Below, in pieces: positions 1 to 64,000 of a DNA stretch of 64,000 nucleotides (within the stretch, counting starts at the first letter, position 1; each line of letters begins with the position of its first letter). Made by a program: the position numbers and the translations under genes. A model generated the notes under the pieces. That model ran no database searches, was not told where the DNA came from, and worked only from the letters and a program-made list of their open reading frames with translations. Where the stretch lies: assembly GCA_037445735.1 (NCBI GenBank), contig JBBIJY010000013.1:20478-84477 (forward strand), written 5' to 3'. The DNA is from Armatimonadota bacterium (GTDB lineage Bacteria > Armatimonadota > Fimbriimonadia > Fimbriimonadales > GBS-DC).

Positions 1-31
1 TTTCAGTGCTTTTTCAGTGCGTTTTCAGTGC
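1..31. repeat. Three tandem copies of (T)TTTCAGTGC with an 11-bp period, upstream of a sigma-like gene
   Basis: tttcagtgc (1-9), ttttcagtgc (11-20), ttttcagtgc (22-31); the array may continue beyond the window edge. Confidence 0.8.
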
Positions 32-65
32 CCTGTCGTAAACTGCCCGCGACACCTTTCGGGAG

Positions 66-740
66 GTGGTGACGATGATGACGATAACGGAACAGAACGG
101 GGCGACGCTGGATTCGATCTGGCAGGAGCGACTGACCGAGCAGTTTCTGCAGTTCGCTCGCGCGCATGTGTGGGGCTGGCTGGTGCGCTGGAACCGCGTC
201 AACAGCTGCCCGCTGCCCGAAGTCGACCTGGAGGACATCCTGAGCGAGATTCTGCTGACCGTGCTGCATTTCAAGCTGCCGGAGGGGGCGTCGGTGTGGG
301 AGCCGTGCCTGATGGCGTATCTGAAGCGGGTGGCACGCCGAATCTATAATCGCTTCCGCTCCCAGCGGCGGATAGTTCTCTCGCTGGACGCGCTTCCGCC
401 AGAGCTTTTACCGACCGTGAGCATCGAGGACACCTGCTCGCAGGACGAGGGGGCATTTGTGCAGGCGGTTGCCCAGCAGCTGCTGAAGATGCCACGCCAT
501 CACGCGCTGGCGTTCCTGTTGCAGCTGGAATCGGAGCTGGCGGAGTGCCTGTTGCAGGCGGGCGGCGCGGCGCTGGAGCGTCATCTGGCGTGCGACGCCC
601 TGTATGAGCTGGTGCAAGGTGCGCCCCTGCCCGACCGCGAGATTGCCCGACACCTGCAACTGACACCCCGTGCGGTGATCCGTGCCCGCCAGCACGCCCG
701 CGAACGGCTCCGCAACTGTCTGCAAGCCATCGGTGCATAG
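66..740 (+). CDS. ECF-type sigma-70 family factor-like protein
   Basis: 224 aa; region-2-like 'DLEDILSEILL...MAYLKRVARR' and C-terminal HTH 'DREIARHLQLTPRAVIRARQHARERLR'; GGGAGG upstream. Confidence 0.65.
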   Translation: MVTMMTITEQNGATLDSIWQERLTEQFLQFARAHVWGWLVRWNRVNSCPLPEVDLEDILSEILLTVLHFKLPEGASVWEPCLMAYLKRVARRIYNRFRSQRRIVLSLDALPPELLPTVSIEDTCSQDEGAFVQAVAQQLLKMPRHHALAFLLQLESELAECLLQAGGAALERHLACDALYELVQGAPLPDREIARHLQLTPRAVIRARQHARERLRNCLQAIGA

Positions 741-834
741 CCCCCTCACCCAATCCCTCTTCCCCGCGCGGGAGAGAGGGACAAATGAAACCCCCCTCTC
801 CCACAGCGTTGGGAGAGGGGGCAGGGGGTGAGGG
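741..834. repeat. Pair of inverted REP-like palindromes (CCCTCACCC..CCCTCT..GGGAGAGGG / GGGAGAGGG..GGGTGAGGG)
   Basis: Two GC-rich hairpins arranged tail to tail immediately after the stop codon; same family recurs at 22150, 52974 and 62680. Confidence 0.75.
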
Positions 835-968
835 CTACCTCTGGAAAGAAGCATTTAGGGGCGATTTTCGGTCGAAATCCGCATCTTTATGGGTACATTT
901 CGGGGTTCGCCTGCATTATATTAGATGGAGCCGAAAAAGCTCCCAGACCAAACGATGGAGGTACAACG

Positions 969-2090
969 ATGATGAGACGAACGATCTGGAGTATCGGGCT
1001 AATCATGAGCGCACTGCTGGCATCGCTCTTCACGCCAGCGTCAGCGCAGAATGAGCGGTGCTGCGACTTCCAAGTGCGGCACAATTTCCGCGTCTGCTTG
1101 CCAAGGGGCTGTCAGATCCCGCAGGTTCGCTGGGATTGGTTCACACAAGCAATGGTGTGGCCGCCCCTGCAGACCAACACCAATTCTGGCTCGAATCTCT
1201 ATCCTGTTCCGAGTGCTGACACCCAGTGTGCAAGCGCTGTTGCGCCACAGGATTGCGCGTTTGCAAACGCCTGTGCGCGGTTCAGTGTAGCCCCGATTCC
1301 GGGCACTAACTGCATTCAGGGCTTTCACGAAGCCTTCGGCCGCGCCTGCGTTCGCTGCCGCGGTTTCGGGGCGCGGGCGAGCGCAGCCTCCCGAATCACC
1401 ATTCTGTGCCGCGCACCGAACGCTGCCGGGCAGATTGTGTGGCAACCTGCTTTTCGGGATACAGTGCGAGCGGGGTGCGGCGTGCAAAATACGGACCCTG
1501 TGGTGCTGAAGCTGCGCAACTCTGCGACGGGTGAAACGCGCAACGATGTGCTGTTTGACCTGCGCGCCTCACGCTTCAGCTGGGAAGGTCAGGATGTAGA
1601 CGGGGACGGCTGGTATGACACCGCGCGAATCCGCTACTGCTGCATGGATGTGGATGGAGACGGATATCTTGCCATACAGGTCGGTGGAGAGTCTCTGCGT
1701 GCGTCAGCGGGCGAGCTGCGCCTTCGAACCCGCAACAACATCGTCACCGAGGCTTTCAAAAACGGTCTTTTCGATAGTGTACGCCTGCCAAATGTTGGTG
1801 AGCAGGTGCCGCCCGAGATACCGCTTCCCTTCGCCGAGTTCGACCTGACCTTCCAGGTGCCCGACGGCTGGGTGCTGGAAGAGGTAGAGATGGGTGGCGG
1901 CGGCGAATCGGGCGATACACCCCCGCCACCCGGCGATGTGAACGGCGACGGCTGTGTGGATGACGCCGACCTGCTCGCCGTGCTGTTCGCCTTCGGCGGT
2001 TCTGGTGGACCCGAGGATGTGAACGGCGACGGCGTGGTGGACGACGCCGACCTGCTGATCGTGCTGTTCAACTTCGGTCAAGGCTGCTAA
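969..2090 (+). CDS. Secreted Cys-rich protein with C-terminal dockerin-like tail
   Basis: GGAGG then ATG at 969; signal peptide 'MMRRTIWSIG...PASAQ'; two internal DVDGDG motifs; ends [46 protein letters not shown]. Confidence 0.85.
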   Translation: MMRRTIWSIGLIMSALLASLFTPASAQNERCCDFQVRHNFRVCLPRGCQIPQVRWDWFTQAMVWPPLQTNTNSGSNLYPVPSADTQCASAVAPQDCAFANACARFSVAPIPGTNCIQGFHEAFGRACVRCRGFGARASAASRITILCRAPNAAGQIVWQPAFRDTVRAGCGVQNTDPVVLKLRNSATGETRNDVLFDLRASRFSWEGQDVDGDGWYDTARIRYCCMDVDGDGYLAIQVGGESLRASAGELRLRTRNNIVTEAFKNGLFDSVRLPNVGEQVPPEIPLPFAEFDLTFQVPDGWVLEEVEMGGGGESGDTPPPPGDVNGDGCVDDADLLAVLFAFGGSGGPEDVNGDGVVDDADLLIVLFNFGQGC

Positions 2091-2110
2091 CCGTCCCTGC
2101 CGTGCCTGCC

Positions 2111-2142
2111 AATCCCCCTCCTTCCGATGAAGGAGGGGGATT
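2111..2142. terminator. Perfect 14-bp hairpin (terminator-like or REP-related)
   Basis: AATCCCCCTCCTTC-CGAT-GAAGGAGGGGGATT, just after the stop of the 969 gene. Confidence 0.55.
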
Positions 2143-2179
2143 CGAGGTATAATAGAACATCTGAAGGTGGCTAACCGAT

Positions 2180-3802
2180 ATGAACAGATCGAAAGGGTGG
2201 CTTTCTGGTGCGCTATTAGTGAGTCTGGTGGCGGCAGTCTGCGCCCAGCAGAATGTGTCCATCACTCTCAGCCTGATTGACCCCGTGAATGTGGAGTATC
2301 AGATGCAGGTGGTGAACAACAACGCCAGCGGCTCGGGCTGGACGGTGGATCAGGTGGATGTGCTGTACACGACGGCAGGTGTGCTGCAGGCGACCTTTGT
2401 GCCCAACGGCTGGGGCTGGCGCGGCGATGTGCCCTGGGATGCCATCCCCAACGCGCTCGAATTCACCGCTAACACAAGCGCCGACCGTATCGCGCCTGGC
2501 GGGGGCAGTCGCACCTTCCGCTATAAAATGAACACCAAAACGCCAGCGGAAGACTTCTATATCATGTTCCGTGTGGTGAACGGAACCCAGAGTCAGGAAT
2601 ATGTGCGCCGAATCAAGGTTCCCCAGACCATCGATGTGCCCAAAGATTCGGCGCAGTCGCAGCAAATTAATGTACCGACCCCTGGTGGAGGGGCACAGCA
2701 GCTGCTGCGCCTGCGTTTTCGTGCGGCGTTCGCCATTCCCACTCTGCGCTATGCTCTTACCACCACCGACGCGAACGGGCTGCAGGTGGATCAAGCCGAG
2801 TACCCGCCCGCGCCCATACCGTCCCCACCGCACCTGGAGCATTTCTTTCTTGGCTCTGTGGAGCGGCTGATCGAAGAAGAGAGCGTGCCACCAGGTCAGT
2901 ACTGGACGATTTGCGATGAAAGTGCGCAGTGGAACGGTGGTACAGCAGGCATCTCCGGGCTGCAGTGGGAGCGCGGTCAGACTTCCATCCCGCGTCCATC
3001 CGCTTGCTGGCAGTTTTTCCCGTCGTTGCGTCAGCCGAATGGTTCGCGCCTTGTGCGATTCCGCATCAACAACTGCGGGAGCCTGCCCTTTCAGGGCATT
3101 CTATTGCTGTACCTGCGTGGGGATCGGCTGCTGGCTTGCGGACCGGAGCTGGCGGGCTGGCCGGCGCTCTACCCACCCGATGTGAACCTGCCCATCGAGC
3201 TGCCCAGGGGGGCATCCCGACAGTTTGATCTGGAGATTCCGCCCGATGTGCCGCCGAACCGTTTCTTCTACGGTGCGTTGCAGATGCGAACGGGTCAGGA
3301 CACGCCGACCATGCTCTTCTTCGCGCATCAGGAATCGGACGCGCCGCTGCTGATAGGGCTGCTGCAGAACAACAGTGGCAGGCGACCCGTGCAAATCGCG
3401 GTGCACAATCCGCTCTCTGGCTTCACCCAACTGTTCACTACGCTGACCGATGCCGATGGTGTCTGGCGCATTCGGCTTGATGCCAGCAACGGCTTCGCCT
3501 TTTTCAACGACGCGGGCTTCTATCTCCCTGTCTGGCGGGTGCGGGTCAAGCCGCAGGGCGCGCTTTCGCGCACTTTCCAGCAGGTGCTGGTGCCCGGCGG
3601 CGACACGCTCGATCCCTACCTGCGCATGCGGCTGGTGCTGGGCGATGTGAACGGCGACGACTGCATCGACGATGCCGACCTGTTAGCCGTGCTGTTCGCC
3701 TTCGGGCAGGTGGGCAACCTGCCTGAAGACCTGAACCTCGATGGCATCGTCGACGACGCCGACCTGCTGATTGTGCTGTTCAACTTCGGCGCAGGGTGCT
3801 GA
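2180..3802 (+). CDS. Secreted protein with C-terminal dockerin-like tail
   Basis: Signal peptide 'MNRSKGWLSGALLVSLVAAVCAQ'; GGTATAAT upstream; tail [46 protein letters not shown]. Confidence 0.85.
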   Translation: MNRSKGWLSGALLVSLVAAVCAQQNVSITLSLIDPVNVEYQMQVVNNNASGSGWTVDQVDVLYTTAGVLQATFVPNGWGWRGDVPWDAIPNALEFTANTSADRIAPGGGSRTFRYKMNTKTPAEDFYIMFRVVNGTQSQEYVRRIKVPQTIDVPKDSAQSQQINVPTPGGGAQQLLRLRFRAAFAIPTLRYALTTTDANGLQVDQAEYPPAPIPSPPHLEHFFLGSVERLIEEESVPPGQYWTICDESAQWNGGTAGISGLQWERGQTSIPRPSACWQFFPSLRQPNGSRLVRFRINNCGSLPFQGILLLYLRGDRLLACGPELAGWPALYPPDVNLPIELPRGASRQFDLEIPPDVPPNRFFYGALQMRTGQDTPTMLFFAHQESDAPLLIGLLQNNSGRRPVQIAVHNPLSGFTQLFTTLTDADGVWRIRLDASNGFAFFNDAGFYLPVWRVRVKPQGALSRTFQQVLVPGGDTLDPYLRMRLVLGDVNGDDCIDDADLLAVLFAFGQVGNLPEDLNLDGIVDDADLLIVLFNFGAGC

Positions 3803-3803
3803 A

Positions 3804-4967
3804 TCAGCGCACGCCTAACAGCAGCTCCATCGTCAGCTGGTCTAACTTCTCATAGTTGTAGCCGCGCCGACCCAGCGCCTCGCGGTCAAACGGATACGAT
3901 TTGAGCCACTCGGCATTCTCGCGCGAGTAGGTCATCCGCGCCTGCAGCTCCATGTCCCATTCGCGAATCTCCGCCAGTAGCCCCTGAATCTCGGGGTCCT
4001 GATTGAACCGCTCCGCTTTCTCCTTGAGGATGAGGTAGGTGCGCATACAGCCCTTCGCGAACTCCCACACGCCCTCCTCGTCTTCGGTGCGGTAGGCGTG
4101 CGCGTCGAAGTGGCGCGGACCGCTGTAGCCGTTGTCCTCCAGCAGCTTCACCAGGAAAAACGCGCCCTTGATGTCTTCTGCGCCGAATCGGTAGTCCTGA
4201 TCGTAGCGGCAGAACTTCTGGGCATTCAAGTCGATGTGGAACAGCTTATTGCGCTCGATGGCTTGCGCGACGGCATGCACAAAGTTCAGCCCGACCATGT
4301 TCTCGTGCGCCACTTCGGGGTTCACGCCGCACATGCTGGGGTCATCGAGCGTTTCGATGAACGCGAGCATGGCGCCGACGGTGGGCAGGAAGATGTCGCC
4401 GCGCGGCTCGTTAGGTTTCGGCTCCAGCGCGAACCTGAGCCGATAGCCCTGGTCTTTGACATAGTGGATGAGGAAGTTCATGCATTCACGGTACCACTGC
4501 AGGGCTTGCACGGGGTCTTTGGCGGCGTCGGTCTCGGTGCCCTCGCGTCCGCCCCAGAACACATAGATTTCGGCGCCCAGCTCCACCGCCAGATCGATGG
4601 CGTGCATGCTCTTTTGCAGGGCGTAGGCGCGCACTTTCGGGTCGTTGCTGGTGAACGCGCCATCTTTGAACACGGGGTCATAGAAGAGATTGGTCGTGCC
4701 CATCACCAGGCGCATGTTGTAATCGTCGAGGGCTTTTTTGAACTCGCGCACGATGCGGTCGCGTTCGGCGGGCGTGGCGTCGATGGGCACCAGATCGTTA
4801 TCGTGCAGGTTGACGCCCCATGCGCCCAGCTCGGAGAGTTTCTGCACGATGCGCACGGGCGAGATGGGCGGGCGCACAAAGTCGCCGAACGGGTCGCGCC
4901 CGCGATTGCCTACCGTCCACAGCCCGAAAGTGAACCGATGCTCCGGTTTGGGTGTATAATCTGCCAT
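3804..4967 (-). CDS. xylA: Xylose isomerase (short, class I type)
   Basis: 387 aa from '[20 protein letters not shown]'; motifs 'LHDND', 'FWGGREG', '[10 protein letters not shown]', 'NPEVAHE', 'FHIDLN', 'HFDAH'. Confidence 0.95.
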
Positions 4968-5063
4968 GATGGGAACACCTCCCGGCATGCTTTGTTCGAT
5001 GGGGGGATGCGCTTTCCTGCAGGGAACCTGCCTCGGAGGCTGTTCGTTCCACCTGTCGAGGTG

Positions 5064-7613
5064 ATGAGAATGCACTGGCGAACGGAATGGCGGAGAGCAG
5101 TCGCCTGCTGGTATACCGCAATCGGGCTTCTGAGTCTGTTCAGCCTGGCTCCGGCGCAGTTTGTATGGCTTCAGCACGCGCCGACCTTCACCGATGACCT
5201 GTATGGAGTGGCATTTCCGACGCCGACGCACGGCTTTGTGGTCGGCACGCGCGCCCTGCTGAAAGAGACGCGGGATGGTGGTCAGAGCTGGCGCTATCGC
5301 AGTGGCGTCGGCGCCACCACGCCCAGCGTGGATCCCTTCTACGCCATTCTCTTTTATGGCTCGCAAAACGGGTGGATCACCGGCAATAACAACTACGCTT
5401 TTCGGACCACCGACGAGGGCGCCACATGGACTCGCATGACCAGCGTGCCCGCTGGCTCCTGGGGACACATCGACTTCGTTTCGCCCAGCACGGGCTTTAT
5501 CGGTGCGAACGGCGCCTGCGCCTTCACCAGCGATGGCGGTCAAAACTGGCAGTTGCGCTCGGGCTATCCCGACTGCCCGATTATGTACGGCATGGATTTT
5601 CGGGATGCGAATCTGGGGCTGGTGGCGGGCGACCACCTTTCGCAGGGCACGGGCATCTACCGCACGACCGATGGCGGGCGTACATGGAGCCGACGGCTGA
5701 CGGGCATTTTCAACGATGTGGTCTTTATGGACGCCAGCACCGCGCTGGCAACCACCAACACAGGGGTGATTTATCGCTCCACCGACGCGGGCAACAACTG
5801 GATGCAGATCGCTCCCGACCGCCCTAACGGGCTGCTGGATCTCGAACGGGTGGATAGCACCACCATCGTGGGCGTGTCGGCGTTCGGCGATATCTGGCGC
5901 AGCGCGGACGGTGGATTCACATGGAGCAGAGTTGGGGACGACCTGGGCGATTTGCCTGGCAGGTGGCGTGTGCGTTTCCGCGACGCGCAGAACGGCTGGG
6001 TGGTGGGTCCCAAAGGGATGATGCTCGCGTCTACCGATGGCGGTCTCACCTGGCGCGTGGCAAGCAACGGCATCGCGGACAATATTACCGACATTAAGAT
6101 GGTCTCCCGCGCTTTCGGTTATGCCGTCACGCGCAACGCCTATGTGCTGCGCACGCGCGATGGCGGAGCGCACTGGGATTTGCGCCACCTGAAGGTCACC
6201 GGCAATGTGTTTGGACATGCTGAAGGCTTGCAGGCGATCGATGTGGTCGATGAGCAGTTCGCGGTTGCAGCGGGTCTGGGCGGGATCGTGTTCAAAACAA
6301 CCGATGGCGGCGAGACATGGCAGCCAATCGGCTATCCCACGCTCCCTGGACTTTTTGACATCTACGATGTGCGCTTCACCAGCCGCCAGACAGGATGGGT
6401 CGTGGGGCTGGATAACGATCTGGGGCACTACCGCACCATCTATCGCACGATGGATGGCGGTCTAACCTGGCAACTGGTTGTGCCTGTGCAGGCAGCGGTT
6501 CAATACAACGCGGTCGATTTCGTGGGCAACAGCGGCTGGGTGGTGGGTCCACGCTCCTACCTGCTGCGCACGACGGATGGGGGCAACACATGGCAGCAGG
6601 TGAACCTGCCTTATGGCAATGTGACCAATCTGCAGTTCACCGATGTGGGCTTTGCAAATGAGCAGGTGGGCTGGATGATTGGCACGGTGGGCTATGTGTT
6701 GCGCTCCACCGATGGCGGTCAGAGCTGGGTGCGCCAGAACCTCGGCACCAGCGAAGATTTAGCTGCGCTCTATGTGGTGAGCGCGAGCGAGGCGTGGATT
6801 GCGGGCGCACTTGGCAGCCTGTTCCACACCACCGACGGCGGTCAGAGCTGGCTCCGCGAGTCGACAGGCTACCCCTCCGCGCTGGGGCTGAGCGCATTGC
6901 ACGGCACACCCGACGGACATCTGGTCGGCGGCGGCTATGCCGGCTTTCTGGTGGTGCGCCATCACGGTGAGCGGGTGACGGCGACCAGCTTCTCGGTGCC
7001 GTTCGGGCGAATGACGGCGGGCAATCTGACCGCCCTGCAAAACAGCGACGATGCCTACCTGATGCTGGAGAGCCGCGCGCCCAGTCAGTCGGGCAATCCC
7101 TATACCCAGCTCATCGTCGAAGGCACAGCCAGCCTGCGCCCATGGTCGCAGCTCGCCTTTCGCTTCGAAGGGCGCACGAACGCCAGCCCCGCAACGGGCG
7201 TCAAGCAGGTGCTGGAACTGTTCAACTTCACGACCAACCAGTGGGAGTTTCAGGAAGAGCGATTGGCGGACAACTCGCTTGATGCCGTCTGGGAGACCAT
7301 GCTCACGGAGCCGTCGCCCTACATTCAGGCGGGCACAGGGCGCGTGCGCGCTCGAATCAGCTGGTACAAGGTGGGCAATCTGAGCGCGGAGCCGTGGGTG
7401 ATATGGGTCGACTATGTGCAGTGGAGCCTGCTCCCACCGGCGATTACGGGCGATGTGAACGGCGACGGCTGTGTGGATGACGCTGACCTGCTCGCGGTGC
7501 TGTTCGCGTTCGGGCAATCGGGCTCGGGCTTGCCTGAAGATGTAAACGGCGACGGTGTGGTGGACGACGCCGATTTGCTCACGGTGCTGTTCAACTTCGG
7601 GCAGGGCTGCTAA
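5064..7613 (+). CDS. Secreted YCF48/BNR (Asp-box) repeat beta-propeller protein with beta-rich domain and dockerin-like tail
   Basis: Signal peptide; about 14 (S/T)xDGGxxW-type repeats; C-terminal [22 protein letters not shown]; start 5064 or 5070. Confidence 0.88.
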
Positions 7614-7621
7614 ACCGCACC

Positions 7622-9397
7622 TCAGGGTTTTGGCAGTCCGAGCGCGGTGAGCCACTCGGTGAGCTTGTGGCGGCGCAGGGCGTTATCCGCGGGCAGCTGG
7701 AGCGGTCGCCCGCGCGCATCGACGATGATGCCCACCACGCCGCCTTCCAGCACCACCTGTCGGGCGCGCCCTCTGCCCGCGCCGACATCGAAGCCCCGCG
7801 CCGGCTTCAGCACCGCCTCCAGCGTCTCGCCCACGCCCATCGGCAGCACACGAATCTCGCCCACCTTGAAGGTCTCGCTCTTGCCGTTGTATTCGATGGT
7901 GAGGCACGGCTCGCCCTCCCTGCCCTGACCGACGGGCGCGACGCACGAACCCAGCCGAATGAGGCAGTCGCGGTCGAACACCTGCGCCGCCGCCTCCGGA
8001 TGCACCGTCGACAGCACGCCCAGCTGCGGCATCATGAAGATGGAGTCGACCGCCAGCATCGTGACGCCTTCAGGTTGATAGGCATCCATCATCATCAGCG
8101 CCGATTGTGCGCGGCGCGGGGCATGGCTCAGCACACCGCCGCTGCCCACAATCATGTCGAGGTGCATCATGTCCACCAGTGTCTGACCCGTTTCGGTCTG
8201 CTCCAGCGCCTCGCCAATCGTGCGCTGTTGCTGAACGCCCTTCAGTCCGCGAGCGAGCTGCTTGTGGTGCAGGAACGCCAGGCGCAGCGCTTCCCGCGCC
8301 ACCGCCTGCTCCAGCAGCAGGTCGTGATAGGTCTGTGGGATGGTGGTGGGGCGAATCATCTTGTTGCGCAGGCGGTTGCGAATCTCGTAGTCGTCCAGTT
8401 CGAAGGGCAGCCAGCGGCGGATGTTCGCCAGCCCCGCCTCCAGCATCACATTGCAGATGGAGTAGCTCATGCCGAGATTTGCGCTCACCGTGCGCGTGTA
8501 GTTGCCGTTGAACACCGAGAACACATCGGTCGTCGCGCCGCCGATATCCACGCCCAGAATATTGATGCCGCGCTGCTCGGCGATCGTCACCATAATCTTG
8601 CCGACGGCGTTCGGCGTGGACATGATATCGGCGGAGGTCCAGCTCATCAGCTTGGAGTAGCCGGGCGCCTGCTGCATCACATGCTCCAGAAACAGCTCGT
8701 GGATGGCTTCGCGGGCGGGACCGAGGTTCTCGCGGTCGAGCGTCGGGCGCAGGTTGTCCACGATGCGCAGGTCGAACCGCTCGCCAAGGATGCGCTGAAT
8801 CTCGTCGCGGGCGTCCCTGTTGCCTGCGAAGATGACAGGCAGTTTCATGGTGCCGAAGCGCGGGCGCGGGTCGGCGGCGATCAGCAGTTCCGCCAGCTCC
8901 ACCAGGTGCGTTACGGTGCCGCCGTCTGTGCCGCCCGACAGCAGCACAATATCGGGGCGCAACTCGCGCAGGCGCTGAATTTTCTGATAATCTTTGCGTC
9001 CGTCATCGATGGCGATAACATCCATGATGATGGCGCCGGCACCAAGCGCGGCACGCTGCGCGCTCTCGGCGGACATCTGGCGCACCACGCCCATCACCAT
9101 CATCTGCAGCCCGCCGCCCGCGCTGGAGGTGGACAGGTAGAGATCAACGCCCTCCTGCTCGTTGCGCTGCGGGGTCAGGATCGTGCCGTTTTCGATAAGT
9201 TTGCGCCCCGTGAGGTCTTCCACCTCGCGGGTGGCGTTCAGCACGCCAATCGTTACATCATCGAACGGCGCTTCGACGGTGGTGGGCGCCTCGCCGCGCG
9301 TCACCAGCCGATACTCGCCGTCCCGCCGCTCAATCAGTATCGCTTTGGTTGTCGTGCTGCCGCAGTCCGTCGCCAGAATCGAACGCACCTGTGTCAT
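7622..9397 (-). CDS. glmL: GlmL/MutL-like glutamate mutase accessory family ATPase (ASKHA fold)
   Basis: 'DCGSTTTKA', 'TSSAGGGL', 'LSGGTDGG', 'VDIGGATTDVFS', 'RTVSANLGM', 'GSGGVL'. Confidence 0.8.
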   Translation of the reverse strand: MTQVRSILATDCGSTTTKAILIERRDGEYRLVTRGEAPTTVEAPFDDVTIGVLNATREVEDLTGRKLIENGTILTPQRNEQEGVDLYLSTSSAGGGLQMMVMGVVRQMSAESAQRAALGAGAIIMDVIAIDDGRKDYQKIQRLRELRPDIVLLSGGTDGGTVTHLVELAELLIAADPRPRFGTMKLPVIFAGNRDARDEIQRILGERFDLRIVDNLRPTLDRENLGPAREAIHELFLEHVMQQAPGYSKLMSWTSADIMSTPNAVGKIMVTIAEQRGINILGVDIGGATTDVFSVFNGNYTRTVSANLGMSYSICNVMLEAGLANIRRWLPFELDDYEIRNRLRNKMIRPTTIPQTYHDLLLEQAVAREALRLAFLHHKQLARGLKGVQQQRTIGEALEQTETGQTLVDMMHLDMIVGSGGVLSHAPRRAQSALMMMDAYQPEGVTMLAVDSIFMMPQLGVLSTVHPEAAAQVFDRDCLIRLGSCVAPVGQGREGEPCLTIEYNGKSETFKVGEIRVLPMGVGETLEAVLKPARGFDVGAGRGRARQVVLEGGVVGIIVDARGRPLQLPADNALRRHKLTEWLTALGLPKP

Positions 9398-9416
9398 CGC
9401 TGCTCTCCTGATTCTT

Positions 9417-10427
9417 CTATTGTACCTCGCGCGGCTCGATAATCAGCACGGGCTTGAAGGCGGCGCGGGTCTGGGCGGCGTGAAAGGCGTCGTCCGCCTC
9501 CTCGAAGGTGTACAGGTGGGTCAGTGGGCGCAGCTGCAGGGCGTTCGAGGCGACCAGGCGCAGGCTCTGCTCCCACGCATGGTTGCTGGAGCGCGAGCCG
9601 ATCACACTCAGCTCTTTGAGCGTGATGGCGTACCAGTCCAGCTGTACAGGTTCGGGTCGATAGCCGAAGACCACGATACGCCCCGCTTTGCGCGCGATTC
9701 GGACGCAGGTATCGGGCGCGTCGGGTGAGCCAGCCGCGTCGAGGACCACCGTCGCTTCAGGCAGCGGCTCGCTGGCGGGGTCTATCGTTTCCGCCCCACT
9801 CAGCTGACGGGCGACCTCCCGCCGCTGGGGTAGCGGGTCCAGCCCAAAGAGTTGCTGCACGCCCCACAGGCGGGCGAGCTGGAGGAACACCTGCCCGAAG
9901 AAGCCCAGCCCGACGACGGCGAGGCTCTCGTCGGGGCGCGGGTTCGCCAGATTCATCGCCGCGACGCAGGTCGCCACCGGCTCAACCAGCGCGAACCGCC
10001 AGCGCTCGTCGGGCGAGATCCCCTCAGGCAGACGATAGAGGTTGCGCAGGGGCACGCGCAGGTACTCCGCGAAGCCGCCATCGACGCTGATGCCGATATG
10101 CTCCAGCCGCTCGCACAGGTTCAGCCGACCCCGACGACAGAAGAAGCAGTCGCCGCACACAATCTGAGGGTCGACCACTGCCCATTCGCCCGCGCGATGG
10201 GCAGGCTGGACAATCTCGCCGACAATCTCGTGCCCCAGCGTGAGCGCGTCGCCGCGCCAGTCGTGATGCCCGCGCTGTTTGAGATGGAGGTCGGTGCCGC
10301 ACACGCCGCAGGCATGCACGCGCAACAGAGCTTCGCCCTCGCCTGGCGCGGGCGCTTCGATCACCTGCATGCGCATCGTGCCGGGCGCAACGAGCCGATA
10401 GGCGCGCATGGTCGCTTCGCGCTTCAT
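9417..10427 (-). CDS. Zinc-dependent medium-chain alcohol dehydrogenase
   Basis: 'CGVCGTD', 'GHE', 'CGDCFFC..NLC', 'GLGFFG'; start may be the second Met. Confidence 0.9.
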   Translation of the reverse strand: MKREATMRAYRLVAPGTMRMQVIEAPAPGEGEALLRVHACGVCGTDLHLKQRGHHDWRGDALTLGHEIVGEIVQPAHRAGEWAVVDPQIVCGDCFFCRRGRLNLCERLEHIGISVDGGFAEYLRVPLRNLYRLPEGISPDERWRFALVEPVATCVAAMNLANPRPDESLAVVGLGFFGQVFLQLARLWGVQQLFGLDPLPQRREVARQLSGAETIDPASEPLPEATVVLDAAGSPDAPDTCVRIARKAGRIVVFGYRPEPVQLDWYAITLKELSVIGSRSSNHAWEQSLRLVASNALQLRPLTHLYTFEEADDAFHAAQTRAAFKPVLIIEPREVQ

Positions 10428-12307
10428 GGCAGTGCGAACCGAAGCACCTCCTCCCTTGTTAGCGGCTGATCCAATCCCGATGGATAGACCTCGAAAACGA
10501 ACCTGCAGCCGCCAGCCGTTGGAATCTTTAGTCCCTTCACCACTGGCTCCTTGAAAAAGTAGATGGCGGACGCGAAGCCGCTCCGCTCCTGCTTGAGCAT
10601 CCGAACCGCGAGGGGCAGGGTGGTTGGCTCCAGCTGGAAGGCGACCGATTGCGGTTCACCAGTGAACCCTGTCCTGGAGGCGATGAAACCCATCTGGGCA
10701 GGAGTCAGCAGGGGCTGCTCCAGACGCCCATACCGCTGGAGCGTGGCTTTTTGGGCAGGGGTCAGCGAGGCATAGAAGCGCAGCAGCTGGCGGGTTGGGC
10801 GGCTTGTCAGCTCTGTCAGCGAATCACCGAGCGCGTCGGTGAACGAGTACTCGAAGTAGCCATACGGGTCTGTCATGTCTACCCGATTAAGACGGGCGGC
10901 GAAAGTGGTGCGCCAGCACTCGCGCAACCGATCCAGACCGCGTATCTGCAGCGAGTTAAGCTCCATCGCCAGCTTCGACGCCGCCGAAAGGGAAAGAAGA
11001 TAAGGGGTGTTCAACAGATTCAGAGTTGCCTCGTTTACATCCATCGCGCGTACGAAGGCAGGGCGTGCAAAGCGCAGCAATCGCCACGAACCGTCTATCT
11101 CCACCTTATAAATCTGCTCACAAATATTAAGTAGTTTTTCCCACGAAGAGAGGCTCTCATTAGAGGCAAACAGCCCAAACCATGGCGCGTTCCATTCCGC
11201 GACCAGGTTCAAATTGCTCACTTCGGCGTATCGAACCAGCAGCTCGGCGGGTAAATGCACCCAGTGAGCCAGTCGCTCAAAATCGGGCGGTTCCAGAGGC
11301 GCCTTCGGGCGCTTTAACAGGGCAGGATTGAATGTACGAACCGTGTGAGCGCGCATGAACTGCTCCACAAGGCTTTGCGGATTAAGCGGACCGATCGGCG
11401 GAACCCCTATGGCAAACTCGAGGCGACCTGCCTCGTGCCCGTCTCGAAGTTGAACTGCCGCGATGCCGAGGGTCAGCAGCTCGCCCACCCGAAGCATGAG
11501 GCACCGTTCACTGATTTCGATGCCTGCACTCTGATACAGCTCCTTTTCTCTGGCGATGAGGTGCTGATAGCCATCGGGCAGATAGGACAGCGGGAGTTCG
11601 AGGGAGCGTTTCTGGCGCAGAGTCTGCCACTGCCCGCTATCAAGCGCGCGCAGAACATGCAGAAGCTCGTAGTTGCGCACAATCTGCTGGGCTACATCGA
11701 TCAGGGTGGACTGGTAAAGCGCCTGCAGGTTGCCCGTTTGTGGGGGTGTGTTCGGCTTCAGCAGCGCCTTTAAGCGCGAGTCTGCGGCGCTATCGGGATT
11801 CTTAATTATTCGCTGATGCGCTTCGCGTGAGAGTTTAAACGCCGCGGGCGGAACCAGGGCAAGCGCTTCCTGAATCAGGTCAACTGGCTCCTTCTCTTCC
11901 AGCAGACGAACAAAACGGGTCAACTGCTCCCGTTCGGTGCGCGCTCTGGCAGGCTCCCCCAAGAGATAGTACAGCCTGCCGTCCTGCCGCTCGCCCCGCG
12001 TCCATTCAAAGCCGAGCGTGGTCGCCAAGTGGCTGAGCAGTTCATGAAGCGGCTGTTCGTGCACGAAAAGGCATACGCGGAACTGCCCTGCGGTCATGCC
12101 TGCGCGAAGATCAAGCCCCGTCTCCCGCGAAAGCTGGCGCATAAGCGATTGCAGCGTGATTGCTGGTTCACGCAGGCTCACTTTTTGAAGCAGTCGCGGC
12201 TCGCGGTCGGGATCCAGCGCATTCTGCCCCGATGTCTGTCCAATAAGCGCCGCACAGCTGAGTGATAGCCCCATTATCCAGACAGTGCGACTCGCTTTCC
12301 CTGCCAT
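10424..12307 (-). CDS. Hypothetical secreted protein with STN/secretin-N-like N-terminus
   Basis: 627 aa; signal peptide; GGTATAAT and GGAG upstream; stop overlaps next ATG (ATGA). Confidence 0.7.
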   Translation of the reverse strand: MAGKASRTVWIMGLSLSCAALIGQTSGQNALDPDREPRLLQKVSLREPAITLQSLMRQLSRETGLDLRAGMTAGQFRVCLFVHEQPLHELLSHLATTLGFEWTRGERQDGRLYYLLGEPARARTEREQLTRFVRLLEEKEPVDLIQEALALVPPAAFKLSREAHQRIIKNPDSAADSRLKALLKPNTPPQTGNLQALYQSTLIDVAQQIVRNYELLHVLRALDSGQWQTLRQKRSLELPLSYLPDGYQHLIAREKELYQSAGIEISERCLMLRVGELLTLGIAAVQLRDGHEAGRLEFAIGVPPIGPLNPQSLVEQFMRAHTVRTFNPALLKRPKAPLEPPDFERLAHWVHLPAELLVRYAEVSNLNLVAEWNAPWFGLFASNESLSSWEKLLNICEQIYKVEIDGSWRLLRFARPAFVRAMDVNEATLNLLNTPYLLSLSAASKLAMELNSLQIRGLDRLRECWRTTFAARLNRVDMTDPYGYFEYSFTDALGDSLTELTSRPTRQLLRFYASLTPAQKATLQRYGRLEQPLLTPAQMGFIASRTGFTGEPQSVAFQLEPTTLPLAVRMLKQERSGFASAIYFFKEPVVKGLKIPTAGGCRFVFEVYPSGLDQPLTREEVLRFALP

Positions 12308-12500
12308 GACGCTCCACCTGCCCGATTATACCTTGCCTGCTTCCGCATCCCAAACCATCCTCCCGCATCGGCTTCAGGCTCACACACAGCACCCGGTGGG
12401 GTGCGCCTGCCTGCTGCCCTTGAAGCCACAAAATACGAACACGCGCGACGGTTTTGCACAACACCCCGAAAACATCTCACCCTTTTAGAAGGCGGAATAA

Positions 12501-15074
12501 TCAGGAATCGGGTGCAGGAGCGGGCTTGAGAAGGCGTTCGTACTCTTCGGGTGGGATTTTGCGTCCCTGCGTGTCGGTGCAGTAGAAGCTGAGCAGGGTG
12601 CGCCCAGCCCACTGACCCAGCCGTGCGCTGTGGATGTTCCAGCCCAATCGCGAGAGGCGGTACGCTGCCCGATAGAGCGCGCCCGCGTCCGGCTCCGTCT
12701 GCATATCGACCACCGTGTAGCTCTCGGACGCATCGTCGTGAATCTGCAGCTGGCGCACGCGCAGCTGGCTTTCGGGGTCTTTCTGATGCTCGCGCAACAG
12801 CTCGCTCACCGACTGCTCCCCTGTGAGCACGCGGCGCAGCGCTTTCTCTATCAGGGCGCACTGATTGGGCGAGAGCGGGCGATGGCGGATGGTAATCCAG
12901 AGCGTGTCGAGCGCGACGCGCGGCTCGTCCTCGCGGGTCAGCACCCGCGCCGCGCTCACCTCCGCGTCCAGCGCGTACAGCACGCCCGCTATCTTGCTCA
13001 ACAGACCCGGCTGCGGGTCATCGAAGGTGCAGAGGGTCAGCTCGGTGTAGGGCGAACCCTGCGCCTGATGGAACTCGATCACGGGACCCTTACCCTCGCG
13101 CACGCGCTGGATGTAGCGGATGTGCAGCATAATCTGCTCGGTGGGTGTGTTGAGCAGGTAGGCGGAGGGCATCTGCTGGATGTGCTGCTCGATGAGTTCG
13201 GGCGGCAGCGGATGGCGCGACAGCTCGCGCTGGAGCCGTTTGCGCAGGGCGGTGAGGTTCGGCGCGGCGACTGGCTCGCCCTCCTCAAGGGCGCGCATCG
13301 CCCGCCGATAGAGTTCCTGCAGGAACGCCGCCTGCGCGGGCGTCCAGATACGCTCGCCGACCGCCTGCGTATCGGCGCAGGTGAGCAGGTAGAGCATCTG
13401 CAGCCGTTCGGGGTCGTTCACAATGCGGGTGAAGTCGCGAATCGTTTCGGGCAGGTGCAGATCGCGCTGGCGGGCGGTCTGCGCCATCAGCAGGTGGTGG
13501 CGCACCAGAAACTCGATATCGGTGGCGTGTTCGTCCCAGCCCAGCTGCAGGGCGGTCTCGCGGGCGATTTCGGCGCCCGACTCTGCATGGGGGCGTGCGC
13601 CGTCCTGCTTGCCCACATCGTGCAGCAGCAGCGCCAGGTAGAGCACCTCCGGGCGTGGTAACTGGTTCAGGATGAGCGTCAGGGGCGACGGCGGCTCTGA
13701 TGGGTTCTGCGCGAAGCTGTCCAGGATTCGGATCGCCTGCAGGGTATGCTCGCCGACGGTGAACTCGTGGGTAGGGTCGCCTGCGGGCAGGCTCATCACC
13801 GCGTTGAAGGCGGGCAGCGCCCAGCCCAGCACGCCCAGTCGCGCCATCGGCTCCAGCACGCGATACACCTCGCCCGGCTGGCTCAGAATCTCGCGCAGGC
13901 ACTGCCCGACCTCGCGTGGGTCGGGCGGGCGCGGCGAATCGCGCAGCACGGCTTCGATGCGTGCCTCAATCTGCGGGCTGAGCGCGAGGCGATACTTTTG
14001 CGCCAGTCGGAACACCCACAGGCACCATTCGGGCGGTTCGCGCTCCAGCGCGGGCGCAGGCTCAATCTGCAGGTTCACGCTGTCCAGCCCCAGCCCCAGC
14101 ACGAGCGGCGAGCGGATGAGCTGTTCAACGGCGCGGCGGGTGAGACGGGCATGCGTCGCCAGCGCGTCCATCACCATGCGCGTGAATGCGCTCGCTTCGA
14201 GTCCCAGCCGTTCGGCGATTTCGGCTTGACGGCTCCGCGTGAGGATGTCGCGCGCCTCGCCCGTGATGGCGTGCAGCCATGCTCGCACGCGCGCGAGCGT
14301 GCGCGTCGCCCGCTCCAGCGCTTCGGCTTCGGTCGAGCTGAGAACGCCTTCGGCGGTCAGGGTCGCCAGCACGGCGTGGGAGGGTACCCCGTAGCGCACC
14401 TGTGCGAGCCAGTTGAGCGTATGGCGGTCGCGCAAGCCGCCGCGCCCCTCTTTCAGGTTCGGCTCCATGCGCAGCACGCCCGCGCCCTGCTTCGCCCAGC
14501 GCGCCCGATACTCCTGATAGCGCTCCAGCATGAAGCCTGTCGGATCCAGCGTGTGCCAGAAGCGCGTCTCGAACTGCTCGGCAACCGCGCTGCTGCCCGC
14601 CACTAGGCGCATATCGAGCAGACCCGTGCGCGTCTTATCGTCCAGCGTGGGGCAGTCGTCCATCAGCCGATAGGCGTAGCCGACCCTGAGCCGCGCCTGC
14701 GTGTGCAACACATTCATCAACGCCTGAAACAGGTGCTTCACCAGCCGCTCGGTGAACGGCTCGTTCTCGTGCAGCGGAATGAAGGTGAGGTCAATATCGG
14801 AGCAGGGCGCGAGGTCGGCGCGTCCGTAGCCGCCAGTGGCGAAGATGGCGAGCGACTGTTCAGGGATCAGGGCGACCTCCTGCGCCGCCTGCTCATACGC
14901 CCACTGATAGAGCGCCTGTAAAGCCGAATCGATGAGCGCGGTGTATTCGCGGGCGAAGGCGTCCTCATCATTCTGCTCCCAGAGGTGTTCGATCAGGCGC
15001 GTGCGCGCTGTCAACAGCCACGCGCCCATCTCCTCTGGTGTCGGCTTCACTCCCGCTGCAACCCTCGCGCTCAC
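12501..15074 (-). CDS. glnD: [Protein-PII] uridylyltransferase / uridylyl-removing enzyme
   Basis: 'GGYGR..APCSDIDL', 'EPNLKEGRGGLRD', HD domain 'HEFTVGEH..LLHDVGK', two ACT domains; GTG start proposed 7 nt after GGTAGAAT (ORF extends to 15095). Confidence 0.93.
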   Translation of the reverse strand: MSARVAAGVKPTPEEMGAWLLTARTRLIEHLWEQNDEDAFAREYTALIDSALQALYQWAYEQAAQEVALIPEQSLAIFATGGYGRADLAPCSDIDLTFIPLHENEPFTERLVKHLFQALMNVLHTQARLRVGYAYRLMDDCPTLDDKTRTGLLDMRLVAGSSAVAEQFETRFWHTLDPTGFMLERYQEYRARWAKQGAGVLRMEPNLKEGRGGLRDRHTLNWLAQVRYGVPSHAVLATLTAEGVLSSTEAEALERATRTLARVRAWLHAITGEARDILTRSRQAEIAERLGLEASAFTRMVMDALATHARLTRRAVEQLIRSPLVLGLGLDSVNLQIEPAPALEREPPEWCLWVFRLAQKYRLALSPQIEARIEAVLRDSPRPPDPREVGQCLREILSQPGEVYRVLEPMARLGVLGWALPAFNAVMSLPAGDPTHEFTVGEHTLQAIRILDSFAQNPSEPPSPLTLILNQLPRPEVLYLALLLHDVGKQDGARPHAESGAEIARETALQLGWDEHATDIEFLVRHHLLMAQTARQRDLHLPETIRDFTRIVNDPERLQMLYLLTCADTQAVGERIWTPAQAAFLQELYRRAMRALEEGEPVAAPNLTALRKRLQRELSRHPLPPELIEQHIQQMPSAYLLNTPTEQIMLHIRYIQRVREGKGPVIEFHQAQGSPYTELTLCTFDDPQPGLLSKIAGVLYALDAEVSAARVLTREDEPRVALDTLWITIRHRPLSPNQCALIEKALRRVLTGEQSVSELLREHQKDPESQLRVRQLQIHDDASESYTVVDMQTEPDAGALYRAAYRLSRLGWNIHSARLGQWAGRTLLSFYCTDTQGRKIPPEEYERLLKPAPAPDS

Positions 15075-15125
15075 AATCCCGATTCTACCCCTCATGACCC
15101 CCTTTATGGGTGGCTGGCAGCGGCA

Positions 15126-15752
15126 TCAGCGCGTCAGGTTCTTTTGCTTCCACTCCTTGAGCAGGGTCGGCGCACGCTCCGTCAGAAAAACATTCTCCAC
15201 GAAGAACATGTAGAGCTGGTCGCGCTCCAGTTTCCCGGTGTCCACTTTGCTGGCTTGCAGAACCTCGCGGCTGCGTTTGACCATATAGTCCATCTGTTCT
15301 TCGGTGAAGCGCGGTTTGAGTTCGGTGCTGATTTCGGTGATGAGGCGGGTGCGCAGGTCGCGTCGGCGCTGGGCGGCTGTGGTCTCCAGCTGGCGCATGG
15401 CATCCAGAAACTCTTTCGGCACGCTTTTGCCGCGTGAGGCGTCCTCGCGCACGCGCAGGATCTCGTCCTTGCGGTTGCGCAGCTCCTTTGCCTCCTGCTG
15501 GATCAGCTCATTCAGTTGTTTGAACGCCTTTTCGTTGGCTGCGATCAGCCGATCGACCTGTTCGGTGGTCAGGTTCAGCGGGCGCACATTGTGGAACCAG
15601 TTGATGTCGGTCAGCGCGAGCAGCAGCTGATCGATTTCGGCGGTGGATGGAGCGGTCGTGCTGCCCGATGGCTGGCTCTGCTGGGAGTGAATCGCAAGCA
15701 GCATCAGCCCACCCAGTATCCCTCCAAGCCCCAACAGTCCGACGCTTCGCAT
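15126..15752 (-). CDS. Hypothetical exported helical protein
   Basis: N-terminal hydrophobic segment 'MRSVGLLGLGGILGGLMLLA' followed by a coiled-coil-like body; GGTATACT 7 nt upstream. Confidence 0.7.
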   Translation of the reverse strand: MRSVGLLGLGGILGGLMLLAIHSQQSQPSGSTTAPSTAEIDQLLLALTDINWFHNVRPLNLTTEQVDRLIAANEKAFKQLNELIQQEAKELRNRKDEILRVREDASRGKSVPKEFLDAMRQLETTAAQRRRDLRTRLITEISTELKPRFTEEQMDYMVKRSREVLQASKVDTGKLERDQLYMFFVENVFLTERAPTLLKEWKQKNLTR

Positions 15753-15794
15753 GGCAGCAAGTATACCTTGAAGATGGGGTATTATGGGGCTGCA

Positions 15795-17072
15795 GTGTCG
15801 GTTCAACCGTCGGGAACGTTAGAGCCGCCGGAGCCTCCGCAAGGGGGCTCGTTTCTCGAGACTGGCTGGCTGGGTTCAACTTTTCAGGCGATGCGGTACC
15901 CCGTCTTTCGGCGGTACTGGGTAGGCGCGTTCCTGTCGTTCATCGGCTCATGGATTCAAAATGTTGCCCAGAGCTGGCTGGTGTATGAGTTGACGCGCTC
16001 GGAGTTCTTGCTGGGCGTGGTGGGGTTTGTGCAGGGCTTACCGATGCTGTTGTTCGCGCCGCTGGGTGGCGCCATCTCCGACCGCTGGAACCGCCGCACC
16101 ATCCTGCTCCTCACGCAAAGCATTTTCGCATTGAGCGCGCTCACACTCGCGATCCTCACCTACACCGGGCTGATCCGATACGAACACATCCTGGGGCTGG
16201 TGCTGCTGAATGGGCTGGTGTTATCCATCGATTTGCCGACACGCCAGTCGCTGGTGGCGCATCTGGTGGACAAGCGCGATCTGGCGAACGGCATTGCGCT
16301 GAACGCCGCTGCGTTCCACACCGCGCGCATTCTGGGACCCGCGCTGGGCGGTCTTTTGCTGGAGCGGGTCGGCGCGGCGCCATGTTTTCTGATTAACGCC
16401 ATTAGTTTCGGCGCGATCCTGCTGGCGCTGCTGACGATTCGGGTGCAGTCGGTGGATGATGGCGAGTCGCGGGGCGGGCTGCTCCGCTCACTGCGGGAGG
16501 GCGTGCAGTTTGTGGTGGCGCGGCGCGGGCTGTTCGTGCTGTGGCTGAATGTGATTGTGCTGAGTCTGTTCGGGCTATCCTATCTGGTGCTGCTGCCCGT
16601 GTTCGCCGCGGAGATACTGAAAATCGGCAAGGCGGGGCTGGGTCAACTCTACACCTTCGCCGGCATCGGCTCGCTGATTGGACTGTTAACGGTGGCGCGG
16701 CTTTCAGGCGAAATCCCGCGCGGCGTGCTGGTGCTGATCGCCGCCAACGGCTTCGCGTGGAGCGTTCTCCTGTTCTCGCAGTCGCACCATCCATTGCTCG
16801 CCAAGCTCATGCTGATGCTGGCGGGCATGTTCGGTGTGATGCAGCTGGTATCGACCAACACGGCGTTGCAGACAGCCGCGCCGGACCATCTGCGCGGGCG
16901 TGTGGTCTCCCTGCATACCTGGGCGATTAACGGTCCTGCGCCCTTCGCCGCGTTGATGATTGGCAAGCTGGCGCAGATGCTGGGCGCGCCGACCGCCGTG
17001 CTGATCGGCGCCGGCATCTGTGCTGCCTTCGCGCTCGGTCTGCTCCTCATCAAAGAGGTTCGACAGGTTTGA
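15795..17072 (+). CDS. MFS transporter (MFS_3/DUF894-like)
   Basis: About 12 TM segments; 'FLSFIGSWIQNVAQSWLVYELT', 'GAISDRWNRR', 'APDHLRGRV'; start estimated. Confidence 0.9.
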   Translation: MSVQPSGTLEPPEPPQGGSFLETGWLGSTFQAMRYPVFRRYWVGAFLSFIGSWIQNVAQSWLVYELTRSEFLLGVVGFVQGLPMLLFAPLGGAISDRWNRRTILLLTQSIFALSALTLAILTYTGLIRYEHILGLVLLNGLVLSIDLPTRQSLVAHLVDKRDLANGIALNAAAFHTARILGPALGGLLLERVGAAPCFLINAISFGAILLALLTIRVQSVDDGESRGGLLRSLREGVQFVVARRGLFVLWLNVIVLSLFGLSYLVLLPVFAAEILKIGKAGLGQLYTFAGIGSLIGLLTVARLSGEIPRGVLVLIAANGFAWSVLLFSQSHHPLLAKLMLMLAGMFGVMQLVSTNTALQTAAPDHLRGRVVSLHTWAINGPAPFAALMIGKLAQMLGAPTAVLIGAGICAAFALGLLLIKEVRQV

Positions 17073-17132
17073 TTCGTCCGCACGGCTGGTTTTTTCACTC
17101 ATTCGGGGGCACGATATTTTTGAGCAGGGGGC

Positions 17133-19133
17133 TTACTCCGCCCATTCGAACAGCAGCTGATCGATCAGCAGTTGGGCGCTGGCGCCTGCGCCTGTGATGA
17201 GAATGCGCACGAACAGGTCGCCTTCATAGGAGACATACTGGGCGGGGTCACCGGGCAGGCTGACGGTAACGGTCTGATAGCTGCTGGTGGGAGGGGGTGC
17301 ACTCAGCGCGGTGGTGAAGGCTCCGTAGGGGTAGCTCCCTGTCGCGAAGTTGTAGAGTTCGACCTGTTCCACGACGCCTGCGGGCATGTTTTGCGCCATG
17401 CGTCGGTAGGTGAAGCGCAGAGTGCCACGCACCCGGTTTTTGTCCAGCCCGCGCACCAGCAGGTAGAGTGCAATATCGCCGCTGTCGTCGCGGGCATCGG
17501 CAATCAGGGGCTGACCATCGGCGGCGCGAAGCTCATTGAAACCGCCTGATACCGATGCGCCCGCTCGATCGCCCTTGATCTGGCGGTCGGCAGGTGCCGC
17601 ACCGCGCAACGCGGGCGAAGAGGATCGCTCCAGCCAGATGCGATTGGAAGGCACGCCGCGCACCACCACCTGCAGCCAGCCAGGGCGCGCCCCGCGTGGC
17701 ACCCACGCCACGATTTTGCCGTCCGTCCACTCCAGCACCTGCAGCCGCTGATGGTTCAGCATCACGCGCCCCCAGAGCGGGTTCCAGCCGAAGTATCGCC
17801 CGCCAATCGTGATGCGCCCACCATTATATGGAACGCGGTGCGGGCTGACCCAGTGGATGGCGGGCTGGATGGAGTCCCAGAGCGCGAAGCCATCGGGCAG
17901 AAGGGTCACTTCACGCAAATAGCGCAGGGCACGATCGGCGTTCACGCGCCCGTAGTTCACATAGTATCCCGCCGATGGGTCGGGGATCGGTTCGGCGGAA
18001 TACTCCAGCGCTTCACGAATGGTCTCGATGCGGGCATTCGGCGCCCACGACCAGAGCAGGGCAGCGACGCCCGCCGCGTTCGGCGCGGCGGCGGAAGTGC
18101 CACTGAACGAATCGGTGTAGCCGCCGCCCAGCGTGGTCGCATAGATGCTGACGCCCGGCGCCGCCACATCGACCCAGCTGCCCATGTTGGAGAAGCTCGC
18201 CTTGCGATCGGACGCGGTGCTGGCAGCCACGCCGACCGCCCGATCATAACCCGCCGGGTAGAGCGGCAGCGGCTCGTTGTAGTTGCCCGCCGCCACCACC
18301 AGCAGCGAGCCGTTCCGCCACGCATAATCGGTCGCCGCGCGCAGGGCGGGGGTCAGATCATCGCTGAAGTAGCTGATGCTCTGCACCTTCGCGCCCATCC
18401 GCGCCGCGTAGATCACCCCTGGCGCGAACATCGAATCGTAGCTGTAGCCGTTCGACAGCCCGATCTTGACACACATAATGCGGCACTGGAACGCCACTCC
18501 CGCGATTTGCAGGTTGTTGTTGCCCGCCGCAGCCACGATGCCCGCGCACGCCGTGCCGTGCCCGTGATCGTCCATCGGGTTCGGGTCGTTGTAGGCGAAG
18601 TCGTAGCCGAGATAATCGTCCACCAGCCCATTCCCATCGTCATCGACACCGTTGGAGGGTATCTCACCCGTGTTCACCCAGAGGTTCGGCGCCAGTTCGG
18701 GATGGTTGTAATCGACGCCTGTGTCCAGCACAGCGACCACCACCTGCGGGCTGCCGCGCGTCCAGTCCCAGGCGCTGGGCACCTGCATGCGGAACAGGTT
18801 CCACTGGGAGGGGAACAGCGGATCGTTCGGCTCGTATGCCAGCTGGTAGGCGCGGTCAGGATAGGCTTCACTTGCCCAGCCCTTCTGAACCAATCGCTCG
18901 ATGCTCTCATCGACCTGACCCCACGGCACGCGCAGCACGCTGTAGCCGATTTCGGGAATGTCGCGCAGGACAGCAAAGCCCGCCTGCTCGCACGCCCTGC
19001 GAGCGGTTTCGTCTTGGAAGCGCACGATTATTCTATCGGGCGCCGCCAGCACATGCGTGCGTCGGGTCAGAATGGGTTGTTCGGCAGCCGAAAAGAGGCT
19101 GATCAGCGCCAGAGCCGTTAGCAGCGCGTTCAT
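17133..19133 (-). CDS. Secreted S8 subtilisin-like serine protease with IPT/TIG and C-terminal beta-rich domain
   Basis: Triad motifs 'VLDTG', 'HGTACAG', 'GTSAAAP'; oxyanion 'AAGN'; signal peptide from 19133. Confidence 0.93.
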   Translation of the reverse strand: MNALLTALALISLFSAAEQPILTRRTHVLAAPDRIIVRFQDETARRACEQAGFAVLRDIPEIGYSVLRVPWGQVDESIERLVQKGWASEAYPDRAYQLAYEPNDPLFPSQWNLFRMQVPSAWDWTRGSPQVVVAVLDTGVDYNHPELAPNLWVNTGEIPSNGVDDDGNGLVDDYLGYDFAYNDPNPMDDHGHGTACAGIVAAAGNNNLQIAGVAFQCRIMCVKIGLSNGYSYDSMFAPGVIYAARMGAKVQSISYFSDDLTPALRAATDYAWRNGSLLVVAAGNYNEPLPLYPAGYDRAVGVAASTASDRKASFSNMGSWVDVAAPGVSIYATTLGGGYTDSFSGTSAAAPNAAGVAALLWSWAPNARIETIREALEYSAEPIPDPSAGYYVNYGRVNADRALRYLREVTLLPDGFALWDSIQPAIHWVSPHRVPYNGGRITIGGRYFGWNPLWGRVMLNHQRLQVLEWTDGKIVAWVPRGARPGWLQVVVRGVPSNRIWLERSSSPALRGAAPADRQIKGDRAGASVSGGFNELRAADGQPLIADARDDSGDIALYLLVRGLDKNRVRGTLRFTYRRMAQNMPAGVVEQVELYNFATGSYPYGAFTTALSAPPPTSSYQTVTVSLPGDPAQYVSYEGDLFVRILITGAGASAQLLIDQLLFEWAE

Positions 19134-19155
19134 CGCAGGCTTATTATACACCAGC

Positions 19156-19244
19156 TGGTGCCGGAGGTGGGAATCGAACCCACACCCGGGTCCCCCCGGA
19201 CCGGTTTTTGAGACCGGCGCGTCTACCAGTTCCGCCACTCCGGC
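19156..19244 (-). tRNA. tRNA-Leu (anticodon CAA)
   Basis: GCCGGAG acceptor stem, D-arm GGCGGAACTGGTAGACGC, anticodon arm CCGGT-CTCAAAA-ACCGG, long variable arm, GGTTCGATTCC T-arm, encoded CCA. Confidence 0.96.
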
Positions 19245-19255
19245 AGCGGTTCGAA

Positions 19256-20257
19256 TTATACCCGTTCGGCTTCGAGGTCGGCGCGTTTGCCTGCGAAGAT
19301 GTCGCGAACAATCTCGTCCACCTCCACCTCTTCGATGGTGATGTCGTGCACGGGCAGTTGCTGAAGGATTTGCGCGGCGACACGGCTGACCTGCTCGCGC
19401 GGCACCTCCAGCACCGCTTCCAGTCCGTCATGGCGCACCACGCGCCCGAAGCGCATCAGTGCCATCGGCTCGATGGGCTGTTCGAACTGCAGGCGCAACG
19501 CCTTGCTGGGGCTGTACTGCTCCACCAGCGCGCGGAGGGTGTCATCGAAAATCAGTCGTCCGTGATGAATAATCAGCACGCGCTGAGCCAGCTCCTGCAC
19601 ATCCTGCATGTAGTGGCTGGTGAGCAGGATGGTGGTGCGCTCGCGCTGGTTATACTCTTTCAGGAACTCACGAATGCGCTTCTGCGAGACCACATCCAGC
19701 CCGATTGTTGGCTCGTCCAGAAACAGCACGCGCGGGCGATGGAGCAGCGCCGCCAGCAGCTCGCATTTCATGCGCTCGCCCAGCGACAGGCGCCGCACCT
19801 GCACATTCAGCACATGGCGGATTTCGAGCATCTCTGCCAGCTCGTTCACGCGCCGTTCGAACTCGTCGTCAGGCACCTCGTAAAGCGCTTTGAGCAGGAG
19901 ATACGATTCATAGGCGGGCAGGTCCCACCAGAGCTGCATTTTCTGTCCCATCACGAGCGCGATCTGGCGTTGCATTTCGGGGCGTCGCTCCCAGGGCACA
20001 TAGCCCAGCACGCGCGCGGTGCCTGAAGTCGGAAAGATGATGCCCGACAGCATCTTCAGCGTGGTGGTCTTACCCGCGCCGTTGGGTCCCAGAAAGCCGA
20101 CCAGTTCGCCCTCTTCAATCGTGAAGGAGATGTCGCGCACCGCCTCCACATACTGGCGCTCGCGCCGAAACAGGCTTTTGATGGCGCCGAGCAACCCGGG
20201 CGGACGCTTGTAGGTCACATAGGTCTTCGACAGATGCTCCACCACGATTGCGGACAT
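19256..20257 (-). CDS. ABC transporter ATP-binding protein
   Basis: Walker A 'GPNGAGKTT', signature 'LSLGE', 'LFLDEPT', 'TSH'; no permease adjacent. Confidence 0.93.
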   Translation of the reverse strand: MSAIVVEHLSKTYVTYKRPPGLLGAIKSLFRRERQYVEAVRDISFTIEEGELVGFLGPNGAGKTTTLKMLSGIIFPTSGTARVLGYVPWERRPEMQRQIALVMGQKMQLWWDLPAYESYLLLKALYEVPDDEFERRVNELAEMLEIRHVLNVQVRRLSLGERMKCELLAALLHRPRVLFLDEPTIGLDVVSQKRIREFLKEYNQRERTTILLTSHYMQDVQELAQRVLIIHHGRLIFDDTLRALVEQYSPSKALRLQFEQPIEPMALMRFGRVVRHDGLEAVLEVPREQVSRVAAQILQQLPVHDITIEEVEVDEIVRDIFAGKRADLEAERV

Positions 20258-20312
20258 ACACGGGAAGTATACCTTGAGGACTGATACCCTGGAGTGCCTG
20301 CAAGCAAAGGCA

Positions 20313-20675
20313 TTAATCCTGCCCCGAAAGATGGACAATCCGCACTCGCGTTTCCGTCACCACTACCAGATTGCCCGCTAACTGATCAGAATAGTCGCGC
20401 AATAGGTGCGACAATACACGAATTTTGTTGGGTGCCCGTTCGTCATTCAATCGGAGCAGAATAACCCCGCAGTGTGCTTGACGATCCCGCATAATCCACG
20501 TGCCGAATTCCTTGTCGCTGGTGATCAGGATTCGCTCTTCTGCTACAGCCATCTTTAAGACCGCCGCATCATCTGCACCGCGTGCCTGTTCATAAACCGA
20601 GACAACATCATAGCCCTGCTCTCGGAGCCAGCGTGCGACGGAGGGTCCCGTGCATTCATCTACAAGGAATCGCAT
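20313..20675 (-). CDS. DUF5615 family PIN-like putative toxin
   Basis: 'MRFLVDEC..LREQGYDV..DAAVL..RILITSDKEFG..HCGVILLR'; coupled to a DUF433 gene. Confidence 0.88.
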   Translation of the reverse strand: MRFLVDECTGPSVARWLREQGYDVVSVYEQARGADDAAVLKMAVAEERILITSDKEFGTWIMRDRQAHCGVILLRLNDERAPNKIRVLSHLLRDYSDQLAGNLVVVTETRVRIVHLSGQD

Positions 20676-20923
20676 CAGGAAACCTCTGCCTCCAGAGGAG
20701 CAAAGCTAACATTTTTCAGCATTTCGGCGGCGAACAGCAGACATGCGCGAATATCGTCGATGGTTAGACCCTCATATTCCTGCAGAATCTCCTCGACGGT
20801 GGCTCCCGCAGCCAGCAGCCCCAGAATGTAAGCGACACTCAGGCGAGTGCCGCGAATGACTGGCTGTCCAGCCAGAATGTGCGGATTGCTCACTATTCGC
20901 TCCAGCAGAGCGTTTTTTTCCAT
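20675..20923 (-). CDS. DUF433 family putative antitoxin
   Basis: 'RIVSNPHILAGQPVIRGTRLSV..EEILQEY..LTIDDIRACLLFA'. Confidence 0.92.
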   Translation of the reverse strand: MEKNALLERIVSNPHILAGQPVIRGTRLSVAYILGLLAAGATVEEILQEYEGLTIDDIRACLLFAAEMLKNVSFAPLEAEVS

Positions 20924-20964
20924 CAGCCTCACCTGTAGAGATTATACCAGACGAACCCTATGCT

Positions 20965-22032
20965 CTAAGGCTCATCGAGACAGGCATGGTGGGGACGGTA
21001 GCCTGCCTGTTCCGCTTCTGCGCGGGTGCGGAAGTAGACGCGATTGTCGGGTTTAGGTAGACCCTTGCAGTCAGGCGCGTGATACACTTTGCTGATTCGG
21101 TTGCCGATAAAGCCCGTGGTTGGGGATGCTGAGGCGGGTGGCACGGGCACTGCGGGCGATTTGCGAGCGGTGAACACCTGCAGGCGCTCGCCCTGCACGC
21201 GCACAGTGATGTCGCCATGCAAATCGGTGCGATAGATGGTGGCGCCGATGCGCTGCAGCGCCTGCAACGCCTCTTTGTGCGGATGACCATACCGATTGCG
21301 CACCCCGCAGGAGATAATCGCCATGCGCGGGCGCACGCGGCTCAAGAACGCCATGTCGGTGCCGTTGTGGGAGCCGTGATGGGCGACCTTCAGCACCTCC
21401 GCTCGCAGATCGGCGCCCTGCCGATAGATTCGCGCCCGTCCCTCCCGCTCGATATCGCCTGTGAATAGCACGCGCACCTTGCCGCAGCGCAGGCGCATCA
21501 CGATGCTGGCGTTATTGGCATCCGAGTCGGTGCCGCGCAGGAACGGCTTGCTCGGCGCGAACACCTCGATCTGGCAGTCAGGCGCAGGCTCCATCCGATA
21601 GCCTCGACCAACTGTGCGGAACCGTGCGCCACTGCGCTTGACCGCCCGCAGATAGTCCAGATAGACGGGCGAGTCGTACACGAAGCCCGAATCCCATACT
21701 TCATCGACGGCGAACTCGCGCAGCACCCGAATGAGTCCGCCGATGTGGTCGCTGTGCGGATGGCTGGCGACCAGCCAGTGGATTCGACCCACCTCAAGCT
21801 GGCGCAATTTTTGCACCAGTTCGTCCCCCGATTCGGGTGGACCGCCGTCGATGAGCATCGTTTTGCCGTTGGGGAACTGCACCAGCGCGGAATCGCCCTG
21901 CCCGATATCGAAGAAGGTGATCTGCAGAGTGCGCTGCGGAGGCGGCTGCAGCGCGGGCAGGGGTGCCTCCCGTCGCTGACAGCCAATCAGCGCCGCTGCC
22001 AGCAGCCCCAGCAGGAGAATGAGTTTACGCAT
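20965..22032 (-). CDS. ComEC-like MBL-fold hydrolase lipoprotein with C-terminal Ada-like Zn-binding motif
   Basis: Lipobox-like 'LIGC'; 'DIGQGDS', 'SHPHSDHIGG', 'FTGD', 'KVAHHGS', 'NRYGHP'; tail 'SKVYHAPDC..GYRPHHAC'; no ComEC membrane channel. Confidence 0.87.
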   Translation of the reverse strand: MRKLILLLGLLAAALIGCQRREAPLPALQPPPQRTLQITFFDIGQGDSALVQFPNGKTMLIDGGPPESGDELVQKLRQLEVGRIHWLVASHPHSDHIGGLIRVLREFAVDEVWDSGFVYDSPVYLDYLRAVKRSGARFRTVGRGYRMEPAPDCQIEVFAPSKPFLRGTDSDANNASIVMRLRCGKVRVLFTGDIEREGRARIYRQGADLRAEVLKVAHHGSHNGTDMAFLSRVRPRMAIISCGVRNRYGHPHKEALQALQRIGATIYRTDLHGDITVRVQGERLQVFTARKSPAVPVPPASASPTTGFIGNRISKVYHAPDCKGLPKPDNRVYFRTRAEAEQAGYRPHHACLDEP

Positions 22033-22149
22033 CCGTATCCGCATTATACCTGCGCTGCACCCGCTGCCCGTATCAACCGCACCTTCTCCACAAACAGCAG
22101 CGGCACATCTCCACGCGCCCATATCACCCGCGCAAACGAACCAGAAAAT

Positions 22150-22189
22150 CCCTCTCCCCCGTCAGGGGGAGAGGGCATAGGTGAGGGGG
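22150..22189. repeat. REP-like palindrome
   Basis: CCCTCTCCCCC-GTCA-GGGGGAGAGGG followed by CATAGGTGAGGGG. Confidence 0.7.
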
Positions 22190-22218
22190 TCTTTTTCTGA
22201 ATGAAAGGCTTGAGCGAT

Positions 22219-25200
22219 TCACTGGCGTCCCAGCCCCAGCAGTTCCATCAGTGAGGGCACGCGCATCTCCGGCATGCCCAGCATATACTGCGCGTTGAGG
22301 GCTTTCTCGATGGTGTCGATGGCTTCGCTGTAGTGGGCGCGGGTGTAGTCGTCCTGCACCTTCGGCAGTGCCTGTTTCAGCTGGGCGTGCAATCGGCGCA
22401 GGTGGTAGCGTGCCAGCATCTTCGCATCGTCGGGCGCCGCCGAGCTTTTGACCAGCATATCGGTCATCTGCTGGAGATAGGCGCGTTGCAGGAGGCGTCG
22501 GAGCGCGTTCACGGGCTTGCCTGATGGCGCTTCCGACCAGATGGCGTCCTGCAGGGTGCGGAACATCTCGGCAAGGGTGAAGGTGTCTTTGGAGTCGCCC
22601 TGTTTGAACTCGTTGTTCACGATGCGGCGCAGGGTGTCGGGCGCGAGCAGGCGCGTGAGCGTGAGCCGCTGGATGTTGCTGACGAAATCGCGCACGGGCG
22701 CATCGGGCGGGATGGGACCGCCCCCGCGCGCGGGGTTCGGCGCCAGCTTGTCGTAGTAGCTCTTCGGAAGGTTGAACGCCCGCTCCGAGAAGATATATTT
22801 CACCAGCAGGTTCAGCGCGCGCCGCTGGGTCGCGCCATCAATCGGCTTCAGGGGTGGCTGCGCGTTGGGGTCATCGCGGAAGTTGCGCCGAATCTGTAGC
22901 GCCCCAATAAATCGGCTCAGCTGCACCGACGCCTGACTGTAGTTCGCCAGCACGCTGAAGAAGTAGCGGGTGAACTCGTAATAGCTCTCGCCAGGGCGCG
23001 GCACGCGACCGGGCAGCGCTTTGAGCAGTTCGTCGGTGTCCTTCAGCGTCAGCTCCCAGTAGGCGATGGGGTCGCGCCCCAGATCGAAGCGCGTCACATA
23101 GGGGTCAAAGCGGTCGGCGTACTCGTCGGTCTCGAACGCCAGTCCCGGCTCGGTGTTGCGCCGTGCGATGGCGTTCAGATACGGCTTCTCGGCTTCAGGT
23201 GTGGCGACGCCAAAGTCCCTGTAGCCGTACTCGATTGCCCAGTAGTCGTAGGGACCGATGGTCGGGTTCCAGTAGACGGTGTTGGGCGCGTGGAGCGCCA
23301 TCTGGTTGAACGGGTCATACTCCATCACGCTGGCGACCACACCGCTCTGCCGCACGAGGGTGCCATTTGCCAGCTCGTCCAGCGAGTGGTAGCAGCTGGC
23401 GACGAAGTTATGGCGCAGCCCCAGGATGTGCCCCATCTCATGCATCGTCACCGAGCGCAGGTAGTCCTTCACGAACTGGTCTTCGGTGGTGCGGGTGGCG
23501 TTGCGGCGCGGGGCAAGCAGGTTCATCATCAGGTAGCCCATCCAGGCACGGAACATGGAGCCTTCGGCGAGCGTGCAGACGCGCGGGTCGTAATGGACAT
23601 AACCTTTCTCCCACGCTTCCGCCTCGCGGAACGCCGCCAGCGGGTCGATGTCGCGCTGATAGATCAGGCGCGTGATGCGTGCCATGTTGCCGTCGATGGT
23701 GATGCTGGCGTTCAGAATCTGACCCGTAATGGGGTTTACCCGAAAGAGCGCGACCGCGTAGCCATTATTGGGCGAGGAGACCCAGCGCACCACATTGTAG
23801 CGCATATCGGCGTGATCCCAGTCGGCATCGTCCGGCATCTGTTTGACCACAATCGCGTCCTTGATGCCAATCTTCTCGAACGCTTTATTCCATTCCAGAA
23901 TGCCCTCGCGGATGGCATCGCGATACTCTTCGGGGATGGCGTTATCGAGCCAGAAGACGATTGGCTCTTTGGGGGGTGAGAGAGGGGCGTTCGGGTCGGC
24001 TTTTTCCAGTTTCCAGCGCAGGATGTAGCGCTTCTCCTGCTGCGGCTGGTCGGTGGTGAAGTCGAGATATTCGGTGTAGAAGTAGCCGACACGCGGGTCA
24101 AAAAGGCGCGGGCGATAGCCGTTGTTGACAGGCAGCTCCCACAGGTTATAGTTGACCGTGATGGGCAGGCTGCGCGGGTCGGCTAATTCGGCACTGCCTG
24201 TCAGCCCGGGCAGCAGCCCTGCCAGCCCGCCACCACGCTGCTGACCGCCTGCAAAGTGGTATGCCGTCTGCACGAAGATGTTGTTCGGGAACGCCTTCAC
24301 GGCGAGGTAGGCGGTCTTCTCACGGTCGATGGTGTAGTTGCCGCCTGCCGCTGCGCTCGCCAGCTGCTGAATCTGCACCACATCGGAGCGGAAGAAGTTC
24401 GACACATCGATCAGGAAGGTCTTGCCCTCCTTGTCTTTGGCTTCGATTTTGAACGCCTCCAGATAAGCGTCGGCGAAGGAGCGCTGCACCGAGCGGGCGA
24501 TGGGCTTTTTGGGGTCGGCATAGAAGCGCAGGTTCGGCTCCACCAGCAGAATCTGCTCATCGCGGCGAACGAACTTGAACACGATATCGTTGATGGGTGT
24601 GCCCGCTGCCATGAAGAAGGTGGGGATACCCTCGCTGATGGTCGCCTGCAGGAAGTAGAGTTTGTTCAGCTGCTCTTCACGGATTGCCATATAGAGGGTG
24701 TCTTTGCCCGCCTCCTTCTTGCGGTAGAGGGTGAACAGCCCGTCCAGCTTCTCGAAGTCCTTGACCACCTCGTCGATGGTTTTCTCTTTCCTGGTCTCGG
24801 TTTTCTGTTCGGCTTTTTGTTCACTCTTTTCGGGTTGGGTCGCTTTTTCAGCTTTATCGCTTTTGGCGGGTTGTGCGGGCTGTTGTTCGGCAGGTTTAGC
24901 AGGGGCGGTTGCAACCTGTTCGCCTTCTGGCAGCGGTGTGCCCTCGATGCGCTCGTACTCCACCTGCGCTTTCGCAGCGGCGCCCGCACCCGGTTCACCA
25001 AACCGCATGCCCTCCACACTGCCAGTGGCGTATACTGTGTCGCCCGTGCGCACCTCCACAAGGAACTCGATAACGGCGTTCAGCTTGCTGTCGCCGCCAG
25101 CTGTGTAGGCGCTTGTGATACGGGCGACACGGATGCCCTTCCACTCTTCAAAGCCCTTCAGGGTGTACTCGGCTGTGCCTGGCACCGTGCCCGCTTTCGA

Positions 25201-25674
25201 ATCTTCTTTGAAGGTATAGCTCCATTGGTCGCCCGCGCCGACGGGGTTGGCGGGGAAAATCAGGGCAAACGCCTGGCTCATCTGGCGCGAATCGGCGTTC
25301 TGGTCAGAGCCTTCCGACTCTCTGGCAATGATCTCGCCGTTGGGTTTGATGGTGGTCACGGTGCGTTCGCGGAGCGCCTCTTCCGGGGTGGGCATCTTGT
25401 TGCCGTTGAAGGTCATCTCGTACGATTCGGTGGTCTGTTCCTGCTTGATGTTGCCTTCGGGGGTGACCTCCAGCACCTTCTGCACGGCGACACTGCTGAT
25501 TTCGAGATTGAAGGTTCTTCCGGCGGCTTCGACGGTGATGGTGGCGTTGAGCCGGTAGCGCATCGTTTGACCGGCTTTGGCGCGATAGACGAGTTGCACC
25601 TTCTCCTGCGCGTACGCGCCCAGCAAAAGCGTCAGCATTAAAAGCCCGACCATCAGCGTAGTTGCTTTTCGCAT
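22219..25674 (-). CDS. Secreted zinc-dependent metalloprotease (DUF5117/DUF4953 met-zincin type) with extra N-terminal beta domain
   Basis: 'HEMGHILGLRHN', Met-turn 'SVMEY', 'IGPYDYWAIEYGY', 'DPRVGYF'; signal peptide; AGGAGG RBS. Confidence 0.9.
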   Translation of the reverse strand: MRKATTLMVGLLMLTLLLGAYAQEKVQLVYRAKAGQTMRYRLNATITVEAAGRTFNLEISSVAVQKVLEVTPEGNIKQEQTTESYEMTFNGNKMPTPEEALRERTVTTIKPNGEIIARESEGSDQNADSRQMSQAFALIFPANPVGAGDQWSYTFKEDSKAGTVPGTAEYTLKGFEEWKGIRVARITSAYTAGGDSKLNAVIEFLVEVRTGDTVYATGSVEGMRFGEPGAGAAAKAQVEYERIEGTPLPEGEQVATAPAKPAEQQPAQPAKSDKAEKATQPEKSEQKAEQKTETRKEKTIDEVVKDFEKLDGLFTLYRKKEAGKDTLYMAIREEQLNKLYFLQATISEGIPTFFMAAGTPINDIVFKFVRRDEQILLVEPNLRFYADPKKPIARSVQRSFADAYLEAFKIEAKDKEGKTFLIDVSNFFRSDVVQIQQLASAAAGGNYTIDREKTAYLAVKAFPNNIFVQTAYHFAGGQQRGGGLAGLLPGLTGSAELADPRSLPITVNYNLWELPVNNGYRPRLFDPRVGYFYTEYLDFTTDQPQQEKRYILRWKLEKADPNAPLSPPKEPIVFWLDNAIPEEYRDAIREGILEWNKAFEKIGIKDAIVVKQMPDDADWDHADMRYNVVRWVSSPNNGYAVALFRVNPITGQILNASITIDGNMARITRLIYQRDIDPLAAFREAEAWEKGYVHYDPRVCTLAEGSMFRAWMGYLMMNLLAPRRNATRTTEDQFVKDYLRSVTMHEMGHILGLRHNFVASCYHSLDELANGTLVRQSGVVASVMEYDPFNQMALHAPNTVYWNPTIGPYDYWAIEYGYRDFGVATPEAEKPYLNAIARRNTEPGLAFETDEYADRFDPYVTRFDLGRDPIAYWELTLKDTDELLKALPGRVPRPGESYYEFTRYFFSVLANYSQASVQLSRFIGALQIRRNFRDDPNAQPPLKPIDGATQRRALNLLVKYIFSERAFNLPKSYYDKLAPNPARGGGPIPPDAPVRDFVSNIQRLTLTRLLAPDTLRRIVNNEFKQGDSKDTFTLAEMFRTLQDAIWSEAPSGKPVNALRRLLQRAYLQQMTDMLVKSSAAPDDAKMLARYHLRRLHAQLKQALPKVQDDYTRAHYSEAIDTIEKALNAQYMLGMPEMRVPSLMELLGLGRQ

Positions 25675-25864
25675 GGTTTGTCCCTCCTGTTAGCGGGGCA
25701 TCTGCCCGACGGGAGATTATACCTTCTGAAGAGCTATGGAGCCTCCCACAGTGCGCTGATGGGTTGCGCCCAGAGTCGTTCGCCGAAGGGCAGAGTATGC
25801 GTGCCTGTGTACAGCACCACGTCCATCAGTCATCGCTCAATCATCATGAAAGATGCCCGTTCAA

Positions 25865-25903
25865 TGGCTGAAAATCCACCACTTGATGGCGGATTTTCAG
25901 CCA
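25865..25903. terminator. Hairpin downstream of rnj
   Basis: TGGCTGAAAATCC...GGATTTTCAGCCA, 13-bp perfect arms. Confidence 0.55.
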
Positions 25904-25920
25904 CAGGCAGGGCGAGCAGG

Positions 25921-27558
25921 CTATACCTCCGTTACAATCGGCAGGATGAGCGGGCGGCGGTTGAGGTGCTTGCGGCAGAATCGGCGGAGTACCATGCTCA
26001 CCTCTTCGCGCACATTGTCCCAGTCGTTGAGTTCGGCGGGCAGCATTTTACCCAGCGCGTCGCGCACGGCTTCGCGTGCCAGCTCGGGTTGAACTTCGTT
26101 GAGCCATTCGAAGCCGCGCGGGATGAGCTGCGGGTCATCGACGAGGTCGCCTGTCTGGGCACGGATGGTGAGAATGGCGATCAGCATGCCCTCGCGGGCG
26201 ATCTGACGGCGGTCGTGAATCACCTCTTCTGGCACGCCCTCCACACCCTCTTCGATGAGGTAGCGTCCAGCGGGCACTGGCTCGCCCAGCGACGCGACGC
26301 CGTTCTCGATGCGCAGCACGGAGCCGTTCTCCAGCAAAAAGAGCTGGTCGCTGGAATAGCCCATCTGGCGCGCCAGTTCCAGATAGAGCGCCTGATGGCG
26401 TGGCTCGCCGTGAATGGGCGCGAGGTAGCGCGGCTTGAGCAGGCTCAACATGAGTTTGAGTTCTTCCTGGCAGGCGTGCCCCGACACATGCACGGGCGCA
26501 ATCTTCTCATGCACCACGCGCGCGCCCAGCCGCACCAGGCGGTTCACCGTGCGCCACACGAGGCTCTCGTTGCCAGGAATGGGCGTCGCCGACAGAATCA
26601 CCATATCGCCCGAGCGAATCTTGAGGCGGGGGTACTCGTCGGCGGCGATCTGGCTGAGCGCGGAGAGCGGCTCGCCCTGACTGCCCGTGGTCAGCACCAG
26701 CAGGCGGTCGTCGGGATAGTCGTCGATCTGGCGGGCATTAATGAGCAGGTCTGGCTCCACCTGCAGGTAGCCGTGCTGGAGCGCAATCTCCACATTCTGC
26801 TCCATGCGCCGTCCGAGAATCGCCACCTTGCGCCCGTAGAGCGCCGCCATATCGAACGCCTGCTGAATGCGATGGATGTTGGAGGCGAAGGTGGTGATGA
26901 GGATACGCCCTGTCGCCTGCGCGAAGAGCGTATAGAGCGCGTCGCTCACCCTGCTCTCCGATTCGCCCCAGCCCGGTCGCTCCACATTGGTGCAGTCGCT
27001 CAGCAGCAGCAGCACGCCGCGCTCGCCCACCCGCGCCAGCTGGTTGAAATCGGTGCGCTGACCATCGACGGGGGTGTGATCGAACTTGAAATCGCCCGTG
27101 AACACGATGGCGCCTTCGGGCGTGTGCAGAGCGAAGGCGACCGAATCGGGGATGCTGTGCGTAACGCGGATCACCTCTACCTCGAAATCGCCGATGGGGA
27201 ACCGTTCGCCTGGCTGGATGAGGCGCAGGTCGGCGCGGATGCGCCGCTCGCGCAGTTTGCCCTCCACCAGCGCGAGCGTCAGGCGTGTGCCATACACCGG
27301 CACGGGCAGGTTCGGCAGGATATAGGGCAGTGCGCCCACATGGTCTTCGTGCCCGTGCGTCAGCAGGATGCCCCGCACCTCGTCCCGACAGCTGTAGAGA
27401 TAGGTCGGGTCGGGCATCACCAGATCGACACCAGGCAGCTCTTCGCCCGGAAAGGCGATCCCGCAATCCACCATCACTGCCTGCCCGTTATAGCGAACCA
27501 GATTGAGATTCTTGCCGATTTCGCCTGCGCCGCCCAGCGGAATGATTTCTATTGCCAA
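25921..27558 (-). CDS. rnj: Ribonuclease J
   Basis: 'PLGGAGEIGKN', 'THGHEDHVG', 'TGDFKFD', 'FASNIHR', 'TGSQGEP', 'HVSGHA', 'HGE'. Confidence 0.96.
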   Translation of the reverse strand: MAIEIIPLGGAGEIGKNLNLVRYNGQAVMVDCGIAFPGEELPGVDLVMPDPTYLYSCRDEVRGILLTHGHEDHVGALPYILPNLPVPVYGTRLTLALVEGKLRERRIRADLRLIQPGERFPIGDFEVEVIRVTHSIPDSVAFALHTPEGAIVFTGDFKFDHTPVDGQRTDFNQLARVGERGVLLLLSDCTNVERPGWGESESRVSDALYTLFAQATGRILITTFASNIHRIQQAFDMAALYGRKVAILGRRMEQNVEIALQHGYLQVEPDLLINARQIDDYPDDRLLVLTTGSQGEPLSALSQIAADEYPRLKIRSGDMVILSATPIPGNESLVWRTVNRLVRLGARVVHEKIAPVHVSGHACQEELKLMLSLLKPRYLAPIHGEPRHQALYLELARQMGYSSDQLFLLENGSVLRIENGVASLGEPVPAGRYLIEEGVEGVPEEVIHDRRQIAREGMLIAILTIRAQTGDLVDDPQLIPRGFEWLNEVQPELAREAVRDALGKMLPAELNDWDNVREEVSMVLRRFCRKHLNRRPLILPIVTEV

Positions 27559-27641
27559 CTTCGATCCTCCAGATAGAGTATAGCATGGTTGAGCAGGAGC
27601 GATAGAGCGGGCTGGCGAATCGAGAAGCGGGTGATGGCACG

Positions 27642-28142
27642 ATGCGTCGGAGCATGCAGGAGTGGATGAGCCTGCTGGTCGCGCTGGGGTTCATTTTGCT
27701 GGCGCTGGGGGGCTTTCTCGCGGTGGTGCTGGGCTTGACCGGTGGGGCGCAGCTGTTTGGCACGGGCGAATCGCCCCTGCTGCTGGCATTCGGTGGTGCG
27801 CTGGGGCTGGCGCTGCTGGGGGGATTGCTCATCGGCGCGGTTGCCGGCTACGGGCTGTGGCTCAATCGCAACCGATACCGCGCCCCGATGCGGAGTTTTC
27901 CCAATGTGTATGTGGTTGCCCGCTATGCGGTGGACATCCACACGGGCGATATAGTCCCCTACTGGTACGACTACGCGCCCGAGAACCTGCGCTACTATGT
28001 GCGCCTCGATCACGGTCGCGGCGTGCAGGAGGAGTACGAATGCGCGCTGGAGACCTTCCAGAGCGTGGGCGAGGGCATGCGCGGTGAAGCGCTCTGTCAG
28101 GGTCAGTGGCTGTGCGCGTTCCGCCCCTACACAGGCGCTTAG
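27642..28142 (+). CDS. Hypothetical membrane protein (two N-terminal TM helices)
   Basis: 166 aa; two hydrophobic segments then a small soluble domain. Confidence 0.7.
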   Translation: MRRSMQEWMSLLVALGFILLALGGFLAVVLGLTGGAQLFGTGESPLLLAFGGALGLALLGGLLIGAVAGYGLWLNRNRYRAPMRSFPNVYVVARYAVDIHTGDIVPYWYDYAPENLRYYVRLDHGRGVQEEYECALETFQSVGEGMRGEALCQGQWLCAFRPYTGA

Positions 28143-28182
28143 CGAACAGGAGAGCGCAACTTCAACCCGAATCGCATGCTGG

Positions 28183-30162
28183 ATGCAGGCAGATGCAGGG
28201 AGGCGGACACAGGCGGAAAGCCGTACGGAAGTTCGGTTCCGCGTCGGGCGCGTGCTGATTGCAGGTGGTCTGCTCATTGCGCTCACCTCTGTTATAGTGG
28301 CGTCGGCGGAGCTGGTGGCGCAGACCATTCAGATTGGCATGATGCAGTTGCCGCCGGCGGTGGTGGCGCTATTGTTCGTGCTGGTGCTGCTCAATCGCGG
28401 GCTGGCGCGGCTCAATCCGAAATGGGCGTTCAGTCCGCAGGAGCTGGCGGCGCTCTTCGTGATGATGCTGTTCGGTGCGATGCTCGCCTCGCGCGGGCTG
28501 ATGGAACGGCTCATCCCCATCCAGGTCGCCCTCAGCTACTATGCGGACGCCAACCGCTGGGACACGCTCTATTTCCCCTACCTGCAACCCTTCATGGTGC
28601 CCTGGTCGCTGGAGCGGGCACAGCCGGAGCCGCTGGTGCGCTGGTTCTATCAGCGCATGCCGCACGGTGAATCGATCCCGTGGGGCGCATGGCTTGGCTC
28701 CACGCTGAACTGGCTGGTGCTGATTGGCGCGGTCTTCTTCGCCTTTTTGTGCATCAGCGTGCTGTTACGCAAGCAGTGGGTGGAGAACGAGCGGCTGGCG
28801 TTCCCGCTGGTGCAGTTGCCGCTGGAGCTGATGCGCGGGGGCGAGTTTCTGGGCAATCGCGCTTTCTGGTTCGGCGCGCTCGTGCCCATCTTCGTGTTCA
28901 CGCTGAACGGTCTGCACAAGAACATCCCGACCATCCCCGAAATCACGCTCAGCCTCCCGCTCAACACCTACTTTACGAACCCGCCGCTGGACAGGCTCAC
29001 CTTTTTTCGCGCCTATCTCTCCTTCGCGGCGGTCGGCTTCTTCTTTCTGATCCCGACCGAACTGCTGTTCAGCTTCTGGTTCTTCTATCTGTTGAGCAAG
29101 GGGCTGGAGATGCTGGGCTTGCTGAACGGTTTTGAGACGGAGGCGCGGCATGCGGCGGCAGCGGGCTTCGTGAAGTGGAGCTGTTCGGGCGCGTTTTTTG
29201 CGGTCGCGCTCTACATTCTCTATTCGGCACGCCATCACCTGCGCTATATCGGGCGCGTGGTGATTGGCTCGGAGCCGCCGCCTCCGCGCGGCAGCGAGCT
29301 GATGCCCTATCGGGTCGCCTTCTGGGGGCTGGTAATCGCCTTTCTGGTGATTGTGGTCTGTTGCATTCGCATGGGGATGAGCGTGTGGACAGGTGCGGTG
29401 GTGTTCGCGATCTATCTGTTCGTACAGGGGCTGGTGATGGCGCGTTGCACAGCTGAAGGTGGGTTGCTCATCACCGAAGGCTGCTTCACCCCGATGGATG
29501 TGGTGACTCTGGAGCGGTATGCCAACTTTTCCCCACGCACGCTGACTGCGATGGCGTTTGTTGATGGGCTGTTCACGCGCGATCTGCGCGGCATTACCCT
29601 TACGGGCTATCTGGACGCGCAGAAGCTGGGCGAGGAGGTGCGCCTGAACCGACGCACCCTGCTCGCAACGATTGGGGGCGGTGTGATGCTGGCGGTGGTG
29701 GTGGCGTTCGTGTTCCAGCTCTGGCTGCCATATCAGTATGGCGCGCTCAATCTTTATCCCTATGTGTATCAGCATGCGCCCGTGCAGTTCTTTCGGGAGA
29801 ACGCGCCCTTTATGACGGGCGGTCAGACCGCGCCCATTCCGTCCTATCGCCCGCTGTTTCTGGGGCTGGGGTTTGTGATCACGCTGGCGCTGGCGTGGGC
29901 GCGGTCGGTGTTCGTGGGCTTTCCGTTGCATCCGCTCGGCTTCGCGATGAGCGCGAGCTGGGGCGTGGTGGTGCTGTGGTTCTCGATGCTGGTGGCATGG
30001 CTGATTAAGGCGCCGCTGTTGCGCTATGGCGGGATGGCGATGTATCGGCGCGTGCGCCCCTTCTTTCTCGGAATGATTTTTGGCGAGTTCTTCTCCGCCG
30101 CTGTGTGGGCGCTGCTCGCCCTGCTGTTTAGAGTCGAAACGCCCGACTATCCGTGGCCCTGA
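28183..30162 (+). CDS. Large polytopic membrane protein (DUF6785/DUF6784-like, putative transporter)
   Basis: Many TM segments; 'LRKQWVENERLAFPLVQLP', 'FPLHPLGF', 'WLIK..LRYGG..YRRVRPFFLGMIFGE'; family label recalled, not searched. Confidence 0.72.
   Translation: MQADAGRRTQAESRTEVRFRVGRVLIAGGLLIALTSVIVASAELVAQTIQIGMMQLPPAVVALLFVLVLLNRGLARLNPKWAFSPQELAALFVMMLFGAMLASRGLMERLIPIQVALSYYADANRWDTLYFPYLQPFMVPWSLERAQPEPLVRWFYQRMPHGESIPWGAWLGSTLNWLVLIGAVFFAFLCISVLLRKQWVENERLAFPLVQLPLELMRGGEFLGNRAFWFGALVPIFVFTLNGLHKNIPTIPEITLSLPLNTYFTNPPLDRLTFFRAYLSFAAVGFFFLIPTELLFSFWFFYLLSKGLEMLGLLNGFETEARHAAAAGFVKWSCSGAFFAVALYILYSARHHLRYIGRVVIGSEPPPPRGSELMPYRVAFWGLVIAFLVIVVCCIRMGMSVWTGAVVFAIYLFVQGLVMARCTAEGGLLITEGCFTPMDVVTLERYANFSPRTLTAMAFVDGLFTRDLRGITLTGYLDAQKLGEEVRLNRRTLLATIGGGVMLAVVVAFVFQLWLPYQYGALNLYPYVYQHAPVQFFRENAPFMTGGQTAPIPSYRPLFLGLGFVITLALAWARSVFVGFPLHPLGFAMSASWGVVVLWFSMLVAWLIKAPLLRYGGMAMYRRVRPFFLGMIFGEFFSAAVWALLALLFRVETPDYPWP
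30107..30158 (+). repeat. 52-bp direct repeat, copy 1 (3' end of the membrane-protein gene)
   Basis: GGGCGCTGCTCGCCCTGCTGTTTAGAGTCGAAACGCCCGACTATCCGTGGCC, identical to 30929-30980. Confidence 0.95.
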
Positions 30163-30168
30163 GAAGCG

Positions 30169-30639
30169 CTATTGGTCAAGGAGAAGAACTTCAGCAGGCT
30201 CTGAGACAAGCGCACTGGTGAGGGCAATAATGCCTCTATCGAAAGTCACGAGTCGAGCCCGAAAACGGAGGCAGATGCCCAAAAGGTGGAGATCGGTCAG
30301 CTGTCGGTGACCAGTTAGTGCGCTTAAATCAAATCGGGATGAATCCAGAAGCGAGGTGTCATCGTGCAGGAAATGATGTGTTTCAGGGTGGTGGGTTATC
30401 AGGTAGCGCAGATGGAAAGCGGCGTCGGCTATTGTAAGGCGGCGGTTGGGGTAGGCAGGATTGGTAACGACACGCAGAAAGCCGCTCTGGGTAAGCGGGC
30501 AGGTCGCCCATGCTTTATGGCGCGCTTCAGCAAACCACTCATGAGCAACCGCGTGGCGCTCATGGGCGGGTTCGAAGAGCGCAACCAGCACATTCACATC
30601 GGGCAGGTCAATCGGTAGATGCTTTTTCCTTTTCCTCAT
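30169..30639 (-). CDS. vapC: VapC family PIN-domain ribonuclease toxin
   Basis: 'LPDVNVLVAL..H..WF..TCPLTQSGFLRV.TNP..GHRQLTDLHLL..LVTFD'; true start probably slightly internal. Confidence 0.88.
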   Translation of the reverse strand: MRKRKKHLPIDLPDVNVLVALFEPAHERHAVAHEWFAEARHKAWATCPLTQSGFLRVVTNPAYPNRRLTIADAAFHLRYLITHHPETHHFLHDDTSLLDSSRFDLSALTGHRQLTDLHLLGICLRFRARLVTFDRGIIALTSALVSEPAEVLLLDQ

Positions 30640-30871
30640 CGAGCAGCTGCCTCACTATCTCTGCCGTCACAGGCACCATATCTGGTAAATCAGGAAATAG
30701 AGGGACACCGTTGAAGACACAAACCCCCTCTGGCAGAGAGGATTCGGCACACCCTGCCGTCCCCCGCTCATCCTCTCTGATGATGAGCGTGAGCTGCTGA
30801 ATTTCAGGATGGCTTTGTAGATAAGCCATCACCTGTTTTCGGTCGCCACGCAGAACCTGAACCCGTCCCAT
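30608..30871 (-). CDS. Putative antitoxin of the VapC gene
   Basis: 87 aa, overlaps the toxin 5' end; C-terminal 'NGVPLFP..PVTAEIVRQLLDEE' typical of partners of this PIN subfamily; own GGTATACT box. Confidence 0.72.
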   Translation of the reverse strand: MGRVQVLRGDRKQVMAYLQSHPEIQQLTLIIREDERGTAGCAESSLPEGVCVFNGVPLFPDLPDMVPVTAEIVRQLLDEEKEKASTD

Positions 30872-30928
30872 ATCAGACGAAGTATACCTCTTCGATGTGG
30901 AGGAGCCGTTGCGTTTCGGTGGTTATTG

Positions 30929-30980
30929 GGGCGCTGCTCGCCCTGCTGTTTAGAGTCGAAACGCCCGACTATCCGTGGCC
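30929..30980 (+). repeat. 52-bp direct repeat, copy 2
   Basis: Identical to 30107-30158, followed by A-TAA so it still reads ALLALLFRVETPDYPWP-stop. Confidence 0.95.
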
Positions 30981-31034
30981 ATAAAGAGTTGTCGGGGGGT
31001 AAAGAGCAGGACCGCTTCAGGTATTCTGCTATGG

Positions 31035-31916
31035 ATGCAAGCGGAGAGCCAGCGCCACTCATCTGTTACGCTCAGCATCTGCATCGTGAACTGGAACACG
31101 CGCGAGCTGCTGCGTGCCTGCCTGCGCTCCATTTATCAGAATCCGCCTGACGAGCCGTTTGAGGTGATTGTGGTGGATAATGCGTCCGGCGATGGCAGTG
31201 CAGCGATGGTTCAGGCGGAGTTTCCACAGGTGGTGCTGATTGCAAACGCCGAGAATCGGGGCTATGCGGCGGGCAACAATCAGGCGATGCTGCGGGCGCA
31301 GGGCGAGTTCATTCTGCTTTTGAACCCCGACACGGAGGTTCAGGCGGACACTTTGTCGACCGCGTTGCGCTTCCTGTGCGAGCATCCAGAGGTGGGCGCA
31401 ATCGGGGCGAAGCAGCTCCTGCCCGACGGGCGGGTTCAGCCGTCCGTGCGCGGCTTTCCGACGCCGCGCAACCTGCTGTTTGAGGTGCTGGGGCTGGCGC
31501 GGCTCTTTCCCCACTCGCGCCTGCTCGCCGCCTATCGCATGCGCTGGTTCCGCTACGACCGCGCGAGCCCCGTCGATCAGCCGATGGGCACTTTTCTGAT
31601 GGTGCGGCGTGCAGTAATTGAGCAGGTGGGGCTGATGGATGAGTCGTTCCCGCTCTTTTTCAACGATGTGGACTGGTGCTATCGCATCTGGCAGGCGGGC
31701 TGGCAGATCTGGTTCGTGCCCGATGTGGTGATTCTGCATCATGGGGGTGCCAGCACGCGCCAGGTGCGCCGCGCGGCGATTGTAGAGTCGCACCGTGCGC
31801 TGGAGCGGTTCTACGCGAAGCATTATCGCCGGCGACTGCCGCTGCCCCTGTACGCGCTGATTATTGCGCTGATTCGGCTGTCGGCGTGGCTGCGCGTGCT
31901 GCTGAATCCCCGATGA
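31035..31916 (+). CDS. Glycosyltransferase family 2
   Basis: 'ICIVNWN', 'VVDNASGDGS', 'NRGYAAGNN', 'LLNPD', 'GLMDESF..DVDWC'. Confidence 0.92.
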   Translation: MQAESQRHSSVTLSICIVNWNTRELLRACLRSIYQNPPDEPFEVIVVDNASGDGSAAMVQAEFPQVVLIANAENRGYAAGNNQAMLRAQGEFILLLNPDTEVQADTLSTALRFLCEHPEVGAIGAKQLLPDGRVQPSVRGFPTPRNLLFEVLGLARLFPHSRLLAAYRMRWFRYDRASPVDQPMGTFLMVRRAVIEQVGLMDESFPLFFNDVDWCYRIWQAGWQIWFVPDVVILHHGGASTRQVRRAAIVESHRALERFYAKHYRRRLPLPLYALIIALIRLSAWLRVLLNPR

Positions 31917-33213
31917 TTCTCACGAACGCTTCGGTCGCGGCGCGGGCGCGTTCGAGTTTGAGGGCACGGCGCTGCTCGCGGTCGCGTGGCGCATCGTCTG
32001 GCTCTGGCAACAGCCCCCAGTTCGCGTTCATCGGCGGAAAATCGGGGTGCGGATAGGTCGCGATATAGTGCAGGAGGGAGCCAATCACCATCTCGCGTGG
32101 GGGCGTCAGCGGCGGCTTGCCTTTGAGCAATCGCGCCGCGTTCAGCCCCGCGATGATGCCCGACGCCGCCGACTCGATGTAGCCCTCCACGCCCACCAGC
32201 TGACCCGCAAAGAAGAGGCGCGTGTCCTCGCGAAACTGCAGGGTGGGCATCAGCAGGCGCGGCGAATCGAGATAGGTGTTGCGATGCACCACGCCGTAGC
32301 GGACGAACTCGGCGCTCTCCAGACCGGGCACCAGTCGGAACACGCGCTTCTGCTCGCCCCACTTCAGGCGCGTCTGGCACGCCACGAGGCTGTAGAGCGT
32401 GCGCTCGTTGTTCTCCGGGCGCAGTTGCAGCACAGCGTAGGGGCGCTTACCCGTGCGCGGGTCGATCAGCCCGACAGGTTTCAGCGGTCCGAATCGCAGC
32501 GTGTCCTTGCCGCGCTCCGCCAGCTCCTCAATCGGCACGCAGCCTTCAAAGAAGCGCAGCTGCTCAAAATCGTGCAATGGCGCGCGCTCCGCCGACACCA
32601 GCGCTTCCCAGAATCGCTCGTACTCGTCGCGGGTGAACGGGCAGTTGATATAGGCGGGGTCGCCCTTCTCGCGCCGACTACCGAAAAACACTCGCTCATA
32701 GTCTATCGTGCTGGCGTCCACAATCGGCGCGACTGCATCGTAGAAGTAGAGATGCTTGCGCCCCGTGAGGCGGGCAATCGCGTCCGCTAACGGCTCGGAG
32801 GTGAGCGGTCCCGTCGCGATGATCAGCGGGCGGTCGTCAGGGATGGTGGTCACTTCCTCACGGATGATCTCAATCAGCGGGTGGCTCTCCAGGCGGGCGG
32901 TGATGGCTTGCGCGAACGGCTCGCGTTCGACGGCTAACGCCTCGCCCGCGGGCACTGCGAACTCGCGTGCCGTCGGGATTACAATCGAGCCGAGCCGCTC
33001 CATCTCCCACTTGAGCTGACCTGACGGCGTGGTGGGCAGCATCGATTTGAACGAGTTGGAGCAGACCAGTTCAGCGAGCCAGCCCGTTTTGTGCGCGGGG
33101 GTCATCTTTTGCGGGCGCATCTCATAGAGGCGCACACGCACACCCTGCCGCGCCGCTGCCCATGCCGCCTCCACGCCAGCAAACCCGCCCCCGACAATCG
33201 TCACATGCGCCAT
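31861..33213 (-). CDS. trmFO: Methylenetetrahydrofolate--tRNA-(uracil-5-)-methyltransferase TrmFO
   Basis: 'GGGFAGVEAA', 'AELVCSNS', 'FYDAVAP', 'RYGVVHRNTY', 'AGQLVGVEGY'. Confidence 0.96.
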   Translation of the reverse strand: MAHVTIVGGGFAGVEAAWAAARQGVRVRLYEMRPQKMTPAHKTGWLAELVCSNSFKSMLPTTPSGQLKWEMERLGSIVIPTAREFAVPAGEALAVEREPFAQAITARLESHPLIEIIREEVTTIPDDRPLIIATGPLTSEPLADAIARLTGRKHLYFYDAVAPIVDASTIDYERVFFGSRREKGDPAYINCPFTRDEYERFWEALVSAERAPLHDFEQLRFFEGCVPIEELAERGKDTLRFGPLKPVGLIDPRTGKRPYAVLQLRPENNERTLYSLVACQTRLKWGEQKRVFRLVPGLESAEFVRYGVVHRNTYLDSPRLLMPTLQFREDTRLFFAGQLVGVEGYIESAASGIIAGLNAARLLKGKPPLTPPREMVIGSLLHYIATYPHPDFPPMNANWGLLPEPDDAPRDREQRRALKLERARAATEAFVRIIGDSAARAATPTAESAQ

Positions 33214-33230
33214 AGCATGCCGATTGTACC

Positions 33231-34559
33231 TTATGCCAAGGCGTCGGGTTCGTGCGTGCTGTTATCCGCGCCGCGCCCGACGCCGTAGTAGAAGAAGCCC
33301 AGCTTCTGCATGCGGGACGGGTCATAGAGATTGCGCCCGTCGAACAGATTGGGCGTGCGCATCAGCGAGCGGACGCGCTCCATATTGAGCTGTTTGAACT
33401 CGTTCCACTCGGTAATCAGCGCGAGGGCGTCGGCGCCTTCGGCGACTTCGTAGGCGTTGCGGCAGTAGGTGATCTGGGGATAAATCGCCTGCACTCGGGG
33501 CATCGCGGCGGGGTCGTATGCCTTGATGGTCGCGCCTTCCTGCAGCAGGAGTCGGATAATCTCCAGCGAGCGTGCCTCGCGGATGTCGTCAGTGTTGGGC
33601 TTGAACGCCAGCCCCAGCAGTCCGATCACGCGCCCCTGCAGCGTGCCCAGCCGCTCGCGTATCCGCGCCACGAACTGCACCGGGCGCTGCTCGTTAATGG
33701 TCAGCACCGCCTCGAACAGCGTGGCATCCAGCCCGTACCGCTTCATGGTGTGGGCGAACGCCTGCACATCTTTGGGGAAGCAGGAGCCGCCGAAGCCCAG
33801 CCCCGCCTGCAAAAAGGCGGGCCCGATCCGCGAATCGGCGCCCATCGCCTTCGCCACCTGCACCACATCCGCGCCCGCACGCTCGCACAGATCGGCAATC
33901 GCATTAATAAACGAGATTTTGAGCGCGAGGAAGGTGTTGGAGGCGTATTTGATAATCTCAGCGGTCGCCAGATTGGTGATGAGCATCGGGCGCTCCAGTG
34001 GCGCGTACAGCTCCACAATCTTCATCGCCGCGCGCGGGTTGTCCGCACCGATCACGATACGGTCGGGGTAGAGCGTATCGTGGACGGCGGAGCCTTCGCG
34101 CAAAAATTCGGGATTGGAGACCACATCGAACTCGTGCGGCTCCACGCGATAAGCTTCAATCATGCGGCGCACCAGGTCGCCAGTACCGACGGGCACGGTG
34201 GACTTGTTCACGATAATCTTGTAGCCGTTGAGGGCACGCCCGATGGTCTGCGCCACCTCAATCACATGGCACAGGTCGGGTTCGCCGTCTTCGCGGGGCG
34301 GTGTGCCCACCGTGATGAAGATAATCTCCGACTCGCGCACCGCCGATTCCAGATCGGTGGTCGCCGTGAGCCGTTCCTCTTCCAGATTGCGCTGGAGCAG
34401 CTCCTCCAGACCCGGCTCGTAGATAGGCGGTATGCCTTTGCGGATCAGCTCCACCTTGCGGGCGTCCACATCGACGCAGATGACCTCGTTCCCCAGGTCG
34501 GCGAACACCGCGCCCGTCACCAGCCCCACATAGCCCGCACCAGCAATCGCGATTCGCAT
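33231..34559 (-). CDS. ugd: UDP-glucose/GDP-mannose dehydrogenase
   Basis: 'GAGYVGL', 'NKSTVPVGT', 'SNPEFLREG', 'GFGGSCFPKD', 'AFKPNTDD'. Confidence 0.94.
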   Translation of the reverse strand: MRIAIAGAGYVGLVTGAVFADLGNEVICVDVDARKVELIRKGIPPIYEPGLEELLQRNLEEERLTATTDLESAVRESEIIFITVGTPPREDGEPDLCHVIEVAQTIGRALNGYKIIVNKSTVPVGTGDLVRRMIEAYRVEPHEFDVVSNPEFLREGSAVHDTLYPDRIVIGADNPRAAMKIVELYAPLERPMLITNLATAEIIKYASNTFLALKISFINAIADLCERAGADVVQVAKAMGADSRIGPAFLQAGLGFGGSCFPKDVQAFAHTMKRYGLDATLFEAVLTINEQRPVQFVARIRERLGTLQGRVIGLLGLAFKPNTDDIREARSLEIIRLLLQEGATIKAYDPAAMPRVQAIYPQITYCRNAYEVAEGADALALITEWNEFKQLNMERVRSLMRTPNLFDGRNLYDPSRMQKLGFFYYGVGRGADNSTHEPDALA

Positions 34560-34663
34560 CGTTCAGCCCTTTCCTATTATCGGCAGCGTTCCAAGTTTAC
34601 CTGATGGGCGCCCTATCGGGTACAATCCCTGACAGGCTAACCCAGGCAGCATGGAGGGCACTG

Positions 34664-36082
34664 ATGGCAACGCAAACCTACGAGGTGGATGTGGCGGTTC
34701 TGGGCGCGGGTCCGGGCGGCTATGTGGCGGCGATCCGCGCAGCCCAGATAGCGAAAGAGCGCGGCGGCACCGTCGCCTGCATCGAGCGTGAGTTTCTCGG
34801 CGGCACATGCCTCAACTGGGGCTGTATCCCCAGCAAGGCGATGATCGCGCACGCCGAACGCTACCAGCATGTGCTGCACGCCAGCGAGATGGGCATCCAG
34901 ATTGGGGGCGCCATTCGCTACGACTTCACCCAGATGCAGGCGCGCAAAGACAAAATCGTGCAGACTCTGCGCAACGGCATCGCCACGCTTTTCAAAAAGA
35001 ACGGCGTGCAATCGATTGAGGGCACAGGCAAACTGCTGGACGCGAACACGCTGGAGATTACCCGCGCCGATGGCAGCCGCCAGACCCTGCGCGCGAAAAA
35101 TATCATTCTTGCCACTGGCTCCAGCGTGATGAAGCTCAACATTCCGGGGCTGGAAGGCGAGAATGTGTGGACGAGCGACGACGCCGTGAACGCGCCCTTC
35201 GTGCCCGACAGCATGCTGATTCTGGGCGCGGGCGCGGTCGGCGTGGAGTTCGCCTATGTGTTCAACGCGCTCGGCTCAAAAGTCACCGTCGTGGAGATTA
35301 TGCCCCAGATTCTGCCCACCTTCGACGAAGAGGTCGCTAAAGAAGCCGAGCGCGCGCTGAGTCGTCAGGGCATCCAGTTCATTCTGAGCAGCACGCTCAA
35401 ATCGGCGGAGCGCAGGGGCGACCGCTGGCTCTGCCATGTGGAAACGCCCGGAGGCGAGCAAAATATCGAGGTGCAGGTGGTGCTGATCGGCGTCGGGCGC
35501 AAGCCGAATGTGGAGGGCATCGGGCTGGAGACCGTCGGCATCCAGATGAACAAGCGCTGGGTCGCCGTCGATGAATACATGCGCACGAACATCCCGAACA
35601 TCTACGCGATTGGCGACATCACGGGGATTGCACCGCTCGCCCATGTCGCCAGTATGCAGGGGATTGTGGCGGCGGAGAACTGCTTCGGGGCGGAGCGACG
35701 CATGGATCATCGCGCCATCCCGAATGTGGTCTACACCGTGCCGGAGGTGGCGGGCGTCGGGCTGACCGAACAGCAGGCGCGCGAGCAGGGCTACGAGGTG
35801 CGAATTGGCCGATTCCCGCCGCGAATCTTAGGGCGTGCGATGGCGGCGGGCGTCCGTGAAGGGCTGGTGAAGGTGGTCGCCGACGCCCGATACGGGCAGA
35901 TACTCGGTGTGCATCTCTGCTGCGAGCATGGAAGCGACCTGCTGCAGGAGGCGGTGCTTGCCATCAAGCTGGAGGCGACGCTCGATGAGCTGGTGGACAC
36001 CATCCATCCGCACCCGACGCTGGTGGAATCGCTGATGGAAGCCTTCCACGACGCCGCCGGACACTGCATCCATAAAGCATGA
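34664..36082 (+). CDS. lpdA: Dihydrolipoyl dehydrogenase
   Basis: 'GAGPGGYVAAIRAAQ', redox 'GGTCLNWGCIPSK', 'GAGAVGVE', 'HPHPTLVE'. Confidence 0.95.
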   Translation: MATQTYEVDVAVLGAGPGGYVAAIRAAQIAKERGGTVACIEREFLGGTCLNWGCIPSKAMIAHAERYQHVLHASEMGIQIGGAIRYDFTQMQARKDKIVQTLRNGIATLFKKNGVQSIEGTGKLLDANTLEITRADGSRQTLRAKNIILATGSSVMKLNIPGLEGENVWTSDDAVNAPFVPDSMLILGAGAVGVEFAYVFNALGSKVTVVEIMPQILPTFDEEVAKEAERALSRQGIQFILSSTLKSAERRGDRWLCHVETPGGEQNIEVQVVLIGVGRKPNVEGIGLETVGIQMNKRWVAVDEYMRTNIPNIYAIGDITGIAPLAHVASMQGIVAAENCFGAERRMDHRAIPNVVYTVPEVAGVGLTEQQAREQGYEVRIGRFPPRILGRAMAAGVREGLVKVVADARYGQILGVHLCCEHGSDLLQEAVLAIKLEATLDELVDTIHPHPTLVESLMEAFHDAAGHCIHKA

Positions 36083-36157
36083 TATAGTAGCGCGTGCCCG
36101 ACGGGTTCTGATGGTCGATTCGTGCCAGCCATTGCCGCGCGCTGGCAATTTATGCTT

Positions 36158-36685
36158 CTACGCCTGACGATGGGAGCGCAGGTAGAAAGCGCAGGTGAGC
36201 ACAACCACCAGCAACAGTGGGATGCCAAACAGCATCACGCGCCACCAGTTACCCTGCGTTAGCAGGATAATGGCTAATGGAAGACTTATGGGTAGCGAAA
36301 CGATGGACGCGCTGGTGATGAAGATAACAGGAATCATCCAGAACAGCCCATACATACCCCCACCCATAGCGCTTCCAATCGCCGAGAGGAGCAAGCCAGC
36401 GATGGTGTAGATGAGCAGCGCGAAACCCATGACCCGACTGAATTCGGGGTGAACCCGCGTGAACCAGAACACCAGCAGGATGGACGGGATCGCTGTCAAA
36501 AACCCGATTGCTGCCGCTATCGGAAAGATCAGGATGTACTGCCCATCTTTGAGATATTCGGGTGTGGTGAGCATAATCCATGCATGGAACCCCAGCGCCG
36601 ACAGCATCATGTTGACCACGGCGGTCATGAAGATGACCAGCCAGCGCGCCCATCGCGGGTAAGAACCCGACTCACCCAGAGTCAT
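36158..36685 (-). CDS. Hypothetical integral membrane protein (about 5 TM)
   Basis: 175 aa, highly hydrophobic; GGAG RBS. Confidence 0.7.
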   Translation of the reverse strand: MTLGESGSYPRWARWLVIFMTAVVNMMLSALGFHAWIMLTTPEYLKDGQYILIFPIAAAIGFLTAIPSILLVFWFTRVHPEFSRVMGFALLIYTIAGLLLSAIGSAMGGGMYGLFWMIPVIFITSASIVSLPISLPLAIILLTQGNWWRVMLFGIPLLLVVVLTCAFYLRSHRQA

Positions 36686-36720
36686 TGGTATGCTCCCTCT
36701 CCTGAGGGTATACCTGCATA

Positions 36721-37071
36721 TTACCTGCTATCTGCCTTCAACAACGAGCGTAAGACAGGCAAATGTTTAGGGACTTCCTGTGTAGCGACATTCCATACAA
36801 TATCATAATTAATACTTGAGTAATCATGAACGATTTTATCTCGCATGCGTGCCATCTCGCTCAAAGGCAACTCTGGATGCTGGGTTCGAAACTGCCTCGA
36901 TACACGCTTGGCAGCCTCACCCATAACCTGAATGTTGCGCACAACAGCATCTTGGGTGCGCTGATCCTGCAGGAAGGTGGCGTAATCCATTCCCTGCACA
37001 TACTCCGCGATGCGCTCCATCGCTTCCAAAATGTCCTGCAGGTACTGCTGGTCGCGGTCTGCCTTAGACAT
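36721..37071 (-). CDS. HEPN/DUF86 ribonuclease toxin (HepT-like)
   Basis: 'YLQDILEA..DAVVRNIQVMGEA..MRDKIVHDY' (Rx4H motif). Confidence 0.92.
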   Translation of the reverse strand: MSKADRDQQYLQDILEAMERIAEYVQGMDYATFLQDQRTQDAVVRNIQVMGEAAKRVSRQFRTQHPELPLSEMARMRDKIVHDYSSINYDIVWNVATQEVPKHLPVLRSLLKADSR

Positions 37072-37387
37072 ACACTTTTGTCCTCTCGATTTGCTCGGCA
37101 ACGATGCAATAACGCGGGTGTGAAAGGTTTCGGCGCACTGTTTCCGCGGTCACGACGCTCACTTTTCTTCCCAGAGCGCGTTCCAGGTAATCAACAAGGT
37201 TGACGAACTCAAACCCCAGTGGTCGGCTGAGTTCCACAACCAGATCGACATCGCTATCGGAACGGGGTGTGCCGTGTGCGAAGGAACCATAGATAGCGAT
37301 GCGTGCGACGCCGAACTGCTCCGAAAGGTATGGTAGTTCACTCCGCAATCGTTCTATCAGCTCCTCGCGCGTTGTGACCTTCGTCAT
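37064..37387 (-). CDS. Minimal nucleotidyltransferase antitoxin (MntA-like)
   Basis: 'YGSFAHGTPRSDSDVDL' (GSx10DxD); overlaps the HEPN gene. Confidence 0.92.
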   Translation of the reverse strand: MTKVTTREELIERLRSELPYLSEQFGVARIAIYGSFAHGTPRSDSDVDLVVELSRPLGFEFVNLVDYLERALGRKVSVVTAETVRRNLSHPRYCIVAEQIERTKVYV

Positions 37388-37415
37388 GGTTGACCCCCGC
37401 TGATCATGATCGACA

Positions 37416-39542
<2,127 letters not shown>

Positions 39543-39676
39543 TTACAAATCAGTGGGCGCGGCGGGTCAGGGAGCGGGGAACAGGCACAGCGGGCGACTC
39601 GCTGCCTCTGAAGAAGTCGCGGAAGGTGGTCTGGATGAGATTGGTCAGCATCCGTTTGCGCAACTCGTGCCCCCTA

Positions 39677-41977
39677 TTACGGCGTTTGTGTGGGAACAAC
39701 CCATTCGAAATCGCCATTCAGCTGTTCGAAAGGCACCTCGTGCTTGGGCATCAGATACCATTTTAAACGCCAGCGCGAGCGACTGCTCCGTTCATCTTTT
39801 TCACCGCCCTCCTGTGGGGCTGTGTGCTGAAGCGGTTCGATGCGGATTCGCTGGCGAGCGAGCCAGTTCGCGAAGTCGGGATGGAACACAGCAGCCGTCT
39901 TCCACGACACCTCTGCGGTCGCTTCCTGCCAGACCTGAACCACCTGCCGAAGGGCTTGCGGCGACCATCGGTCAAACAGTACATAACCACCTGCCTGCAG
40001 AGTCTGCATGAACAGCGGCAGTCGCGACACGGCAGTGTAAAGATGCCAGAAGGCAGGTAGCTCGTTGAAGTCGTTTGAACCCGTCAGGTCCAGGGGTGTC
40101 CAGACACCCAGCTTCGCCAGCCATCGAACCTGTCGGGGCGAAACCGCCTGACAGAAGGCGATGCAGGCGTCGAGAGGGAACTTTTCGGCAGCTGCTGATG
40201 CGGTACACGCCAGCGCCAGCAACTGAGCCGCAGGATAGTCATACCCCCGATCCAGGAACGCCATCCCGCAGGGGATTATCAGCACACCATTTTCCAGCCG
40301 CAGCTGCAAGAGAGCCTCCAGCGAATACGCCTTCCGATAGGCTTCTACAAGCTGGGCTAACGAAACCCAACGAGGAGATTGCTCAATCCAGATCAGATCC
40401 CGGCAGGGTAGCAGCTCCATAATCACCTCTGCCTGAACTGCTTTCGCCCACCGATAGACCCACTCAAACCAGCGTCTGTAGCTCCTGCCATCCAGCTGCA
40501 CGCCCTGTTTCGCCAGTGGGGATTGAATCGCACGCTCAGTCTCGGCTCGCAGCTGGCTGAGCAGCTCGCTGGCATCCTTGCCCAGTGAAGCCAGCAGACG
40601 AGCGAACCGCTCGCGATTGTACCGAGTCCCAAGATAATAACTGGCATCCACTCTGCGCTGATGGGCGGGATGAGCCATGACCCCGATCCCTGCAAGCCCC
40701 CAATAAGGATGCCAGTTGATCCCGTAGATCAGTGCCCATTCCTCTGGTCGAACCTGTTGCTCTTCAGCACGGTCGCTCTGCCAGAACCATGGGGCATCAT
40801 TTTCAACCATCCACGCGCGAAGGGCTGGATCCGGGATCAGATCGGGCAGCATGATGAGACGCACCGCTCGCCCCTGCTCAAAAGCCTCCTCTACAAGCGC
40901 ACGAAGCATCCCGCGGTTCGCCAAGCACTGCAGCAAAAGCTTTTGCAGATAGCTCTGCTTGTAATAGTGGTACCTCACGGACAGCGAGCGCAGCGCCATT
41001 TTGAACCGAAGCTCCTCATCGGCTGGCAGATTGTTCCGTTCAGCGTCGGACAGCGACGGCTCATAGATAGTCGTTCGATACTCATCCAGCCGACGCAAAA
41101 GCGCGGCGCTAACATCGGCTCGACGCAGGGGGAGTGCCTCCAGCATTGCCTGTGAACCTGATCCGTCATTACCATAGCTGTTACTATTTTCATATTCCCA
41201 CTTAGAAATGCGAGCATACAGGCGTCCCAGCTCCAGCAGCTGCTCTGGCGGAAGGGAACGGAGAAAAATATCCGATTGATGCTCCGGCACATAAACAGCG
41301 ACCACTAAAATCTGCATTTTTGCCTGCAGGGCAGCGTCCGAGGGCCACCACTCGCTATCCTCTCGTTTGATCGCCTCAGCAATCTTCTGTCCCCATGCCT
41401 GTATCTTTTGCCGTGTCGCCTCGCTTACATCGGAGAGCTGAAAGGGGATTGTTCGCAGAAGCTCTTCTGGGCTGAGGTCGCTCGGGAAGTTTTCGATGTT
41501 TTCCCGGGACCACTGTTTGAGGCGTCGAGCCTGCGCGGTTAACTCCTGAATCTCTTCAGGTGTCAGGGTGCTTATCAGCGTGTCCAGCAGGTCTTCAGGG
41601 CGCCCCTGCTCGATGGCTGTCTCTGCCTCCTGGATAAGGAAGTTTTTCAGGTTCTGTTGCCACCGCTTTTCACGAGCCTGCACCGTCGGGTCTCTTTCCA
41701 TCACCCAGCGATTCTCCCCGATCTTGCGAAAGCGCACATCCAGCCCCTGAGCGATGAGTTTTTGCGCTTCACTCCATGCACGCGGTTTGAGATGGAGCAG
41801 GGCAACTCGCTGGCGCAAGTCGGAAGTGCATTCGACCCTGCGTCTACCCACCGAGAAGCCCTCTGCGATTTGCGGGAACGAGTACCAGCCCAGCGGGAAA
41901 GCCACCTGAGGCTCCAGCGCCCACAGCGTGCCCGTCAGCCCGATAAAAATCAGCCACCCGATGGTTCGGCACCCCAT
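39677..41977 (-). CDS. Hypothetical secreted protein, probable distant paralogue of 10424-12307
   Basis: 766 aa; signal peptide 'MGCRTIGWLIFIGLTGTLWA'; GGTAGAAT upstream. Confidence 0.7.
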   Translation of the reverse strand: MGCRTIGWLIFIGLTGTLWALEPQVAFPLGWYSFPQIAEGFSVGRRRVECTSDLRQRVALLHLKPRAWSEAQKLIAQGLDVRFRKIGENRWVMERDPTVQAREKRWQQNLKNFLIQEAETAIEQGRPEDLLDTLISTLTPEEIQELTAQARRLKQWSRENIENFPSDLSPEELLRTIPFQLSDVSEATRQKIQAWGQKIAEAIKREDSEWWPSDAALQAKMQILVVAVYVPEHQSDIFLRSLPPEQLLELGRLYARISKWEYENSNSYGNDGSGSQAMLEALPLRRADVSAALLRRLDEYRTTIYEPSLSDAERNNLPADEELRFKMALRSLSVRYHYYKQSYLQKLLLQCLANRGMLRALVEEAFEQGRAVRLIMLPDLIPDPALRAWMVENDAPWFWQSDRAEEQQVRPEEWALIYGINWHPYWGLAGIGVMAHPAHQRRVDASYYLGTRYNRERFARLLASLGKDASELLSQLRAETERAIQSPLAKQGVQLDGRSYRRWFEWVYRWAKAVQAEVIMELLPCRDLIWIEQSPRWVSLAQLVEAYRKAYSLEALLQLRLENGVLIIPCGMAFLDRGYDYPAAQLLALACTASAAAEKFPLDACIAFCQAVSPRQVRWLAKLGVWTPLDLTGSNDFNELPAFWHLYTAVSRLPLFMQTLQAGGYVLFDRWSPQALRQVVQVWQEATAEVSWKTAAVFHPDFANWLARQRIRIEPLQHTAPQEGGEKDERSSRSRWRLKWYLMPKHEVPFEQLNGDFEWVVPTQTP

Positions 41978-42225
41978 CGCTGCTCACCCGCTGGTTATTC
42001 TACCTGACTGTCGCCTGCGCCTGTTGCATTTCAGAACTCTATCGGTCGGCGCCTCAAGCCACCAGCAGGAATCGCATAACCCAAAGGCGTATTCTCTATT
42101 ATACAGGAGGACAACGATGTCTCTGCGCAGATTATCGAGCATCGCTGTGGCTGGTAACCTATCTCGATATAGGGCGCGATGCCCCCAGTCAGTGAACCAA
42201 TCCAGCACGCGCGGGGGGGGGCACC

Positions 42226-42720
42226 ATGAAAACTGTCAAGGTGTTTGTCTGGGCACGCCATCCCTCCATCGAGACCCGCCTGCGCGAGCGCTTGCGCACG
42301 CTATCGGCGCTGAGCCTGATTGAGAAAGCTGGTCCTTTGAACAACCTGGCGCCTGACAACGATTCTGACAGCCCACAACCCCTCCAGGTCATTCTGCTAA
42401 CACGCGATCCACTTGTAGAAGCCTATTTGCGTCATCAATTGCGCACTCTGCCTGACCTGACCTGCACCTGCGTAAGCTGTCAGGAGGAGCATCCTGATGC
42501 AGTGATTATAGATAGCCAGTTGCTGACACCGAGTGAGCAGCGCGTTCTGCAAGCCTGTGCGAAGTATGACCGTCTTTCAGAGGTTGCCGCAGAGTCGTGC
42601 CTGACCGAAGCAACGGTCAAAAAGCACCTGTGCCACATTTACACCAAGTTAGGGCGGCACAGTCTGCATCGGGCGCTGCTGTGTGCGATTCGGTGGGGAT
42701 TGATAGAGGTGCCTGATTAG
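42226..42720 (+). CDS. LuxR-family HTH transcriptional regulator
   Basis: C-terminal 'LTPSEQRVL..EVAAESCLTEATVKKHLCHIYTKLG..AIRWGLI'. Confidence 0.85.
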   Translation: MKTVKVFVWARHPSIETRLRERLRTLSALSLIEKAGPLNNLAPDNDSDSPQPLQVILLTRDPLVEAYLRHQLRTLPDLTCTCVSCQEEHPDAVIIDSQLLTPSEQRVLQACAKYDRLSEVAAESCLTEATVKKHLCHIYTKLGRHSLHRALLCAIRWGLIEVPD

Positions 42721-42764
42721 CAATTTCTCCAGAAGTAGAAGGAAAAAGTTTCGCCCATAGGGGG

Positions 42765-42794
42765 TTGAAATGGGGTTCAGGGATGGAGTAAGCT
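42765..42794 (+). promoter_or_regulatory. Putative sigma-70 promoter of the Cys-rich peptide cluster
   Basis: TTGAAA-18 nt-TAAGCT, preceded by an A-rich tract. Confidence 0.45.
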
Positions 42795-42818
42795 ACAGAG
42801 ACAGAAAAGGTACGAGCA

Positions 42819-43292
42819 ATGGCGACCTTGAGCCGAACGGAGATGACCGAAGGCACACACCGCCGCGGATGGTGGGTAGAGCTGTTGCTGGGTGCAGCTC
42901 TGATGTGGCTGGCACTGATTGCCTATGCCGAGTGGCGCAGCGAAGGGCGCTACCTGTGGCTTTTTGGGGCGACTTACGAGGCGGGCAAAGTGCGTGCTGG
43001 GTCAACAATCCACCATCGTGTGTGGGTGTTCAACCCGACGCTGCGCTCGTTGCAGCTAGATACGGAGCCGAGTTGTGGTTGCACCGTGGTCGAGGGCGGT
43101 TCCCGCGCGCTGGGCAGGCTGTGGGGTTTGCCGTTGACCGTTGCGGTGGACACGACAGGCAAGCCGTTGGGTCGGCAGGTGCAGCGGGTAGATCTGATTG
43201 TGCGTGATCAGGAACGCGGTGTGAGCTGGCGGGAGCGGATAGAGGTGCGGTTTGAGGTGGTTGGCTCGGCTTCTTCGGCAAAACCACACTGA
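42819..43292 (+). CDS. DUF1573-like Ig-fold protein with N-terminal TM helix
   Basis: 'HRVWVFNPTLRSLQL..PSCGCT' matches the DUF1573 N..SCGC pattern. Confidence 0.75.
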   Translation: MATLSRTEMTEGTHRRGWWVELLLGAALMWLALIAYAEWRSEGRYLWLFGATYEAGKVRAGSTIHHRVWVFNPTLRSLQLDTEPSCGCTVVEGGSRALGRLWGLPLTVAVDTTGKPLGRQVQRVDLIVRDQERGVSWRERIEVRFEVVGSASSAKPH

Positions 43293-43308
43293 CAGGAGGG
43301 ACAGAGCG

Positions 43309-43704
43309 ATGCGACGGACAGAGCGTGGTGTGATGCTGATACGCGCACTGCTGCTGACAGGCAGCTTGGCATTTGTTATGATGCTGACAATCCAGTCGAG
43401 CTGGGCGCTTAGTTCTGGTTGTGGTTGGTGCTTTACTCAACGTGTGCGAATGTGTGATGAATCGGTATGTGGTCCATATCCTGCCTGCATGGGTTCCTGC
43501 GAGTGTGAAGAGTGGAACTTTCGGACGTGCACAGGGAGCGGAAGTGATTGTTCAGGAACTCATGTCGGTAATGTACCTGTGACAGTTTATTCTGGCGATT
43601 GTGATGCCAGCCCTTCGCGCCCTGTTTGCTACTGTAAAATCGATCCTTCCATACCCCCTTTCAGGCAGCTGCGACCCAAAGATGTCTGCACACCATGCCC
43701 ATAA
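43309..43704 (+). CDS. Secreted cysteine-rich small protein (14 Cys)
   Basis: AGGAGG RBS; signal peptide ending 'SSWA'; mature region of about 98 aa with 14 Cys. Confidence 0.82.
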   Translation: MRRTERGVMLIRALLLTGSLAFVMMLTIQSSWALSSGCGWCFTQRVRMCDESVCGPYPACMGSCECEEWNFRTCTGSGSDCSGTHVGNVPVTVYSGDCDASPSRPVCYCKIDPSIPPFRQLRPKDVCTPCP

Positions 43705-43722
43705 AATGAGGTAAAGATAATC

Positions 43723-44850
43723 ATGCGCATAATAATGATTTTATTTGTATGGTTGATACTGCTGGGAGCATGGGCAGATTCCTTGCCAGCGGAACTTGCT
43801 CATGCTCTTCAGCAGCGTGAACATTTTTACCATAATCATTATATCACCTTTATAGTGGAAACTCAACACGATATTTTTCAACCACACCGCTATCAGAGCC
43901 GATCGCAATACATTCTGGAAATATTTCGTGCCGCAAGGGCTGTCAAAGTGACTCAGCGTCCCCTGCAAGGAATGGACCATCGTACGAAACAGGGCAATAC
44001 TATCCAGTTTAATCTGGACAAGAATACTGGCAATATCACGACGACATCAAGCTGTTATCTTGGTGAAGATGTCAATGCCCTGATGGAACCAGACATGGAA
44101 TTTACTCAAAGTAACCAATCGTTGGCGCGCGCGCATATGGGTGCTGTGATAGGAATGAGCAAGCTGCAGAACCTTTATAGTAACCCGCAGGCGCCAGGTT
44201 TCATCTGTCAAGAGGTGTGTAACCAACGAGGTGTTTTCACTATAGGTTTAGATGTTTCTAAGCTTTATGGTGTTCAGTGGGAGCGGATAGAAGAGCGTGC
44301 CCACCGATGGATAATGGTTGGTAGAATCAAAGCTCGTCACTATGATCCACAAGCAGCAGAGGGAGACCCCGATATTACCCTTCGTGTGGAGCTGCGCAAG
44401 CCCGATGCGCTGGTTTTAGAATTGGAGGTTCTGAGACCTCTGAGGGCGGCTAATAAGTGGCAGCGCAGCCAGCTTCGCACAGTGCAGATTAAAAAGATCG
44501 ATGGACTAAGTATTCCTGCTGAGATTGAGTATCGCGCTGATAGCTCAAGTGGGGGTTACGTGATTCGCTCACATTACAAGCTCGTCAGTATCAAGCAACT
44601 TAGTGATGCAGTGGCTTTGGATCTACCACTGGGGACAAGAGTGGAGGATCGGCGGTTAGGGAGGTCAGTCAACTATCTTTGGCAAGGGCGTTTGCCGACG
44701 GAAGAGGAGTTGAAACGCCTGGCATTTCAGCAAGGCTATCTGTTGCCGCCCGAGTCGCCGCGCCAGCGCTATTCGCCCTGGCTGTTTGCTCCCGCAATGA
44801 TCTTTTTCGCCGCTGCAGGGTATCTTTACTGGCGACAGAGACGAAAATGA
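43723..44850 (+). CDS. Hypothetical exported protein with C-terminal TM anchor and basic tail
   Basis: Signal peptide 'MRIIMILFVWLILLGAWA'; ends 'SPWLFAPAMIFFAAAGYLYWRQRRK'; visibly AT-richer than flanking genes. Confidence 0.8.
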   Translation: MRIIMILFVWLILLGAWADSLPAELAHALQQREHFYHNHYITFIVETQHDIFQPHRYQSRSQYILEIFRAARAVKVTQRPLQGMDHRTKQGNTIQFNLDKNTGNITTTSSCYLGEDVNALMEPDMEFTQSNQSLARAHMGAVIGMSKLQNLYSNPQAPGFICQEVCNQRGVFTIGLDVSKLYGVQWERIEERAHRWIMVGRIKARHYDPQAAEGDPDITLRVELRKPDALVLELEVLRPLRAANKWQRSQLRTVQIKKIDGLSIPAEIEYRADSSSGGYVIRSHYKLVSIKQLSDAVALDLPLGTRVEDRRLGRSVNYLWQGRLPTEEELKRLAFQQGYLLPPESPRQRYSPWLFAPAMIFFAAAGYLYWRQRRK

Positions 44851-45650
44851 AACGCGCAGGGTTCTCGCTGGTGGAACTGCTGGTGGTGCTGGGCATTATC
44901 TCGCTGCTGGCTGCCCTGCTGTATCCCGTTTTTGCCGCCGTCCGGGAAAGAGGGCGCGCTACTCGCTGCATTACTCAGCTGCGCCAGCTGGCGCAAAGCA
45001 CCCAGATGTATCTTGCCGATTCGGACGATACCTATCCGCTGGCAGCCTACTTTAGCACACATAACGGACAGCCCTGCTTCTTCACGCTCTATCATGCGCT
45101 GGTGCCCTATGTGAAAGATAAGGAAATCGTGAAGTGTCCTTCAGATCCAAATCCCCTGAATGTGGAAGGAGTGATAAGCCGTCTGGCGTCGCTGTGTCCG
45201 GCGATGGGCTTTCGGCACAGCAGCTATATGGCGAACTGGTGCTTGATCGAAACAGGTGCGCTGCTGGGTGATTTTCATCCGCCCGTTTCCAGCGCACAGG
45301 TGGAGTTTCCTGCGGAAACGGTGCTGTATTACGATGGCAGTATCACGGGCTTGCCCAGCCTGCGTCCCTTTATACAGGGGCGACATAATGAGCAGGTTGT
45401 AGTGACGCTCGCCGATGGGCATAGCAAGGCGTGGAAGGCACGACAGGGATACGGACGGCACCGACGGGCAGATGGGGTAGAGGTGGCGCAATACTGCTTG
45501 ATTGAGCGATCAGCGTACTATCGAGGTGGAATCTATTGTGCGGACATGTTAATCGGGCTTGTGCGGCGGGATAGGCATGGCGAGGCGTGCTGGCACTGTC
45601 CGAACCGTTCACCAGGAGGTGTTGGGTATCTCTCAGGCAACTGCGAGTAG
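44847..45650 (+). CDS. Prepilin-type N-terminal cleavage/methylation protein (DUF1559-like, H-X9-DG motif)
   Basis: 'MKRAG/FSLVELLVVLGII..PVFAAVRERGRATRCITQLRQL', 'KCPSD', 'RHNEQVVVTLADGH'; ATGA-coupled to the upstream gene. Confidence 0.92.
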   Translation: MKRAGFSLVELLVVLGIISLLAALLYPVFAAVRERGRATRCITQLRQLAQSTQMYLADSDDTYPLAAYFSTHNGQPCFFTLYHALVPYVKDKEIVKCPSDPNPLNVEGVISRLASLCPAMGFRHSSYMANWCLIETGALLGDFHPPVSSAQVEFPAETVLYYDGSITGLPSLRPFIQGRHNEQVVVTLADGHSKAWKARQGYGRHRRADGVEVAQYCLIERSAYYRGGIYCADMLIGLVRRDRHGEACWHCPNRSPGGVGYLSGNCE

Positions 45651-47163
45651 GAGTCTAAGGGGGTCTACAGAGCTTCTCTGGATAGCGAGTGCTGTTGCGA
45701 CAGCGCTGGCGTTCGTGCCCGTGAATGCGTGGTGGCTGCTGGGAATAGCACCAGCCATCTGGCTGCAGGTTCTCCAGTGGGTGCATGGTTCCCATCGGGT
45801 ATGGGCGGCATTTGGCTGGGGGCTGATTTTTGCGGCGGTTCAAAGCAGGTGGGCGCTGCCGACTTTTGCACAGCAGGCACAGGCAGAGTGGGCGGCGGGC
45901 ATAGCGTGGGTGATTGTATTGATATGGTACGCCAGCTGGTGTGCGCTGTTTGGCTGGCTGGTGGGACGCCTGCCTCAGGCAGGGATTGGTTGGGCAATCG
46001 GCGCAGCGTCCGCGTGGGTGGGCATCGGCTGGCTGCGGAGTTTGGGTACCTGGGGCTTTCCGTGGGCGATGCTGGCTCTGCCGCTGACACGCTACCCGTT
46101 GCTGCTGCAACCTGCAGAGCTGGGCGGCATCTGGCTGGTGGAATGGCTTTTGATGCTCTGGAACGCGCTGATAGCGCAGGCAATCGGACGAGCGAGTATT
46201 CGCGCCTGGATTGCTCCCGTCGGGCTGCTTGTGCTGTGGGTAGGGGGCGGCAACTGGCTCTTGTGGCAGGCGCGCGCCACCATGCAGGGCGCATCTATCC
46301 GTGTGGCAGCCATTCAGCCGGAATATGATGCACCGCGTGTGCTGTTTTCTGCCCAACTATACGATTCGAGCATTGATCGGCTGCTTGATCAGGCGCGTCG
46401 AACAGGAGCGCGCTGGGCAATATTGCCCGAGTCAACGGAAACTTACCTCTGGTCACGCTTGCTGGATCAAGACCGCATACGGCGATGGCAGGACTGGTCT
46501 CGTGCGTATACACTCTATGTGGTTGTTGGGGTCAGTCGCCAGCAAGGGGAGCAAGGTTTCAATAGTGCGCTGGGAGTAGCGCCTGCTGGCTCGTGTGTTT
46601 TCTACGACAAAGTAAAGCTGATGCCGTTTACCGAATATTCGCCTGCTGCGCCAATCGCGGGGTGGCTGAGAGTGCTGGGCGCTATGCGACGCTCGTTGGA
46701 ATGTGGCGAGCGGGTGCGCGCCATCAGACTGGGAGCGGAGCCTCCTGTAGGCACGCTCATCTGTTATGAGAATTTGTTCGGCTGGATTGCGGCGCAATTA
46801 GTGCACGATGGGGCGCAGTGGCTGGTGGCAATGACTAACGACCGCTGGTTATTGGGAGCGGGCTTGCGGGAACAGTATGCCGACTACTGTATCGTGCGAG
46901 CCATAGAAACACGGCGGTGGGTGGTGCGCGCCTCAACGGTGGGGATCAGCGGCTTTTTCAGCCCTCTGGGCAAACGCTGGGAAGCACCGCGTGGGCGTCC
47001 GTATGTGCTGACGCATTCTATCCGCTGCTCTACGGTGCAAACCCTCTATGTAAGGTGGGGCGACTACTGGGGCTATGGCAGCTGGCTGATATATGGTGTG
47101 ATAGTAATGTGGGGTCTGGCATCGTTGCGACAGACATCGCGTGTGGCGGTGCAGAGAAGTTGA
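45577..47163 (+). CDS. lnt: Apolipoprotein N-acyltransferase homologue
   Basis: TM region with 'GFPW'; nitrilase triad 'LPES', 'YDKVKLMPFTEY', 'LICYE'; 'RAIETRR', 'TLYVRWGD'; start uncertain. Confidence 0.87.
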   Translation: MARRAGTVRTVHQEVLGISQATASRSLRGSTELLWIASAVATALAFVPVNAWWLLGIAPAIWLQVLQWVHGSHRVWAAFGWGLIFAAVQSRWALPTFAQQAQAEWAAGIAWVIVLIWYASWCALFGWLVGRLPQAGIGWAIGAASAWVGIGWLRSLGTWGFPWAMLALPLTRYPLLLQPAELGGIWLVEWLLMLWNALIAQAIGRASIRAWIAPVGLLVLWVGGGNWLLWQARATMQGASIRVAAIQPEYDAPRVLFSAQLYDSSIDRLLDQARRTGARWAILPESTETYLWSRLLDQDRIRRWQDWSRAYTLYVVVGVSRQQGEQGFNSALGVAPAGSCVFYDKVKLMPFTEYSPAAPIAGWLRVLGAMRRSLECGERVRAIRLGAEPPVGTLICYENLFGWIAAQLVHDGAQWLVAMTNDRWLLGAGLREQYADYCIVRAIETRRWVVRASTVGISGFFSPLGKRWEAPRGRPYVLTHSIRCSTVQTLYVRWGDYWGYGSWLIYGVIVMWGLASLRQTSRVAVQRS

Positions 47164-47219
47164 TGGTTTTGGTGGGAGCGTGTCGCGTGCTAACACTCTG
47201 TGTGGACGACACGAGCGCT

Positions 47220-48461
47220 CTAAAAGTAGTCTATCGGGCGCAGGCAGGGGGCGCGGGCGGGGAAGAGGGCATCCAACGTGGTCAGCAGGTCGGAAGGGGC
47301 TTCAAGCAGTTCGCGGGCGGCGAGTTCGCTCGCGCTGAAGGTGCCCATCGTGAGCAGCGCGAGCGCACGCGGCTCAACACGCACCCGCGGCGACCGCTCC
47401 CGCGCACCGCGCTCCACGCGCCAGCCGCTCCCTGCACACGCCCGCAGCGTGTAGACACCGCTGTTCGCTTCAATCTGCGGGTCGTTTAGCGCAAGGCAGA
47501 AGGCGTCGCCGCTATCCGAGGGGCGCGCCGCGAGCAGGCTCTGCAGCAGGTTCTCGACATGCACCACGCGCCACATGAAGCCCGGCATCACCTCCCAGCG
47601 CAGGAACGGCTCGTCGGGATTGCGGTGCGCCGATGTCCAGCCGGTGAGCGGGAGTCGCTGCAGTTCGTCGGGCGTGCCGCTGAACTCCACCTGACGCACA
47701 TGCTCCTCGTTGGCGGCGAGCCAGCCAATAAGAGCGCGACATGCCCGCTCCGTGCCCCACACCAGCTCGCGAATGCGCAGTACCCAGCCTGAGTCTACGA
47801 AGTCATAAATCAGGTAGCCCTCCACCCGCGATTCGGGCGCGTACACCAGCTTGTGGCGGAAGTTCCACAGCAGGTAGTCCCAGCGCAGGTCGTCCCGATG
47901 CAGGCGCCCGGTGGTGGGTATCACCTGCTGATTGTAAAGCTGGCGCATCGCGGGGTAATCGCTTTCGGTCGCGCGGCGGACACCATCGGGCGCGAAGGGG
48001 GGCAGCAGGCGTGGCGGGATGCGCACGCGCGTCAGCATCCCGACCACCTCCCAGCCCAGCGGACGATAGAACTCGAAATCGAACGCCTGCAGCGCGGCGC
48101 CCGCAACCCCCTGCTGGTTCAGCGCGTTCAGCACAGCAGTCAGCAATCGCCGCGCATAGCCCCGCCGCCGATAGTGCGGATGCGTCACCACACCTGCAAT
48201 CCCCATGCAGGGAACCCGATTCTCACCAATCCACATCTGCAGCGGGATGGCGGTCAGTATCGACACCAGCACGCGCGTGGAACCCTCACCCACCCACAAG
48301 CCCCACCGCTGATTGTGAGGATAGTACGGGTCGTTGTAAAAGTAGGGGCGCGCGGTCGCCAAATCGAAGCCGAAGCCCTGACAGATCAGGCGCAGGAACG
48401 CCTCCTCCTCCGACGGCTCGACCAGATCGATCTGCACGGGCGGTCGCCACAGTTTGAGCAA
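47220..48461 (-). CDS. Eis-family GNAT acetyltransferase
   Basis: 'GIAGVVTHPHYRRRGYA', 'FYRPLGWE', SCP2-like C-terminus ending 'DYF'. Confidence 0.87.
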   Translation of the reverse strand: MLKLWRPPVQIDLVEPSEEEAFLRLICQGFGFDLATARPYFYNDPYYPHNQRWGLWVGEGSTRVLVSILTAIPLQMWIGENRVPCMGIAGVVTHPHYRRRGYARRLLTAVLNALNQQGVAGAALQAFDFEFYRPLGWEVVGMLTRVRIPPRLLPPFAPDGVRRATESDYPAMRQLYNQQVIPTTGRLHRDDLRWDYLLWNFRHKLVYAPESRVEGYLIYDFVDSGWVLRIRELVWGTERACRALIGWLAANEEHVRQVEFSGTPDELQRLPLTGWTSAHRNPDEPFLRWEVMPGFMWRVVHVENLLQSLLAARPSDSGDAFCLALNDPQIEANSGVYTLRACAGSGWRVERGARERSPRVRVEPRALALLTMGTFSASELAARELLEAPSDLLTTLDALFPARAPCLRPIDYF

Positions 48462-48467
48462 TGGGCA

Positions 48468-49286
48468 TCAGCCTCCCTGCACAACGGCGTGCAACGCGAG
48501 CAGCGTTCGCAGCAGCGGCTCCACCTGATCCAGCGGATATTGCGTGGCTGGGTCGGAGAGCGCGCTTTCGGGGTCGGGGTGGACCTCCATAAAGAGCGCG
48601 TCGATGCCGACCGCGACGGCTGCCCGCGCCAGCGGCGCAATCGCCTCCCGATCCCCGCCCGACTGCTGACCTGCACCGCCCGGACGCTGAACACTGTGCG
48701 TGGCATCGAACACCACCGGCACGCCGAACCGTTGCAACACGGGCAGACCCGCCATGTCCACAATCAGCGTGTTGTAGCCGAAGCTGGTGCCGCGCTCCGT
48801 CAGCAGGATGCCCGCTGCGCCGAACGCCTGCAACTTCGCCACGATATTGCCCGCGTCCCACGGCGCCAGAAACTGACCCTTTTTGACATTCACCGGCTTG
48901 CCCGTTTGCGCCGCCGCGTGCAGTAAATCGGTCTGCCGGCACAGAAACGCGGGGATTTGCAGCAGATCCACTGCCTGCGCGACGGGTTCCGCCTGCCAGC
49001 TTTCGTGAATATCGGTCGTGACGGGGACGCCGAACTCCTGCCGAATGCGCGATAACACTTCCAGCCCGCGCTCCAGCCCGCAGCCGCGAAACGACTGGTG
49101 CGAGGTGCGGTTCGCCTTATCGAACGAGGCTTTGAAGATGTAGGGCATGCCGAGCCGTGCGCAGGTTTCAGCGAGTGTGCCCGCCACTCGCTGGCACAGC
49201 TCCAGGCTCTCGATCACGCAGGGACCTGCGATGAGCGCGAGCCTGCCATCCCCGATTCGCACCGAGCCGACCTGAACCGTCGCCAT
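48468..49286 (-). CDS. kdsA: 3-deoxy-8-phosphooctulonate (KDO8P) synthase
   Basis: 'IAGPCVIE', '[11 protein letters not shown]', '[11 protein letters not shown]', 'KKGQF', 'DATHSVQ'. Confidence 0.96.
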
Positions 49287-49303
49287 AGTTCGAGTGTACC
49301 CCC

Positions 49304-50119
49304 CTATTTCGGGCGCAAGCCCCTCTCCTTCAGCAGGGCATCGAGCCATTCCCTATCGTCGGGGGACCGCTCAACAGGCAGATTGGCAGTGTAATTCAGC
49401 AGGAGCGGATAGCGTCCTTCCTGATAGACCCGATTCAGAATCGCCTGCAGATCCACCACCACTTCGGGGTCGCTCCCGGCTAAAGGGATAGTGATGCGGG
49501 GCAGTCGCTCGCGCAGGTTGATACACCATGCCCACGCCTTCTGTCCACCCCAGCCCCCTTTATGCAACACAACCACATAATCGAGCCGCTTGTCGCCGCG
49601 TTCCAGCAGCGCTCGCGGCACGAAAACCGTATGCTCACCATAGTGCAGCAGGTCGATCTCGATAAGATGAGTGGCGCGTTGAAGCAGGTCCTGCTGCTTT
49701 TGCAGATAGAGGGCGCGTCCGACGGCGTTCGGGGTCTTGTTGGTGAGTCTGAGCAGCTCGATCACGGCCACCACCTTGCGCTGACCGTCGCGCAGGGCGA
49801 GAATCTGCACAAACGGCTCACGAATAGCGTCGGTTCGCATCTCGATCTGGATGGGCGCGTCTGCGAGCGCGGTGGCTGCCGCGGGCGCGACCGCGGGAGC
49901 CACAGGACGCGCAATCACCACATCGGGGATCAGCAGGCGCAGGGTTTCAGGCTTCTCCACATAGACCCGCTCCGCCACCGACGCCACATAGTTGGGCGGC
50001 AGCAGAGTGTTCAGCTCCGTGCGCAGAGCCGCGATGAAGGCGTGATGCACATCCGCCCACAGGCGACTATCCTCCAGATACGGGTTCATGCCAGGAAACG
50101 GGTTCTCCATCGCGTTCAC
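49304..50119 (-). CDS. DUF4058 family protein
   Basis: '[15 protein letters not shown]', 'YLQK', 'HLIEIDLL', '[11 protein letters not shown]'. Confidence 0.85.
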
Positions 50120-51117
50120 CGCTCCCGATTATAAGCGACGGGCACAGGTTCGCCCCGTCGAACCGATTCGTAGCCCGCGATGGCAACCGCGGCGGCGCGA
50201 TAGCCGTCGTCGCCCGTTGCCAGCGTCGGCGCGGACTCGCCCGCAACCGCCCGCAAAAATTCGTCGATCATCAGCGCGTCGATGTTGTCGCCCCAGAACA
50301 CCTGCCGGATGCGCCCTACACGGTCGTCATAGTGGCGCAGGTACTGGGCGAACATGTCCATCTCGATCACGCCGCGCGTGCCGTACACAGCGAGCGTTAC
50401 ATCGCCCCATGTGGGGAAGGTGCGCGGGCGCGACCAGCTCGAATCGAGCGTGGCGAAGATGCCCCGCTCAAAGGTGAGCGTCAGCATCGCCGTGTCATCG
50501 AAATTGCCGTGATACATCAAGTTGTTTGTCTCGGCGTACACTTCGGTGATTTCCTGCCCGGTGAGCAGGCGCATGAGGTCGGCGACATGCACGGTGTGAT
50601 CCATCATTGCGCCGCCGCCCGCCAGCTCAGGGTCGTTGAACCAGCCGCCGGGGTTCACGCCCCGATTGGTGCCGCGCAGAGCCAGCAGGTCGCCAATCTC
50701 GCCCGCCTGTACCATCGCCCGCAGCTGCTGGAACGCGGGGCTGAATCGGCAGGGGAAAGCAGTGAAGAGCTGCACGCCCGCCGCGCGCGCCGCCGCCAGC
50801 ATCGCCTGACCATCCTCCAGGCGCGTCATTAATGGCTTCTCGCATAAGATATGCTTGCCCGCCGCGGCTGCCATCTGTGCGAGCGGCGCATGCCTCACAT
50901 TCTCCGAGCAGATAATCACCGCCTGCACATCGGACGCCAGCAGCGATTCGTAGCTATCGAACGCCTGCACGCCATACTGCCCGGCTTTCTGGCGGGCGCG
51001 TTGCAGGTCGTGATCGGCAATCCCGACAAACTCCGCGCGCGGATTGCTCAATAGACAATGTGCATAACTGTCGGCGTGCAGATGCGCAAAACTCATTATG
51101 CCCACTTTCACCTTCAT
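50116..51117 (-). CDS. Gfo/Idh/MocA family oxidoreductase
   Basis: 'HILCEKP', 'GGGAMMDHTVH'. Confidence 0.92.
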   Translation of the reverse strand: MKVKVGIMSFAHLHADSYAHCLLSNPRAEFVGIADHDLQRARQKAGQYGVQAFDSYESLLASDVQAVIICSENVRHAPLAQMAAAAGKHILCEKPLMTRLEDGQAMLAAARAAGVQLFTAFPCRFSPAFQQLRAMVQAGEIGDLLALRGTNRGVNPGGWFNDPELAGGGAMMDHTVHVADLMRLLTGQEITEVYAETNNLMYHGNFDDTAMLTLTFERGIFATLDSSWSRPRTFPTWGDVTLAVYGTRGVIEMDMFAQYLRHYDDRVGRIRQVFWGDNIDALMIDEFLRAVAGESAPTLATGDDGYRAAAVAIAGYESVRRGEPVPVAYNRER

Positions 51118-51138
51118 CGTGTGTCCCTCCCTGAACGC

Positions 51139-52119
51139 TCAGAGTCGCACCACTTTGCCCGTGCGTGCCGATTCGATGGCGGCGAGCGTGAGTCGAACCG
51201 CCTCGAAGCCGTCCTCAACGCTGATCTCGGGTTGATTGCCCGTGCGGTAGCAATCGATGAAGTGGCGCAGCTCCAGATAGTAGGGGTTCTGTACGGCGGG
51301 GCTTTCGGGCACCTCCACGCCGCCCGTCTGATCCCCCTCGGCACGGCGTGCCACCCGCAGGGCGACCATCTGCGCCGAGTCGTACTCGACCATGCCCGCA
51401 TCGCCGCAGATTTCGAAGCTCACCCGAAAGCCGCCCGGATCGCACCATGTGCCTTCGATGTGCGCAATCGCGCCGCTGCGCAGGCGCATCGTCACCAGCG
51501 TGTAGTCCAGATGGGGCAGATTGCGGAAGGTGAGCGATCGGGCATAGACGCGCTCCACCTCGCCCAGCGTCCAGCGCACCCAGTCGAGGTCGTGAATGAT
51601 TAAATCCATGATGATGCCACCGCTCTTTTCGAAGGCGGCGTACCAGTCGCTTTTGGTGAGCGGGAAGTCGCCTCCGCGTCGCATGCGCACGGCGGCGATT
51701 GTGCCCAGCGCGCCCGCTTTCACCATCTGGTGCGCGGTGCGGTATTCGGGGAAGAATCGCAACACATGGGCGGGCATAAAGAGCGTGTTATGCTGGCGCA
51801 CGGCGTCCACGATGCGCTCGCACTCCTGCAGGGTGCGGGCGAGCGGCTTCTCGCACACCACCGCCTTGCCCGCCTCAATCGCCGCAAGGGCATGCTCAGC
51901 GTGCCGATAGGTGGGCGTGCAGATGTCCACAATCTCACACCCCTGCAAAAACTCGTCTATATTGCGAGCCATCGTTGTACCGAACTCCTGAGCGAACGCC
52001 TCCGCGCGTTCGGGGTGATGGTCAAACACCGCGCTGATCTGCACATCGTCCATCTGCCGATAGGCTTCCGCGTGCTGGCGCCCCATCGTGCCCAGCCCGA
52101 TAATGCCAACCCTGACCAT
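51139..52119 (-). CDS. Gfo/Idh/MocA family oxidoreductase
   Basis: 'GLGTMG', 'VCEKP', 'SGGIIMDLIIHD'. Confidence 0.92.
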   Translation of the reverse strand: MVRVGIIGLGTMGRQHAEAYRQMDDVQISAVFDHHPERAEAFAQEFGTTMARNIDEFLQGCEIVDICTPTYRHAEHALAAIEAGKAVVCEKPLARTLQECERIVDAVRQHNTLFMPAHVLRFFPEYRTAHQMVKAGALGTIAAVRMRRGGDFPLTKSDWYAAFEKSGGIIMDLIIHDLDWVRWTLGEVERVYARSLTFRNLPHLDYTLVTMRLRSGAIAHIEGTWCDPGGFRVSFEICGDAGMVEYDSAQMVALRVARRAEGDQTGGVEVPESPAVQNPYYLELRHFIDCYRTGNQPEISVEDGFEAVRLTLAAIESARTGKVVRL

Positions 52120-52229
52120 AGCCAGATTGTACCCCCAGCCAGCGCTATCTCTGGTCTCCAATCACGGTAATTCGGCTGGTAAAGGCGATGGTTGACTGTG
52201 GAATAGAGAACCGCAGGGAGGAACAAACA

Positions 52230-52964
52230 ATGACAGGCAAGCCGATAGCCTTCTGGCTGGTTAGCGTTGCACTTTTGCAAAGTGCTTTTTCTGCTGGCAC
52301 AGCGACGGGCGTCGTTGGGGATGGACAGAGTGGTTCGGCAGAACCGGTGGCTGTAGGCACGCCCATCGACTTCCAGTTCAGCGTCGTTAACGGCGCATCC
52401 ACCGTTCAGTTTGAGGTGTACGATTCGCACGGCAACCGCGTCTATTACACCAGCTCGATGCCTGTGTCCGCCGATGGCAGCGTTTCATGGTCGTGGTCAC
52501 CGCCCTTTGCCGACACCTTCACTGTGTGGGCGGTCAGTGATGGCTCGGACCGCCAGCAGGTGATGATTGTCACGGCATATCAACCCGACGCCTCGGGCTT
52601 CATCACAGGGGGCGGCTGGCTGGAGTTAGAGGGCGAGCGACAGACCTTCGGCTTCGTGGCACAGGTTCAACGCAACGGCAGTCTGCGTGGCAGCCTCGAA
52701 TATCAGGACCACGGCTGGCAACTCAACTTGAAGTCGTTCGTCATCGACTGGGTCTATGTGCCTAACCCCAGTGAGGGCTACTTCAGCGGACGGGCGACTC
52801 TGAACGGCAGTGGCGACTATCGCTTCTGGGTCGCTCTCTGGGATGGGGGCACGCCTGGCACCAGCGATCGGTTCATGCTCTGGGTCTATGACGGCGCGAA
52901 CAACCTCATCTATAGCGCGTGGGGCACACTGGCAGGCGGCAACCTGATGGTGCATACTCGCTAA
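52230..52964 (+). CDS. Secreted protein with C-terminal post-COAP-1-like domain
   Basis: GGAGG RBS; signal peptide; 'GFITGGGW..TFGF..YQDH..DGGTPGTSDRF..LAGGNLMVH'. Confidence 0.7.
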   Translation: MTGKPIAFWLVSVALLQSAFSAGTATGVVGDGQSGSAEPVAVGTPIDFQFSVVNGASTVQFEVYDSHGNRVYYTSSMPVSADGSVSWSWSPPFADTFTVWAVSDGSDRQQVMIVTAYQPDASGFITGGGWLELEGERQTFGFVAQVQRNGSLRGSLEYQDHGWQLNLKSFVIDWVYVPNPSEGYFSGRATLNGSGDYRFWVALWDGGTPGTSDRFMLWVYDGANNLIYSAWGTLAGGNLMVHTR

Positions 52965-52973
52965 TAGAAAGAG

Positions 52974-53007
52974 ACCCTCCCCCTTCTGATGGAAGGGGGA
53001 GGGTGAG
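52974..53007. terminator. Hairpin between convergent genes (REP-like)
   Basis: ACCCTCCCCCTTC-TGATG-GAAGGGGGAGGGT followed by GAG. Confidence 0.6.
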
Positions 53008-53029
53008 GAGTGGGGGTAAGGGAAAAGCC

Positions 53030-53965
53030 TCAGGCGCGGCGACGGCGCAGGGCGAACAGCCCCATCAGACCCGTGCCCAGCGCGATCAGCGAGGCTGGCT
53101 CCGGCACCACCACATAGAAGAACTGATCGCCCGCGATGTTGCCGAAGTTCACATTACGCGGCTCACCCAGATTACCGCCACCGCCAATGCCCGCCAGCAC
53201 CTGATTGGACACGAAGTCGTGCCCCGCGCCGTTAATAAAGGCGCTGACCTTGATGATGGTGGCACCCGTGATGCCAAGCGCGCTGAAGGGGATTGCCAGC
53301 TCCACGCCGGTGGTCACCAGCGCGCCGTTGCCCGATGCCAGCCCCGTACCCGCTTCCACACCCCCTGTGTTGCTGTTGTTGATGGTGACGCGGATGGCGG
53401 GCGCACCAGCCTGTCCGCCAGTCAGGACGCCGTTGGAGGCAGCCCCTGTCTGACCCAGATAGTAGCCCGGGCCACCACCGCTGGTGAACAACACCGCATA
53501 GTTCGCATAGAGCTGATAGGGATTACCACCGCCCGTAACCCCGATCCAGTAGTCCGCTTCAAAGCCGGAATCAAACCGCAACCCGTTGCCGCTGCCATCA
53601 TCACCCATGCGGTTCAAACCGTTGAAATCCACATTCGAGTTATCCCCGCGCAGGCGATTCTGCCCGCCAGCAACCGTGTCAAAGAAAATTTCCAGCTTGT
53701 TGAAGTTCGATTCCAGGTTGCCCGCGAGGAACAGGTACAGCACCTGATTGCTCATATCGGCATACGAGTAGGCGGCGTCCAGCTCGGAGCCGTTCGCAAA
53801 GCCCACCTGTCCAAGATTGCTATCGCCGAACCCGGTCTGCGTGTTCTGCACAACGATTAACCCATAGATCGAGTCGCGTGTGCCGTCGATTGTGGGCTGG
53901 GCAAAGGCAGCAAGCGCCATCATAGACAGCCCTGCCACAATGCTCCACTTCATCGATCGTCTCAT
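53030..53965 (-). CDS. PEP-CTERM sorting-domain surface protein
   Basis: Signal peptide; Gly/Asn-rich body; ends 'VPEPASLIALGTGLMGLFALRRRRA'; AGGAGG RBS. Confidence 0.93.
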   Translation of the reverse strand: MRRSMKWSIVAGLSMMALAAFAQPTIDGTRDSIYGLIVVQNTQTGFGDSNLGQVGFANGSELDAAYSYADMSNQVLYLFLAGNLESNFNKLEIFFDTVAGGQNRLRGDNSNVDFNGLNRMGDDGSGNGLRFDSGFEADYWIGVTGGGNPYQLYANYAVLFTSGGGPGYYLGQTGAASNGVLTGGQAGAPAIRVTINNSNTGGVEAGTGLASGNGALVTTGVELAIPFSALGITGATIIKVSAFINGAGHDFVSNQVLAGIGGGGNLGEPRNVNFGNIAGDQFFYVVVPEPASLIALGTGLMGLFALRRRRA

Positions 53966-54122
53966 CGCTTTCATCCTCCTGCTGTTGTTAATGGGTGCAG
54001 GGGGAGCGAGACCACTCGTCCCCAGCGGGCGAGAATACGAATTCTCGCCGAATCCCCCACAGGCGTGGGGGATAAAACAGGGCGAAAGAGAGACATTCAG
54101 CAGCGCAGCGATCCTCGCCTCT

Positions 54123-54151
54123 ATTATAGCACATCCCGACACGAAATGCAA
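54123..54151 (-). promoter_or_regulatory. Near-consensus sigma-70 promoter of the PEP-CTERM gene
   Basis: Minus strand TTGCAT-17 nt-TATAAT with an extended TGn -10. Confidence 0.75.
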
Positions 54152-54215
54152 GGGGTTTGGTGAAATCAGGTATTTTTGCGGGGTGCTGTAGCACGGGCAT
54201 CCTGCCCGAATCTGG

Positions 54216-54659
54216 CTAATCCTGCCGTGTGAGTAGGGAATGCAGCGCCTCCAGCGCAAGGATGTAGCTGTGCGCGCCGAAGCCGCTGATCTGCCCCACA
54301 CACACGGGCGCAATCACCGAATGGCGGCGGAACTCCTCGCGAGCATAGATGTTGGTCAGATGCACTTCAACGGTGGGTATTTGCACAGCGGCGATGGCAT
54401 CGCGCAGGGCATAGCTGGTGTGGGTCAGTGCGCCCGCATTGATGATAACCCCCTGCACACGCCCTCGCGCCTGATGAAGGGTGTCAATCAGCACGCCTTC
54501 GTGATTGGACTGCACATGCTCGATCTCCATCTGGAGTGTGGCGGCGTGCTGGCGCAGCTGGTCAACAATCTGCTCCAGCGTCGCGGTGCCATACAGATGC
54601 GGTTCCCGCTCGCCCAGCAGATTGAGATTCGGACCGTTCAGCACCAGCACGCGCCACAT
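54216..54659 (-). CDS. aroQ: Type II 3-dehydroquinate dehydratase
   Basis: '[16 protein letters not shown]', 'QSNHEG', 'NAGALTHTS', 'EVHLTN..REEFR'. Confidence 0.96.
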
Positions 54660-54664
54660 GGTTC

Positions 54665-55300
54665 TCAGCGGATGTATTTATCGGGGTCGCTGAGCGCCTT
54701 TTTGCGGCAGCTGGTACAGCAGAAGTAGACTTTGCGCCCTTTGATTTCCGCCCAGATGTCCTTGTTCACGGGTTCGCCACTGACGGGGCAGGTGTTGATG
54801 CCGTCGCCCTTACCCAGGAACTCCTTCTGTGGGGCGGGTTGGGGCTGTGGGGCAGGCTGTGCTGGCGCAGGGGTCGGCTGTTGTTGCTGCATTCGCTGCT
54901 GCTCGTCGGCATACTGGTGGAGCAGGGGCACCATCGTGGCATCGTTGCTGGTCGCCACGAGGATACCGCCCCGTCTGGTCTTCACAATCTCCCAGTCGAG
55001 CGAGCGCAGCACCCCGCGTTGCATCTGGCACTGGCTGCAGACGGTGATGCTCTCGTCGCGCATGGCTTTCGCCAGCTCATCGAGCTGTTTCTGGAGGGCT
55101 TTGCCCTCTTCCTCGTTGCGCCCCTGCACGACCCACATGATGCCGTTGTGGATTTTCACCCAGTCGGCAGGCTGTTTCGCGCTGGTGAGAATCTTGCTGA
55201 TCTCGTTGCGTGCAGCGCAGGAGGGGCACTGCATCGCCTCCTGTGCAACGACCGCGCTCAGCGTCAATAGCACTCCGACCCAGATGGCTGTTCGTCTCAT
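54665..55300 (-). CDS. Exported YHS/TRASH-domain protein
   Basis: Signal peptide; CPSC and CSQC; Pro/Gln linker; '[16 protein letters not shown]'. Confidence 0.8.
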
Positions 55301-55498
55301 AGCGTATACCCTCCACGCTCGTTTCAATCCTCACCCGCCTGTGGAAGCGGGTGCTGTCTCTTAAGAACATTCGAGCGCGCCCTTTGGTTCCCTGCCGAAA
55401 GGTCGTCGGGCAGAACGGGAGCCAGGTGTTGCATTTTTCCGCAAATTTCTGAAGTTCGCGCCCTCCTGGTGTATAGTGAAGGTATGGAGGCAACTATC

Positions 55499-57316
55499 AT
55501 GCAACGGACAGTGCAATGGCACAGTTCAGCGCGCCGCCTCGCGAGCGCGCTCGTATGGACGCTTATCGGCTCTTCAACCCTCTCCGCCCAGCTGAACCTG
55601 CCCTACACAGGGTCCGGCAACAACAGCACCTATCTCTTCCAGCTCACCCAGAACGGCACGGGCGCCGCCATCAAGCTCTTCCTTGCCAATAGCAGCGCCA
55701 CCCAGCCTGCGCTCTTCGTGCAAACGGTCGCTCCAGGACCCACCATCTTCGGCAGGTCGCTGGCGACCAGTGGCTTTACCTATGGGGCGCGGTTTGAGGC
55801 GCAGGGTCCGCAGGCGCGCGGGGTGCTGGGCTATGCGCTCTCCACGACAGGCGCCTCGTTTGGCGTGTACGGGTTGAGCGACAGTGTGGCGGGCACGGGT
55901 GTATTCGGCTGGGCGCGCGCGACCAGTGGCACGACCTACGGGGTGTACGGGCAGGTTTCGAGTCCGAATGGTTATGCGGGCTACTTTGTGGGTCGTGGCT
56001 ACTTCTCCGGGAATGTGGGGATAGGCACGAGCAGTCCCAGCGCGAAGCTGCATGTGCAGGGAACCGCCTACTTCAACGGCAATGTCGGGATAGGCACGGG
56101 CAGTCCGTCGGTGCGCCTGTCGCTGGGGGGCGATAACGCCAACACCAAGCTTGCGATCTGGGATGGGGGCACATCCGGCGTGATGGGCTTTGGCGTGGGA
56201 CCCGCGCAGTTTCGCATTCATCTCAACAACTCCGGCGACCGCTTCTCGTTTCTGAACGCGCCGAATGGGACTGAGATCGTGACCATTCGGGGCAGCGGGA
56301 ATGTGGGGATAGGCACAAGCAGTCCCAGCGCGAAACTGCACCTCGTGAACGGCAACCTGCGGGTGGACGGTGGCGAGTTTCAAAGTTGGGGTCCGATTAC
56401 CCTGCATCCCGATGTGGACAACACGGGCGATGATGTGGTGCGGTTTGTAGACAGCACTGGCAACGAAACAATGCGGGTCCAGTCAGATGGTAAAGTCGGG
56501 ATTGGCACCAGTGAACCACAGGCTCGCTTGCATGGGCAGGGCGACGGCGTTTTCACTGGAGGAGTCTCGCTGAGCGGCAGCCGTTTCGGTTATACACTGT
56601 TTGCCGCAGACAGCGACAATGTTATTGCTAAGATTGTCAACCTTTCGACCACTGCAGACCCATCCTACACGCTCTTTGTTGAAAACCGGAGCCCGGGCGG
56701 TACAGTCATCCACGGTTTGGCGTTCTACGGTGGTATCGCCGTCAGTGGTTTCTCTACAAGCGCCGATAATAGCATCGGAGTTCGCGGTGAAGCGTCTGGC
56801 TACAACAGCTACGGTGTGTACTGTGTAGGTGCGTTCGCTGTTACGGGCAACAAGAGTTTTCAGATTGACCATCCACTCAGCCCCGAAACCCACTTCCTCA
56901 ATCACTTCTGCACGGAGGCGCCCGAGCCACTGAATGCCTATTCGGGCAATGTGGTCACGGACGCACAGGGGTATGCAGTGGTGCAGCTGCCCGATTACTT
57001 CGAAGCCATCAACCGCGACTTCCGCTATCAGTTGACTGTCATTGGTCAGTTCGCACAGGCAATCGTTGCTGAAGAAATCCGCGGCAACCGCTTCGTTATT
57101 CGCACCGATAAACCCCATGTGAAAGTCTCATGGCGGGTGGAGGCTACTCGAAATGACCCATGGGTTCAGCGGTGCGGGTTCCAGACGGAGCAGGAGAAGC
57201 CAAAGGAATATCAGGGCAAGTATTTGCACCCGGAGTTATACGGTCAGCCTAAAGAGCGTGGCATCTTTCATTACCTGCAGCTGGAACCTTCTCCGGCGGA
57301 ACCGACCCGACCCTGA
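55499..57316 (+). CDS. Secreted fibre/adhesin-like protein with G(N/K)VGIGT repeats
   Basis: GGAGG RBS; signal peptide; Gly-rich G-V-x-G repeats; four G(N/K)VGIGTxxP units; C-terminal 'KSFQIDHPL..LNHFCTEAPE..LPDYF..YQLT'. Confidence 0.75.
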   Translation: MQRTVQWHSSARRLASALVWTLIGSSTLSAQLNLPYTGSGNNSTYLFQLTQNGTGAAIKLFLANSSATQPALFVQTVAPGPTIFGRSLATSGFTYGARFEAQGPQARGVLGYALSTTGASFGVYGLSDSVAGTGVFGWARATSGTTYGVYGQVSSPNGYAGYFVGRGYFSGNVGIGTSSPSAKLHVQGTAYFNGNVGIGTGSPSVRLSLGGDNANTKLAIWDGGTSGVMGFGVGPAQFRIHLNNSGDRFSFLNAPNGTEIVTIRGSGNVGIGTSSPSAKLHLVNGNLRVDGGEFQSWGPITLHPDVDNTGDDVVRFVDSTGNETMRVQSDGKVGIGTSEPQARLHGQGDGVFTGGVSLSGSRFGYTLFAADSDNVIAKIVNLSTTADPSYTLFVENRSPGGTVIHGLAFYGGIAVSGFSTSADNSIGVRGEASGYNSYGVYCVGAFAVTGNKSFQIDHPLSPETHFLNHFCTEAPEPLNAYSGNVVTDAQGYAVVQLPDYFEAINRDFRYQLTVIGQFAQAIVAEEIRGNRFVIRTDKPHVKVSWRVEATRNDPWVQRCGFQTEQEKPKEYQGKYLHPELYGQPKERGIFHYLQLEPSPAEPTRP

Positions 57317-57333
57317 GCCGCTGTTGCCTGAAC

Positions 57334-57365
57334 TGTTTCTCTCCCCATATCTGGGGAGAGAAACA
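57334..57365. terminator. Perfect 14-bp hairpin
   Basis: TGTTTCTCTCCCCA-TATC-TGGGGAGAGAAACA after the stop codon. Confidence 0.6.
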
Positions 57366-57427
57366 CCCCCATGCGCCCCTCCGGGAACAGCTATCCAGAA
57401 GGGTACCTGCGGTATAATATCCACAGC

Positions 57428-58810
57428 ATGCCGCGCTACAAGATTCTGACCTGGGGCTGCCAGATGAATGAGGAGGACTCGGAGCAGATGGCGCTCTACC
57501 TGCAGGAGCGGGGCTATCAGCCTGCCGACCGCCTGGAGGACGCCGATGTGATTCTGCTCAACACCTGCTCCGTGCGCCGCAAGCCCGAAGACAAGGTGTT
57601 CAGCACGCTGGGGCAGCTGCGCAAGCTCAAAGCCCGCAAGCCGAACCTGATAATCGGCGTGTGCGGCTGTATGGCGCAACTGCGGGCAGAGGAGATCAAA
57701 CAGCGCGCGCCCCATGTCGATATGATTGTCGGCACGGCGCATGTGTCCCAGGTCGGCAATCTGCTGGAGGAGGTTCTGCAGCGGCGGCGGCTGGCGATGC
57801 GCCTCGAACTGCCACCCCGCAAGGGCGCCATCGTCACCGACATCCCCCAGCGCAAAATCGACCGCGCCCCCAAGCTCAAAGCCTATGTGCCGATCCAGTA
57901 CGGCTGCGATAAGTTCTGCACCTTCTGCATCGTGCCCCTCACGCGCGGGCGCGAGCGCAGCCGACCCACACAGGATATCCTCGACGAGATCAAACGCCTC
58001 GCTGATCTCGGCACCAGAGAGGTCATTCTGCTTGGTCAAACCGTCAACTCCTACGGCAAGAACCTGCTGGAGGGGCGTGTGCCGTTCGCGCGACTGCTCC
58101 AGCTCATCAACGATATCCCGGGCATCGAGCGTATCCGATTCACCTCGCCCTATCCGCGCGATTTTCGGGACGACCTGATCAATGCGATTGCTGAGCTGCC
58201 CAAAGTGATGGAGCATGTGCATCTGCCGCTGCAATCGGGTGATAACGATATTCTGAGGGCGATGCGACGGCTCTACACCGTCGAACAGTTCGAGGAGATT
58301 GTCCACAAGCTGCGCGAGCGCGTGCCCAGTATTGCCATCACCACCGACATTATCGTGGGCTTTCCGGGCGAGACCGAGGAGCAGTTCGAACACACGCTGG
58401 AGGTGGTGGAGCGCCTTAGGTTCGACGGCGCGTTCATGTTCGCATTCAGCCCGCGACCGGGCACGCCCGCCGCGCAGATGGAGAACCAGATTCCACGCGC
58501 GGTCAAGCAGGAACGCCTTCAGCGGTTGATTGAGCTGCAGAATCGCATCACCTGCGAAATCAACGCTTCGCAGGTGGGGCGCGTATTCGAGGTGCTGGTG
58601 GAGGGATCCAGCCAGAAGGACCCGACGAAGCTGGCGGGCTTTACCCGTGAGAACAAGATGATGCACTTCCCGGGACCGCGCGAGCTGATCGGGCAGCTGG
58701 TGCAGGTGCGGGCGGACGAGGCGCACCTGTGGGGCTTCTACGGCACGGTCATCGCGGCGCAGGGGATAACCAGCCACGCGGAGCTGCTCGCAACCGCATC
58801 GCTCACTTGA
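57428..58810 (+). CDS. miaB: tRNA-2-methylthio-N6-isopentenyladenosine synthase MiaB
   Basis: 'TWGCQMN..DSE', 'NTCSVR', 'GCMAQ', radical SAM 'GCDKFCTFC', TRAM domain. Confidence 0.96.
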   Translation: MPRYKILTWGCQMNEEDSEQMALYLQERGYQPADRLEDADVILLNTCSVRRKPEDKVFSTLGQLRKLKARKPNLIIGVCGCMAQLRAEEIKQRAPHVDMIVGTAHVSQVGNLLEEVLQRRRLAMRLELPPRKGAIVTDIPQRKIDRAPKLKAYVPIQYGCDKFCTFCIVPLTRGRERSRPTQDILDEIKRLADLGTREVILLGQTVNSYGKNLLEGRVPFARLLQLINDIPGIERIRFTSPYPRDFRDDLINAIAELPKVMEHVHLPLQSGDNDILRAMRRLYTVEQFEEIVHKLRERVPSIAITTDIIVGFPGETEEQFEHTLEVVERLRFDGAFMFAFSPRPGTPAAQMENQIPRAVKQERLQRLIELQNRITCEINASQVGRVFEVLVEGSSQKDPTKLAGFTRENKMMHFPGPRELIGQLVQVRADEAHLWGFYGTVIAAQGITSHAELLATASLT

Positions 58811-59507
58811 GGTGAGTTGCCTGCCAGCTGTTGCGCACGCCTGCGATGGCAATCAGCACATCGCGCAGCTGGCGGGCACGGTGCAGGAAGCCCTTCAGCG
58901 AGCGACCGTGTGCGCGATGCTCGAACGGCGTCTCCACCTCCAGGATTCGGGCGCCCTGTCGGCAGGCGTCCAGCGTCAGCCCCAGCTCCAGCCCGTAGCC
59001 GGGCGCGAAGCCGCGCAGGCGCATCAGCAGCTCGCGTGCGATGGCTCGCTGACCGCTGAGCGGCGCGCGAAAGTGCCTGCCCGTGCGCAGTTTGAGATAG
59101 AGCCGTGCCAGCCGTACCGCCGTGCCGAAGCCGCCCGTGCGACCTGCGGGCGGCAGCACGCCAATCGTCATGTCGGCATAGCGCAGCAGCACGGGCGTGA
59201 TCAGCCGCGTGGCATAGCGGGCGGTGGCGCCCAGATCGGCGTCCAGAAAGAGGTAAGTTTCGGCATCGAGGAGTTGCCAGCCGAGCCAGAGTGCGTCGCC
59301 CTTGCTGCCCGTGCGTGGCAGATACGCGCTGACTGGAACCACCTGCGCCCCTGCCTGCGACGCCCGCTGCGCGGTGTCGTCCGTGCTGCCGTCGTCCAGC
59401 ACGAGGATAGGCGCGTCGGGCAGCGCGTCGCGCAGGGTGCGCACCGTTTGCCCCACACAATCGCCCTCATTTCGAGCGGGGATCAGGATGGCGACGCGCG
59501 ATTTCAC
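58803..59507 (-). CDS. Glycosyltransferase family 2
   Basis: 'IPARNE', 'DDGSTDDT', 'FLDADL', 'PLSGQRA'; GTGA-coupled to the upstream gene. Confidence 0.88.
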   Translation of the reverse strand: MKSRVAILIPARNEGDCVGQTVRTLRDALPDAPILVLDDGSTDDTAQRASQAGAQVVPVSAYLPRTGSKGDALWLGWQLLDAETYLFLDADLGATARYATRLITPVLLRYADMTIGVLPPAGRTGGFGTAVRLARLYLKLRTGRHFRAPLSGQRAIARELLMRLRGFAPGYGLELGLTLDACRQGARILEVETPFEHRAHGRSLKGFLHRARQLRDVLIAIAGVRNSWQATHLK

Positions 59508-60352
59508 GGCGCTCGCTCCAGCAGGGTATCGGGGACAGCAGCATCGGCGGTGGGCTTCAAGCCGTAGGTGCCCGATTCGCCATGCAGCAGCGCCATCAGT
59601 GCGCCCTTGCCCAGCGCCAGATCGACGCAGTCGACGCTGGGCACATCGGCTGCCTTGCACAGCGGGATAATCGAAAGGCGCGTGGCAAAAGCCTCACAGG
59701 CGACCAGGCGCGGGGTTGGCGACGCCCGATGGAGCGCCGACTGCAGCGCCGCAATCAGCTCGCTGTCCGTCTGCAGCCATTCGTCGCTCGCGTCGCGGCG
59801 GATGTAGCCACCCACCCATACAATCATATCGGGCGCGCGTGTGTAATCGCCCGACAGGCTGAACCCGTCGCGCCGTCGCAGCGCGGTCAGCACGCTCGCG
59901 GTTGCCCCCCCACCGAACAGCTCAGGCAGGTTGTTCAGAATAATCCTGCGCTCTTCGGGGTCTGCCTGCGCCCATTCGATGCGAATCGTGCCTGTGAGTT
60001 CCGCGCCGGCGTCGGTGAGGAGCTGTTCGACGCCCTGCGCCACACTGCGCTCGTCGGTCGTGATGAGCAGCGCCACGCGCCGACCCTTCAAGCGCTGGGG
60101 CATCGTGGCAGGCAGCAGCCGCGCCAGCACGCTATCGGTGCGCATCAGTGCCTGACGCAACAGGTCGCGCTCCGCTTCGGTCTCCCGCAACTCGGCGGTG
60201 CGCTGCGCCAGCTGCTCGTCGAGCCGCCTGAGCTGGGCGGCTATCTGGTCGGGCACCGCAGGCGACAGATAGAGACCGCCAATCAGCAAGCCGACCGCAA
60301 GCCCCAGCAGCACCGCTGATAAACTGGCTACATGGTATCGCCAATCGCTCAT
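59504..60352 (-). CDS. MctB/SteB-like (DUF3186) protein
   Basis: '[23 protein letters not shown]', coiled coil, 'SVDCVD..G', 'YGLKPTA'. Confidence 0.82.
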
Positions 60353-60413
60353 GGTCAACTCCCCAATCTGCTGGAGACTCTTTTACCCGACGGCGGGTAT
60401 ACTGTTTGTGAGG

Positions 60414-61193
60414 ATGGACGATCCGCTGGTCATTGCCGGGAGAAGTTTCCGTTCACGCCTGATGGTGGGCACGGGCAAATATCCCGACACCGAAACGATG
60501 TTGCGGGCGATTGAGGCGTCGGGCGCCGAGATTATCACCGTCGCGTTGCGTCGCATCGATCTGGACGCGCCCAAACGCTCCATTCTGGACGACATCGACT
60601 GGAGCCGCTACCAGATTCTGCCCAACACGGCGGGCTGTCGCACGGCGGAGGAAGCAATCCGCGTCGCCCGCCTCGCCCGCGCGATGGGCTTGAGCGACTG
60701 GATCAAGGTGGAGGTCGTGCCTGACCCCAAATATCTGCTGCCCGACCCGATTGGCACCTTCGAAGCGTGCAGGGTGCTGGTGCAGGAGGGCTTCGTGGTG
60801 CTGCCCTACATCAACGACGACCCCGTGCTGGCGAAACAGCTGGAGGAGATTGGCTGCGCGACGGTGATGCCGCTCGCTGCGCCGATAGGCACCGGGCAGG
60901 GCTTCGAGGTGAACTTCGAGCAGATTCGGATTATTGTGGAGCAGGCGCGGGTGCCCGTGGTGGTCGATGCGGGGCTGGGCGCGCCCTCCGACGCCGCCCT
61001 GGCAATGGAAATCGGCTGCGACGCCGTGCTGGTCAACACCGCGATTGCGAAGGCGAAAGACCCCGTGCTGATGGCGGAAGCGTTCCGACTGGGCGTGGAA
61101 GCGGGACGCAAGGCGTTCCTGGCGGGGCGAATCCCCAAACTGCCCTACGCTTCGGCGTCCAGCCCGCTCGAAGGCGTGGTGCGCGACTCATGA
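60414..61193 (+). CDS. thiG: Thiazole synthase
   Basis: '[10 protein letters not shown]', 'LPNTAGC', 'WIKVEV', 'MPLAAPIG', 'DAGLG', 'NTAIA'. Confidence 0.96.
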
Positions 61194-61813
61194 GGCACAT
61201 CCCTGCGCGCGTGCTGATGTTCATTCTGAACCACGCGCCGACCACCAATGTGGAGCATGCCCTGCACCTCGCTGAATCGGCGCTGCGTGGCGGAGTCAAC
61301 TGGCTGATGCTGCGCGTGCGGGATCTGCCCGCCACCGCCTGCGTGGACTTCGCGCTGACGCTGCGCCGTCTCACCGAGCAGCATGGCGCACTGTTCGGCG
61401 TCAATCCCTACCCTGCGCTCGCTGTGTGGAGCCGCGCGGACGCCCTGCACCTGCCCGAAACAGCCGCTTATCACCCTGCGCCTGCGGGCGCGCTGCTGGG
61501 TCGCTCCGTGCATAGCGTGGCGGCGGCGCAACGCGCGGCTGACGAAGGCTGCGACTATCTGCTGGTGGGCACCATCTACCCGACGGCAAGCCATCCCGAT
61601 AAGCCCGCCCAAGGCATCGAGCTGCTGAAGGCGGTGCGGATGGCATCAGCGTTGCCGCTGATTGCGATCGGCGGCGTCACACCAGAGCGTGTGGCGGAGT
61701 GCCTGCAGGCGGGCGCGTGCGGTGTGGCGGTCATCTCCGGTATCGCAGACGCCCCTGACCCCGAAGCCGCTGCCCGACGCTACCACGACGCGCTGACCAG
61801 CACGCAGGTATAA
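61190..61813 (+). CDS. thiE: Thiamine-phosphate synthase (ThiE/TenI family)
   Basis: 'ADALHL', 'GRSVHS', 'IYPTASH', 'AIGGVT', 'GVAVIS'; ATGA-coupled to thiG; could be TenI-like. Confidence 0.75.
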
Positions 61814-61820
61814 TCGCTAC

Positions 61821-62666
61821 ATGCTGGAGCTGGAGCCAGCCGCGATAGAGATAGCGATCGAGCGGGCGCTGCAGGAGGATGTGGGCGCCTGCGACTGGAC
61901 GACCCACGCGCTGATCCCACCGGAAATGCGCTCGGAAGGCGCGATCCTGGCACAGGCGGAGGGCGTGCTGTGCGGCGTGGCGATTGCCCGGCGCGTGTTC
62001 GAGCGGCTGGACACCACGATAGAGTTCCCCGAATCGCTCGCGGATGGCGCGTGGCTGACGGTGGGACGCTGTGTGCTGCGCCTGCGCGGCGCCACCCGCG
62101 CGATTTTGACCGCCGAGCGCACCGCGCTCAACTTCCTGCAGCACCTGTCAGGCATCGCCACCCTCACGCGCCAGTTCGTGCAGGCGATTGAAGGCACGGG
62201 TGCGCGGATTGCCGACACGCGCAAGACCACGCCAGGCTTGCGCCTGCTGGAAAAGTATGCTGTGCGTGTCGGCGGCGGTGTCAACCACCGAATCGGGCTG
62301 TACGACGGCATCCTGATCAAAGACAATCATCTGCGGGCGCTGGGAGGCGATATTCGGGAGGCGGTGCGCCGCGCCCGCGCGAACGCACCTCACATGCTCA
62401 TGGTGGAGGTGGAGTGCGCCACGCTTGCCGAGGTGGAGCAGGCGATTGCGGCAGGCGCCGACGCCATCCTGCTGGACAATATGACGCTGGAGCAGCTGCG
62501 CGAGGCAGTGCGCATCGCGAAAGGGCGCGTGCGCCTGATTGAAGCCTCTGGCGGCGTGAACCTTCAAACCGTGCGCGCGATCGCCGAAACGGGCGTGGAC
62601 CTGATCTCCGTCGGCGCCATCACCCACTCCGCGCCCAGCCTGCCGATGCACCTGGAGTTTGCATGA
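61821..62666 (+). CDS. nadC: Quinolinate phosphoribosyltransferase
   Basis: 'ERTALN', 'DTRKTTPG', 'NHR..D..LIKDNH', 'LLDNM', 'EASGG'. Confidence 0.96.
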   Translation: MLELEPAAIEIAIERALQEDVGACDWTTHALIPPEMRSEGAILAQAEGVLCGVAIARRVFERLDTTIEFPESLADGAWLTVGRCVLRLRGATRAILTAERTALNFLQHLSGIATLTRQFVQAIEGTGARIADTRKTTPGLRLLEKYAVRVGGGVNHRIGLYDGILIKDNHLRALGGDIREAVRRARANAPHMLMVEVECATLAEVEQAIAAGADAILLDNMTLEQLREAVRIAKGRVRLIEASGGVNLQTVRAIAETGVDLISVGAITHSAPSLPMHLEFA

Positions 62667-62679
62667 GATTCCACAACCT

Positions 62680-62760
62680 CCTCTGGGGAGAGGGTACGGG
62701 TGAGGGAGAAACAGCGCATAAACTCCCTCTCCCCTCTGGGGAGAGGGTATGGGTGAGGGG
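62680..62760. repeat. Two tandem REP-like units
   Basis: CCTCTGGGGAGAGGGTA(C/T)GGGTGAGGG at 62680-62706 and 62733-62759. Confidence 0.8.
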
Positions 62761-62772
62761 AACATTGTGCGT

Positions 62773-63846
62773 ATGAACTGGCGAGTGGTCTACCCGGAGT
62801 GGCAGACGGTTCTGGAGAATCTGGCGTCCGTATCGGGCGTGGTGATAGTGCTGGGCGGGGTGGACACGGGCAAGTCCACCTTCTGCTCGCTGTTGTTGCG
62901 TCTATGGCAATCGGCGGGCACGGTCGCAGGCTATGTCGACCTCGATCTGGGTCAGAGCAATGTGGGTCCGCCATCGACTTTCAGCTGGTCGCTGGTGCGC
63001 CAGCCGTTCGAGCGGTTGAGCGACCTTGCGCCGGGCGGGCTGGCGTTTGTGGGCGATGTGACGCCCGCTCGCCATATCGCGCTGGCGCTGACCGGCGCAC
63101 GGCGCGTGCTGGACGAACTGCTCGCGCTGCAGCCCGAAAAGGTGGTGATTGACACCTGCGGTTATATTGGGGGCTGGGCGGCTCGCCAGTATAAGCTGAT
63201 GCTGACCGATTTATTGCGTCCGCGCGTGATTGTGGGCTTACAGCGCGAGCGGGAGTTGAACCCGATTCTGGACGCTTTGCGCCGTCGCGCCGACTGGCGT
63301 GTGGAGGTCGTGCCCGTGCCTGAAGCGATCGGGCGCAAGCCGCCCATTTTCCGCTCGCAGTATCGGCGCGTCGCGTTCGCCCGCTACTTCGAGGGCGCCC
63401 GCTCCCACACGCTGCCGCTGAGCCAGATCAGCCTGATCGGGCGGCGACTGGGCGCGGGCGAGCCGCTCAGCGACGCCGCGCGCCAGCACCTGCAAAACCA
63501 GATTCGCGCCGAACTGCTCCATGCCGAACGCTATGGTGACCACCTGCATGTGATTCTGCGTCAGCCGCTCACCGAGCAGCAGATCGGGTTATTGCAGGCG
63601 CTCACCCGCGCCCAGCACCTCACCCTGCTGCCGCCCTCCGCCTATCAGCACCTGCTGGTGGGGCTGACCGATTACACAGGGCGCACTTTCGGCGTCGGGC
63701 TGATCGAATCGCTCGATTTCGAGGCGGGCGCGCTCACCCTGCTCTCACCGGTGCATTCCGTTCAGCCTGTGCGCTGGGTTCAGCTGGGCTACCTGCGCGT
63801 GCTGCCCGACGGCACCGAGCTCGGCGAACCCCTGCGTGAAGGCTAA
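62773..63846 (+). CDS. Clp1/Grc3-family polynucleotide 5'-kinase
   Basis: P-loop 'GGVDTGKST', 'DLDLGQ..GPP', 'IDTCG', lid-like 'RSQYR', C-terminal 'LLVGL..GVGLI'. Confidence 0.82.
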   Translation: MNWRVVYPEWQTVLENLASVSGVVIVLGGVDTGKSTFCSLLLRLWQSAGTVAGYVDLDLGQSNVGPPSTFSWSLVRQPFERLSDLAPGGLAFVGDVTPARHIALALTGARRVLDELLALQPEKVVIDTCGYIGGWAARQYKLMLTDLLRPRVIVGLQRERELNPILDALRRRADWRVEVVPVPEAIGRKPPIFRSQYRRVAFARYFEGARSHTLPLSQISLIGRRLGAGEPLSDAARQHLQNQIRAELLHAERYGDHLHVILRQPLTEQQIGLLQALTRAQHLTLLPPSAYQHLLVGLTDYTGRTFGVGLIESLDFEAGALTLLSPVHSVQPVRWVQLGYLRVLPDGTELGEPLREG

Positions 63847-63945
63847 AAGCCCCATCCATGCCCTTAACAGACACAGATGGGGCTGACATGAAGCGCGATT
63901 CAGGGTCAGGTGCTGCCCGACCCTGAACCTGAGTGATTGAACGGC

Positions 63946-64000
63946 TTAGCCGCCGCAGCCGAAGTTGAACAGCACAATCAGCAGGTCGGCGTCATCCACC
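63946..64000 (-). CDS. 3' end (partial) of another protein with the dockerin-like tail
   Basis: Minus strand reads VDDADLLIVLFNFGCGG-stop. Confidence 0.85.
   Translation of the reverse strand, partial: VDDADLLIVLFNFGCGG

Follow-up and report, generated by a model that had tools for sequence, protein, structure and literature searches.

A six-gene Armatimonadota cluster joining a variable Cys-rich protein and a predicted LolA/LolB-fold partner to a prepilin and an accessory Lnt paralog

Genes of the cluster

We analysed a 64,000-nucleotide stretch of DNA (the window) from a Fimbriimonadales (Armatimonadota) genome recovered from a subsurface metagenome. The host is a soil-type bacterium, and its phylum has been little studied. 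Six co-oriented ORFs make up the cluster, and a natural deletion allele maps within it:

42226..42720, + strand: LuxR/GerE-type regulator, 164 aa (Pfam GerE, 4.2e-7)
42819..43292, + strand: DUF1573-like protein, 157 aa (Pfam DUF1573, 16.9 bits; NCBIfam OS_HP2)
42841..43666, no strand: 826-bp segment that a natural deletion allele lacks (alignment with the G002 genome)
43309..43704, + strand: Sec-type Cys-rich protein, 131 aa (start codon and ribosome-binding site, homologues, AF2)
43723..44850, + strand: 375-aa bitopic membrane protein (AF2, Foldseek, VIA, complex model)
44847..45650, + strand: prepilin-type protein, 267 aa, 10 Cys (Pfam N_methyl, 1.2e-7)
45559 (TTG, 534 aa) or 45577 (ATG, 528 aa)..47163, + strand: accessory Lnt paralog (TIGR00546, Pfam)

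Gaps of 98, 16 and 18 nt separate the regulator, DUF1573-like, Cys-rich and 375-aa genes. The 375-aa and prepilin genes overlap by 4 nt (ATGA), and the prepilin and Lnt ORFs by 74-92 nt, depending on the Lnt start; judged from the sequence, the partner and pilin genes are translationally coupled and the pilin and Lnt ORFs overlap. GC content is 0.520 in the Cys-rich gene and 0.488 in the 375-aa gene, against 0.57-0.62 in the DUF1573, pilin and Lnt genes and 0.616 in the whole window. A pattern scan of the first 45 residues of all six proteins found no lipobox ([LVI][ASTVI][GAS]C). These observations bear out the original prediction, which had described six co-oriented genes, the last five tightly spaced or overlapping, with the two central ones AT-richer than their flanks and no obvious lipobox in any product.

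The LuxR/GerE regulator carries its HTH at residues 99-151, and its first ~95 aa have no domain assignment. Orthologues at the equivalent position share 58-59% identity in two relatives (G013 and G011) and 99% in G002; other clusters have a Sigma70_r4/ECF-like regulator there. The DUF1573-like protein has an N-terminal TM anchor and an extracytoplasmic domain with the motif PSCGC. The SCGC motif had been expected, but the domain assignment was only partly borne out, as the protein scores 16.9 bits against Pfam DUF1573, under the cut-off of 26.1; the G020 orthologue passes with 28.8 bits. Because DUF1573 appears in a review table as a selenoprotein family with UGC, and the protein weakly matches the NCBIfam OS_HP2 (seleno)protein model (2.1e-4), a redox role for the CGC motif is plausible.

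The prepilin matches the NCBIfam models for the GspG N-terminus (5.3e-7) and IV_pilin_GFxxxE, and has an H-x9-DG motif, HNEQVVVTLADG, at residue 180. It had been taken for a DUF1559-type protein, a label that we drop, as Pfam DUF1559 (PF07596) was not detected at E<=0.01. Using tblastn, we found orthologues with 50-85% identity in the pilin-bearing clusters compared. The genome also holds three secretin matches and one A24 prepilin peptidase.

The Cys-rich protein and its partner

The Cys-rich gene starts at the ATG at 43309, which is preceded by GGAGG, rather than at 43252. Cleavage is predicted after SWA33 and leaves a mature protein, L34-P131, of 98 residues with 14 Cys, matching the count first proposed. 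The ten homologues are all unannotated, and within the family 12 Cys are invariant and two nearly so. In the window, the mature protein is predicted to begin with Leu; a G/S-rich start is common to most of the 12 family members, and Gly is not invariant. The AF2 model (pLDDT 83.6) has an all-beta mature part, and nothing in the fold searches resembles it significantly (best Z 4.0). Pfam, NCBIfam and fold searches likewise gave no similarity to known toxin or immunity families.

The 375-aa partner has a signal peptide, an ectodomain (about residues 19-315), a conserved helix and linker, and a C-terminal TM helix (352-374) followed by RQRRK. It had been called tail-anchored; the C-terminal helix is there, but the N-terminal signal peptide speaks against that term. 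No Pfam or NCBIfam model matches it. According to its AF2 model (pLDDT 90, pTM 0.81), the ectodomain is predicted to have a LolA/LolB fold: Foldseek retrieved 3bk5, LolA3 and LolA at 2e-7 to 1e-4, and VIA aligned it with LolB 9tpm (Z 15.2, rmsd 4.2 over 215 residues), LolA3 (Z 13.9) and LolB 8cm1 (Z 13.4).

Complex models of the 14-Cys protein with this partner, built from purpose-built, unpaired alignments, scored 0.00, 0.91 and 0.90 over three runs (median 0.90), whereas the best of three controls scored 0.00. In the benchmark for this score, 116 of 157 solved complexes reach the mark, as do 2 of 215 mismatched pairs. The partner's pLDDT was 38, 82 and 78, the run scoring 0.00 having a badly folded partner, and at least 3% of contacts agree between runs. 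In the two best runs the 14-Cys protein sits within the concavity of the LolA/LolB fold and makes 132-157 contacts, which fall on every second residue along the barrel strands. This predicted binding face is polar, with 31% hydrophobic residues versus 40% for the ectodomain, so the LolA fold cannot be counted as separate evidence for a lipid moiety.

The Cys-rich protein and the LolA-like partner form a recurring two-gene dyad, present in multiple copies across the phylum. Of 43 distinct full-length partner-like ORFs, 36 are closely preceded by a small ORF that is Cys-rich and hydrophobic at its N-terminus; the identical rule flagged 8 of 289 control ORFs. (The script gave 37, and one match in G002, which was the LuxR ORF, was removed by hand.) The Cys-rich protein of the window is homologous to those of other dyads (hhalign 96%, E 3.6e-9), and the dyads are hypervariable, with eight Cys invariant across 15 of them. 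Several divergent dyads occur per genome, including tandem arrays of two to five. In two families the arrays end with either [Wzy_C + prepilin] or [prepilin + Lnt], and a Wzy_C enzyme replaces Lnt in related clusters of G008, G005, G000:C40 and family f18. Since some related clusters lack Lnt, acylation cannot be essential to the dyad.

Gene order, the Lnt paralog and natural deletions

The complete six-gene order recurs in G013 and G011, and five of the six genes in G024; variant clusters occur in G001, G019, G020, G021, G023 and G015. In G001, G020, G023, G021 and G011:C7 both the peptide and the partner ectodomain differ, but DUF1573, the tail, the pilin and Lnt are the same. The Cys-rich and partner genes vary jointly, while the flank, made up of the DUF1573-like protein, the partner's C-terminal tail, the prepilin and Lnt, stays conserved. 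One Lnt cluster has no LolA-like partner (G019:C36), and in G001:C11 neither Lnt nor Wzy_C lies behind the pilin.

The cluster Lnt exceeds the TIGR00546 cut-off (199.9 versus 132.9 bits), matches Pfam LNT_N (2.1e-16) and CN_hydrolase (8.1e-13), and carries CYE and PFxE motifs; its E291, K351 and C402 (ORF numbering), the E-K-C residues noted earlier, line up with the catalytic triad residues of Lnt from E. coli (5xhq). The genome holds a second, higher-scoring lnt, whose sequence is divided between the ends of contigs C2 and C9, and every relative has a separate housekeeping lnt in one copy. An lnt match was found in 41 of 41 genomes searched, the single-copy type scoring high, at 215-253 bits, in the family. 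In the tree, ten cluster Lnts form their own clade (SH-aLRT 100), sister (97) to 20 single-copy Lnts of the family, to which they are about 30% identical. Cluster-type copies occur in only 12 of the 25 family genomes (G000 and 24 relatives), and all 12 also hold partner-like genes. The cluster Lnt is a lineage-specific duplicate with an intact triad, not the housekeeping copy.

The 826-bp deletion removes the larger part of the DUF1573 gene and leaves just the last 12 codons of the Cys-rich gene. Three more runs, all from one study, yielded contigs with its joint (42840->43667), and one study has runs with the intact allele as well as the deletion allele. The peptide gene was lost along with the DUF1573 gene on two separate occasions, in G002 and in G015. 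In G002 the partner, pilin and Lnt remain intact (dN/dS 0.19-0.34; partner 0.19), which fits an immunity role for the partner at least as well as machinery serving the peptide. After the loss in G015 Lnt is split, and none of the partner, pilin and Lnt genes is intact in cluster G013:C149, which lacks the peptide; this co-loss and decay fits machinery that serves the peptide.

The original prediction is thus partly supported. A conserved gene order and a separate housekeeping lnt, two of the things it proposed to look for, were both found; as to expression, no RNA run contained the sequence. Its receptor or immunity partner for the peptide gains support from the complex score against controls and from the way in which the two genes vary jointly. 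The partner's LolA/LolB fold, the phylum-wide multi-copy dyad family and the replacement of Lnt by Wzy_C in other arrays go beyond it.

Possible functions and known systems

We tentatively favour, at somewhat less than even confidence, a module devoted to maturing and exporting a polymorphic cystine-scaffold protein, with the LolA-like protein as its cognate escort or neutraliser. The small Sec-type protein with its conserved cystine framework would be the cargo, and the membrane-anchored DUF1573-like protein might, via its CGC motif, help to form or shuffle seven possible disulfides. The inner-membrane-anchored partner is predicted to hold the cargo in its concave face through a very large, mostly polar interface and could act as both escort and neutraliser at the membrane, in the manner of the membrane-bound chaperones that are encoded beside type II secretion substrates (PMC4713064). 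The Lnt paralog may acylate the cargo at an amine exposed in the periplasm, with the new N-terminus left by signal peptidase I as the likeliest site, and the translationally coupled pseudopilin would link the complex to one of the several type IV filament/secretin machines in the genome for delivery to the surface or outside. Acylation is modelled on AatD, an Lnt homologue that acylates the N-terminal Gly of CexE, a lipobox-free protein processed by signal peptidase I (PMC7943197). By this analogy with AatD/CexD we hold it possible rather than probable; the predicted mature N-terminus, without an invariant Gly, counts against it.

The dyads might instead be polymorphic toxin-immunity pairs, in which the Cys-rich protein is a secreted, antagonistic, bacteriocin-like toxin and the LolA-fold protein sequesters it in the producer's periplasm. 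Taken singly this is rather unlikely, as is its corollary that DUF1573 matures the toxin while the pilin with Lnt or Wzy_C only exports or decorates it; it is nearly as likely as the maturation and export reading. Hypervariable loops on a conserved scaffold with a co-varying partner, several divergent dyads per genome, tandem arrays, low GC confined to exactly the two dyad genes and a very large predicted 1:1 interface all fit it, as do two independent deletions that lose the peptide and keep the partner, the intact G002 partner (dN/dS 0.19), and the finding of both alleles within one study. However, neither protein resembles a known toxin or immunity family in the searches above, the partner is three times the size of the peptide, and its conserved tail, coupled to pilin and Lnt, would be superfluous for immunity; the decay of peptide-less clusters argues against long-term selection for orphan immunity.

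It is quite improbable that the membrane enzyme beside the pilin, Lnt here and Wzy_C elsewhere, modifies the pilin itself and that the dyads are pilus-associated cargo, such as tip adhesins with chaperones. Both types of array end, the overlap of the pilin and Lnt ORFs, and the divergence in step of pilin, Lnt and partner tail (most extreme in all three in G011:C7 and G015) would suit this idea. Wzy_C-type enzymes that glycosylate pilins (PilO/TfpO/PglL) are encoded beside pilin genes, and these O-oligosaccharyltransferases offer a parallel. But the alpha-amine of a pilin cleaved by prepilin peptidase lies at the cytoplasmic face, opposite the periplasmic catalytic domain of Lnt, the cluster pilin has no lysine near the membrane interface, and the dyads have no direct link to a pilus. 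That an ordinary housekeeping lnt lies by chance beside unrelated hypothetical genes is scarcely credible: it would explain why the protein passes an equivalog model, but is contradicted by the higher-scoring single-copy lnt of relatives, the separate clade, the restriction of cluster copies to genomes with partner-like genes, and a gene order kept across at least three genera.

The combination of a variable Cys-rich protein, LolA-like partner, pilin and extra Lnt has not been described before. For the maturation and export reading, the closest parallel is Aat/Cex of enteric bacteria (AatD/CexD with CexE/Aap), which likewise has a second Lnt-family N-acyltransferase dedicated to one operon and a small Sec/signal peptidase I substrate with a G/S-rich start, no lipobox and no N-terminal Cys (PMC7943197). 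Its product ends up on the surface of the cell (PMC7943197; PMC13622617), as is proposed here. In contrast, the cluster has no LolCDE-like ABC transporter, TolC or adaptor and instead encodes a LolA/LolB-fold membrane protein, a prepilin and a DUF1573-like protein; its cargo is Cys-rich, hypervariable and without an invariant N-terminal Gly, acylation is conjectural, and the tree places the origin of its Lnt paralog independently, within one Armatimonadota family. Type II pairs such as LipA-LipB and CpaA-CpaB join a secreted protein to a specific membrane-anchored periplasmic partner needed for export, with a prepilin peptidase common to type IV pili (PMC4713064). The predicted cognate complex, the operon pseudopilin and the secretins in the genome recall them. 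Their chaperones, however, are anchored by an N-terminal helix, and the abstract of PMC4713064 mentions no LolA fold for them, whereas the cluster partner has a C-terminal anchor behind a cleaved signal peptide and a predicted LolA/LolB fold; their substrates are enzymes, whereas the cargo is a 98-residue cystine-scaffold protein in multi-copy, hypervariable pairs.

The partner shares with LolA/LolB and RseB/LprG an unclosed beta-barrel with plug helices (Z 8-15), and with LolA/LolB a genetic context that includes Lnt. Unlike LolA/LolB, it belongs to no Pfam or NCBIfam sequence family, is C-terminally anchored, multi-copy and hypervariable, and is predicted to hold a protein rather than acyl chains. 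The Lnt has the domains, triad and motifs of canonical Lnt, but is operon-linked, patchily distributed in its own clade and without a lipobox protein nearby. The cluster recalls polymorphic toxin-immunity loci in its side-by-side cognate pairs, their arrays and hypervariability, the atypical GC, and the loss of the first gene where the second is kept; it differs from these in having no recognisable toxin or immunity domain, in being Sec-dependent and in coupling the partner's conserved tail to pilin and Lnt.

Gene content and conservation of the six-gene locus

We examined the genes around the Cys-rich protein of the window (contig C13, 20478-84477) in its genome, G000, which measures 2.78 Mb and is 99.2% complete. 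Homologues of its proteins are labeled "Fimbriimonadales bacterium", after an order of Armatimonadota. The DNA of the window occurs only in four subsurface-metagenome DNA runs, all from one study. ORFs together with Pfam and NCBIfam matches show that all six plus-strand genes named in the original prediction are present.

Genes of the cluster in the window
42226-42720, + strand: GerE/LuxR regulator (Pfam GerE, 4.2e-7)
42819-43292, + strand: DUF1573-like protein with a membrane anchor and PSCGC (Pfam 16.9 bits, under the cut-off of 26.1)
43309-43704, + strand: Cys-rich protein (peptide), 131 aa; start at ATG 43309 behind GGAGG
43723-44850, + strand: 375-aa protein (partner); no family in Pfam or NCBIfam
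44847-45650, + strand: prepilin (N_methyl 1.2e-7; H-x9-DG motif; PF07596 not detected at E<=0.01)
45559 or 45577 to 47163, + strand: Lnt (TIGR00546, 199.9 bits against a cut-off of 132.9)

Along the cluster, the intergenic spacings are 98, 16 and 18 nt, followed by a 4-nt ATGA overlap and an ORF overlap of 74-92 nt. The peptide and partner genes are AT-richer than their neighbors, as had been noted (GC 0.520 and 0.488 versus 0.57-0.62; 0.616 for the window), and the lipobox pattern, which the cluster proteins were said to lack, is absent from all six N-termini. Scans for promoter-like sites (5 versus 2.9 expected) and terminator-like sites (2 versus 4.6 expected) do not rise above shuffled expectation, and matches in defense-system and phage libraries are limited to the HTH and the pilin N-terminus.

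The DUF1573 model (PF07610, cut-off 26.1) scores 16.9 with the window protein and 18.7 with its orthologue in G008, while the orthologue in G020, which is 59% identical to the window protein, passes at 28.8. CGC, part of PSCGC in the window protein, is found in every orthologue whose full sequence was inspected; a table in one review lists DUF1573 as a selenoprotein family with UGC (PMC9312934). The prepilin was originally assigned to the DUF1559 type. This is borne out by an N-terminal cleavage/methylation motif (N_methyl 1.2e-7, TIGR02532 2.9e-6) and an H-x9-DG motif (HNEQVVVTLADG at residue 180), but not by the PF07596 model (SBP_bac_10; DUF1559), which has no match at E<=0.01 in the window pilin. 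The pilin of another cluster of the same genome, on contig C40, matches PF07596 at 4.4e-14.

The gene order is conserved in relatives. Using tblastn with the window proteins on fetched loci, we found the six genes in order in two genomes of another genus of the family (G013 and G011), with identities of 48-85%. A third genus (G024) carries DUF1573, Cys-rich protein, 375-aa protein, pilin and Lnt, and partial clusters lie at contig ends in G019 and G021. The same frame is present in G001, G020, G023 and on contig C7 of G011, where the peptide and the first ~250 residues of the partner vary together and are unrecognisably different, while the DUF1573-like protein, the last ~120 residues of the partner, the pilin and Lnt are still 45-70% identical. 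The conserved partner tail reads Y.W.GRLPTEEELK.LAYQQG.L.PPE.PR.RYS.W-LFAPA..FF.AAAYLY.R.RR. The regulator varies, being LuxR-type in the window and Sigma70_r4/ECF-like in other clusters. Clusters can also stand head to tail: the terminal Lnt of one is followed by the regulator, DUF1573, Cys-rich protein and partner of the next at locus L053 (G001:C64), and by the Cys-rich protein and partner of the next at L079 (G018:C211).

Divergent from the cluster, a 766-aa ORF (39677-41977, minus strand) has a signal-like N-terminal segment and no Pfam or NCBIfam family. Its place in the sister genome G002 is taken by a 305-aa ORF that has the first 21 residues alone in common with it, indicating that this flank of the locus is variable too. 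An Eis-like GNAT+SCP2 acetyltransferase (47220-48461, minus strand) is convergent with Lnt. GNATs of the same architecture lie directly upstream of, and co-oriented with, the arrays of peptide and partner genes in f18, a second family of the phylum (L073:2393-3586, L072:13317-14504), with only 26% identity to the window GNAT. With tblastn (E<=1e-3) we detected no GNAT within the ~13-kb loci containing the G013 and G011 clusters, so that its link to the cluster may be coincidental, and we treated it as a neighbor rather than a member.

Peptide-partner dyads and a predicted complex

Cleavage of the peptide after SWA33, a site judged by eye, would leave 98 residues with 14 Cys. The predicted first mature residue is Leu34, and homologues begin with varied residues at their predicted sites, often followed by G/S. 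Ten homologues, none annotated, were found in 5.8 billion clusters; across the family, 12 Cys are invariant and 2 nearly so. The mature domain is all-beta in the AlphaFold2 model (pLDDT about 90 over residues 40-130). Foldseek finds no PDB match at E<=0.001, the top rows being VEGF/PDGF cystine-knot factors (E 0.3-4, probability <=0.2), and the best VIA-align hit among 48,161 chains is sclerostin at Z 4.0, with the rest at Z<=3.1 and mostly cystine-knot cytokines. Since this likeness is a theme and not a match, the peptide is not classed here as a cystine knot. A lipoprotein reading of the window peptide subfamily was rejected: Cys38, the first invariant Cys, sits 5-10 residues beyond the hydrophobic core and is preceded by G, S or K, with no lipobox pattern. 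The peptide variant on contig C7 of G011 carries LISC.

An alignment of 15 small Cys-rich proteins from other clusters, in genomes of two families, shows 8 invariant Cys, one invariant Gly and a Cys within the last five residues, and hhalign relates them to the window peptide family (96% probability, E 3.6e-9). We then counted how often partner-like genes follow a gene of this kind. An hmmsearch over all fetched loci gave 63 matches to 49 distinct proteins; after removal of four fragments and of two proteins whose upstream sequence was missing, 43 partner-like ORFs remained. In 36 of these (37 by script; the G002 match, a LuxR ORF, was removed), the upstream same-strand ORF has 60-210 aa, at least 7 Cys and a hydrophobic N-terminus, versus 8 of 289 control ORFs of 320-450 aa on contigs C1-C6 of G000, indicating that the basic unit is a dyad of peptide and partner genes. 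At least five dyads are present in G000 (C13, C40, C20 twice, C48). Tandem arrays of 2 to 5 dyads occur in G008, G005 and family f18, and arrays end either in a prepilin and Lnt or in a Wzy_C (O-antigen-ligase-like) protein and a prepilin. The dyad families are unnamed in Pfam, NCBIfam, PADLOC and PHROGs.

Partner-like loci on other contigs of G000 (loci L080-L083)
G000:C40:28-3757: one dyad; Cys-rich protein of 157 aa, frameshifted partner, Wzy_C, then DUF1559 prepilin
G000:C20:1073-4970: split ECF-like sigma, then two tandem dyads; partners without the C-terminal helix
G000:C48:5447-7019: one dyad
G000:C7:2701-3831: partner-like ORF with no Cys-rich neighbor

The AlphaFold2 model of the partner (31-sequence alignment; pLDDT 90.0, pTM 0.81) begins with a signal helix, followed by an N-terminal helix and a long antiparallel sheet that includes plug helices (about residues 19-315); after this come a short conserved helix (327-336), a linker and, last, a transmembrane helix (352-374). 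The partner had been described as tail-anchored; the signal peptide that accompanies the C-terminal helix makes it a type I membrane protein instead. Foldseek against the PDB ranks highest 3bk5 (named "outer membrane lipoprotein-sorting protein", E 2.3e-7), LolA3, LolA, LolB, RseB and LprG, and VIA-align gives Z 15.2 to LolB 9tpm (215 residues, rmsd 4.2), 13.9 to LolA3 9tp6_B, 13.4 to LolB 8cm1 and 13.3 to 3bk5. The predicted fold of the membrane-anchored partner is that of LolA/LolB, an unclosed antiparallel beta-barrel with plug helices. At the sequence level, none of the LolA, LolB and LolA_like models of Pfam and NCBIfam matches at E<=0.01.

A profile of the partner family retrieves 319 cluster representatives (50% identity) at E<=0.001 among 1.84 billion, 196 of them at <=1e-10 and 51 at <=1e-30; a profile search of a word-indexed protein database added only two relatives. 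Partner-like matches (E<=1e-5) were found in 24 of the 301 phylum genomes sampled. G000 has six, and 11 of 18 f18 genomes have one or more, with up to 6 copies. Two other readings were considered. The partner tail bears a resemblance to PEP-CTERM, but no more than that, as no PEP-CTERM model in Pfam or NCBIfam matches it at E<=0.01. Signaling of the anti-sigma/RseB type was rejected, since the peptide precursor, the DUF1573-like protein and the partner each have only about 5-17 cytoplasmic residues. The genome does encode an exosortase (C11:17379-18020).

We modeled partner residues 19-345 together with peptide residues 35-131, each with an unpaired alignment. Three runs scored 0.00, 0.91 and 0.90 (median 0.90; best of 3 controls 0.00), against a mark of 0.90 that 116 of 157 solved complexes and 2 of 215 mismatched pairs attain. 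The runs have at least 3% of their contacts in common, and the partner pLDDT is at least 38 (38, 82, 78). The two good runs place 132-157 contacts on alternate barrel-strand residues and the plug helices, that is, on the concave face, which in LolA and LolB accommodates acyl chains. Of the 68 contacting partner residues, 31% are hydrophobic, versus 40% for the ectodomain. The predicted complex supports binding of the peptide by its cognate partner, and the LolA/LolB fold seems, in these models, to be used as a protein clamp.

The Lnt homologue of the cluster

Canonical Lnt acylates apolipoproteins at the alpha-amine of S-diacylglyceryl-Cys, which was long regarded as its only function. The window Lnt exceeds the curated cut-off of TIGR00546, an equivalog model (199.9 versus 132.9 bits), and has both domains, LNT_N (PF20154, 2.1e-16) and CN_hydrolase (PF00795, 8.1e-13). 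Residues E291, K351 and C402 align with E267, K335 and C387 of E. coli Lnt 5xhq (phmmer, E 1.6e-12), which we take to be the catalytic Glu-Lys-Cys triad, so that the triad is intact; the CYE and PFxE motifs are also in place in the alignment to 5xhq.

Three Lnt-like loci are present in G000: the window copy, a gene split between contigs C2 and C9, and a weak CN_hydrolase protein on C14. The two halves of the split gene cover model positions 129-395 and 3-126, which are exactly complementary, and their location at contig ends indicates that C2 and C9 are probably adjacent.

Presumed housekeeping lnt of G000, cut by an assembly gap
G000:C2:186136-187132 and G000:C9:3-854, both at contig ends

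All 41 genomes (G000 and 40 relatives) have an Lnt match, above the cut-off in 38, and the genomes of the family each have one copy of 215-253 bits. An additional, cluster-type Lnt is found in G000, G001, G002, G011 (two), G013 (two), G015, G019, G020, G021, G023 and G024, and as a fragment at a contig end in G018; genes like that of the 375-aa partner are present in 12 of 12 genomes with a cluster-type Lnt. We built a maximum-likelihood tree of 39 sequences with a quick IQ-TREE search under LG+G4 and placed the root on the C14-type protein. The split copy of G000 was left out, as were those cluster copies that contain a run of N (G020) or a stop codon (G013:C149), are split (G015) or survive as a fragment (G018). 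All 10 cluster copies in the tree fall into one clade (SH-aLRT 100), whose sister group (97) comprises the 20 single-copy Lnts of the family (95), and 8 Lnts from other families of the order fall outside. Identity between the window Lnt and the single-copy Lnts is about 28-32%.

The original prediction depended in part on a housekeeping lnt existing elsewhere in the genome. With a second lnt on C2/C9 and the cluster copies in a clade of their own, the window Lnt is neither the only lnt of the genome nor grouped with housekeeping copies, and is not the orthologue of the housekeeping enzyme. Judged from sequence, it is an accessory paralog.

The third Lnt-like protein (G000:C14:46885-50077, locus L004, outside the window) is divergent, with 471 aa, CN_hydrolase at 7.6e-14 and only 44 bits to TIGR00546. 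Its gene lies directly upstream of one for a PEP-CTERM protein (281 aa; PF07589 3e-6) and beside another prepilin. Weak Lnt-like ORFs similar to the C14 type, of 388-494 aa, occur in many relatives.

A candidate maturation and export module and its natural variation

The reading we prefer, tentatively, is that the cluster is a module for maturation and export of the peptide, with the partner as its escort or neutralizer. The CGC protein would assist oxidative folding of the peptide. The partner would both escort and neutralize it, by analogy with membrane-bound chaperones of type II substrates (PMC4713064), and the Lnt paralog would N-acylate the cargo, by analogy with AatD/CexD and CexE (PMC7943197, PMC13622617). 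This acylation step, drawn from the analogy, is possible but doubtful. Export would proceed, together with the translationally coupled pseudopilin, by way of one of the three secretin-containing machines found in the genome.

The closest known system is Aat/Cex, in which an Lnt paralog lipidates a protein without a lipobox (PMC7943197). The two systems share a dedicated Lnt-family enzyme and a small, lipobox-free substrate of signal peptidase I, whose processing is here predicted from sequence, and differ in all other components. Unlike in Aat/Cex, the predicted mature peptide has no invariant N-terminal Gly (Leu34), and no LolCDE-like ABC transporter, adaptor or TolC-like channel is found among the six genes or their neighbors. 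The most far-reaching version of our reading, which we regard as rather improbable, is that phylum-wide dyads co-diversify, each with a cystine-scaffold mini-protein clasped in the LolA/LolB fold of its partner, that a duplicated Lnt was recruited in one Fimbriimonadales family to N-acylate this lipobox-free cargo, and that the pseudopilin delivers it to the surface. If true, non-canonical protein N-acylation would have a second known route, evolved independently; it would be the first such route outside Proteobacteria and the first to work with a type IV filament machine in place of an ABC/TolC pump. An operon-linked Lnt paralog that arose a second time, independently, in a distant phylum would show a general strategy, for which the operon offers a compact six-gene test system. 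Apart from Lnt, the analysis defines two unannotated families that travel together, a LolA-fold partner and a cystine-scaffold mini-protein, with a lipoprotein-carrier fold predicted to be turned into a protein clamp. A literature search found no paper describing a peptide-partner-Lnt system. To our knowledge, there is almost no experimental biology of Armatimonadota.

Natural variation at the locus includes loss of the peptide. In G002, of the same genus and with flanking proteins 98-99% identical, 826 bp are missing; the gap opens at codon 9 of the DUF1573 gene and spares only the last 12 codons of the Cys-rich gene, leaving an in-frame stub. Three further runs of that study yield contigs with the same joint (42840->43667), indicating that this deletion allele is real. 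Its partner, pilin and Lnt genes are intact, with dN/dS of 0.19, 0.24 and 0.34 (0.04-0.17 for flanking genes). In G015, an independent deletion has joined the DUF1573 N-terminus (44% identity, E 7e-10) with the 22 C-terminal residues of a peptide of the G011:C7 type (64% identity, E 2e-8), and Lnt is split into two ORFs; on contig C149 of G013, the peptide and DUF1573 genes are absent and partner, pilin and Lnt are all interrupted. Thus, the peptide and the DUF1573-like protein are lost together, which fits a substrate-enzyme pair, and the remaining genes seem to decay over time after peptide loss.

These alleles bear on the main rival explanation, in which the dyads are toxin-immunity pairs. 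We consider it nearly as likely as the reading we prefer. The variability, the arrays and the peptide deletions all speak in its favor; no toxin or immunity family is matched in Pfam, NCBIfam or PADLOC. It also overlaps with the escort reading, since a partner held in the membrane could escort the peptide and inhibit it as well. More broadly, an arms-race function, for example in antagonism or surface variation, is suggested by hypervariability, arrays and presence/absence alleles. That Lnt, or the Wzy_C protein that ends other arrays next to a prepilin, modifies the pilin instead is a good deal less probable.

Further variation is hinted at by a low-depth contig (0.82) from run X4, which covers part of the DUF1573 gene (42907-42979) and continues with unlike sequence from 42979, possibly another allele of the locus in the same habitat.
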